Notes: generated by a model not told the origin, from the letters alone. A DNA stretch of 64,000 nt from TPA_inf: Saccharomyces (GCA_000146045.2 BK006948.2:896001-960000); one strand, 5' to 3'. Counted from the first letter of the stretch, positions 1 through 64,000 are shown. Numbers and translations: made by a program.

Positions 1-389
1 TGGCAATGTGCTGGAACGTTTGGATTCATGTGAGGAAGGAATTGCATCCATGTTTTCTAGCCATGAACTGTCGTCATTTACATTAGTTTCTTCGAGAAGG
101 TGCGCCATTCGTAAAGGAGCGTTCGCCTTTTTTTGAAACTTTGTTATCTTCTCTCGAAGTTCATCGATTTTGGATGTGTTATGTACATTAGGGGGAGAAG
201 AATTGAAATTTTGTTGGGGTGGGATAAGTTTTAGGCCAAGGGACGCCCTCAACTCATTCGTCTCTTCGATTGACAAAGACTCTTTATGGTCTGTATTCTT
301 TTCTTGAAAAACTGGAATAGGTTTCATACCCAGCTTTTCCCTTATTTCATTTGTCTCCTCAATAGAAAGGTTTTCCGTTTTGTTCATAA
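1..389 (-). CDS. SNU66: U4/U6.U5 tri-snRNP component Snu66, N-terminal ~129 codons (partial; gene continues beyond window start)
   Basis: Minus-strand ATG at 389 gives MNKTENLSIEETNEIREKLGMKPIPVFQEKNTDHKESLSIEETNELRASLGLKLIPP. The two tandem HIND (Hub1-interaction) motifs characteristic of yeast Snu66 are present. No stop codon before the window edge. Position immediately upstream of NOP58 fits YOR308C. Confidence 0.8.
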
Positions 390-824
390 ATTAATTAAGG
401 GTTGATGTGATGATTGCCTTTTTATTAATATCAAATAGTAACGATTGCACCATCTCATCCTTTGCTCACTTTCAAAAATTTTGTATATCTTTTTCGTCCC
501 GCGAATAATTTTAAGTTGCGCAGTTCACGATATGAATACCTATAACTGCTAATGGTACAAATTTTTTAAAGGTTAAACAAAACTTTTAATGATATAAAGT
601 ACCTAAAACTATGTAAACATAAATTATGTATACTATTTCAAATATATCACCTAAAAAAAATAATAAGTTCAATTCAATATGGGCGTACAGCACTAATTTA
701 CAGATTATGGAATAAAATATGAAATGAGAAATAGGTTAAGCATTGGATAATTATAGAAAATTTTCTAAATCCAAATAAAAGGGAACGCGAGGGGTCACTA
801 ATTATTAAAATGTAAAATGCATCC

Positions 825-2360
825 TTATTTCTTCTCTTTCTTCTCTTTCTTGGACTTCTTTTCCTTCTTCTCTTTCTTCTCTTTCTTCTCCTTCTTTTCC
901 TTCTTTTCCTTCTTTTCCTTCTTGTCCTTCTTTTCCTTCTTAGCTTTTTTAGAATCCTTGGAATCTTCATCATCGTCTCTCTTTCTCTTCTTTTCTTTCT
1001 TTTCTTTCTTTTCTTCCTCTTCATCATCAGAATCGGATTCAGAATCAGAAGCAGCCTTTGCGGTATCAGCATCTGCATTGTAGGCCCTAGCTTCAGTCAT
1101 TTCCACCTTCTTAGCCTCACGAACAACCTTTGGAGTAGTTCTTAAATCTCTACCTTCTAATTGGGATAATCTATTTTCTACTTTGGCTCTTGATTCTAGA
1201 CCAATGTCACCTGAATCGTCTCTATCTTCAGCTAAAGCATCATAACGCAATGAGACAGCGGCCTTAGCAGCCAGAACTCTTGCAATCTTACCTTTGTTCT
1301 TACCAGTAGCTTGACCAACAAGAGAGGCATGATATAGCAAACCATACTTTGGTGTATCATGCTTGGTCTTTAAAGCTCTGAATAAAGCCTTTTCGGCACC
1401 TAATATTTGGATGGTAGAAGCTGGTGATTTGGCCAAGGAAATTAAGGAACCTGAATGAGCGATAAGTCTAGCACCAACTAATTCACCAACCAACTGAGTC
1501 AAGTTTGGAGCAATAGCCTTCATTCTTGCAGACAAGTAATTGGACAACTGTTCTCTGTAAGCGGCAAATTCGACTATTTGTTCAGCTAAAGCATTAATGT
1601 TGTCTAGATCGGTTTGAGTGATTTCAGTACCCATAGACACTTCAGCAGCGGTTTTGACACGTTCTTCAATCTCTTCTGGTAAGATTTCACTCAAATCTGT
1701 TTCAGAAGCCTTGGATCTGATACCCATTGTTAGAATAATTCTCGCATAAGCGACGGAATCAGTAACAATCTTAGCTAACTCAGGAAAGTGCCACCCGTAC
1801 CATTCTTTACATCTCATGGCATATGTGTTTAATTCTTTATCTAAATCATCCAATAAAGCAATTGCTTGAATAATCATAACATCAACTTTGTCAGCAGAAA
1901 ATTTTAATTTGTGACGACCGATGGAATGAGCTAAACCCAAAGACATCTTGCTTAGATCATTATCAGACATACCTGGCAGCAATTCTGGCAAATATTCTTT
2001 GATAGCTCTATAGATATCTAAGGTTACAGCATCGGAAACAACATTGAAGTTCAATCCCAACTTATTAATAGCGTTTGCCAGTTTAGTTTCACTAACAATC
2101 AAGGTCGACTTCTTGTCCTTTTTAATTTCTTCCAGAAGTTTTTCTAATTGGGAAGAAACTTTACCTTCAATAATGGAGTTGGCTTCCTCTAAAGCGTTAG
2201 CTGCAGAGTTGAACTTGGAAAAGGCGGCGATCTTGAATTCCTTCAAGACTTTGTCAGAGCTATCCAAGTCTTGAATTAAGCTTGAAGATTTGTAGATTTT
2301 CTTATCGGAAGCTTTTAAAAGAGCATAACCAGCTGAAGTTTCAGTTAAAACGTAAGCCAT
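825..2360 (-). CDS. NOP58: Box C/D snoRNP core protein Nop58
   Basis: 511-aa ORF with a Nop domain and a C-terminal lysine-rich KKE/D repeat tail ([11 protein letters not shown]...). Recognised as S. cerevisiae Nop58 (YOR310C). Gene order with neighbours is consistent. Confidence 0.93.
826..1030. repeat. Low-complexity tandem hexamer-like repeat (ttcttt/tccttc units) encoding the NOP58 KKE/D tail
   Basis: Direct reading of the sequence shows degenerate CTT/TTC-rich tandem units. These generate spurious long ORFs on both strands (698..1078 minus, 817..1083 plus). Confidence 0.85.
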
Positions 2361-2465
2361 TGTATGAGGAGGTTGAGGTTCTACAGCTAATTTGGTATCG
2401 ACTGCTATTTCAAAAATAACTTATATGCGAAATTTTTGCGAAAGCATAAATAATTCTTGCTTTTC

Positions 2466-2497
2466 TGAAAATTTTCGATGAGGTTGAAAAATTTTCC
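2466..2497. promoter_or_regulatory. Ribosome-biogenesis promoter cluster: RRPE-like (tgaaaattttc), PAC-like (cgatgag), second RRPE (tgaaaaattttcc)
   Basis: Motifs are seen directly 105-135 bp upstream of the NOP58 ATG. PAC (GCGATGAG) and RRPE (TGAAAAATTTT) are the established RiBi-regulon elements, and NOP58 is a RiBi gene. Confidence 0.6.
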
Positions 2498-3055
2498 AAA
2501 TTTCTTTTTTTCTGTTCTAACGTACACAATGATATCAATATCAATAAGGCCACTGGGCGGTAATCGCAGATAAACCATATATCCTTGAGATGCCAAGATA
2601 AATGAACGCTGGTTCAGGATCTTGGTAATCGTATTTCGCAGGATTGTTCTTTTTTATTGTTCTCTGATATGATTGCTTTGTGACAAAGTTGGGGCATGAA
2701 AAAGCCTTTTTTTACTGATGAAAATATGGTGTAGGTTTACGATTAAATAATAATGTTGCGCCCCATTTGGATGCGCTTGTTGGCACATATATTAGTAACA
2801 TAAATGTTTTCATAAAACTGCTTGTGTCGAATGTTTCTAATGGCGTGAAAAATACGGAAATACTGCTGAATAATTTACACAGGTTCTAACTCTATACTCG
2901 GATATGTAGGATATTTAGAAAAATAATTTGTGGATGCCAAAGATCGAAGAGGTGCTGGATCGTTAACCACAGATAAACTGAATCGCGCACTCCAGTTACT
3001 GTAAAAAAGACTTACCGAAGAATATAAAACACTCCTGTTTTTGGTATATATGCTT

Positions 3056-3928
3056 TTATTTCTTGAATGTTTTGATTACTGCGTTCATAAAAAGTGATGA
3101 CAGGACAGGAATAGTGAAATTATCATCCCAGTTGAACAAATCTATACCTTCACTCAAAGCAGCTACCACACCACCTAACAAGGATAGCATATTCAAACTT
3201 AATCTGCTTGTTTCTGGGCTCCATTGGATCTCGCCAGGTTTGTTGACGTAGCTGTAGGCAGGAACAAAATAGCCATAAAATACCCAGCAGGTGATAACAC
3301 CAACTGTAAACGCAGCTATCGAACCTGCAAGGGATTTATTTCTTGCCACTTTGGGTGTTAAATGACCATACTTTCTTCCAATAGTTGCGGCGGCTGTATC
3401 GGACCAACTTAGCAAAAATAACGATATTAAGGTAACATCTTTAGAGAAAAAGTTAAAAGAAAAGATTAACCCAAGAATGTACCACAATACCCCATTGTAT
3501 GTATGAATCTCCTTTTTTCTCATTAGCGCACCCACAGTTCTACAGTAAAGCATATTGAAAAAGGGCCAGTTTAGTCTTATCAGATCCAAAATAAACAATA
3601 TGATGAAGGCGTATATCAAAGGCCATAAAACATTTTTATAATTAATACCCTGCGTATACAGGTACAAAGTAATAAAGCCAATGGAAGAATGGAACACCTT
3701 ACGGGGAATTTCATGTTTAGTTATAAAATCGCCGAACCATTCATGAGATTTCAAATGTATTTCTGTCACTGGAACGTGTGCATCGTCATCGCTACTACTA
3801 ATTTCTTCTTTTGCTGGAATCGTTACTTTCGCCGAGACTTGATGACTCTTAGATGATAGTCTTTGCTTAGCTTCGGTACGCGGCTCTAGCGTGCTATTTG
3901 GAAGGGCAATGGCATCTTCGGTCCCCAT
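3056..3928 (-). CDS. DGK1: CTP-dependent diacylglycerol kinase (ER/nuclear membrane, multi-TM)
   Basis: 290-aa ORF with a hydrophobic multi-pass C-terminal half and a Ser-rich N-terminus. Recognised as Dgk1/Hsd1 (YOR311C). Position between NOP58 and RPL20B fits. Confidence 0.88.
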   Translation of the reverse strand: MGTEDAIALPNSTLEPRTEAKQRLSSKSHQVSAKVTIPAKEEISSSDDDAHVPVTEIHLKSHEWFGDFITKHEIPRKVFHSSIGFITLYLYTQGINYKNVLWPLIYAFIILFILDLIRLNWPFFNMLYCRTVGALMRKKEIHTYNGVLWYILGLIFSFNFFSKDVTLISLFLLSWSDTAAATIGRKYGHLTPKVARNKSLAGSIAAFTVGVITCWVFYGYFVPAYSYVNKPGEIQWSPETSRLSLNMLSLLGGVVAALSEGIDLFNWDDNFTIPVLSSLFMNAVIKTFKK

Positions 3929-4249
3929 ATTGTCTGTAAACCCTGTATGAATCCAAATGACAGAAATGCGTAGATATCTGTTTACGTAATGTTCAACTGC
4001 TCTACGACAACACCGCTCAGGATTTTTATAATTACGCTACGTTTTATATTTATCGCAGAAAAACCAATAATTTGTTACCCGCTATGGACCCTGGATTTTG
4101 TAAAGATACATGGCATGACATTGTGCTTTCACGCTGGTAGTGCATAATGTAAGAGAAGAAACAGGATATATTTTAAAATTTCCTTGAATCTACAAAATGA
4201 ATTATACAAAATTTTATTATACTAAAAAACGTAGAAATATCTTGTTGGC

Positions 4250-5193
<944 letters not shown>

Positions 5194-5537
5194 TTTTTCT
5201 TTGCTTGATTCCTTTGTTACGGTTCTCTTCTATTATCTTCTGCAAAAATAATGCCCTCAAAAACGGTTATATCTATCTATTAGAGTTACTTCTTCGTACT
5301 GTTGCCAACTCGAGCGGAAAGAAATTAGACAGAATCTGGCGGAAAATTGAGAAAGAGCTAGACAGACTATGCGGAACAACTTGGAATCTGCCTCTGTCCG
5401 TGTGGCCTGGCCCTGGCCTGGGAAGTAACTGTCTAGGCCGCGGACATTTTTCTCTTCGGTAGTAAGCCGCCCTACTGGTCATGGGGTTACCTGAAAGAGA
5501 TAAAAATTCAAAGATAGCATCGCGCCGTCGGAAACGT

Positions 5538-5551
5538 AAAATGTACGGGTG
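5538..5551 (-). promoter_or_regulatory. Rap1-binding site (cACCCGTACATTt) in the RPL20B promoter
   Basis: Minus-strand reading CACCCGTACATTTT matches the Rap1 consensus ACACCCRYACAYM at 12 of 13 positions. It lies about 345 bp upstream of the exon-1 ATG fragment. Rap1 sites are the hallmark of RP gene promoters. Confidence 0.6.
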
Positions 5552-5857
5552 AACAGTCCCGAAAACCGTATTTATTGTTTTGGGGAAGAGCTTGTTTACT
5601 TCGTGCCTACAAACAATCAGCACCTTAAGATATGACAGAATAGCTTGCTATTTGATTTTTTTTTTATCTAGCTTGTAAATATTTATTAAGCCTTTCCTTA
5701 CAAAAAAATATATTTTCTTTTACCTCTTTTTTATGTTGAGCGTGTATACATTGGTAAATTTAAGTTCAGTGCTTTCAATAGATAACACCTATTGAATTTG
5801 CGCCAGTAGGTACAAATTGAAATTCTCGCCTATATTAAAATTATTTTCTATGCGAAC

Positions 5858-6874
5858 TTATTGTACTAGATGTGGTAAATCTCCTCCCTCAGATTTGTTG
5901 CCAAAAAATCTAAACAAACTTCTATCGGTGACAGAGGCCCAAATTTCGCGTTCTAAATCAGTTATGGTATCCCAAGTACCTCTCAATACATTTTTCATTT
6001 TTAAATCGGCCTGTTTGTCTAAGTTTTTATTATAAACAGAGTTTGTATGATATCCATAGGCAATGGGAAGCTTTGCAATACCAACAACTTGATGACTAAC
6101 TGCAGAAACTGCTCTTGTCATAAAATTGTATTCTAAAGCTAGCCCCCTATTAAACTCACAAGAAAAGGAATCATTTGGAACTTTCTTACCTTTGGGCAAA
6201 TACTTTACCGTTACCTTTTCGAATGTATTATTGACTGGTAACAAAACAGGGTCAAGTTGCCCCCTTATCAAAGGCTTGCCCTTTGTGTCTATGAATTTTT
6301 CATTATAGTACTTCCTAAATTTCATCAACCTTCCATGGACAGGTTGGTAAACATAGTTGTCTCCATTTCTTGCTGTCGTATCCCTGAGCTGCTTTCCATA
6401 CTTTTTCGACAAAGTATACGGAAGTGCAATTTCCTCACCTAATCTTTTATAAGTTTTTGTTTTCAAAGAAGGGACAACGCGCTCTACTGTACTTAAAGTC
6501 GAATTGGCCATCTTGTCAAAAAAATTGACCACTGGTGCTACGGCTTGAACGGGACGTGACACTACCACTTTATCGATTCTAGGCTTTGTTTGTGCTAAAA
6601 TAATTCTCGTTAGAGCAATCTTCTTTGCAATCTCTTCTGTTTCTTGCACTATTGGATAAGTTTCTATGTGATCAACTGTTTTCAAATTTAATCTACCCCT
6701 CCTAGCTGCATGTTCATTTGCACTGAGATTACTGTTTTCGGTAAAATTTTCTGTAACTGCTTCTTGTGTCTGCGATTGTTCCATTTCATTGGGTTCATTC
6801 GTGTTTTTGTGTAAAAAATTCTTATTTTCTTCTTGTGGTTTTGTAACCTTCACTATATTCAAATTTGATGGCAT
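5858..6874 (-). CDS. SPS4: Sporulation-specific protein Sps4
   Basis: 338-aa ORF recognised as Sps4 (YOR313C). Position fits. Confidence 0.85.
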   Translation of the reverse strand: MPSNLNIVKVTKPQEENKNFLHKNTNEPNEMEQSQTQEAVTENFTENSNLSANEHAARRGRLNLKTVDHIETYPIVQETEEIAKKIALTRIILAQTKPRIDKVVVSRPVQAVAPVVNFFDKMANSTLSTVERVVPSLKTKTYKRLGEEIALPYTLSKKYGKQLRDTTARNGDNYVYQPVHGRLMKFRKYYNEKFIDTKGKPLIRGQLDPVLLPVNNTFEKVTVKYLPKGKKVPNDSFSCEFNRGLALEYNFMTRAVSAVSHQVVGIAKLPIAYGYHTNSVYNKNLDKQADLKMKNVLRGTWDTITDLEREIWASVTDRSLFRFFGNKSEGGDLPHLVQ

Positions 6875-7056
6875 GTTTGTTGAAATATGTTATGTGAAAC
6901 CAATGTAGCAAAAACAATTTTTTATGTTCTTGTTGCTTGCCTCTCAAAAATAACAAAGGAAGAAATTTTGTCGAAAGTGTAGTAGAAGGAGGTAAAAAGT
7001 GAACACTTCTTAGCAATTTATAGTTCCAAAATTTATGAATTAATGACAATGATACG

Positions 7057-7066
7057 TTTTTGTGGC
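7057..7066 (-). promoter_or_regulatory. Middle sporulation element (MSE, CGCCACAAAA) upstream of SPS4
   Basis: Minus-strand CGCCACAAAA exactly fits the MSE consensus YGNCACAAAA bound by Ndt80/Sum1. It lies about 185 bp upstream of the SPS4 ATG. SPS4 is a classic MSE-driven middle gene. Confidence 0.65.
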
Positions 7067-8759
7067 GCGCGTCAATCGGCGATAATCAGCAACGCGTCTG
7101 ACGCTGCTGCAGGAACCAACAAAAAAAGGATACTAAACCCTCTTGAGTCCTTGTGTCTTAACGACCGCATAGACGAACACCGTTGCAAAGAAGTCCAGTT
7201 ATCTTCATTACGAAGTCTATTGTATGCTATGATTTTAAATAGAACCATAGGCAGCGAGACCGGCGTTTTTTCTTTTCTGCTCTTTTCTTTTCGTTACTTC
7301 GGAGAGGAAAGAGACTTATTTTACTGCTTCTTCTCCGTCTTTTTACTTAACATTACATATTTATTGGATTAGAACTTTTGTATAGGGGTAAACAATACTG
7401 AGGATATTCATAACTATCTTTTTTAGGTCTCCTTGGCTCTTTTAAGTAGAACAAAAAAATCTAGGACAGTTGCTTTGCCTTTTCAATGTCAGTTAAAAAA
7501 ATAATGGAAACGTTAGTTCCCACCCAGAAAGACAACAAAAAAGTGTTTTCTTTTCGAAGTATTCCAAGATTTCGTTGTCATGGCATATCGGTACAATCTT
7601 TTGGTTGGAATGAATAAAATCAGTTATCGTCCCACCAATGGGAATAGAGCATATAATGTTATCTCAGGACAGCAGTGATGTCCAAGAAAGTAACTACGAG
7701 AGTTTTACTATACTACATATTATAAGGACAAATAGTTGCATAGCAACAAGCTTGGGGGATAAACATCAAGAGAATGCATTGAGTTACTACGCAGGCCTTA
7801 AAGTAAGGCGATTCCACGGCAGTAATTAGTTTAGATAACAACTTACTCTACTGCGAGCTCTTCTTAAAAGACGTGTCCTTTTAAGATTCAGAAGCATTTT
7901 CTTGGGTAGGGGTTTTTTGCGTTACTCTGTTTTTTGAGATCGTAATTCGACACATAAAACTCTCAGCTAGCCCACCCTTTGGGCAAGTTATACCTTTCTA
8001 CTTTCGTCCAATCCATACATCGCCCAATTAGGATAAAAGTAAATAACATATTCGAGTTTTGTAAATATCCGAAAGGGGAAGACAAGGAAATATCTAGGCA
8101 CCAAATCCCTTTTTGGAAATGCGAACCACGGGAATATGCAAAAAAAAAAAGAAAACAATCCCGCTTTTTCAAGATTTCAGGCCGATTTTGAGATTAAAGT
8201 TTGACAGCCTCAGTCTTAAAAACAAAACAGTATGACAGAACGATTCAAAGAAACTACGGACAAAGGATTTATGCTAAACTGGTCACGCCGTTATAGACAG
8301 CAGTAATGCATGGAAAATCCCATGGCTATTCTAATCGGGTTTAAACTTTTTTTTTTCAGCTGCGAATATCTCTTAGTGCAAATTGGTAAACAAGAGAGCT
8401 CACAACACACTAAATACGTTGTGTAACGATACATAGCCTTGCTTAGGTAAACGACAGATGCATGCCCATTTCGATAGGAAAATCTTGAATTTTAAGCCCG
8501 TTACCGTAAATGTCATTCGATACTGTTTACAGTTTAGTTTTAAAGCGGTAACATTCTTGTTAATTTAAAATGGATCAATTTTGTCACTCTACGAGGAAAA
8601 TCAAGCGAAGTATTATTTAAACGCAACATTTCTTTGTGCCTTCCACACTTCAGCTATATTTGGAACTTAGGCGCGTTTAGGTGATAAGTTGTTCTGTAAA
8701 TATGTTTGATTAGTTAAACAAGAGAAATATAAAATTAAGAAAAAAAAAATTTCAAAAAC

Positions 8760-9800
8760 ATGGATGAAATGCATTCTTCAGACACACTTTTGTTGCGAAC
8801 ACCGAAATCAAAAAAAAAAATTGGGCTTGTAATACCCAGTACACCAAGTAAAAAATGTAAATATTCATCAGGCTTTATAGCAGAAGACACTACGCCCTCC
8901 AAACGGTTTCGTTTATACCAAGCCAAATTTAAGACAAGTTCAAAGAATGTCAAAGCCCAAACTCTTAGCGTATCAATAAAAAAAAATCAAGGTGAAATCA
9001 CCAATCCATTTATGACCGAAGGATATAATGATTACCGGAATATTGTCAGTCCTGGATTGAGTTTTGATAACGACTGCTTTTCAGAACATGAATTAGTTAG
9101 TCCATTGAGTGATATATCTTCGATAAACTCGACATCGCCTGATGTTGAAAAGATTGATTCTTTAGATCCTTTTGGCGTTGATTCTTTTGTCTGGAACTGT
9201 AAGCCGCTTGTTAATAAAGAAGCACTGGAGCTCCACCGAATGATTCATTCTTCGTTTCCGATGAGCCCACTGGAATCCAACAGTGATGTGCCACTTTTAT
9301 TGCCTAAACTCAAAAAAAGGTTATCTCCAGTAAACAGATCGACCTTCAAGCCAACAAGGTACGAACCCTCTCACCGTCTATTGAAGCCCAAAAAATCAAT
9401 TCTAACAGTACCAGCCAAATCTCTGAATCTCATAGTCAGTTCGTCGCGAGGCTCATTAAATGACGCTACCATCTTTGCCACCGAAATAAATTCTACTTTG
9501 AGCAATGAAGAAAACAAATTACCAGCAATTTCTAGTATTTGGGAGAAGCTCACAATTCCAGTAAACTCTTCAATTAAGGAGAAATACAAGAAGCTTAAAG
9601 ACCAAATATATGGGCAAGCTAGTAATTTTGGCGAAGATGAAGATAATGAAGAAGACAATGAAGACGACCTTCCCGACGCGGCAGTAATAAGAGGTTACGA
9701 ATTTCAGTCAGGAAGGCGCGATGAGCTGACGCAATGTAATGAACTACAGAGTACGAAGGACTACAAAAAAGTTCAGTGGGCAAAGGTTTTAGAACAATAA
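8760..9800 (+). CDS. SFG1: Nuclear protein / putative transcription factor for superficial pseudohyphal growth
   Basis: 346-aa Ser/Thr/Lys-rich ORF recognised as Sfg1 (YOR315W). Position fits. Confidence 0.82.
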   Translation: MDEMHSSDTLLLRTPKSKKKIGLVIPSTPSKKCKYSSGFIAEDTTPSKRFRLYQAKFKTSSKNVKAQTLSVSIKKNQGEITNPFMTEGYNDYRNIVSPGLSFDNDCFSEHELVSPLSDISSINSTSPDVEKIDSLDPFGVDSFVWNCKPLVNKEALELHRMIHSSFPMSPLESNSDVPLLLPKLKKRLSPVNRSTFKPTRYEPSHRLLKPKKSILTVPAKSLNLIVSSSRGSLNDATIFATEINSTLSNEENKLPAISSIWEKLTIPVNSSIKEKYKKLKDQIYGQASNFGEDEDNEEDNEDDLPDAAVIRGYEFQSGRRDELTQCNELQSTKDYKKVQWAKVLEQ

Positions 9801-10146
9801 CTAGGTTCTTTTTCTTCTAATTTGTTGAATTCTAAACAAAGGAGTTTTTTTTTATTATTTCTTAACAACTGGTCTTTTTAATTAAATGAAAAAAGATAAC
9901 AGCATTATTGTGCTAAGTATTGTACTCTTTTTTAGAAGCTGGAGTAATCTAAAAAAAGCTAAACACCATTATTACTATTTTCCTTCCTCAAGTTGTTGTT
10001 TTGCAAGACTATTGCTATTATATTATTATTATGATCATCATTATTATCACCTGTTTTCGCTTTTCCTCTTTTTTTATATTATCTCCTATACTTCTTACTG
10101 TAACAAAATTTATGATAAACATTGTATAAAAACATTATAGACGACT

Positions 10147-10176
10147 ATATATATGTGTGTGTGTGTATGTATATGT
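10147..10176. repeat. Short (TA)n(TG)n microsatellite in the SFG1/COT1 convergent 3' region
   Basis: tatatatatgtgtgtgtgtgtatgtatatgta read directly. Confidence 0.8.
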
Positions 10177-10235
10177 ACCGTATAACGATTTTTAAAAGTA
10201 TTTAATTCTTCACGCTTTTTCGTTATAAAGTCCTT

Positions 10236-22605: not shown

Positions 22606-25062
22606 CTACTGGGTTATTCTATTGGAATCTAGAAAATCGGAAAAGTTTTGTATTCTGATATCTCTTGTGCTATGTGGTGTCAACACATGTCCACGAAAAG
22701 GTACACTACCCTGGACACTAACAACACTTTCCAGTGGTGGTGACTGTACTGTGGTAAGGGATCTTTGCGAAGAGGAAGCAGGCTGGTAGTGATGTGCGGT
22801 TGGTGGTATCGTTAATTTATTTTGTGTGATCGTTACTTCCTGTACGTTAGGACCAGGTTCGAGCCCTTGGCTCTCATAGTTCCCAATATCTTCATCGCTG
22901 CCGCCCACAAAATCATCCTCTGATCTAACAGGAGTACTCATTGTTGAATAAAGTTTATTTTTGATTCCATTATTTATAGAGAGCTCGTAACATGGTGGCG
23001 AGAGCAACTCGACATCTTGGTAAATGGGAGGAACTTCTTCGTCCCAGGAGATTCCAAGTCCAGATCTTTCAGTGACTGTTAATCTGAATTGCATTCTTAA
23101 AACACGTGCTGCACCAGTGGGAACACTCACTATATTAGAGTTACTAGCACCGTTAGATGCCTTCTCCTTATTAGTACTATGGTTGGACTTATTACTATTC
23201 ACCGGTGTTATATCTTCAGGCCCCATGCGCCGTACTTTCGGTGTATTTCTATTTGCAAAAATTGGAGATAATTCAGCTAAGCGTTGATCAGGATTATGAA
23301 CATTCATCGTATTGTTATTAGTTTCTTTCTTGTTTTTGGAGTTTGGTTTCCGTATAGGTTGCCCATTGGCATATTGCAATGTTTCTTCTGCAACAACTAT
23401 TTCCACTGCCAAGATGTGGCTTACATACAAACCTAAATTTGGATCCTGTATATCGCAAGCCACATTGATGCTGGGCTTCTTATTGCCCGTGGAAGGAGTT
23501 TGTAGTGTCGATGCATGCATTACCGGATTAGAGACGCCTGAATTAAGTCCCATACAATCTATTTCTGTAACTAGCTCAATCTTTCCATTATTGTCAAAAT
23601 CGGTTTTCCATCCACTCTTCATTTCTCCCTTAGATATTATCCGAACCTCTTCCGTAAATAAACTACTGTTGTTTTTTAGCTCTTGTTGAAGTTGTTGTTG
23701 TCTTGCGCGTTGTTGCTGCATTAGTAACTCCTGACGCAAAGCGTCGTCACTGGGATGGATGAATTCGCTACCGGGTTGGTCTTCCTCATCTTCATTAACA
23801 GGATTTTCATCATCAAGTCCAACATTACCAGTTGACGCTGGACCCGAAGAATTAGGTGCTTGTTCACGACCGGGCTCGCCTGGAAGCCTTTGCGACGGCA
23901 TATTTTCTAAAGAGTTTACTGCAACCCGGATTTGTGGGCCTAGTTCACCATAACGCTTAATATGACTGCGTGGCTTTTTACTTTTTTCTGACTCTTTTAT
24001 TTTAACCTGCTCTTCTAACTGCCTCAATTCATGCTTGTGCACTGGACAAGCATGTGCTTTAACTCTTGTAGTTTCTTCAATTCTCCAACTCAATTTACGC
24101 ATTCGCCATCTCCTATCCCCCGAAGAAACACCGTCTAATTTCATCTCCAAAGGAAAAGTAGATTTAGGATATACAACATTAGGAAGAACAGCAGCAGCAG
24201 TTAACTCTGTAGGAGGAAATACTCTTAGAGAATTCTTATCAGGCCCGCGCGGTATACTTCGAGTCACGGCGATGGGCATCGCTAGTTGCAACAACCGCTT
24301 CTTAGAAGAGCTTCCTTCTTTCCTGGGAGTAGAATGACCGGAAGAAAAGGAATTTCTATGAGGATCTATATACGTCACAACAGCGATAAGTTCGTATTTG
24401 ACCTGGGTTTCAGCCGTAGCACCTAGCGATGAAGAACATGGGACAGACCCCGGTATAAGATAGGAAAATGGGTAAGAGTGGCTTCCAACAGAAAGATCCT
24501 GGGTATTACTCTGAATTTCCCAGCTTTTCATGTTTGTAATCTTTGTTTTACAGTTCATACAGGTTTGCATTGAGGAAATATTAGGCACAAAGGGTTTATG
24601 GAAATGGATCTTCTGTACCAAACTTAGTGTTACCGACGTAATGGTGATCTTGGTATAACCAGCCATTATTCTTAAATTAGCAGGCGTGGGAGAATGCGAT
24701 ATGGATGTAGAAGATGTTGAAGGAGAGATATTTGACGTCGACGCTGACAAGCTGGACAATCTAGATGAAAGTGCAGAACCAAATGTACTCTTTCTTTTTA
24801 GGCTTTTAGAAGTAGTCGACACATTAGATTCTGTATTCTTTAAAGATTTATCTTCAGCACTACTGTAGGGATCGACAACCGTCACAGTAAAAAGTCCACT
24901 TAGCACAGCACCTGAGGATTCCATAGCAGACCCATAAAGAACACATGGCGGTGATTCTACATCAATAGAAAGGGTTAGTGGAAGACTTTGTCCTTTTTTG
25001 TTGCTATTACTGTAGCCGTTATGATTGGACTGATGAGTAGATGTAAGACGTGAAAATGCCAT
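22606..25062 (-). CDS. LDB19: Alpha-arrestin / Rsp5 adaptor (Art1)
   Basis: 818-aa ORF with an arrestin-like fold region and two PY motifs (PPIY, PPCY) near the C-terminus. Recognised as Ldb19/Art1 (YOR322C). Confidence 0.88.
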   Translation of the reverse strand: MAFSRLTSTHQSNHNGYSNSNKKGQSLPLTLSIDVESPPCVLYGSAMESSGAVLSGLFTVTVVDPYSSAEDKSLKNTESNVSTTSKSLKRKSTFGSALSSRLSSLSASTSNISPSTSSTSISHSPTPANLRIMAGYTKITITSVTLSLVQKIHFHKPFVPNISSMQTCMNCKTKITNMKSWEIQSNTQDLSVGSHSYPFSYLIPGSVPCSSSLGATAETQVKYELIAVVTYIDPHRNSFSSGHSTPRKEGSSSKKRLLQLAMPIAVTRSIPRGPDKNSLRVFPPTELTAAAVLPNVVYPKSTFPLEMKLDGVSSGDRRWRMRKLSWRIEETTRVKAHACPVHKHELRQLEEQVKIKESEKSKKPRSHIKRYGELGPQIRVAVNSLENMPSQRLPGEPGREQAPNSSGPASTGNVGLDDENPVNEDEEDQPGSEFIHPSDDALRQELLMQQQRARQQQLQQELKNNSSLFTEEVRIISKGEMKSGWKTDFDNNGKIELVTEIDCMGLNSGVSNPVMHASTLQTPSTGNKKPSINVACDIQDPNLGLYVSHILAVEIVVAEETLQYANGQPIRKPNSKNKKETNNNTMNVHNPDQRLAELSPIFANRNTPKVRRMGPEDITPVNSNKSNHSTNKEKASNGASNSNIVSVPTGAARVLRMQFRLTVTERSGLGISWDEEVPPIYQDVELLSPPCYELSINNGIKNKLYSTMSTPVRSEDDFVGGSDEDIGNYESQGLEPGPNVQEVTITQNKLTIPPTAHHYQPASSSQRSLTTVQSPPLESVVSVQGSVPFRGHVLTPHSTRDIRIQNFSDFLDSNRITQ

Positions 25063-25534
25063 GGTAAAACGTATTGTTTAGTGAAATGTATACTAAGTAG
25101 GAGTAAAAATCAGCAATTTCTGGTGTTGAAATGTGAACAACAGCGTTCTCCTCCGAAAAAGCAAGCTATAACGTTGCTCAACTTTTGATTCCGAAATCAG
25201 AAGCTTAAATAAGGAAAACTGAAAGCTAATTGGATGAAGCACACAAACTTAATCAACCTTATTATTCAAAGTATTCGGAGCCCTAGTAAAAACTGCCTAT
25301 GATATGTATGAGTCGTGCTTTTCCGTCTGGTTTAATAAGTGTTCGAGTCAGCTCAAATCGCATTTTTGTCTTGAAGCTTCCGCCAAAAGAAAAAAAAAGT
25401 CGTTAATAGCGATACAAGTAAGCAATTAACTATCACACCATAGAATGAGTTGACAAGAGTACTTATTTGATGGCTTTACTGAACTATGTATACACGTCCT
25501 TCATACATGGAACTTAGCTTTATCCTAAAAATTT

Positions 25535-26905
25535 TTATAATGTCACAGTCTTTATATCTAAATCCTTGTGAACAAAAGCTTTGTTACCACCAGCACCAAG
25601 GTAGTCACTAGCAACCTGGCCGTCACCTCTTATTTGGTATTGATAACTCACCAGACCGTCCAAGCCAACTGGACCACGGGCGTGAATCTTAGAGGTAGAA
25701 ATACCCACTTCAGCACCAAAACCGTACCTGAAACCATCGGCAAATCTAGTTGATGCATTCCAGTAAACACCAGAGGAGTCGACACCCTTCATAAATTTTT
25801 CAGCGTTTGCTTTATTTTCCGTTACAATAGCGTCGGTATGTCTCGAAGAGTGTGTATTTATATGTTGAATGGCCGATTCTGTAGATGTAACAAACTTGGC
25901 AGCCAAATCCAAGGATAAAAATTCCTTATCAAAATCTTGCTCCTCATCAGCATCAACGGTTTTGCATTGAATTGCTTCTGTCAATTTCCCTAACTCATTC
26001 AGTTTATCAAAATACGCAGTTTTCAAATCTTTTGTAGCGTGGATAGTCACTCCGCCTTCCAAAGTTAAGTTTTCCAGAACTTCCCACCACTTAGAGAATT
26101 TTGGGTTAATCAACAACGTTTCCATAGCGTTGCAACCAGCTGGGTAGTTAGTCTTTGCATCCAAACTAATTCTTTTTGCCTTAATCAAATCTGCGTCTTC
26201 ATCCAAGTAAATTGAGCAGATACCATCCGCATGACCCAACACGGGAATTTTTGTAGTGTCCTTGATTTTTCTGACTAAGGCATTGGAACCACGAGGAACA
26301 ACTAAGTCGATGTACTCATCTTGATCCAACAAGTCGGAAACATCCTGTCTGGTTTCGATCAATTGCACAGAGCCCACAGGAACACCAGTCTCACTTTGGA
26401 ATTGTGCAATGGTGTCGTTAACGATCTTTGCCATTTCTCTGAACGTGTTCACAGACTCTTTACCACCCTTCAAAATTGCAGCATTACCAGACTTGATACT
26501 CAATGCGGTAATATTGGCAATAACTTCTGGACGGGATTCAAAGATAACTAACAAAACGCCGACTGGAGCGGTTACTTGGTACAACGTCAAGCCATCATCT
26601 AATTCCCTGGCCATTTTAACCTTGCCAACAGGGTCTTCTAGTTCGGCTACATCCTTAATACCTTGTAACATAACTTCAAATTTGTCCCCTTTAAATAGGT
26701 CGAGACGTTTCAATAAAGAATCCGCTAGGCCAGTCTCTTTGGCAACAGCTAAATCGATTTTATTCGCTTCTTCAATGGCATGCGCATTAGCCTTCAGGGC
26801 ATCGTGAATTTTGTATAAAATATCTGATCTGCCCTCGTTTGAGATGGTTTTCAAAATATTCCCTGCTTTACGGGCATTTTTGGCTATTTGTTGTGAACTG
26901 GACAT
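25535..26905 (-). CDS. PRO2: Gamma-glutamyl phosphate reductase (proline biosynthesis)
   Basis: 456-aa ORF of the aldehyde-dehydrogenase superfamily. Recognised as Pro2 (YOR323C). Confidence 0.9.
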   Translation of the reverse strand: MSSSQQIAKNARKAGNILKTISNEGRSDILYKIHDALKANAHAIEEANKIDLAVAKETGLADSLLKRLDLFKGDKFEVMLQGIKDVAELEDPVGKVKMARELDDGLTLYQVTAPVGVLLVIFESRPEVIANITALSIKSGNAAILKGGKESVNTFREMAKIVNDTIAQFQSETGVPVGSVQLIETRQDVSDLLDQDEYIDLVVPRGSNALVRKIKDTTKIPVLGHADGICSIYLDEDADLIKAKRISLDAKTNYPAGCNAMETLLINPKFSKWWEVLENLTLEGGVTIHATKDLKTAYFDKLNELGKLTEAIQCKTVDADEEQDFDKEFLSLDLAAKFVTSTESAIQHINTHSSRHTDAIVTENKANAEKFMKGVDSSGVYWNASTRFADGFRYGFGAEVGISTSKIHARGPVGLDGLVSYQYQIRGDGQVASDYLGAGGNKAFVHKDLDIKTVTL

Positions 26906-27023
26906 CTTTATATTGGTTGCCTGTGCTCCTTTTTGTTCTTACTCTTTTTACCAATACGCTTTTACTTTTTCTCTTCTTTTCTTGAAGCTTTTTGAAAAAC
27001 GTCTGTCGACTTTTTTCATTTTT

Positions 27024-27030
27024 TGACTCA
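27024..27030. promoter_or_regulatory. Gcn4 consensus site TGACTCA upstream of PRO2
   Basis: Perfect palindromic GCRE, read directly, about 120 bp upstream of the PRO2 ATG. Amino-acid biosynthetic genes are typical Gcn4 targets. A 7-mer alone is weak evidence. Confidence 0.45.
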
Positions 27031-27125
27031 TTGACCCAACGCCACAAATGAACAAAGAAATTTGGCCACTGCATCGCCTTTCCTGCCCCATTGATTCAAA
27101 TGTCCATGCGCGTTGATTGATGTGT

Positions 27126-27146
27126 GATATATATATATATATATAT
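27126..27146. repeat. (AT)n microsatellite
   Basis: atatatatatatatatatata read directly. Confidence 0.8.
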
Positions 27147-27231
27147 GTATATAGATGTATATTATTATGTTCAGAGGTGATTTTATCTTTGTACGCGTAC
27201 CATTTTTGTAAAGTGACCTTGTTTTGACTTT

Positions 27232-29046
27232 TTAACGAGTAAAAAAACGAGTTAACAAATTCTTGACGTAAACGATAAAGCCGCCCATCAAAAGAAATGC
27301 AATAATGTCAATGATGAAATACCTATACAGGTAGATGGATTTCGTGTTGTTCTTCGATTTATTTAACACGTTTTTCAGCTCTATCAAACTATCCATTTCC
27401 CTTAGAGAGGACTTTTGTTTATTTAATCTCTCTTGGCAAACCTCCATTCTCCTTTCCAATCCTTGTAATTGCGCTACACTTTCTTCGACTGATATCTTTA
27501 ATTCATTAATAAACGCCTTATTGTCATCCTCGTCAAAGTCTGATTTCAACTTGACCAAGAATTGATTAATCACCGTGGTTCGCAAGGTGGTCATTTCGTC
27601 TAATAAAAGGGTTAACTCTCCTGATAGAAGATCATACTTTTGGATAGTTTTTTGAACGTTGTTTTCATTCTTGATTATTGTATCGTTTAAATTTCTTCTC
27701 ATCTCATTCTCGATCTTCACTAGAAGTGTCGAAATATGATTTTGATAATAATTCAATTCATCAATGTTATCATTCAAATTTGAGTTGCTCTTCGAAATAG
27801 AGTTTGAGCTAGAATCAGGAGTGGCTGCGGAGCCATTATTATTGTTCACCTTCAGTACACTCTTGAACCTAGTGGAAGAATCCGCTGACTTCTGCCTATT
27901 CAGTAAATACTTAAATCCCAAGGTATCGGTGCCAGGTGCAGTGGAAGAGCCTGATGAATTCCTTGGTTTCCTCTGGTTAGTCAAATATCCTAAAGAGGGA
28001 TATACACCGTTTAAACTTCTTCTATCCACATCTTCTGAATCTGATGAGGTGGATGACGTGGACGAAAAGGCTGATGACGACAAAAATGCTGGTACATTAG
28101 AACGGGAATACAGAAATGACGAAGAATCGTTGACAGCAGAACCGTCCAAATCATGATAAAACAAAGATGTGCTGGGGGAGGAGTTTACGGAAATTTGTGA
28201 TTGAGAATGCATATTCCCTAATTTAATGCCGCCAGCGGTGGATGAGGGCTCAAACACTACCGACTCCCTCAACGTATCAAATGGGTCTGAATTTCCCAAA
28301 GAAGGCTGTAAAAATTGGTTAACCAATCGTTTCCTCTCATAATCAAAAGAACCAGCGGATGATCTACGTTGCGAAGAGGAGGAACCCTGTATTTGATTGA
28401 AAGCTAGCCCAGTATGACAGCTTTGGAAAACGGACATCGAACCACGACGTCCTTTACTAAGGCAAGACAATCTGGCCCTATTAGAGTTGAAGTCGGTTTT
28501 CGGCGACACTCTGAATGGATCATCCAAACTGGATGCCCCACTATATGATCTACTGTGTCGACCTACTCTGTTATCGATGTCATCTTCAAACAAAAAATCG
28601 CTAAACTTCCCGGTTTTGGTCGATCCCAGGACAGGTAAGCTAGTCATTTCCAATGAACGTTGTCGTACCCCATGTGCCCTATTCTTTGTCACATATAAAT
28701 GTCTCCTATCATGCAGCGCAGGCTGTTCCTCCTTTTCTTTCTCCCTTTCCTTTTGTAACAACGATCCCAAGTTTACTTCAGTGCTTGGTCTTGGGACCAC
28801 CGGATTATCATTCACTGCTATGACAGGTAATCTAGAAGATGATTTCGAAAAGTGTGCAACATTTGTTTTAGCTTGTAGAGGTTCCGGCTGCGGCTGCGGC
28901 TGTAGACCGGATTCTTTTATCTTCACTGCGTCGCCACTGGAAGCCCTTCTTCCCTTACAAAAGCCTCTTGGGAATGAAGGAGGTAACAGGGTACAGTTCC
29001 TCGATCCGGGATTCTCCATCCGGTCAATTAGCAAGTTCATTTTCAC
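27232..29046 (-). CDS. FRT1: Tail-anchored ER membrane protein, calcineurin substrate (Frt1/Hph1)
   Basis: 604-aa Ser-rich ORF with a single C-terminal TM ([17 protein letters not shown]) and a PxIxIT-type calcineurin docking motif PVIAVN. Recognised as Frt1 (YOR324C). The first ATG may not be the one used, since the ORF opens MKM. Confidence 0.82.
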
Positions 29047-29720
29047 TTAATGTATCAACTATAACTTAAACCAAAAAAAAAAAAAAATTTAGATATGGGA
29101 AGGTCTTTTCCTCCACAAATAGGGTGAACTATCCGACCCAGATCAATAAATAAATAGGCTCGAAGACGCCTCAGAACTCCGGTCACTGGTTTGTCTTGTT
29201 GATATACGATGTGCCAAGCGCCGTTTCTCGATGCTTATCTGGTTTAGTTTACGCTGTTAAAACCAAAACCCCAACAGATTTTCGACCCTAACGTATGTAG
29301 GGCTAAAATAGATATTGAGTAGGTTACAATTAATTATTGGCAATTGCACCTAGTGACACATTTACGAAAACGTAGGGCAAAAACTATTACCCGACCCAGG
29401 GCTATTTTGTGATTTTTTCCTTTTTTTTGTTTATGATCGCGCTTCTCGAAAAGCCAAATATCAGAAATCCCAAACACGCCTTCATTTGATACGATTCGTA
29501 GCCTGCGTTTCAGAGATCTATCAACTTTGCAAGGCCAATCAGAGAACAAAAAAGTCTCGCAAAGTCATTTCACTTTTCTCGCTTGAAATTATTCGTTCGA
29601 TTTCTGGCTGCTTGCTTGTTTTTTGTTTTCTAAGGTACTATTCGACACCATTCCATTGGACAGCGATACTTATACCATTGTACATATAGGACATAAAAAC
29701 AGCAGATATTACAGCGTATA

Positions 29721-32700
29721 ATGTCTTTTGAAGTGGGTACACGATGCTGGTATCCCCATAAAGAATTGGGCTGGATTGGGGCGGAAGTAATCAAAAATGA
29801 GTTCAACGACGGCAAGTACCACCTGGAGTTACAATTGGAAGACGATGAAATCGTGTCCGTGGACACAAAAGACTTGAATAACGATAAGGACCAATCTCTA
29901 CCGCTTCTTAGAAACCCTCCCATTTTGGAAGCAACGGAAGATTTGACCTCTTTATCTTACTTGAATGAGCCAGCTGTTTTACATGCCATCAAACAGCGCT
30001 ATTCTCAATTGAATATCTACACATACTCGGGTATTGTTCTGATTGCTACAAACCCTTTTGATCGTGTCGACCAGCTTTATACACAAGACATGATCCAAGC
30101 ATATGCGGGAAAGCGCAGAGGTGAACTGGAACCTCACTTGTTTGCCATTGCCGAAGAAGCGTATAGGTTGATGAAAAATGACAAACAAAATCAAACCATT
30201 GTGGTAAGTGGTGAATCTGGTGCTGGAAAAACGGTTTCTGCCAAGTATATTATGCGTTATTTTGCTTCTGTAGAAGAGGAAAATTCCGCTACTGTACAAC
30301 ATCAAGTGGAAATGTCGGAAACAGAACAAAAGATTCTAGCTACAAACCCTATCATGGAAGCATTTGGTAATGCTAAGACTACCAGAAATGACAATTCTTC
30401 CAGATTTGGTAAGTATCTAGAAATTTTATTCGATAAGGACACATCTATTATTGGAGCAAGGATCCGCACATACTTGTTGGAACGGTCCAGATTAGTTTAC
30501 CAGCCGCCAATTGAGAGAAACTACCACATATTTTATCAATTAATGGCTGGATTACCAGCTCAAACCAAGGAGGAATTGCATCTTACCGATGCCTCAGATT
30601 ACTTCTACATGAACCAAGGCGGTGACACCAAGATCAACGGTATTGATGATGCCAAAGAATACAAAATTACAGTAGATGCATTGACATTAGTCGGAATCAC
30701 CAAGGAAACTCAACACCAAATATTTAAGATCTTGGCCGCACTTCTGCATATCGGTAACATAGAAATTAAAAAAACTAGAAATGATGCATCACTATCAGCT
30801 GATGAGCCAAACCTGAAACTGGCGTGCGAATTGCTGGGAATTGATGCCTACAACTTTGCCAAATGGGTCACCAAAAAGCAGATCATTACAAGGTCAGAGA
30901 AAATTGTTTCGAATCTAAATTATAGTCAAGCTCTGGTTGCCAAAGATTCCGTGGCTAAGTTTATTTATTCCGCCCTTTTCGATTGGCTTGTGGAAAATAT
31001 CAACACCGTGTTATGCAACCCGGCTGTGAACGACCAAATTAGCTCATTTATTGGTGTTCTGGATATTTATGGGTTTGAACATTTTGAAAAAAATTCATTT
31101 GAACAATTTTGTATTAACTATGCCAACGAAAAACTACAACAAGAGTTCAACCAACATGTTTTCAAATTAGAGCAAGAAGAATACGTTAAAGAAGAAATTG
31201 AATGGTCTTTTATAGAGTTTAATGATAATCAACCTTGTATTGATCTGATTGAAAACAAGTTGGGTATTTTATCACTGCTTGACGAAGAAAGTAGGTTACC
31301 TGCTGGTTCCGACGAATCTTGGACCCAAAAACTTTATCAAACTTTGGATAAATCTCCTACGAACAAAGTATTTTCTAAACCAAGATTCGGGCAAACTAAA
31401 TTTATCGTGAGCCATTATGCTCTAGATGTCGCTTATGATGTGGAAGGATTTATTGAAAAAAATAGAGACACCGTATCTGACGGACATTTGGAAGTGTTGA
31501 AGGCTTCTACCAACGAGACACTAATAAATATCTTAGAGGGATTAGAAAAAGCTGCCAAAAAACTGGAAGAAGCGAAAAAGCTTGAATTAGAGCAGGCTGG
31601 CAGTAAAAAGCCAGGTCCGATAAGAACGGTTAACAGGAAACCCACTTTAGGTTCCATGTTTAAGCAATCTTTGATTGAACTAATGAATACCATCAACTCA
31701 ACTAATGTTCATTATATTCGTTGTATAAAGCCTAATGCAGATAAAGAAGCTTGGCAATTTGATAATTTGATGGTGTTGTCTCAACTCAGAGCCTGTGGTG
31801 TTTTGGAAACTATTAGAATATCTTGTGCTGGGTTTCCTTCTAGGTGGACTTTTGAAGAATTTGTATTAAGATATTACATCTTGATACCACATGAGCAGTG
31901 GGACCTAATCTTCAAAAAAAAGGAAACTACAGAAGAAGATATCATATCAGTGGTTAAAATGATCCTAGATGCTACTGTAAAGGACAAATCCAAGTACCAG
32001 ATTGGTAATACAAAAATTTTCTTCAAAGCAGGTATGCTTGCATATCTGGAAAAACTTAGAAGCAATAAGATGCATAATTCAATTGTTATGATCCAGAAGA
32101 AAATTAGAGCTAAATATTACCGTAAGCAGTATTTGCAAATATCTCAGGCCATCAAGTATTTGCAGAACAACATCAAAGGTTTCATCATTCGTCAACGCGT
32201 TAATGATGAAATGAAAGTTAACTGTGCAACTTTATTACAGGCCGCTTACAGGGGTCATTCCATCCGTGCCAATGTGTTCAGCGTATTGAGAACAATTACA
32301 AATTTGCAAAAGAAAATTAGAAAGGAACTAAAACAAAGACAACTGAAACAAGAACATGAATATAATGCTGCGGTAACTATTCAAAGTAAAGTTAGGACCT
32401 TTGAGCCGAGATCGAGATTTTTACGCACTAAAAAAGACACTGTTGTTGTCCAATCTTTGATCAGAAGAAGAGCTGCTCAAAGGAAATTGAAACAATTGAA
32501 GGCAGACGCTAAATCAGTTAATCATCTGAAAGAAGTGAGCTATAAATTAGAGAATAAAGTGATTGAACTGACGCAGAATCTAGCATCCAAGGTCAAAGAA
32601 AATAAAGAAATGACAGAAAGAATTAAAGAACTACAGGTTCAAGTGGAAGAAAGTGCCAAGTTACAAGAGACATTAGAAAATATGAAAAAAGAGCACTTAA

Positions 32701-34445
32701 TAGATATTGATAATCAGAAATCTAAGGATATGGAATTACAAAAAACTATTGAGAACAATTTGCAATCCACTGAACAAACTCTAAAGGACGCTCAATTAGA
32801 GTTGGAGGACATGGTTAAACAACATGATGAATTGAAAGAAGAATCTAAAAAGCAACTTGAAGAATTAGAGCAAACAAAGAAAACATTGGTTGAATACCAG
32901 ACATTAAACGGAGACTTGCAAAACGAAGTTAAATCTTTAAAGGAAGAAATTGCTAGGTTACAAACTGCCATGTCGCTGGGCACCGTTACTACTAGTGTAC
33001 TACCTCAAACACCATTAAAGGATGTAATGGGAGGCGGTGCTTCAAATTTCAACAATATGATGCTTGAGAATTCCGACTTATCTCCTAATGATTTGAATCT
33101 AAAGTCTAGATCTACTCCATCGTCCGGAAACAACCACATTGATTCATTGAGTGTCGATCGCGAAAATGGTGTCAATGCTACACAAATCAATGAAGAGTTA
33201 TACAGGTTATTGGAGGACACTGAAATTTTGAATCAAGAAATCACGGAAGGCCTGTTAAAGGGATTCGAAGTACCGGATGCTGGTGTAGCTATTCAACTAA
33301 GTAAAAGAGACGTTGTTTATCCGGCTAGAATACTGATTATAGTTTTAAGTGAAATGTGGAGATTTGGGCTGACCAAGCAAAGTGAAAGCTTTCTTGCCCA
33401 AGTATTGACTACAATTCAAAAAGTTGTCACTCAATTGAAGGGTAACGATTTAATTCCAAGCGGTGTATTCTGGTTAGCAAACGTTAGAGAGTTATACTCA
33501 TTTGTGGTGTTTGCTCTAAACTCTATTTTAACCGAAGAAACGTTCAAAAACGGCATGACCGATGAGGAGTATAAGGAGTATGTTTCATTGGTCACAGAAC
33601 TAAAGGATGATTTCGAAGCTCTAAGTTATAATATATATAACATTTGGCTGAAGAAATTGCAGAAGCAATTGCAAAAAAAGGCCATCAATGCTGTGGTCAT
33701 CTCCGAATCATTACCAGGTTTCAGCGCGGGAGAAACCAGCGGGTTTTTGAACAAAATTTTTGCTAACACTGAAGAATATACAATGGACGACATTTTGACC
33801 TTTTTCAACAGCATATACTGGTGCATGAAATCTTTTCATATTGAGAATGAAGTGTTCCATGCTGTAGTCACAACCTTATTGAATTATGTGGATGCAATTT
33901 GTTTTAACGAATTAATCATGAAACGTAATTTCTTGTCGTGGAAAAGGGGTCTTCAATTGAACTACAACGTTACTAGATTAGAGGAATGGTGCAAGACGCA
34001 TGGCTTGACAGATGGTACTGAGTGCTTACAACATTTGATTCAGACCGCTAAGCTACTGCAAGTCCGTAAGTATACTATCGAAGACATTGATATCTTAAGA
34101 GGAATTTGTTATTCGCTAACACCTGCACAATTGCAAAAATTGATTTCACAATACCAGGTGGCAGACTATGAGTCTCCAATTCCACAGGAAATCTTAAGAT
34201 ACGTTGCTGATATAGTTAAGAAAGAAGCTGCGTTATCTTCATCAGGTAATGATTCTAAGGGTCACGAGCATAGCAGCAGTATATTTATCACTCCAGAAAC
34301 AGGTCCATTTACTGACCCATTCAGTTTGATAAAGACAAGAAAATTTGACCAAGTAGAAGCCTATATACCAGCGTGGTTATCCTTGCCCTCAACTAAGAGA
34401 ATAGTTGACCTTGTTGCCCAACAAGTCGTTCAAGACGGCCACTAA
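29721..34445 (+). CDS. MYO2: Class V myosin heavy chain
   Basis: 1574-aa ORF with a myosin motor (P-loop GESGAGKT), a six-IQ-motif neck, coiled coil and a C-terminal DIL cargo-binding domain. Recognised as Myo2 (YOR326W). Confidence 0.95.
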   Translation: MSFEVGTRCWYPHKELGWIGAEVIKNEFNDGKYHLELQLEDDEIVSVDTKDLNNDKDQSLPLLRNPPILEATEDLTSLSYLNEPAVLHAIKQRYSQLNIYTYSGIVLIATNPFDRVDQLYTQDMIQAYAGKRRGELEPHLFAIAEEAYRLMKNDKQNQTIVVSGESGAGKTVSAKYIMRYFASVEEENSATVQHQVEMSETEQKILATNPIMEAFGNAKTTRNDNSSRFGKYLEILFDKDTSIIGARIRTYLLERSRLVYQPPIERNYHIFYQLMAGLPAQTKEELHLTDASDYFYMNQGGDTKINGIDDAKEYKITVDALTLVGITKETQHQIFKILAALLHIGNIEIKKTRNDASLSADEPNLKLACELLGIDAYNFAKWVTKKQIITRSEKIVSNLNYSQALVAKDSVAKFIYSALFDWLVENINTVLCNPAVNDQISSFIGVLDIYGFEHFEKNSFEQFCINYANEKLQQEFNQHVFKLEQEEYVKEEIEWSFIEFNDNQPCIDLIENKLGILSLLDEESRLPAGSDESWTQKLYQTLDKSPTNKVFSKPRFGQTKFIVSHYALDVAYDVEGFIEKNRDTVSDGHLEVLKASTNETLINILEGLEKAAKKLEEAKKLELEQAGSKKPGPIRTVNRKPTLGSMFKQSLIELMNTINSTNVHYIRCIKPNADKEAWQFDNLMVLSQLRACGVLETIRISCAGFPSRWTFEEFVLRYYILIPHEQWDLIFKKKETTEEDIISVVKMILDATVKDKSKYQIGNTKIFFKAGMLAYLEKLRSNKMHNSIVMIQKKIRAKYYRKQYLQISQAIKYLQNNIKGFIIRQRVNDEMKVNCATLLQAAYRGHSIRANVFSVLRTITNLQKKIRKELKQRQLKQEHEYNAAVTIQSKVRTFEPRSRFLRTKKDTVVVQSLIRRRAAQRKLKQLKADAKSVNHLKEVSYKLENKVIELTQNLASKVKENKEMTERIKELQVQVEESAKLQETLENMKKEHLIDIDNQKSKDMELQKTIENNLQSTEQTLKDAQLELEDMVKQHDELKEESKKQLEELEQTKKTLVEYQTLNGDLQNEVKSLKEEIARLQTAMSLGTVTTSVLPQTPLKDVMGGGASNFNNMMLENSDLSPNDLNLKSRSTPSSGNNHIDSLSVDRENGVNATQINEELYRLLEDTEILNQEITEGLLKGFEVPDAGVAIQLSKRDVVYPARILIIVLSEMWRFGLTKQSESFLAQVLTTIQKVVTQLKGNDLIPSGVFWLANVRELYSFVVFALNSILTEETFKNGMTDEEYKEYVSLVTELKDDFEALSYNIYNIWLKKLQKQLQKKAINAVVISESLPGFSAGETSGFLNKIFANTEEYTMDDILTFFNSIYWCMKSFHIENEVFHAVVTTLLNYVDAICFNELIMKRNFLSWKRGLQLNYNVTRLEEWCKTHGLTDGTECLQHLIQTAKLLQVRKYTIEDIDILRGICYSLTPAQLQKLISQYQVADYESPIPQEILRYVADIVKKEAALSSSGNDSKGHEHSSSIFITPETGPFTDPFSLIKTRKFDQVEAYIPAWLSLPSTKRIVDLVAQQVVQDGH

Positions 34446-34733
34446 AACTGATGGCGCGAGAAACAAAATTGTACATGAATGCTAAAAAAAGAAATGACAA
34501 AAAAAGAGAAAAAAAAAAATGAAACTACATAGTTAATTAATAATAGAAGTATTTGTCAATAGTATGATAATGAAATCGATATTATGGAAGATATTAACCG
34601 CGCGCCGTATTAGTGTACACTATATTAAACTACATTTTGCTTCTTACTGAATTTATAAATTATGATTATATTATTATTACTATTATGACTACTGTATATA
34701 TTTTTTAGAATTAGCATCGGGAACCGATGAGCG

Positions 34734-35081
34734 TTAGCTGAAATGGACGACGATAGGAACGATAATTACCACTAGTAAAATAATAACAACTAAGAATAAA
34801 CACATTCTCATTTTTAGATCTTTCCACCACATTTGCTTTCTGACCCTGTTGGCGCCTCTCTTGAATCCTTGTGCGGAGATAGCCAAGTTATCAGCTTTGT
34901 CCTCAATGGATGTTAGCCTTTCACCACGTTCAGCAACCTTGTTGATATTATCTCTCATTATTCCCACCGTGTCATCAATCTCTTGTCTCAAAGCAGCAGT
35001 CTTGTTTTGGGAATTTGGGTTTGCGCCTGAGTTACTCTCCTCTGGAGGCACATATGGATCGTATGGCACTGATGACGACAT
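34734..35081 (-). CDS. SNC2: Exocytic v-SNARE (synaptobrevin homolog)
   Basis: 115-aa ORF with an R-SNARE motif and a C-terminal TM. Recognised as Snc2 (YOR327C). Confidence 0.9.
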
Positions 35082-35395
35082 CGTTGCGCGTTCTTATTTT
35101 GTATTTGGAAGTGTTTCGAATGTATGCCTGACTTACAGATACTATTCACTGAGCAGATAGTTTACCTTTCTATAAAATATTAAAGGCTGTTTCAACCAAA
35201 ACTTGAAGGAAAACTAACTGGCTCCCCGCTTTTGCATCTTTTGGGTGCGACAACTGGTGTTTGTTTGGTTGCGCTGCACCATTCGCGCTATAATGCCAAA
35301 ATCCGAAGAATTTTGAGCCACTTTTGCGGAAGACAGGGAGAAAAAATAAAAAAAAAGTCACGCGTATATCATGTGACCAAGATCACTATAAACGC

Positions 35396-35403
35396 TCCGT
35401 GGA
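35396..35403 (+). promoter_or_regulatory. Pdr1/Pdr3 response element variant (TCCGTGGA) in the PDR10 promoter
   Basis: Read directly, about 400 bp upstream of the PDR10 ATG. TCCGTGGA is a described functional PDRE variant of TCCGCGGA. Confidence 0.55.
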
Positions 35404-35464
35404 ATGCGCTTTTAGGGCGACTGAATGATTCCATGGTCATTGTTACAGCCGCCCGTGGCTTTGT

Positions 35465-35472
35465 TCCACGGA
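35465..35472 (-). promoter_or_regulatory. Second PDRE variant (TCCGTGGA, opposite strand)
   Basis: Plus-strand tccacgga is the reverse complement of TCCGTGGA. It forms an inverted pair with the site at 35396-35403, about 60 bp away. Confidence 0.55.
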
Positions 35473-35802
35473 CTGATAAAGGGATACGCTAAGACCAGAA
35501 AAACCCTTAATATTCAATATAGTACAGTACTACTACAGAATTGGTCGGCATATTTTTATTTTGTTCGTATTAATAATACACCTGCTGTCATCAGTACCAA
35601 TAATTTGATAGGTTTTCCCCACATAGTGCGCCTTATGTAAGTATATAAGGAAGGACGGTTGGGCAAGCATCTTACTTTCTTATCTCTCCCCGTGACAGAA
35701 CCATAGAAGATATCTAGCGTTATTATATTTCTATACTTAGTAAACGTTTCCGGTATAGTAGAAAAATCAAACAATAATTTCTGGTCTTACATAGTTGTTA
35801 GG

Positions 35803-38800
35803 ATGTTGCAAGCGCCCTCAAGTTCAAACTCGGGTTTGAATCAAGGAAATGCTGCGCCGGACGGCCCACCTAACGAAACACAGCCGTACGAAGGCCTCGA
35901 CGCGGCAGCTCAAGAAGAAATAAAAGAATTGGCAAGAACGCTGACGAGCCAATCTTCCCTTTTATCGCAAGAAAAGCGTATTACCGGCACTGGCGACCCG
36001 AATACACTAACTGCTGCTTCTTCATCGTCATTGAGCCGGTCAATTTTCGCTAGTGATATCAAGGGAGTTAACCCAATCCTTTTGGACGTCAATGATCCAG
36101 ACTACGATGAGACATTGGATCCTCGATCAGAAAATTTCTCGAGTGTCAGATGGGTACGAAATATGGCACAAATATGCGAGAATGATTCGGATTTCTATAA
36201 ACCGTTTTCATTAGGTTGCGCCTGGAAAGATTTGAGTGCCTCCGGTGATTCTGCCGATATAACATATCAGGGAACATTTGGTAATATGCCCATCAAATAC
36301 TTGAAAATGAGTTGGAGGTGCATATCCCGACGTCTTTTCCACCGGACACATGGCAAGAGTGAAGATAATGACTCCGGTTTCCAAATTTTGAAGCCGATGG
36401 ACGGATGCATCAATCCGGGGGAACTACTTGTTGTGCTTGGACGACCCGGTGCAGGATGTACTACGCTGCTGAAATCTATATCTGTAAATACACACGGATT
36501 CAAGATTTCTCCGGACACAATCATCACGTACAATGGATTCTCCAACAAAGAGATCAAAAACCATTACCGTGGTGAAGTGGTCTACAATGCAGAATCAGAC
36601 ATTCACATCCCGCACTTGACAGTATTCCAAACTTTATACACAGTGGCAAGACTGAAGACACCAAGGAACCGAATCAAGGGTGTCGATAGGGACACATTTG
36701 CCAAACACATGACTGAAGTGGCAATGGCAACTTACGGACTGAGCCACACTGCAGATACAAAAGTGGGTAATGATTTTGTTCGTGGTGTATCCGGGGGAGA
36801 AAGGAAAAGAGTTTCCATTGCTGAAGTGTCTATATGTGGCTCGAAGTTTCAGTGCTGGGATAATGCCACGAGGGGCTTAGATTCTGCTACCGCGCTGGAG
36901 TTCATCAAGGCCTTGAAAACGCAAGCCACTATCACAAAGTCTGCAGCCACTGTGGCCATTTACCAATGTTCTAAAGATGCCTATGATTTGTTCGATAAAG
37001 TCTGTGTTCTTTACGATGGTTACCAAATCTTCTTTGGCCCAAGTAAGCAGGCCAAAAAGTACTTTCAAAGAATGGGATATGTGTGTCCCGAAAGGCAGAC
37101 CACAGCAGATTATTTGACCTCTATTACTAGTCCTTCTGAAAGAATTAAGGACAAAGACATGGTCAAACATGGAATTATGATCCCACAAACGGCCTATGAA
37201 ATGAACCAGTACTGGATTCAATCAGAGGAATACAAACAATTACAGGTGCAGGTGAACAAACATTTAGATACAGACTCTTCCCAGCAAAGAGAACAAATAA
37301 AAAATGCACATATTGCCAAACAATCTAAGAGAGCACGGCCCTCCTCTCCTTATACAGTAAGTTTCTTTTTGCAAGTTAAGTATATTCTAATCAGGGATAT
37401 ATGGAGGATTAAGAATGACCCAAGTATTCAACTTTTCACGGTTTTGAGTCATGCAGCAATGGCTCTTATCTTGGGATCAATGTTTTATGAAGTCATGCTT
37501 TCCACTACCACAACAACCTTTTATTACCGAGGCGCGGCTATTTTTTTTGCTATTCTGTTCAATGCGTTCTCATCACTTTTAGAGATCTTTTCACTCTATG
37601 AGACGAGGCCCATTACCGAAAAGCACAAGACTTACTCGTTATATCGCCCAAGTGCTGATGCCTTCGCCTCTACATTTTCTGATGTTCCAACAAAATTAGC
37701 CACGGCAGTAACTTTCAACATACCATATTATTTTTTAATCAATCTAAAAAGAGATGCCGGTGCTTTTTTCTTTTACTTTTTAATAAACATTATAACAGTT
37801 TTTGCTATGTCGCATTTGTTCAGATGCATTGGCTCAGTGTCGAAAACTTTACCTCAGGCAATGGTTCCCGCATCTGTTCTTCTGTTAGCTTTTGCAATGT
37901 ACACTGGGTTTGCCATCCCAAGAGTCCAAATGCTTGGCTGGTCAAAATGGATTTCTTATATCAACCCATTGTCTTACCTTTTTGAATCGCTAATGATTAA
38001 CGAATTTCATGGTAGAAATTTCCCATGTGCTCAGTATATACCTAGTGGGCCAAATTATGTCAACGCAACAGGTGACGAAGTCACCTGCTCCGCCCTCGGT
38101 TCTATCCCAGGAAATAATTATGTAAGTGGTGATGATTTCATTCAAACGAACTACGGCTATCGACATAAGAACAAATGGCGGTCTGTTGGTATTGGTTTAG
38201 CATACATTATTTTTTTCTTATTTCTGTATTTATTCTTTTGTGAATACAATGAAGGAGCAAAGCAAAATGGTGAGATGTTAGTATTTCCCCATAGTGTGGT
38301 TAAAAAGATGAAGAAGAAGGGTATTGTCTCTGAGAAGAAAAAGAAAAACCAACCAACGTTGTCAACATCTGATGCTGAGAAAGATGTAGAGATGAACAAC
38401 AATTCAAGTGCGACTGATTCAAGATTTTTACGCGATTCTGATGCAGCTATAATGGGTAACGATAAAACTGTCGCCAAGGAGCATTATTCATCTCCTTCAT
38501 CTTCTGCGTCTCAAAGCAATAGTTTTAGTAAAAGTGATGACATTGAATTGTCCAAATCACAAGCGATTTTTCATTGGAAAAACTTATGCTACGATATCCC
38601 GATTAAGAATGGGAAGAGGAGAATTTTGGATAATGTTGATGGTTGGGTCAAGCCTGGTACACTAACTGCCTTGATTGGCGCATCTGGTGCAGGAAAAACA
38701 ACGTTATTAGATTGTCTTGCCGAGAGAACCACGATGGGTTTAATCACTGGTGATGTATTCGTAGATGGTAGACCGCGGGACCAGTCTTTCCCCAGATCAA

Positions 38801-40497
38801 TTGGTTATTGTCAGCAGCAGGATTTGCATTTGAAAACCGCAACTGTGAGAGAGTCATTAAGGTTTTCCGCGTACCTGCGTCAAGCCGATGATGTATCCAT
38901 CGAGGAGAAAGATAAATACGTTGAAGAAGTCATTGAGGTATTGGAGATGAAACTTTATGCTGATGCCATAGTAGGCGTTCCTGGTGAAGGTTTAAATGTG
39001 GAACAAAGAAAAAGGTTAACCATAGGTGTGGAGTTAGCTGCCAAACCAAAACTGTTGGTATTTTTAGATGAGCCCACGTCTGGGCTTGATTCCCAAACTG
39101 CATGGTCAACTTGTCAATTAATGAAGAAATTGGCTAGTCGCGGACAAGCAATTTTATGTACCATTCATCAACCTTCTGCTCTCTTAATGCAAGAGTTTGA
39201 TAGGTTACTATTTTTGCAAGAGGGCGGACAAACTGTATATTTTGGAGAGCTAGGGAAAGGTTGCAAAACAATGATTAACTATTTCGAAGCTCATGGTGCC
39301 CATAAATGCCCACCAGATGCCAATCCAGCCGAATGGATGTTAGAAATAGTAGGTGCTGCACCAGGAACTCACGCTAGTCAAGATTATTTTGCCATTTGGA
39401 GAGATTCTGAAGAATATAGGGAAATGCAGAAAGAGTTGGACTGGATGGAACGAGAATTGCCTAAACGGACGGAAGGTTCGTCAAATGAGGAGCAGAAGGA
39501 GTTCGCTACGTCAACTTTGTACCAGATCAAATTGGTGAGTTATCGATTATTCCATCAATATTGGAGAACACCATTTTACTTATGGTCAAAATTTTTTTCA
39601 ACAATTGTGTCTGAACTCTTCATAGGCTTCACTTTTTTCAAGGCGAATACATCATTACAGGGCCTACAGAATCAAATGCTGGCCATTTTTATGTTTACAG
39701 TGGTATTCAACCCAATATTGCAACAATATTTACCACTTTTCGTTCAGCAGAGGGAACTTTATGAAGCTAGAGAAAGGCCATCAAGAACCTTTTCGTGGAA
39801 AGCATTTATTGTATCGCAGATTCTCGTGGAAATCCCTTGGAATTTACTGGCCGGTACTATAGCTTTTTTCGTCTATTATTATCCTGTTGGATTTTACAGA
39901 AATGCTTCTTATGCAAATCAACTTCATGAACGAGGAGCTTTATTTTGGTTATTTGCGTGCGCGTTTTACGTCTACATCAGTTCAATGGGGGTATTAGTGA
40001 TTTCATGCATTGAAATTGCAGAAAATGCTGCGAATCTCGCTTCACTTTTCTTTATAATGTCATTATCTTTCTGCGGTGTTCTGGCTACGCCAAATATTCT
40101 ACCAAGATTCTGGATTTTTATGTATAGAGTATCGCCACTGACATACCTCATTGATGCTCTGCTATCGGTAGGACTGGCCAATGCTAGTGTCGTTTGTTCC
40201 AGCAACGAACTTTTAAAAATTGTTCCTCCAAGCGGTATGACATGCTCGGAATATATGGAACCTTATATGCAATCCACCGGGACGGGTTATCTGCTCGATG
40301 GGAGTTCCGAAACTGAATGTCACTTTTGTCAATTCAGTTCTACCAATGATTATCTGGCGACTGTGAGTTCTTCGTATTCACGTAGATGGATGAACTATGG
40401 CATTTTTAGTGCATATATTGTCTTTGACTATTGTGCAGCAATATTTTTATACTGGCTGGTGCGGGTTCCAAAGAAAAGCAAAAAATTAAAGAAATAA
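35803..40497 (+). CDS. PDR10: PDR-subfamily ABC transporter (NBD-TMD)2
   Basis: 1564-aa ORF with two Walker A motifs (GRPGAGCTT; GASGAGKTT) and two ABC signatures (VSGGERKRVSIA; LNVEQRKRLTIG). Recognised as Pdr10 (YOR328W). Confidence 0.93.
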   Translation: MLQAPSSSNSGLNQGNAAPDGPPNETQPYEGLDAAAQEEIKELARTLTSQSSLLSQEKRITGTGDPNTLTAASSSSLSRSIFASDIKGVNPILLDVNDPDYDETLDPRSENFSSVRWVRNMAQICENDSDFYKPFSLGCAWKDLSASGDSADITYQGTFGNMPIKYLKMSWRCISRRLFHRTHGKSEDNDSGFQILKPMDGCINPGELLVVLGRPGAGCTTLLKSISVNTHGFKISPDTIITYNGFSNKEIKNHYRGEVVYNAESDIHIPHLTVFQTLYTVARLKTPRNRIKGVDRDTFAKHMTEVAMATYGLSHTADTKVGNDFVRGVSGGERKRVSIAEVSICGSKFQCWDNATRGLDSATALEFIKALKTQATITKSAATVAIYQCSKDAYDLFDKVCVLYDGYQIFFGPSKQAKKYFQRMGYVCPERQTTADYLTSITSPSERIKDKDMVKHGIMIPQTAYEMNQYWIQSEEYKQLQVQVNKHLDTDSSQQREQIKNAHIAKQSKRARPSSPYTVSFFLQVKYILIRDIWRIKNDPSIQLFTVLSHAAMALILGSMFYEVMLSTTTTTFYYRGAAIFFAILFNAFSSLLEIFSLYETRPITEKHKTYSLYRPSADAFASTFSDVPTKLATAVTFNIPYYFLINLKRDAGAFFFYFLINIITVFAMSHLFRCIGSVSKTLPQAMVPASVLLLAFAMYTGFAIPRVQMLGWSKWISYINPLSYLFESLMINEFHGRNFPCAQYIPSGPNYVNATGDEVTCSALGSIPGNNYVSGDDFIQTNYGYRHKNKWRSVGIGLAYIIFFLFLYLFFCEYNEGAKQNGEMLVFPHSVVKKMKKKGIVSEKKKKNQPTLSTSDAEKDVEMNNNSSATDSRFLRDSDAAIMGNDKTVAKEHYSSPSSSASQSNSFSKSDDIELSKSQAIFHWKNLCYDIPIKNGKRRILDNVDGWVKPGTLTALIGASGAGKTTLLDCLAERTTMGLITGDVFVDGRPRDQSFPRSIGYCQQQDLHLKTATVRESLRFSAYLRQADDVSIEEKDKYVEEVIEVLEMKLYADAIVGVPGEGLNVEQRKRLTIGVELAAKPKLLVFLDEPTSGLDSQTAWSTCQLMKKLASRGQAILCTIHQPSALLMQEFDRLLFLQEGGQTVYFGELGKGCKTMINYFEAHGAHKCPPDANPAEWMLEIVGAAPGTHASQDYFAIWRDSEEYREMQKELDWMERELPKRTEGSSNEEQKEFATSTLYQIKLVSYRLFHQYWRTPFYLWSKFFSTIVSELFIGFTFFKANTSLQGLQNQMLAIFMFTVVFNPILQQYLPLFVQQRELYEARERPSRTFSWKAFIVSQILVEIPWNLLAGTIAFFVYYYPVGFYRNASYANQLHERGALFWLFACAFYVYISSMGVLVISCIEIAENAANLASLFFIMSLSFCGVLATPNILPRFWIFMYRVSPLTYLIDALLSVGLANASVVCSSNELLKIVPPSGMTCSEYMEPYMQSTGTGYLLDGSSETECHFCQFSSTNDYLATVSSSYSRRWMNYGIFSAYIVFDYCAAIFLYWLVRVPKKSKKLKK

Positions 40498-40730
40498 TTA
40501 AATATTACTGGCTACATTCATTGTATATGCAAAATTAGTTAACTATTGTTCAGAGGTTTACGCCATGTTGCTAAATGTTTGGTGAAACTAAAAGACTAGC
40601 TCAATAATCAAGACAATAAATAATGCTAGTAAACAGGTGTTCATAAATTACATCACTTTTGTGACTTTATGTACACATATACCTACATATATTATCTTTC
40701 AAAACTATACACCTCGTTTAGCTTACGATA

Positions 40731-43349
40731 CTATGGTCTCCTATTATATTGGATTTGTAAAGCATCGACTTGCTGCTGCAATGACTGCAAGTTACCCAAA
40801 ATATCGCTTGAATTGGATCTATTAACATCTGCAGTGAATGGAAATTGCTGCTGCTGTTGCTGTTGCTGTTGATGAACTTGCTGCCCTAGCATTCCGTAAT
40901 TAGGCTTGTTAGGTTGGCTATGTATATCACTGTTGTTTAAGTGAAGTTGCCCCGGATGTTGTTGCATTTGAGAAAGTTGGCCACCATATATTCGTTGTTG
41001 AGTTTGTTGTTGTTGTTGCTGCTGAATATACGTCTGATGAGATTGAGTATTGTTCATTGCCGCACTAGTATTTTGGAATGAACTTATGCCATTACTGGCG
41101 TTATTGCCATTAACAGTAGACGCATTTGATGGCGTAGGATTTGGAGATGGTGAAGAAGAAAGTAAAGATTGAAAGTAACTATTAGCAGCATTCTGAGGTG
41201 ACAAAAAATTTGGAGATTGTATGCTTGGTGAATTTGTATAGGAGGGTTGGGTCGGCACCAAATTATTCTGCTTTTGCACGTTAGAGTACATATGTTGAGG
41301 TGGCACAATGGCCCCTTGTTGCTGCTGCTGAGCGCGTGGAGGTGGAGGAGGTGGAAGATGTTGGGGCTGCTGTTGATTATTAGTATACGTATTCTGGGGG
41401 GATATCATTGTTGCTTGATTATTGGAATAAGTATGTTGCGGAGAAAGAATGGGCTGATTTTGAGTGAAGGTATTTTGTGGAGATATCAATTGCGACCGTT
41501 GGTGCTGCGGGATCGTATTTTGAGGAGAAAGCAAATGCGATTGCTGATGTTGAGGAAGAGTGTTTTGAGGGGGGAATGCACCAGTTATTTCTACTTTCGG
41601 CATGGATACGATGTTACCATTATTAATCCGAACATTGTTAGAGTAGGTGTGTTGAGGCGATATGTTAGATGGTTCAATTTTCGCTTGAGTCGGATTAACC
41701 TCTTGGTAAGGTTGCTGTTGATTGCTTTGAGGAAGAGTAATGTTCGGAGAATTCAGAAATGCTGGTCCTGTACTTTGTGGAGATGAAGATTGGTTCGTAA
41801 ATTGCGCCTGAAACATCGAAGATACTGGGTTATTAACTGAAGGTGAGATATGCTGTTTCATCAAGTAATTTGCAGAACCTGTGGCGGTAGGTTTCAAAGG
41901 TTGAAGTCCCCCAGAGTTTGTAACTGTTTCTGGTGTACTCGAAGGTTTGATAGACTGAGGTTGTTCCATATGACTTCGCATCAAATAATTTGCAGAGCCC
42001 GTTGCTGTTGGTTTTAAAGGTTGTAAACCTGTTTGGATGGCACCGTTGCTTGGATGCAACCCCTGATTATATTCTTCTCGCACCAGGTGATTAGCTGAAC
42101 CTGTGGCGGTTGGCTTCAAAGGTTCTAACGGAAGTTGCTGTGGAACAGTGGTGTTATTCACATTGCTAGTTGGTAGAGTATTGCCATTCTGTAAAAATAC
42201 CGATGAAATTGGCAATGAGGCAGAATCAACAGTCTGTATTTGTTTGAAATGGGACAAGGAATCCTTCATATCCTCCAAAACTTTCTTCTCCTCCTCAGTT
42301 TCTTGTTGTTCGCTGGGCAAACTCGAAACTAATCCGCTGTTTTTTCTCCGCTTATATAGCCTCTTTAATAATTGATCCATGGGCAATGTGAAATCCAAAG
42401 GACTGTCATTATTAGAATCCTGATCTTCATCTTCTGCATCAGGATCTTGCTTTCTTGCTTCACTATTATTAGATGATTCTTGATTGAGGTTTGGAGGGTC
42501 TTGAAATGTTATATGCTCTGAAAACCTAACCTTCTTACTCTTAAAATTCAAATTTTTGATTCTTCTCCTGACTCTTTTTCTCGTTGTCTTACCAGTCAAC
42601 AGCAATGAAGCAAATGAGTCAAAATCGACCTTTTGATCACCAGTTTTGGCAGAACTATCATCGTCTTCCACCTCCTCGTACACCTCTTCGTGATTCTCAC
42701 TACTTAGGATAGGACGTGGTTTGGGAACAGGTGCCTTTTCCAAGATCATGCGTCTTAGAGGTAAGATGCCATATATAATAGCTCTAGAAACTAATCTTAA
42801 AACAGCGAAAAATTGACCAATATTTAACGCATTTTTACAGCTACGGAAAATTTCCACAATTCTATCTTTTACTTTTTGTGATAAATTAAAATTGGTCAAG
42901 AACCTAAACACGTCGTTCAATCTTACTAGTTTTCCATGGGTTCTCAAACATATATAGTGGTACCATCTTAGATATGTCCTTATTTCTTCATGGGTAAGTT
43001 GGTTTTGTGATAAAGACAATGGGACTTGCATGTCTTCTGGTGACTCCGCGTACACATCGCCTCCAGAAAGTGTTCGTACCTCCCCATTAGGTGGATTATC
43101 CTTTTGAGGAGAGCTCACGTTAGTGGCATTATCAGCTGCTGTATTTGAGTGATTATTTCTGTAAGACAAAGTTGTATCACTGTGACTTCTTGATCCCTGA
43201 TCCCAAAAGCTGGAATCATGTGGAGCAGCAGTATTTATACCAAAATCAAAAGACACACTGGGTGGTCCTAATCCATTCGATGGCCTCTTTTCTGCTTGGT
43301 CCCCGCTGCTTAAGTCCAATCCCGGAACATTAAGCCAATCAAACGACAT
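40731..43349 (-). CDS. SCD5: Cortical actin/endocytosis regulator, PP1 (Glc7) targeting subunit
   Basis: 872-aa ORF recognised as Scd5 (YOR329C). It contains 3 x 20-aa repeats ([16 protein letters not shown]...), a run of about nine 12-aa repeats ([L/I]SPQNT...Q...) and a C-terminal poly-Q. Confidence 0.88.
41330..42130. repeat. SCD5: Coding tandem repeats inside SCD5 (about 36-nt units at 41330-41760; about 120-nt-spaced units at 41860-42130)
   Basis: DNA-level periodicity is read directly. It generates a long spurious opposite-strand ORF (41247..41786 plus). Confidence 0.8.
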
Positions 43350-43620
43350 GTTTCGTTACCATGTAAAATTTATCGAGCCTGCAATGATCTATAAAATCTT
43401 AGCTAACGAGAAGATGCAGATAATTTGGGTTTTGAATTCCTATTTTGAATTCTACCTTTTGTTTTGTCCCCGTTTCCTAATGTTAACTCTTTTTCTAATA
43501 GGGGCAACTTACTTTTGTTTTCTCATTTGGCGAAAAAAAGTAAGTAGAAATAAATAAAAAAATAATATTATAATGTGCTGTATATATAAATACAAATGCG
43601 AAAGCTAATGCAGATTTTGC

Positions 43621-46600
43621 CTAGTACTCTCTAGAAATAGTAATGTCCCTTTCCAGCTCAACCAAATTTCTATTTGTAGTGCTTGACTTCCTTGCCGGCA
43701 ATTTTTTGGAATGTACTGCTTTCGCAGTCTTTCTTATTGGCGATGATGATGCCGTTCTTGCTTGTGATGGTTTCTTTTTATAATTAGATTTGTCGTTCAG
43801 AACGTCGTCAATCACTCCATCTATAGGAATATTAAAGAATTGTTTTTCTGTCTCCAAAGTATAGTCTAACGGTTTATTTGCACATTCATAGAACGCTTCA
43901 AATGCCTTCCTGCCACCATACACTCTTTTGTACTTCCTTTCCATAGGCGTGGTATTCTTTTTTCTGGTTAATTTTTTCTTATTTTCGTCATCTATCCTGT
44001 TTTCCTTCTTTCTCCTGTTCTCCAGCAATTGCTTTTCTGGGATTGCTGAATCGTTAGCAATTTTATGAAGTGTGGGATAATCTGGCATATTGACAGGTAA
44101 TCTGATTCGTTGATCAGCTTTGGCATTTTTGGTACCATCTAAAAAATTGGATCCCATAATACGTACTTTAGTCCTTTTGCCCTTCTCGACATCCTTTATA
44201 TAGTCTAGGAGGCTGTACTCTGCAGTGTTCCCATCTCTAGCGTATTCTTTGGATGTACACTCCCGCAGATACTCATCTTCTAGCCGATTCACATCGCGCT
44301 TATCTGACTGGACTTGCATCGCAAGAAAATATTTTAAGAACTCTGGAGTATAAGATTTATTATATTCTTCAAATACAGGTTCTCTGTAGTTATAGGCATA
44401 TTGTGATACTTTGCTGTCGATATCGAGATTTGGTTTACCCAATTTACTATTGGATTTGTCTAGCAGTTGATTGATATCAAGCGCCTCCCCATGAGGAATG
44501 GCGGTTTTGTTCGAGGGGGTTATGCAGTCCATATTGACTTCTTTACGTATGACAGAATCAATATCTACTTGCGAGAAAAAGGCACAGTTTTGCGGTAATT
44601 CATTTATCCCCATTTGCTGGCAAAACATTGCTCTCGTCCATATGTTGCTGATTTGCAAAGCCATAGCAGCTCTGTATTTGTCCTTTTCGCTCACCAAAAA
44701 TCTAATCTCATCATGGATGGAAATGCAAAGCCTTGCCTCAAGGTTATATTTCTTAATAATATATTCCATGGAGCAACAAAGAAGATGTAGATAATCCACT
44801 CCAGATGACTGGATGGCCCAATTGATTCTTGAAGGTAGAAAGGAATTCGCCCTCAGATTTTTCTTCATAAGTGAATAGGTAATACCACATCCCAGTACCG
44901 GTGTCTTTGGAGTTTCTTGTTCCGCGATGCTTTCTAATTTATTGAATAGAATTGACTCAGATCCACCATACCAAAATTTTTTGAATAATTTTGATCTTTT
45001 CGTTTTACCTTTCGTATTTTCATATAACTTATTCGCAATTTTTTTTGTCTCTTCATCAGTTAGAGATGGGTTAAACCTTTTAAGTAACTGACTCGCAAAT
45101 TTAGCACCAGCGCCGTAAATTCTACCATAATTAAAAATTTTCGCCTCATTACGAGAACACCCCAAAATTTGAGCAGTCTTCGTGTGCAAATCTGTACCTT
45201 CGTTTTTAGTGCCTTCTAAACACATCCAACCAATGGCGGTACCACCATGAACATTGAAAATGGAGTCACCGACTAAAGATGCTATCCACAATTCCTCACT
45301 ATCCACGTCCGCCCCAACAAAACAATAACCTGGAGGAGCTTTGACTTGAGTTTTCAATTCGGAACCTATCCTATTTGCTTTTGCATTGGATGCGGTTAAC
45401 CACGCATTTTCCACAGCTCTTCTAGTGATTGTGCCCATGGGGACGATTTTCGGTATAATTATGGCAAGATCATTTGTCTTCTCATTATTTAACGACGATT
45501 TTGCGGACAAAGACTGGAACTCATTAGGGAATTTACAACTGGGGACTACAAATTGGGATTGGATTCTTTCCCTTGCTGACATCCAATAAGACCCTGAAGA
45601 GTTAATTTGTAAAGCCTGATGAGCCAATTCTGACTCAGATTTTAGTACGCCCTTTTCAAAAAAATGGTTATACGATTTGGTTAAAAGATTAGTGCAATTA
45701 AAAGTCGGCCCATTGGGATGAGGTACTTTGAAAAGAACACCTGTGCATTGCAATCCTAGGTTATGCGTTCTTATTTCCTCTTCCTCTTGAGATACGCTAT
45801 CTGCCAAAACATAATTTTTAGCCTTGTATGTTTCTACTTGTTCATGGGGCACGTTGAAGCACCATCCAGACTCCTTCGACCATATTACGGGGGAATTCTC
45901 CCACGATAACTTGAACAAAATCGGAATTATTCTTGATTTAATAGTGATCTTAGGTTCTACAGTGTCCTTTGAGGGAAAAAGTTGTCTATACCATTCTGGA
46001 AAGCCGGGCAGCTTTTGACACTTTGCAGGAACACCTTTCTTTGTCAATCTTAAAGGTTTGGTGGTCCAATCCAATTGTGATAACCAGGGATCCTTGAGAT
46101 AAAAATCTGGTTTGTCCTTCAACAGGACGATATCTTTTATGATTTGAACAATTTTGGATTCTATCTGGACTTTGGACTGTTGGTACAAAGACTCAGAGCT
46201 GTTCAAGTAATCATTCCAGTCGTTTAGCTTCGTCGGCAGAATGCATTTGCTTAAGGACTTTAAACCTGCAAACGAAACTGGATGAGGACACTTTTTCAGG
46301 AAAACAGGGAAAATCTCATCAAACACTTGGCTTGTGGCCGTTACGTCAGTGGCGCAGTAGTTGACCAGTTTTTGGAAATTTTCTATTATCGTTGATTTAT
46401 CTGTGGAAGCAAAGAAATCTCTATCAGTCTTATCAAGATCTATCTTGCAGTGAAATTTCGCTACATCCTTTAGCGAGTTTAAAGCAGACACATTTAACCA
46501 AGGGTCGTCATAATCTTCTATGGAAATTTCTGGATGTACTTCCGATTCCACTTCTGCCTCTTTTTTCTTGTTATTCTTCATGAACATCGGACGTTGTCTT

Positions 46601-47385
46601 GAACACAGCCCGAAAGATGCAATATGCAGAGATTGAGTGTCGAGGAAAAACGCCTTCGAGTCCCTGAAGTTGTATTCTTCGAGAACCCGTGCCCTATCAT
46701 ACGCAACATTGTGACCAATTATTACTTGCTCTTTATTCAATGTGTTTAGGGGTATCAGTGCAGCAGGATCATCACCACCACATATGAACGGCGAACACCA
46801 AAGGTACCACGCCGTCGATGACAAGGCCGTGGCCAAAGTCGGATAGTCAGAGACGTTATAGAGTGTTTCTACATCAAACACCACCAGCTCTTCGTCTGGG
46901 TATGCCACTTCGACGGGTGCCATTCCAGGTACGTATTTAACCCAGCCTGGCTTCCGCAGCCATTCCGCCGGTCGTGCCACCATCTCCGTGAACTTGTCCT
47001 CGCAAAAACTCTTGTACGGTTCAGAATTGAAACGCCCAATCTTCTGGAAATGCTCATCTAGCGACCTGCCTTGTAGTGGCGGCAGAGGAAACGATATTGG
47101 ATCCGTGATGAGCGTCTTCTTCCCCCACAACCCATGGTCCTTTAGCGACTTTTTCGATAACTCCATAAGTTTGTCGCTTTGCTCCACCTCATCTTTACCA
47201 CCGCAACTACCAAATACCTGTCTTTGCAAAGACTCACCTAAATACTGTATCCCCACAGGATTAATCCTGGGTGCTTCTGCGGTATTCTTCTTTGTGGAGA
47301 ACCATCGAGCACAAAACTGCACACGCAGCGGCCGCCGCCGCACCATTCGCAGCATGCATTCAGATCTAACCATCAATTTCGTCAT
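43621..47385 (-). CDS. MIP1: Mitochondrial DNA polymerase gamma catalytic subunit
   Basis: Family A polymerase with 3'-5' exonuclease and pol domains. Recognised as Mip1 (YOR330C). I recall the accepted 1254-aa protein starting MTKLMVRSECML..., which is the ATG at 47385. The ORF stays open in frame up to an ATG at 47463. Confidence 0.88.
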   Translation of the reverse strand: MTKLMVRSECMLRMVRRRPLRVQFCARWFSTKKNTAEAPRINPVGIQYLGESLQRQVFGSCGGKDEVEQSDKLMELSKKSLKDHGLWGKKTLITDPISFPLPPLQGRSLDEHFQKIGRFNSEPYKSFCEDKFTEMVARPAEWLRKPGWVKYVPGMAPVEVAYPDEELVVFDVETLYNVSDYPTLATALSSTAWYLWCSPFICGGDDPAALIPLNTLNKEQVIIGHNVAYDRARVLEEYNFRDSKAFFLDTQSLHIASFGLCSRQRPMFMKNNKKKEAEVESEVHPEISIEDYDDPWLNVSALNSLKDVAKFHCKIDLDKTDRDFFASTDKSTIIENFQKLVNYCATDVTATSQVFDEIFPVFLKKCPHPVSFAGLKSLSKCILPTKLNDWNDYLNSSESLYQQSKVQIESKIVQIIKDIVLLKDKPDFYLKDPWLSQLDWTTKPLRLTKKGVPAKCQKLPGFPEWYRQLFPSKDTVEPKITIKSRIIPILFKLSWENSPVIWSKESGWCFNVPHEQVETYKAKNYVLADSVSQEEEEIRTHNLGLQCTGVLFKVPHPNGPTFNCTNLLTKSYNHFFEKGVLKSESELAHQALQINSSGSYWMSARERIQSQFVVPSCKFPNEFQSLSAKSSLNNEKTNDLAIIIPKIVPMGTITRRAVENAWLTASNAKANRIGSELKTQVKAPPGYCFVGADVDSEELWIASLVGDSIFNVHGGTAIGWMCLEGTKNEGTDLHTKTAQILGCSRNEAKIFNYGRIYGAGAKFASQLLKRFNPSLTDEETKKIANKLYENTKGKTKRSKLFKKFWYGGSESILFNKLESIAEQETPKTPVLGCGITYSLMKKNLRANSFLPSRINWAIQSSGVDYLHLLCCSMEYIIKKYNLEARLCISIHDEIRFLVSEKDKYRAAMALQISNIWTRAMFCQQMGINELPQNCAFFSQVDIDSVIRKEVNMDCITPSNKTAIPHGEALDINQLLDKSNSKLGKPNLDIDSKVSQYAYNYREPVFEEYNKSYTPEFLKYFLAMQVQSDKRDVNRLEDEYLRECTSKEYARDGNTAEYSLLDYIKDVEKGKRTKVRIMGSNFLDGTKNAKADQRIRLPVNMPDYPTLHKIANDSAIPEKQLLENRRKKENRIDDENKKKLTRKKNTTPMERKYKRVYGGRKAFEAFYECANKPLDYTLETEKQFFNIPIDGVIDDVLNDKSNYKKKPSQARTASSSPIRKTAKAVHSKKLPARKSSTTNRNLVELERDITISREY

Positions 47386-47655
47386 ACTTGTCCCTCGTTG
47401 CTCAACAACTACATATAATCCCCATCTCGACCTCTTCTTTAGAACCGTTCTTTCGTAGTCCATACCTATTGTTGTTTACTGAGTATCGGCTAAAAGTGCG
47501 CCCGAGGTCACCCGCCACGGAGAGGGGCGAAAGCGGCCATTTCGATAAGAACTCACGCTATATATCAGCAAAGAACAATAGCAGTTGCAAGAAAAGTTGT
47601 TTGTAACTGTTTTACAAAAGAGGCACAGAACAGGCCACGCACCATCCGATACAGC

Positions 47656-48357
47656 ATGTCCTCCGCTATTACTGCTTTGACACCAAACCAAGTGAACGAT
47701 GAATTGAACAAGATGCAAGCTTTCATCAGAAAGGAAGCTGAAGAAAAAGCGAAGGAAATCCAATTGAAGGCTGACCAAGAGTACGAAATCGAGAAGACCA
47801 ACATCGTAAGAAATGAAACCAACAACATTGACGGCAACTTCAAGAGCAAGTTGAAGAAGGCCATGCTTTCGCAACAGATTACTAAGTCAACGATAGCAAA
47901 CAAAATGAGGTTGAAGGTTCTTTCTGCTCGTGAACAGTCGCTAGACGGGATATTCGAGGAAACCAAGGAAAAGTTGTCAGGAATTGCCAACAACCGGGAC
48001 GAGTACAAGCCCATTTTGCAATCATTGATCGTGGAGGCACTTTTGAAGTTGTTGGAACCTAAGGCGATTGTCAAGGCTCTTGAAAGAGACGTCGATTTAA
48101 TCGAGTCGATGAAGGACGACATTATGCGTGAGTATGGGGAAAAGGCCCAGCGCGCACCATTGGAAGAGATTGTTATCTCCAATGATTACTTGAACAAAGA
48201 CCTTGTTTCCGGCGGTGTTGTGGTCTCCAATGCATCAGACAAGATTGAAATTAACAACACTTTGGAGGAAAGATTGAAATTGTTAAGTGAAGAGGCATTG
48301 CCCGCCATCAGATTGGAATTGTATGGTCCTTCCAAGACAAGAAAGTTCTTTGATTGA
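47656..48357 (+). CDS. VMA4: V-ATPase peripheral stalk subunit E
   Basis: 233-aa coiled-coil-rich ORF recognised as Vma4 (YOR332W). Confidence 0.92.
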
Positions 48358-48457
48358 TCGACCAGCAGCTTGTATACCTACATACTTACATATACACTCC
48401 TAACAGATTTTTTTTTGTATGTTGTTCTTTCCTCTGTGGTGGTCCAGTCTTTTGTCT

Positions 48458-48463
48458 CTTTTT

Positions 48464-48496
<33 letters not shown>

Positions 48497-48497
48497 T
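48458..48497. repeat. Long poly(dT) tract (about 40 nt, T10 C TTC T27) in the MRS2 promoter / VMA4 3' region
   Basis: Read directly. It lies about 100 bp upstream of the MRS2 ATG and has the character of a nucleosome-depleted-region element. Confidence 0.85.
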
Positions 48498-48595
48498 GCA
48501 GCATTATGATAGAACAATAGGGCTCAAGATCGCACCAAGGCTAACAGTAACGGTATACGCAATCGTAGTGAAAGTGATTTTCAATCAAGCATCTC

Positions 48596-50008
48596 ATGAA
48601 TCGGCGTCTCCTGGTACGTTCTATATCTTGTTTCCAACCTTTGTCGAGAATAACTTTTGGAAGACCAAACACGCCATTTCTTAGAAAGTATGCTGACACA
48701 TCCACTGCTGCAAACACCAACAGCACCATATTGCGGAAACAGTTACTATCGTTGAAGCCCATTTCTGCCTCTGATTCACTGTTCATTTCGTGTACGGTAT
48801 TCAATTCTAAGGGAAATATTATCTCAATGTCCGAGAAGTTTCCTAAATGGTCCTTTTTAACTGAACATTCCCTTTTCCCCAGAGACCTGAGGAAAATAGA
48901 TAACTCCTCTATTGATATTATTCCAACCATCATGTGTAAGCCAAACTGTATTGTCATCAACTTATTGCATATCAAAGCTCTTATCGAACGAGATAAGGTC
49001 TACGTCTTCGATACAACAAACCCTTCCGCCGCTGCCAAACTGAGTGTACTTATGTATGACTTGGAGTCTAAGTTGTCCTCCACCAAGAATAACTCTCAAT
49101 TTTACGAGCATAGAGCCCTCGAGAGTATTTTCATCAACGTAATGAGCGCACTGGAAACAGATTTCAAGCTTCACTCACAAATCTGTATTCAAATCTTAAA
49201 TGATCTGGAAAACGAGGTCAATAGACTTAAACTGCGGCATCTTTTAATTAAGTCCAAAGATCTTACGCTTTTTTACCAAAAAACTTTATTGATTAGAGAT
49301 CTATTAGATGAACTATTAGAAAACGACGATGATTTAGCAAACATGTACTTGACAGTTAAGAAGTCTCCTAAGGACAATTTTTCGGACTTGGAAATGCTTA
49401 TAGAGACGTACTACACCCAATGTGATGAATACGTTCAGCAATCAGAATCTTTGATTCAGGATATCAAATCTACTGAAGAAATTGTCAACATCATATTGGA
49501 CGCAAATAGAAATTCCTTAATGTTGTTGGAGTTGAAAGTTACCATCTACACGTTGGGATTCACAGTAGCATCTGTTCTGCCGGCATTCTATGGTATGAAT
49601 TTAAAGAATTTCATCGAGGAGAGTGAATGGGGGTTTACTTCAGTGGCGGTATTTTCTATTGTTTCTGCCCTTTATATCACCAAGAAAAATTTTAATTCTT
49701 TAAGATCCGTGACAAAGATGACCATGTATCCAAACTCACCCGCAAACTCCAGTGTGTATCCTAAAACATCAGCGTCTATTGCCCTGACAAATAAACTAAA
49801 GCGAAGGCGGAAGTGGTGGAAATCAACCAAGCAGCGGTTGGGAGTGCTACTTTATGGCAGCAGCTACACTAATAAGGCTAACCTGTCGAATAATAAGATT
49901 AATAAAGGTTTTTCAAAGGTGAAGAAATTTAACATGGAGAATGATATTAAGAACAAGCAGAACAGAGATATGATTTGGAAATGGTTGATAGAAGACAAGA
50001 AAAATTGA
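48596..50008 (+). CDS. MRS2: Mitochondrial inner-membrane Mg2+ channel (CorA family)
   Basis: 470-aa ORF with two C-terminal TMs flanking the CorA signature (AFYGMNLKNF contains G-M-N). Recognised as Mrs2 (YOR334W). Confidence 0.92.
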   Translation: MNRRLLVRSISCFQPLSRITFGRPNTPFLRKYADTSTAANTNSTILRKQLLSLKPISASDSLFISCTVFNSKGNIISMSEKFPKWSFLTEHSLFPRDLRKIDNSSIDIIPTIMCKPNCIVINLLHIKALIERDKVYVFDTTNPSAAAKLSVLMYDLESKLSSTKNNSQFYEHRALESIFINVMSALETDFKLHSQICIQILNDLENEVNRLKLRHLLIKSKDLTLFYQKTLLIRDLLDELLENDDDLANMYLTVKKSPKDNFSDLEMLIETYYTQCDEYVQQSESLIQDIKSTEEIVNIILDANRNSLMLLELKVTIYTLGFTVASVLPAFYGMNLKNFIEESEWGFTSVAVFSIVSALYITKKNFNSLRSVTKMTMYPNSPANSSVYPKTSASIALTNKLKRRRKWWKSTKQRLGVLLYGSSYTNKANLSNNKINKGFSKVKKFNMENDIKNKQNRDMIWKWLIEDKKN

Positions 50009-50232
50009 AAGGCGATTATCATGATAAACTATACAATATTATTAGCATAAACCTGTATATATACATATGTAAGAAAAAAGGGTATTTAAAACTCTTTTTA
50101 ACAGCAAATCTTTTGTCCTTGTAAAAACATAAATAATTAAACTAAGACTAATTATACAATGACACTTTTTTATTAAGAGCAAAATAAACAAAAAGAACTC
50201 CTATGCATTATTTTTCGTTTTATTTTAACTTC

Positions 50233-53109
50233 TTAAATGGAAAGCTTCTCCTTGAACAAACTTTCCAAATCATCAACTGCATCCTTTATAGCGGCTGGTT
50301 TATCACCCATACCTTGGAAAACATTACCTTTACCACCAGCCTTACCGCCGATGATACTGGACACCTTTTTGGCAAGCGCAGAACCATCAATACCCTTGGC
50401 TAAAGCAGCATTGGAGATGTAACAACCGTGAGCAACACGACCTTCAGGGTCATTACCTGCCAATAAATAGATTGACTTGTCTTTGACAGAATCATTGGAT
50501 TTCATGTAGTTGATCGCTTCAGTGATAGCTTTAGCATTTGGAGAAATATCAATGAATTTAACTAGGTATGGAGCATTCTCATTGGTTTCGAAAAATGTCT
50601 TCACTTCATCAAGAGTTTGTTTGTTTTCTTTTTTGGCCCTTGACTTAACTTCATCCTTCACTGCTTTTTCAATTTTGTTAAATTTCTGCTTCAGTTCATT
50701 TTTTGTGATAACAGAAATTGAAAGTTGACCAAGTTTGACACCAAGTTCCTTCAACTTCTTTTCTTTGATTGGAGAGAACGGCAGCTTGTCTGCAGCATCC
50801 AAATCAGCAGCAAACTGTTCAGCCAATCTTTGAGCTTCAAAGGCTTCAGTTCCAGTAACAGCAACAATTCTTCTGATACCCTTTGCAATACCGCTCTCTT
50901 CTAAAATGACGAAGTATTTAATATCGCCTGTCTTGTTGACATGGGTACCACCGCAAAATTCAATAGAATACTTGGTCCACTCTTCGTTAGCTGGGTTGGC
51001 CAACAATTCTTCGATTGGCTTACCAACAGAAACTACACGAACTGGATCTGGGTAAGTCTCACCAAAGACAGCACGAACACCATCAATGGATTTGGCCAAG
51101 TCCAATGGAATTTCCTTGTAAAACACTTGTAAGTTTTCTTTAATTTGCTCATTACAGATATCTTCAACTTTTTTCAATTCTTCATTTGACACAGCCTTTT
51201 TATGAGAGAAATCGAATCTCAATTTTTCTGGGGCAACCAAAGAACCCTTTTGATCGACATCATTACCCAAAGTTTCCTTCAGAGCAAAGTTTAAGATATG
51301 TGTACCAGTATGATTGTTCTTAATAGGGAAACGACGTAGTTCATCGAATGAAGCGATAATCTTGTCACCGACAGACAACTTACCTTCTTCTAAAGACCCG
51401 GTGTGGAAAACAAAACCGTTATACAATTGAACATTTTCAACATTAAACTCAGCAGCGTCATCAATAACAATTTTACCAGTGTCATATTCTTGACCACCTT
51501 GTTCGGCGTAGAAACATGTTTTATCCAAAATAATACCGTACTTCTTACCTGGTTCAGTGATCTCATCAACAAAGTTGGTACCGTCATGCAGTTTCAAAAT
51601 GGTACCTTCGACGTTGGCGCTGCCGTATTTGAATTCATCATTAGTCTTGGGCACCTTAGCATCGTTCAACTCGGATAATTCATGGACGTTTAACTTAATC
51701 AAATCACTTTGGTCCTTCTTACCACCTCTTTTGGATGCTTCGTATGACTCTTGTTTGGCCTTTTCGAAACCGGGTCCATCAATCTTCAAGCCTTGTTCTT
51801 CAGCCATCAATTCAGTCAAGTCGACTGGGAAACCATAAGTGTCGTAAAGTCTCCAAACTTGTTTACCGTCTAAAGTCTTAGATTCAGTCTTAGAAGCAGC
51901 AGAAGCATATTTTTCAAATAGTCTTTCACCACGATCCAAGGTCTTAGCGAAAGAAGCTTCTTCTTCATCCAAGATTTCAAAGAGGAATGCAGGATCCTTG
52001 GCTAATTCGGGAAAGATATCTTGAACCTGAGAAATTAAAGTTGGAGCCAAAGTGGAGAAAAAGTTACCGATTGGGTAATTCATGTATTTACGGGCGTAAC
52101 GGGCACCTCTTCTTAGAATGCGTCTCAAAACATATCCTCTACCTTCATTGTTTGGAACGCCACCGTCAGCTAAGGCAAAAGTCAATGTACGGACATGATC
52201 AGCTAAAACTCTGTAGGCAGTATCGATACCGTCCTTGTCATTCTCACCAAAATTGCCAGAATATGGTCTAACTGAAGTGATTTCTTGGATACGCTCGAAC
52301 AAAGGTGTGAAAACATCGGTATCATAGTTAGATCTAACATCTTGCAGAACAGAAACCAATCTTTCGAACCCCATACCTGTGTCGATATGCTTGGCAGGTA
52401 AAGGCTTCAAAGACCCGTCTTGTTCTCTGTTGAATTGAATGAAAACCAAATTCCAAACTTCCAAGACATCAGGGTCGTCCATATTAACCAAGGAAGCAGC
52501 ATTTCTACCACCTATTCTATCGTAGTGAATTTCAGAACAAGGACCACATGGGCCTTGGTCACCCATTTCCCAAAAGTTGTCCTTTGCATTACCAGGTAAT
52601 ATATGGTCATCGGGAACACCAACATTTTTCCATAGTTCACGGGCTTCAGTATCAGGTTCCAAGCCTAACTTTTCATCACCTTCAAAATAGGTAACGTATA
52701 ATCTATCCTTTGGAATGCCGTATACTTCAGTCAACAAAGTCCATGAGTAAGTAATAGCTTCCTTCTTGAAATAGTCGCCAAACGACCAGTTACCCAGCAT
52801 TTCAAAAAAGGTATGATGATAAGAATCCTTACCGACATCTTCTAAATCGTTGTGTTTACCACCAGCTCTGATACACTTTTGAGAGTTGTAAGCCCTTTTC
52901 AAGGTGTAGAAATCGGAAGCTGGATCGACAGTACCTAAAAAGATAGGCTTGTATTGGTTCATACCGGCATTAGCGAAAAGTAAAGTTGGATCATCAAATG
53001 GAACTACTGGAGAGGATTTGACAAACTTGTGTTCTTTAGATTTGAAATAGTCTAGAAAGGTATTACGGACATTAGTAGCGGTCCATTTTTGCTTATCACC
53101 GATCGTCAT
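50233..53109 (-). CDS. ALA1: Alanyl-tRNA synthetase, cytoplasmic isoform from ATG at 53109 (958 aa)
   Basis: Class II AlaRS recognised as Ala1 (YOR335C). The protein starts [14 protein letters not shown]... The track ORF is 16 codons longer because it starts at an upstream TTG (53157). Confidence 0.92.
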
Positions 53110-53184
53110 TATGGTTCTAGTTGATGTAGTTAATTGCTTCTTGAAAGAAAGAGTCAAGTTCCTTAATCCGGTAGTTGACGTCGT
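53110..53184 (-). CDS. ALA1: In-frame 5' extension of ALA1 beginning at tandem ACG ACG codons (53184-53179), the presumptive mitochondrial-isoform presequence
   Basis: ACGACG is read directly at codons -25/-24 relative to the ATG. The frame is open throughout and encodes [25 protein letters not shown], a basic, hydroxylated stretch that looks like a mitochondrial targeting sequence. This is consistent with published non-AUG initiation of mitochondrial AlaRS in yeast. Confidence 0.6.
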
Positions 53185-53772
53185 CTTGTCTTAAATAAGA
53201 AGATGTTGGAAGCACGCCTTTTTTGTAATTCTATTTAAAAAAAACCGACTTTGTTCAATCAAACTGCTTTCATATCTGATAGCAGTCGCCAACTGCGTTT
53301 TTCTTGTTTTACTCATCATCCATCGAGCGGATGAAAAAAAAGAGAAAAAAGAAACGGCCAATCCGTTGATCATGATTAAATAAAATATAGGGTTCTGAAT
53401 TGTTAGGTTTAATCTGCAAATTATTCAGGTCATCGTTGACTTTTTTGCAGGGCACTAAAAACCGCTAACATAGGACGGTATATTGCTGATTTTAGACTTA
53501 ACTTCTTGGTGTAGTCGTCTCTGAACATGGCATGATACAGCTTTGGTGGGTCACTAGAACAATTTGAATCTTGCTCAGCACGCTCTGTCTTACGTATATA
53601 TCCAATTTCAGTTGATTCGAAAGACATGAAAGATTATTAATGTGTGCATTACCCGGATTGTCAATAACTCATATAGTTAGTATACTAATTAACTAACTAT
53701 ATAACGTGGCATATTAAAGATTAATTGTCCTGGTAGAATATAGACGTATCAGTGTGAGTGCCTCTGTTGATT

Positions 53773-56700
53773 ATGAGACTACTTGCGTTGGTATTGTTAT
53801 TGTTGTGTGCGCCGCTTCGTGCATGGACTTATAGCTTACGATATGGCATACCCGAATCTGCTCAGGTCTGGTCTATTTTAGTTCATTTACTGGGCGATGT
53901 TGATAATCAGCTGTTAACTAATTTATATCCTTTGGTTACCGGTTTGGATGACGAGATTGATATTCAAGAAAATCTTGTGGCGCTAACTTCCAATGTATTA
54001 AGGGAGCGATACGATAAAGAGGATGTGGCTGATTTATTGGAACTGTATGCTAGTCTTTACCCTATGGGTATGATACAGCACGATATCAGTTCCAATGCAG
54101 AACAAGACGATGCAAATAGTAGCTATTTCGTTTTGAATGGTAATAGGTACGAAAAGCCCGACGACGTGTTCTACTTGAAATCTAAGGATTTAACAATTCA
54201 ACAGAAAGTCCCAGATGTTGATGTTATACAACCTTACGATGTTGTCATTGGTACTAACTCAGAAGCGCCGATATTGATCTTGTACGGTTGTCCTACCGTT
54301 ATTGACTCCGACTTCGAAGAATTCAATAGGAATTTATTTATGGAAGCAATGAATGGAGAGGGAAAATTTAGATTTATTTGGAGATCCACATGTTCCCTTG
54401 ATGGGAAAAGCGTGGAGTATCCCTTAACTCATCCGCTTGAAATTACTTTACAAAATGGTTCTAGAATGAGCTCCATACCTCAATTAAAAAAAATACTATA
54501 TACTGTACCCAAAGAAATATTGGTTGGAGCAGACAACGATGATCAGCTCCATGATCTAGAACCAGAAGAATTACGTGAACTTGATTTGAGAGTAACATCG
54601 TTAATCTCAGAATTTTACCAATATAAAAAGGATATCACAGCCACTCTAAATTTCACCAAAAGTATTGTTAACAACTTTCCACTAATCTCTAAACAACTGA
54701 TTAAGGTTTCATCTGTTAACAAGGATATAATAACAAGTAATGAAGAACTCAATAGTAAAGGCTTCGATTACAACATGCTAGGTCTCTATATTAATGGACA
54801 GAATTGGAAAATTACCTCACTGACTCCGTACAATTTGCTTACTGCTTTAAAAACTGAATACCAAAGTTTACTGAAAATTACGAACCTTTTGCAAGAACTC
54901 GAGCCATCGAAATGCATACTAGATTCCAAGTTTTTACTCAATAAGTTTTCTCAATTTTCATTGGGGAAGTTGCAAAACTTACAACCAATCAAAATGGATC
55001 TCCACACAATTCCAGGGTTCTCAGAATCAGTAATATACTTCAATGATATCGAAAGCGACCCGCAATATGACGAATTAGTAAATAGTGTTCAAGCATTTTT
55101 TGATAAATCGAAATTCGGAGAGTTGCCTGAAATAAAGCAAAACTGGTCAGAGATCATATTCGTTATAGATTTCGCCCGTTTAGAAGATAGTGAGGTGAAG
55201 GAGGCATTGGGTGGGTTGGTTCGTGCCGTTAATGTTGTCTCCCAGGGATATCCGCAAAGAGTCGGACTATTGCCATTTAGTTCAGATAGTGACAAGTCCG
55301 TTGTTAATAAAATTTACGAGCTGAAGAACTCAACTGACAATTTAACAGAATTAAAAAGTTTTTTGGAGACAATGCTGCTTGCAGATGGCCTTTCCGCGAA
55401 TGCAAAACATTCAAAACACATACCAGTTCCAGATGTTTTCCATCTACTTGATGAACTTCAAATTGACGAAACATCAATTATAATCAATGGAGAGATTTAC
55501 CCATTTAGAAAAAATGCTTGGAATTATTTAATTGCAAAAGTTATCAAAAAGGACACTGAATTTATTCGTAAAGAATTGAGCAATTCTTCTCCGAAAAACA
55601 AACAAATTAGCGTAAGGGACTTATTGCATTACAAATCTGCAAATCTGAGACATAATAAATATACACCAAATTATTTTGCTGATTCGGTATATTCTTCGGT
55701 CAACAATACTGCATTGGAAAGCGTATGCTCAGAAAGAATAGGCTACTATACTAAAAATGAAGAATACAATTTATTACACACAATCACATTAGTGGATGAT
55801 TTTGGCTCTATTCATGCTTTGAAAAGATTGAGAAACTTGTTGCATACTTCCTTTGTTGGTGTTAGGATCAGAATCATTCACGTAGGTGATATTTCTGATA
55901 TTTGGTATCAATTGCGTGGAAGTCTTTCCCAAAAAGATCCAATAGGCTCAATAAATACATTTATTGATGCTTTGAAACTTAAAAAGGTAAAAAGTCACAC
56001 GTACAAAAAAAGCGGCTTAAACCAGTTAGGCCTTCATAAATGGCTTCCTGACATTCCATTATTTGAATTGCAAAAGGGTTCATTTATTGCTTTGAACGGT
56101 AGATTTATTCATCTTGATCAAAATGAAGTGCCAGAAACAGAACATTTCGAAGCAATCATAAAGAGAGAAGCTCTAAGAACGATCGATTCAGTTTTCGCCC
56201 TAGATTTACTTTTTCCAGGTTTCTCACAGGAAATAATCAATCCTGATTTGATAGAAATGATCTCCTCCATTTTAACTAGGTTGTTTTACCAAGGTACACA
56301 TATATACAATAATGGTATTGATTATACCACTGAAAGTAGCTTACCAAGAATGGATTTGAGCGAGTTTTTTAGACCTAATAATTTAACGATGTTTGAAGAT
56401 GGAAAATCAGCTTCTATTGATTTACTACTAATTTTAGATCCACTTGAAGAGAGAACGCAAATGATTCTTTCTCTTGTTGAGCAATTCAGGCCTTTGAAAT
56501 TTGTTAATATTCAGGTAATTTTAATGCCGACACTGGAATTAAACATTGTCCCTATTAGAAGAATATACGTTGATGACGCAGATATTGTCAAATCAATAAC
56601 TTCTGAGGATAGCAGATCAGATCCAGAAGTAGATATTGAAATGGATGTTCCTAATTCTTTCATTGTAGATAATAATTATCGGATAAAAAAATTGCTCATA

Positions 56701-57870
56701 GAATTACATTCCTTCTCTAGCAAAACAGTCCTTTCAACTGGCAATATTGATGGTATGGGGGGTGTATGCCTAGCACTTGTCGATTCTGCAGGGAACATTA
56801 TTGACAAAACTACAACAATGAAAACCTTTGGCTATGGACAATTTCATACCGACAAATTTTTAAAGGGTTGCTATATAAAAAGTTGTGATTCAAGATATAC
56901 CGTTCAGTCATTTTCTACTGACGGGCATCCCGACTTTATACCATCAGATTCCTTGGATATACTGTCGTACAATCCACAAAAAATCGCTGTAAAAATTTCA
57001 GAAGAGCCTACACACGAGGAAGAATACGAGGAAGGTCGCAACAATGATACAATAATCAATATTTTTACTATTTTAGAGTCCGGGCCAGATGAGGAAGAGA
57101 GGTACATGCAAATGATTTTATCCATTTTGTCAAAGTGTCCCGAAACGCAAAAGGTGAATTTTTTCATTTTAGATCAGCCGTTTATCTCCGACACTTTAAG
57201 GAAATCATGTGAGTATATAAATTCCTCTGATGAAATGAGAGGCAATGTCATTTTTTTGAATTATGAATGGCCTCAATGGTTAAGACCGCAAAGATTTTCT
57301 TCAAGGAGAAGGGATGTCTCTAGATTTCTGTTCTTGGATGTCCTTTTACCTCAAAACATCTCCAAAGTGTTATATATGAGTCCAACTGAAGTACCGCTGG
57401 ATCCTTTTGACATTTTTCAATTTCAAGGCCTCAAACGTGCACCTCTAGGACTATTCCGAATGAGTGGTGATGGTTATTGGAAAGAAGGATACTGGGAAAA
57501 AATGTTAAGGGAGAATAATTTAGAATTTTATTCTACCGAACCGGCCTTTTTAGTAAACTTAGAGAGGTTTCGGGAGTTAGATGCTGGTGATAAATACAGG
57601 ATTCACTATCAACGTATTTCTACAGACGCCATGTCTCTTGTCAATATCGGCCAAGATCTAGTTAACAACCTACAACTCGAGGTTCCGATTAGGTTTCTCA
57701 AGGGATCGTATAAGAAGAAATTAGTTATTAATGATGAATGTGTTTCTGAATGGAAGAAAAAAATAAATAAGTTCGCATCCTCTCCTGGCGATGAAGACGT
57801 ACCTGGAGAAAGTGTTAGCAGCAAATACCAAGATTCCGACAATGCCGCTCCTCTGCATGACGAATTATAA
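53773..57870 (+). CDS. KRE5: ER UDP-glucose:glycoprotein glucosyltransferase-like protein required for beta-1,6-glucan synthesis
   Basis: The ORF has an N-terminal signal peptide, a C-terminal glycosyltransferase-8-like domain and a terminal HDEL ER-retention signal. Recognised as Kre5 (YOR336W). The track ORF begins 5 codons earlier (MPLLIM...). I chose the ATG at 53773 (MRLLALVLLLL...) to match the 1365-aa protein I recall. Confidence 0.85.
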   Translation: MRLLALVLLLLCAPLRAWTYSLRYGIPESAQVWSILVHLLGDVDNQLLTNLYPLVTGLDDEIDIQENLVALTSNVLRERYDKEDVADLLELYASLYPMGMIQHDISSNAEQDDANSSYFVLNGNRYEKPDDVFYLKSKDLTIQQKVPDVDVIQPYDVVIGTNSEAPILILYGCPTVIDSDFEEFNRNLFMEAMNGEGKFRFIWRSTCSLDGKSVEYPLTHPLEITLQNGSRMSSIPQLKKILYTVPKEILVGADNDDQLHDLEPEELRELDLRVTSLISEFYQYKKDITATLNFTKSIVNNFPLISKQLIKVSSVNKDIITSNEELNSKGFDYNMLGLYINGQNWKITSLTPYNLLTALKTEYQSLLKITNLLQELEPSKCILDSKFLLNKFSQFSLGKLQNLQPIKMDLHTIPGFSESVIYFNDIESDPQYDELVNSVQAFFDKSKFGELPEIKQNWSEIIFVIDFARLEDSEVKEALGGLVRAVNVVSQGYPQRVGLLPFSSDSDKSVVNKIYELKNSTDNLTELKSFLETMLLADGLSANAKHSKHIPVPDVFHLLDELQIDETSIIINGEIYPFRKNAWNYLIAKVIKKDTEFIRKELSNSSPKNKQISVRDLLHYKSANLRHNKYTPNYFADSVYSSVNNTALESVCSERIGYYTKNEEYNLLHTITLVDDFGSIHALKRLRNLLHTSFVGVRIRIIHVGDISDIWYQLRGSLSQKDPIGSINTFIDALKLKKVKSHTYKKSGLNQLGLHKWLPDIPLFELQKGSFIALNGRFIHLDQNEVPETEHFEAIIKREALRTIDSVFALDLLFPGFSQEIINPDLIEMISSILTRLFYQGTHIYNNGIDYTTESSLPRMDLSEFFRPNNLTMFEDGKSASIDLLLILDPLEERTQMILSLVEQFRPLKFVNIQVILMPTLELNIVPIRRIYVDDADIVKSITSEDSRSDPEVDIEMDVPNSFIVDNNYRIKKLLIELHSFSSKTVLSTGNIDGMGGVCLALVDSAGNIIDKTTTMKTFGYGQFHTDKFLKGCYIKSCDSRYTVQSFSTDGHPDFIPSDSLDILSYNPQKIAVKISEEPTHEEEYEEGRNNDTIINIFTILESGPDEEERYMQMILSILSKCPETQKVNFFILDQPFISDTLRKSCEYINSSDEMRGNVIFLNYEWPQWLRPQRFSSRRRDVSRFLFLDVLLPQNISKVLYMSPTEVPLDPFDIFQFQGLKRAPLGLFRMSGDGYWKEGYWEKMLRENNLEFYSTEPAFLVNLERFRELDAGDKYRIHYQRISTDAMSLVNIGQDLVNNLQLEVPIRFLKGSYKKKLVINDECVSEWKKKINKFASSPGDEDVPGESVSSKYQDSDNAAPLHDEL

Positions 57871-58136
57871 CTACTCGCAGGAAGAGTTCATTACGCGACG
57901 GTTCCAAGAGCGTGAAAGAATTGCTTCTGCGCATAAGTCTTCTTCCATAATAGATTTTTATATCATTTTTAGAACATAAAATTTCTCGCCAAGAGTTTTT
58001 TAAGTAAAAGCAGATTATCCAGTAACATGGGTTCCGCTTTTTGAGCGAATACTATGAACGAGTTTTGCCCGTGCTCCCCATGACTCATTAGATTCTTTGA
58101 TGACAAAAGATCACTGGCAGAAGTCTGTTTCGCTTC

Positions 58137-58167
58137 TTTTCTTTTTTTTTTTTTTTTTTTTTTTTTT
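58137..58167. repeat. poly(dT) tract (about 26 uninterrupted T) upstream of TEA1
   Basis: Read directly, about 180 bp upstream of the TEA1 ATG. Confidence 0.85.
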
Positions 58168-58343
58168 CGAGCAGATTGCAATCAGCGATGAGACAAAAAT
58201 GGAAAGTAGGTATGGGCTGACGATTGCCTAAACGGTTATCAATTGGTTACTATAAACGCCTCTATTATATGAATATACCTATTTATTGAATCCCTTCATT
58301 AATATTTAAGAAGACAGAGGCTATATATCATCTGGATCAAAAA

Positions 58344-60623
58344 ATGACAGCGCCATTGTGGCCAAACAAGAATGAAAAAAACCACACAGTTAAAAGAGCG
58401 TTATCAACGGATATGACCAGCAATATTTTGAGTAGCACAAACGCGAGCTCAAACGAAGAAAATTCTAGGAGTTCTTCTGCAGCCAATGTACGCTCCGGAA
58501 CAGGTGCAAATACACTTACTAATGGCGGCAGTACTAGAAAGAGACTTGCGTGCACTAATTGTAGAAATAGAAGGAAAAAATGTGATTTAGGATTTCCCTG
58601 TGGTAACTGTTCCAGGTTGGAATTGGTTTGTAATGTTAATGACGAGGACTTAAGAAAGAAGCGGTACACTAATAAATATGTCAAGTCTTTGGAGAGCCAT
58701 ATTGCTCAACTGGAGACCAACTTAAAAAACCTAGTTCAGAAGATCTACCCTGACGATGAGCAAATACTGAACCGAATGATGGTAGGTGATGTATTATCAG
58801 CTCTACCAGACAGTTCACAAGTCTCAATCAATTATACTGACCAAACTCCCTCTCTTCCAATTCCCGCAACCAGAGGTACATTCATTATTGAAAACGATAA
58901 GGTCAGTCAACCTCTATCGTCCTTTAACCAACAAACAGAGCCATCTACTCTAAACTCGGGTATCTTCAACACCCAAAAACAAAATTTCGAAGAATCCCTT
59001 GATGATCAGTTACTTTTACGAAGATCGTTAACACCGCAAGGTGAAAAAAAGAAGAAACCGTTGGTAAAAGGTAGTCTTTATCCTGAAGGACCTGTCAGTT
59101 ACAAACGGAAGCACCCCGTAAAATCGGACAGTTTATTGCCTGTGTCTTCGTTAACAGCTGCTACAGACCCATCTACTTTTTCTGACGGTATAACTGCTGG
59201 TAATTCCGTCCTAGTTAATGGTGAACTGAAAAAACGTATATCCGACTTGAAGACCACCGTAATAGTAAGAGGACTAAACGATGATAATCCCAACTCTATC
59301 AATAACGATCCCAGGATTTTAAAATCTCTTTCCAATTTCTATAAGTGGCTGTATCCAGGTTATTTTATTTTTGTTCACAGAGAAAGTTTTCTTTATGGAT
59401 TCTTCAATCACTCCAAGAATAACTATGAAGACTCAAGTTACTGTTCTGTCGAATTGATATATGCCATGTGCGCTGTCGGTTCGAGGCTTACACCGGATCT
59501 ACAAGAATATTCAGAAGTGTATTATCAACGAAGTAAGAAGACTTTATTACAGCTCGTCTTTGATGAGCAAAGTACAGCCCGTATCACCACCGTCCAAGCG
59601 CTATTTTGCTTAGCCTTTTACGAACTGGGGAAGGGTAATAATCAATTAGGGTGGTACTTCTCGGGCCTGGCTATCAGGGTCGGCTACGACATGGGATTTC
59701 AACTGGACCCTAAAGTCTGGTACGTTGATGATAACAATCTGCAGCTGACCCAAAGTGAGTTGGAAATAAGATCAAGGATTTACTGGGGTTGCTATATAGC
59801 GGATCATTTTATTTGCCTGATGTTGGGTAGAACGTCCACATTAAGCGTTAGTAACTCAACCATGCCAGAGTCGGATGAGCTGCCAGAAGTCAACGGCACC
59901 GAAGAGTTCAGATTTATTGGAAGACATGTTTTACAGATATCCTTGCCTCTGAAAAACTTGATAATTCTATCAAGGCTTGTACAAATCTTCACCTCTAAAA
60001 TTTTCATCGAGTCGGAAGATATAGCACGAAAACTAAAGTACTTGAACACTTTCAATTCTCAGGTTTACAACTGGAGACAATCTCTACCGGAATTTTTGCA
60101 ATGGTCGAAAACACTCATCGAGAACGATGACGTATCCACAGACCCCACTATATCTTACTTCTGGTATTGCTACTACATAGTGCGGCTCACCTTTAACAAG
60201 CCATTTATAGAAGACTCTCAAGAATCCGAAACGGTAGTCATAGAGATCATCGATGATTTGAAGACTTTGCTGGACAATTTCGGGAAAAAATTCGGAAACT
60301 ACACGAAGGGAAACCTTTACCAACTTTACTCATGCCTGTTGGCCATCAACTGTTTGAAGAAGTTGAAAGAGATACGTTCCAGTGAGCAAGACTCATGGAA
60401 TGCACAATTGGATTTTTTCAATCACATCTTCTACACACAACTATATCCCGCATATGATCTGCCGAAAAAGCTGCAGGAGGATACGGAGCTGGAAACAGAA
60501 CAAGAAAACCAGATGTTGAACCAAGTTGGAAATATAAACTACACGCACGATTTTTCACTCTCCCACGAAATTGACGATCTTATCAGAGAACTGTTTGGGG
60601 TGGGCACACCTCAAAAACTCTGA
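58344..60623 (+). CDS. TEA1: Zn2Cys6 transcription factor (Ty1 enhancer activator)
   Basis: 759-aa ORF with an N-terminal Zn2Cys6 cluster (CTNCRNRRKKCDLGFPCGNCSRLELVC) and a fungal-specific transcription-factor middle domain. Recognised as Tea1 (YOR337W). Confidence 0.88.
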   Translation: MTAPLWPNKNEKNHTVKRALSTDMTSNILSSTNASSNEENSRSSSAANVRSGTGANTLTNGGSTRKRLACTNCRNRRKKCDLGFPCGNCSRLELVCNVNDEDLRKKRYTNKYVKSLESHIAQLETNLKNLVQKIYPDDEQILNRMMVGDVLSALPDSSQVSINYTDQTPSLPIPATRGTFIIENDKVSQPLSSFNQQTEPSTLNSGIFNTQKQNFEESLDDQLLLRRSLTPQGEKKKKPLVKGSLYPEGPVSYKRKHPVKSDSLLPVSSLTAATDPSTFSDGITAGNSVLVNGELKKRISDLKTTVIVRGLNDDNPNSINNDPRILKSLSNFYKWLYPGYFIFVHRESFLYGFFNHSKNNYEDSSYCSVELIYAMCAVGSRLTPDLQEYSEVYYQRSKKTLLQLVFDEQSTARITTVQALFCLAFYELGKGNNQLGWYFSGLAIRVGYDMGFQLDPKVWYVDDNNLQLTQSELEIRSRIYWGCYIADHFICLMLGRTSTLSVSNSTMPESDELPEVNGTEEFRFIGRHVLQISLPLKNLIILSRLVQIFTSKIFIESEDIARKLKYLNTFNSQVYNWRQSLPEFLQWSKTLIENDDVSTDPTISYFWYCYYIVRLTFNKPFIEDSQESETVVIEIIDDLKTLLDNFGKKFGNYTKGNLYQLYSCLLAINCLKKLKEIRSSEQDSWNAQLDFFNHIFYTQLYPAYDLPKKLQEDTELETEQENQMLNQVGNINYTHDFSLSHEIDDLIRELFGVGTPQKL

Positions 60624-60897
60624 CGATCTTTATATTTGTCACCTTTTCCGTATCGGCGGCTAAAAGGCGATGCGGTGCACAGGCGCGGGGTCCCTGGGAA
60701 AAAGAAATGTTCAAATTAACATTTCTTTTTCTTGTTTTGTGGCTCTTCTAGAAGGATTTTTAATCAGCATAGCCTGCGTTAAAATTTTTTACCGGATCTT
60801 ATATATCTAAGACATCTACTCTGTTTAAATACTTAACGAACATCATAGAGAATCAACTAATAATATAGATTAGAAAAGAGAATTTTTTTCGACTGCG

Positions 60898-61989
60898 ATG
60901 CTAGATAACATGCAATTTCATTCTCCAGCACCGGAACATCCTCAATTGAATGGGGGTATTAACAAAATTCCCGCTTCCCACAAAATAGGTTACAAATTAA
61001 ACCAGCAAGTGCAGAGATTGGCTGTGGTCAGGAATAATATTGAAGAGAGATTGAACTCGATGGAATCCTCACACGGACAGATATCCGATAGTAGCGTTGT
61101 CCGTGCTATCGATGCAAGTATCGATGACTTCCTAATACCTTCACCTCCATTATCGCCAAAGCTGAGGCAATGCCCCATAATAAGCCAGCCTCAGCTGGTT
61201 AATGTGGAAAGCGACCATAGGGAGCTGATCATGTTGACCCCCGTTTGGGAAGCGGGCTTGAACTCTCAGAAGTACAACCATAATACAAGGAATTTCTTAT
61301 CGCAATATAGCTTCTTCCGAGATATGAAAACAACGAAAAGGATTCCTAACAAAGAAAATAGGAAATTGAAAGTGGTAAAATCTGTTGTGAACTCAGAAGC
61401 TCTGCCCAAGAGAAGAAGATACGATAGGAAAATTAAGAGAAGATCAAGGGAGTTGTACGAAGATGATGGAAACAGGTCAGAAAACTATGATGAAGAAAGT
61501 GCTCAAGAAGTTCCAGTTAGATCAGTGACTCCGATACGTCAAGTTAAAAGGTCTCTTCATACTATTTCTTCGCCATTGGCCTCACAGGGCGTAGTGAATA
61601 ATGTCCCCAAGTATATTCCAAGCATGTCGTGGGAAAAGTTGCCGGATTACTCACCTCCTCTTCACACTTTGCCGAATAGTAATAATAAAGTTTTAAAAGT
61701 GGAATGGAAAGGCTCTCCAATGGACTTGAATCATGATCCTCTCAAACAGCGTCTGCATCCTGCAGAACTAGTTCTCGCACAGATTCTGAGACTTCCATGT
61801 GATCTTTATTTGGACTCTAAAAGAAGATTTTTCTTGGAAAAAGTTCATAGATTCAAAAAGGGGTTGCCGTTCAGGAGAACGGATGCTCAAAAGGCTTGTA
61901 GAATAGACGTTAATAAAGCATCAAGGCTATTTGCAGCATTTGAAAAGGTAGGTTGGTTACAAGATAAACATTTTGAAAAGTATTTGTAA
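60898..61989 (+). CDS. Uncharacterised protein, paralog of Fun19 (SWIRM-like C-terminal region)
   Basis: 363-aa ORF. By position and sequence it matches YOR338W. I do not recall a standard gene name. Confidence 0.75.
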   Translation: MLDNMQFHSPAPEHPQLNGGINKIPASHKIGYKLNQQVQRLAVVRNNIEERLNSMESSHGQISDSSVVRAIDASIDDFLIPSPPLSPKLRQCPIISQPQLVNVESDHRELIMLTPVWEAGLNSQKYNHNTRNFLSQYSFFRDMKTTKRIPNKENRKLKVVKSVVNSEALPKRRRYDRKIKRRSRELYEDDGNRSENYDEESAQEVPVRSVTPIRQVKRSLHTISSPLASQGVVNNVPKYIPSMSWEKLPDYSPPLHTLPNSNNKVLKVEWKGSPMDLNHDPLKQRLHPAELVLAQILRLPCDLYLDSKRRFFLEKVHRFKKGLPFRRTDAQKACRIDVNKASRLFAAFEKVGWLQDKHFEKYL

Positions 61990-62361
61990 GAAAGAGGCGG
62001 TACGCCTTTGGGATAGCGTATCGTTTCATCGTTTAAACGAGCAAATTTGATAAGTACGGAATATGACAGTCTCATTGAGTAATACAGAATTGAGGCGTTT
62101 AAATGGTTATGGTTAAGGGTTACGGTTACGGTTTTTTATTCTTAGAACACATTTGATATATTTTTATTTATGGTTTTTTACATATAGATTTCGTTCATAT
62201 ATGAGGTTTTCTTTTTATATTAATTATATTTCTTCGGTTGTTACGTTATCAATTTTGTTATTGAATTATTACGGGTTATGAACGCCGTAGAAAAATAGCA
62301 TTGGAGTTTGAGAGTCTGTGGCTTTTCTGTCACATCATTTTTTCGTCTAACTTAGGTTAAC

Positions 62362-62832
62362 TCAGTAATCGTCGATTTCTTCATAACAGGCCAGGACCTT
62401 TTTTCTGTATTCCTCCATATCTGCATCCCAAAGTTCTGCTGCCACAGCGTTCAGCGGAGATCTGTTATTTGGTTCGCCAAGTAATGACTGCAATGACAAT
62501 AGAATTGTTTCTACATTATACACTGCAGACCATTTCTCTTTCAGAATGTCCAAACAAATGTTGCCACTCTTATCCACGTTTGGATGCCACATTGGACTCA
62601 AAAATTTAATCATTGGCGGATGGAAAGGATAGTTTTGAGGAAACTTCAATGAAACCTTGAATTTAAGTCCACTATACGGTGTGTCTTTAGGGCCTGTAAT
62701 ATACCCTACCCAGTATGTTAAATCATTATCGTCTACGGGAAACGCACTAATACTTTCTGTTGTAGAACTAAGTAGCTGTAGCAGCTCATTTTGTAAACGT
62801 TTCGTCACGCAACCACCCTCTTCTACTGCCAT
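62362..62832 (-). CDS. UBC11: Ubiquitin-conjugating enzyme E2
   Basis: 156-aa UBC fold with HPN...C active-site context ([15 protein letters not shown]). Recognised as Ubc11 (YOR339C). Confidence 0.88.
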
Positions 62833-63201
62833 TCTATACTAGCAAGCCTCGAATCATACAGGTTTTGTAGCACCTATAAGATGTAAAATATGAAAAATTT
62901 TTTCTGATATCTCATTTATCCAGTGTCAGAAGCATGTTTTGTGTCGCTATTAGTCAACGCTTTTTCCTTGAAAATCTCTTTCTAATAATGACATCATTAA
63001 AAAGAGTCCATTAACGTTATAAAGGAAAAATATTTCAAATTAAGCTTCATTACTGTTGATATATTGTCGAATTTGCCACGGTTTAGCTACGTATGCAGGA
63101 CTATTGATTATCAGCACTGTAATAATGTACAATTATTTATATTATCCTATATCAATAACGTATATCTTTATTTGTTTTGATTTTTTCTCATTTTTCCCGT
63201 C

Positions 63202-64000
63202 CTAATCACTATCACTCGATTCACCATCATTGCTTTCACTGGTGTTTTCCTCGTATACGATCTCTGAACCATTATCTTCTTTTACTTCAGGTAAGTCTAG
63301 TTCCTTGTGGCTCTCTTTGTTTTCGATTGAAACTTCGTCATCAAATACAATTTTTTTGTTTGAAACTATAGGTAAACTTTCAGCTTGGGAACGAGAGCTG
63401 TTATAGCCATTGCCTTCTTCGTCGGCGTCACTTATTAATGTACCGTCCACAGAAACAACTCTTCCTGTAGTATGAACATTTCTCACTGTGAACCTCAATT
63501 TACCGTCAATGGGTTCACCATTAGAATCTACCCAGTGGCCCAAAGATCTGTTTCCAAAGGAAAATTTGCCCAAACTATTGCTTCCACCATTGCTATCCTT
63601 GTTATCTTCGTTATTATTGTTTCCATTATTTTCATCTGTGTTTATCACGTCAGCATCTTCTTCCACGTCGTTATGGACAAAGGTCCAATCCACAGGGATA
63701 TTATTCTTTTTGATACTAGCATTAAACGCATCATGAATCAAAAGACCAATGTGTGAGGCGGATTGAATGAAAATGTAACCTTCCAAAACATCTCCAACTT
63801 GTGGCTGCCAAACGTATAGGTTTACATGGCACCAAGTAAATCCAAAAGGGGTATCGGGTGTGATTTTTATTAGTTTTTCTGATGTATCTTCTTTGCTTAA
63901 AGGATCAGCATCAAGAATTTTCAACCCTTCATAACCTAGCACAACACCTCCAACTTTGTTGTTATATTTCATTACTAATGGGTTCAAGTGCTGCTTCATG
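63202..64000 (-). CDS. RPA43: RNA polymerase I subunit A43, C-terminal ~266 codons (partial; N-terminus lies beyond window end)
   Basis: The reading frame is open to the window edge. The ...[32 protein letters not shown]... and acidic Ser/Asp-rich C-terminus are recognised as Rpa43 (YOR340C). The track's M at 63999 is internal. Confidence 0.85.

Follow-up and report, generated by a model that had tools for sequence, protein, structure and literature searches.

Recovery of the tandem ACG start codons of mitochondrial alanyl-tRNA synthetase from the leader of Saccharomyces cerevisiae ALA1

[quoted passage not shown] The non-AUG start is already known, having been published in 2004, and no new biology is reported here. 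The analysis, which covered a 64-kb window (the whole 64,000-nucleotide stretch of DNA), has its value as a positive control, in which an experimentally proven non-AUG start was recovered from raw sequence with the exact codons. ALA1 is a textbook case of one eukaryotic gene serving two compartments by way of a weak non-AUG start, and work on start-codon stringency in yeast relies on it as a standard reporter.

The open reading frame carries the Pfam domains tRNA-synt_2c (E 2e-229), tRNA_SAD and DHHA1. By exact-sequence look-up, the 958-aa protein read from ATG1 is identical to NP_014980.3, alanine--tRNA ligase, which is Ala1 of S. cerevisiae S288C. The gene is flanked by an MRS2-like Mg transporter (48596-50008, plus strand) and a KRE5-like Glyco_transf_24 protein (53773-57870, plus strand), both of which are also present at orthologous loci. 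Genes for the V-ATPase E subunit and for mitochondrial DNA polymerase lie further along the window. Protein identity and fitting neighbors together establish that the window is the S. cerevisiae ALA1 (YOR335C) region. Neither tRNA genes (ARAGORN) nor Rfam families at the gathering threshold were detected in the 64-kb window. The coding sequence is located as follows.

50233..53109, minus strand: ALA1 coding sequence from ATG1, class II alanyl-tRNA synthetase, 958 aa plus stop (Pfam; exact protein match)

Read on the minus strand and checked by script, positions 53184-53179 are ACGACG and positions 53109-53107 are ATG. With 75 nt from ACGACG to ATG, the two ACGs fall in frame as codons -25 and -24, and every coordinate given for them in the original prediction proved exact. 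It was also predicted that the frame upstream of the ATG stays open. This holds through the ACG pair, and the frame then ends at an in-frame TAA (53193-53191, codon -28). Because this stop lies two codons above the first ACG, the open leader comprises only 27 codons (DK plus the 25 of the extension). The features of the leader, all on the minus strand, are listed below.

53107..53109, minus strand: ATG1, start of the cytoplasmic AlaRS isoform (begins the 958-aa protein)
53110..53184, minus strand: 25-codon N-terminal extension, (M) plus 24 residues, mitochondrial targeting presequence (composition; four-species alignment; PMC2909995 Fig. 1; footprints)
53155..53157, minus strand: TTG(-16), start chosen by an ORF caller using the bacterial code, insufficient for the mitochondrial form (ORF list; YPG negative control)
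53179..53181, minus strand: ACG(-24), redundant second non-AUG start (sequence; four-species invariance; PMC2909995, PMC3245939)
53182..53184, minus strand: ACG(-25), main non-AUG start of the mitochondrial AlaRS isoform (sequence; four-species invariance; PMC2909995)
53185..53187, minus strand: AAG at -3 to -1 of ACG(-25), fitting the favorable AAR context (invariant in four Saccharomyces)
53191..53193, minus strand: in-frame TAA, codon -28, upstream limit of the open leader in S. cerevisiae (sequence)

The near-cognate ACG codons thus lie in frame upstream of AUG1 with no stop codon intervening. ACG(-25) stands in the context GACAAGACGA, with A at -3 and AAG at -3 to -1; the most favorable context for non-AUG initiation in yeast is AAR at these positions (AARuug) (PMC2909995). 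Other in-frame near-cognates of the leader are TTG(-16), in the context AAC, and ATA(-1) at 53112, in the context ACC. AAG and AGG codons also occur in it, and both have been reported inactive as start codons (PMC2909995). Between the ACG pair and ATG1, ATG is absent from all three frames in S. cerevisiae, S. mikatae, S. eubayanus and S. uvarum. The nearest ATG upstream of ATG1 in S. cerevisiae is at -164 nt, out of frame. An upstream in-frame AUG start, of the AUG/AUG type used by HTS1 and VAS1, was considered and rejected, the 27-codon leader containing no ATG and being closed by the TAA at -28. We likewise rejected the idea of a hairpin 3' of the ACGs assisting initiation: the predicted RNA fold of 53200-53095 (minus strand) has an energy of -12.7 kcal/mol, no better than that of shuffled sequences (z = 0.09).

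As predicted, the extension is basic, rich in serine and threonine and lacking in acidic residues, with 4 K/R, 0 D/E and 11 S/T in 25 residues, a composition typical of presequences (basic, hydroxylated, without acidic residues). Its maximum hydrophobic moment, a crude measure of amphipathicity, is 0.58 versus 0.47 +/- 0.11 for shuffles; since 18% of shuffles reach this value, the two are indistinguishable and amphipathicity is unusable as evidence. The 25-residue translation offered in the original prediction matches the sequence exactly, except that its first residue would be M rather than T. A start ACG is decoded by initiator Met-tRNA, so the isoform begins M-T-S-T-T... or M-S-T-T... and not T-T-S. 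Figure 1 of PMC2909995 marks the initiating residue of the extension as M* and shades the extension as a mitochondrial targeting signal.

Published experiments demonstrate that the ACGs are used as start codons, that they are needed for mitochondrial function and that the extension is translated. ALA1 is the sole AlaRS gene of S. cerevisiae (PMC2909995, Chang et al. 2010), which bears out the assertion that yeast has no separate mitochondrial AlaRS gene. PMC2909995, citing Tang et al. 2004 (J Biol Chem 279:49656), describes ACG(-25) and ACG(-24) as start codons that act redundantly for the mitochondrial isoform, “the first being more robust”. Initiation from consecutive ACGs exceeds that from a single ACG (PMC2909995, PMC3245939). 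Mutation of ACG-ACG, one of the checks proposed with the original prediction, is already in the literature: GGT(-25)/ACC(-24) served as the negative control for mitochondrial function in a glycerol (YPG) growth assay, and also in reporter expression and on Western blots (PMC2909995). Ribosome profiling, another of them, has been published too, and it places the relative ribosome occupancy of the translated extension at ∼0.1 of the main ORF at 30 C (PMC6898956). The ratio of extension to main-ORF footprints rises 1.7-fold in eIF1-L96P, a mutant that relaxes start-codon stringency (PMC7075259), and a genome-wide screen of non-AUG extensions for mitochondrial targeting signals recovered the extended Ala1 isoform (PMC6582344). 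Mutagenesis, complementation and ribosome profiling in the literature therefore uphold the predicted production of both isoforms from one gene, the mitochondrial one without an AUG, an idea that the original prediction already called established.

The same experiments bear on whether the mitochondrial isoform might instead start at TTG(-16) (53157) or ATA(-1) (53112), the ACG pair being incidental. Each of these codons is in frame and has A at -3, each can support initiation when substituted at ALA1 position -25 (PMC2909995), and TTG(-16) is conserved in all four Saccharomyces. The GGT(-25)/ACC(-24) construct, however, retains both of them and is nevertheless negative in the YPG assay and on the Western blot (PMC2909995). 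A start at -16 would leave a presequence of 16 residues and one at -1 essentially none, and the ACG pair with its context is invariant across the four species. We consider initiation at TTG(-16) or ATA(-1) very improbable. The 'M' displayed at 53157 had been suspected of not being the real start, and the negative control, in which TTG(-16) is intact, agrees. This M is an artifact explained by the ORF list, which was made under the table-11 bacterial code and begins the frame at TTG 53157.

Initiation at the ACG pair is also the reading favored by conservation. Orthologous loci were compared from S. eubayanus, S. uvarum and S. mikatae and from eight other Saccharomycetaceae. The sequence ACAAGACGACGTC is invariant in 4/4 Saccharomyces (the three above and S. 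cerevisiae), and so are the ACG doublet and its AAG context. Across these four, the 75 nt of the extension align without indels and vary at 10 sites, compared with 30 variable and 8 gapped columns in the 75 just upstream; the first 60 nt of the coding sequence from ATG1 have 9 variable sites. All changes in the extension peptide are conservative (T/A, L/F, L/I, S/F and Q/R), and in none of the four has the extension gained an acidic residue or an internal ATG. Its variable sites fall 3/2/5 by codon position (just 10 sites), and identity by codon position between S. cerevisiae and S. eubayanus is 0.88/1.00/0.80. This pattern fits coding sequence; the sites are too few for it to stand alone. The stop at codon -28 (TAA in S. 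cerevisiae) has the form TGA in S. mikatae and is replaced by AAA, which leaves the frame open, in both S. eubayanus and S. uvarum, so the upstream boundary itself, unlike the ACG pair, is not conserved. The comparison shows selection on the features that ACG initiation needs, namely good context, open frame, lack of intervening AUGs and presequence composition.

Conservation of this kind might in principle reflect an untranslated 5' UTR that holds a conserved RNA or DNA regulatory element, in which the open frame and ACGACG arose by chance. Open leaders of this length are not rare: of the 22 window ORFs with 200 aa or more, 5 have an upstream frame open for at least 20 codons. The codon-position signal is weak, with its 10 variable sites. 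Against an untranslated leader stand the published mutagenesis and ribosome footprints, which show translation (PMC2909995, PMC7075259, PMC6898956), and the lack of a significant RNA fold. In addition, the frame and length of the extension are kept in four species while indels accumulate just upstream, and distant yeasts keep an open, mostly basic leader without nucleotide similarity. An untranslated leader is, in our judgment, exceedingly improbable. ACGACG occurs 16 times on both strands of the 64-kb window, or ∼1.25e-4 per position, which over the 26 in-frame positions of the leader gives a post hoc expectation of ∼0.003. A non-AUG codon with A at -3, at least 20 codons upstream and followed by an open, acid-free extension, is found in 1 of the 22 ORFs of at least 200 aa, that of ALA1.

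Upstream of the V-ATPase E subunit ORF (ATG 47656, plus strand), the frame is open for 54 codons (47494-47655), and the peptide it would specify is very basic (13 K/R, 1 D/E), with ATA(-26) in the context ACA. This segment is a short divergent intergenic region common to the mitochondrial DNA polymerase gene, and the open frame may be due to chance. The polymerase ORF itself (43621-47463, minus strand; DNApol_Exo and DNA_pol_A) is 1280 aa long if translation is taken from the first in-frame ATG that follows the upstream stop; MIP1 of S288C is annotated at 1254 aa, which is 26 codons fewer.

Further upstream of ALA1, the ATG at -164 nt begins a short out-of-frame uORF, ATG AAA GCA GTT TGA (53273-53259, minus strand), located 164 nt 5' of ATG1 and 89 nt 5' of ACG(-25). 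Its ATG is missing in S. mikatae, S. eubayanus and S. uvarum, and the position of the transcription start decides whether the ALA1 mRNA includes the uORF. A promoter block, TCGCTCGATGGAT...GATGAGTAAAACAAGAAAA (53330-53290, minus strand, approximately -220 to -180 nt from ATG1), is near-invariant in the four Saccharomyces, and its flanks diverge. It includes GATGAG, which we take to resemble the PAC motif of ribosome-biogenesis genes. The RT-PCR primer described in PMC2909995 as “nucleotides -90 to -70 of ALA1”, TATGAAAGCAGTTTGATTGAA, matches 53274-53254 of the window. This position is -165 to -145 from ATG1 and -90 to -70 from ACG(-25), so nucleotide numbering in PMC2909995 is not consistently relative to ATG1.

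In other yeasts, the single AlaRS gene has been described as having a candidate non-ATG initiator and an acid-free presequence (PMC3245939). In the eight more distant Saccharomycetaceae compared here, the leader is open for 19 to 121 codons and mostly basic and rich in serine and threonine, even though the more distant genera lack nucleotide similarity. Most of the eight offer a near-cognate candidate start, and in several it has A at -3, as listed below.

N. dairenensis: candidate start ACG(-24), context AAA
Z. rouxii: candidate start ACG(-23), context AAA
P0008 species: candidate start ACG(-29), context AAG
L. thermotolerans: candidate start GTG(-15), context AAA

A candidate start is harder to pick out in K. 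africana, K. naganishii, E. gossypii and T. blattae. Kazachstania africana ALA1 has an open leader of 19 codons, encoding ILLFTTFRRTSLQIISRRT, and this leader contains an in-frame ACG-ACG at -15/-14 (956-961 of locus L008) with an unfavorable T at -3. This doublet may be homologous to that of S. cerevisiae but shifted in position, or it may be coincidental. If initiation does occur there, ALA1 would have adopted tandem non-AUG starts repeatedly or at an earlier time. Given the invariance of the doublet in the four Saccharomyces and its occurrence in K. africana, selection on the ACG-ACG adjacency itself, and not merely on one weak start, is a tentative possibility that we hold to be rather doubtful. 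If true, it would extend the published “redundancy of non-AUG initiators” and would not constitute a new type of mechanism.

The two isoforms are most likely produced as follows, and no observation contradicts this scheme. Scanning 43S pre-initiation complexes would reach ACG(-25), in its AAG context, first and ACG(-24) next. A minority initiate at the ACGs with initiator Met-tRNA, adding a basic, hydroxyl-rich and acid-free presequence of 25 or 24 residues that directs mitochondrial import and is then processed. The share taking this route is about one tenth by relative ribosome occupancy. The remaining complexes would scan past the ACGs and, encountering no AUG on the way in any frame, initiate at AUG1 (53109) to give the cytoplasmic enzyme. 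ACG(-24) serves as a back-up to the weak upstream start, increasing its overall yield.

The isoforms of HTS1 and VAS1 are made from two transcript classes. ALA1 might be expressed in the same manner, with long mRNAs that include the ACGs and short ones that start downstream, in which case leaky scanning would not be the main route; in HTS1 and VAS1, both isoforms come from two in-frame AUGs (PMC2909995). ALA1, however, has no upstream in-frame AUG, its frame being closed by TAA at -28, and the absence of AUGs in any frame from the ACGs to AUG1 in four species is what leaky scanning requires. The ratio of extension to main ORF responds to eIF1-L96P (PMC7075259), so the partition is translational, which argues against two transcript classes. 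Furthermore, initiation from ACG is ∼50% of that from ATG even in the ALA1 reporter context (PMC2909995), so many ribosomes must pass an ACG. No statement relevant to the structure of the ALA1 mRNA (one mRNA versus two transcript classes) was found in PMC2909995. Two transcript classes as the main route are distinctly unlikely, and transcript heterogeneity possibly makes a minor contribution. We infer that ribosomes are split between the starts by leaky scanning on one mRNA, because the response to the eIF1 mutant and the conserved absence of AUGs fit.

Among known systems, the closest is the published one: the gene in the window is the same S. cerevisiae ALA1 (YOR335C), and as far as Tang et al. 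2004 is represented in PMC2909995, its ACGs are at the published -25/-24 with no difference. S. cerevisiae GRS1, for which PMC2909995 cites Chang and Wang 2004, initiates its mitochondrial glycyl-tRNA synthetase at UUG(-23). Like ALA1, it is one gene with two isoforms, and its targeting extension begins at a near-cognate codon that lies in frame upstream, within an A-rich context. Ribosome profiling detects both extensions, each of which increases in eIF1-L96P (PMC6898956, PMC7075259). GRS1 uses a single UUG, whereas ALA1 has a tandem ACG pair; the relative occupancy of the extension is 0.23 for GRS1 versus 0.1 for ALA1 (PMC6898956), and the response to eIF1-L96P is 6-fold versus 1.7-fold (PMC7075259). 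In Vanderwaltozyma polyspora, the AlaRS paralogue ALA2 makes a mitochondrial form from ACG(-23), the major start, and TTG(-28), the minor one. VpALA2 resembles ALA1 in having two non-AUG start sites and an acid-free presequence but differs in being a duplicated, subfunctionalized gene with non-AUG starts only, and in that its start codons are not adjacent (PMC3245939). HTS1 and VAS1 share with ALA1 the production of cytoplasmic and mitochondrial synthetases from one nuclear gene by alternative translation starts (PMC2909995). Their starts are both AUG, whereas ALA1 lacks an upstream in-frame AUG because TAA(-28) closes the frame.
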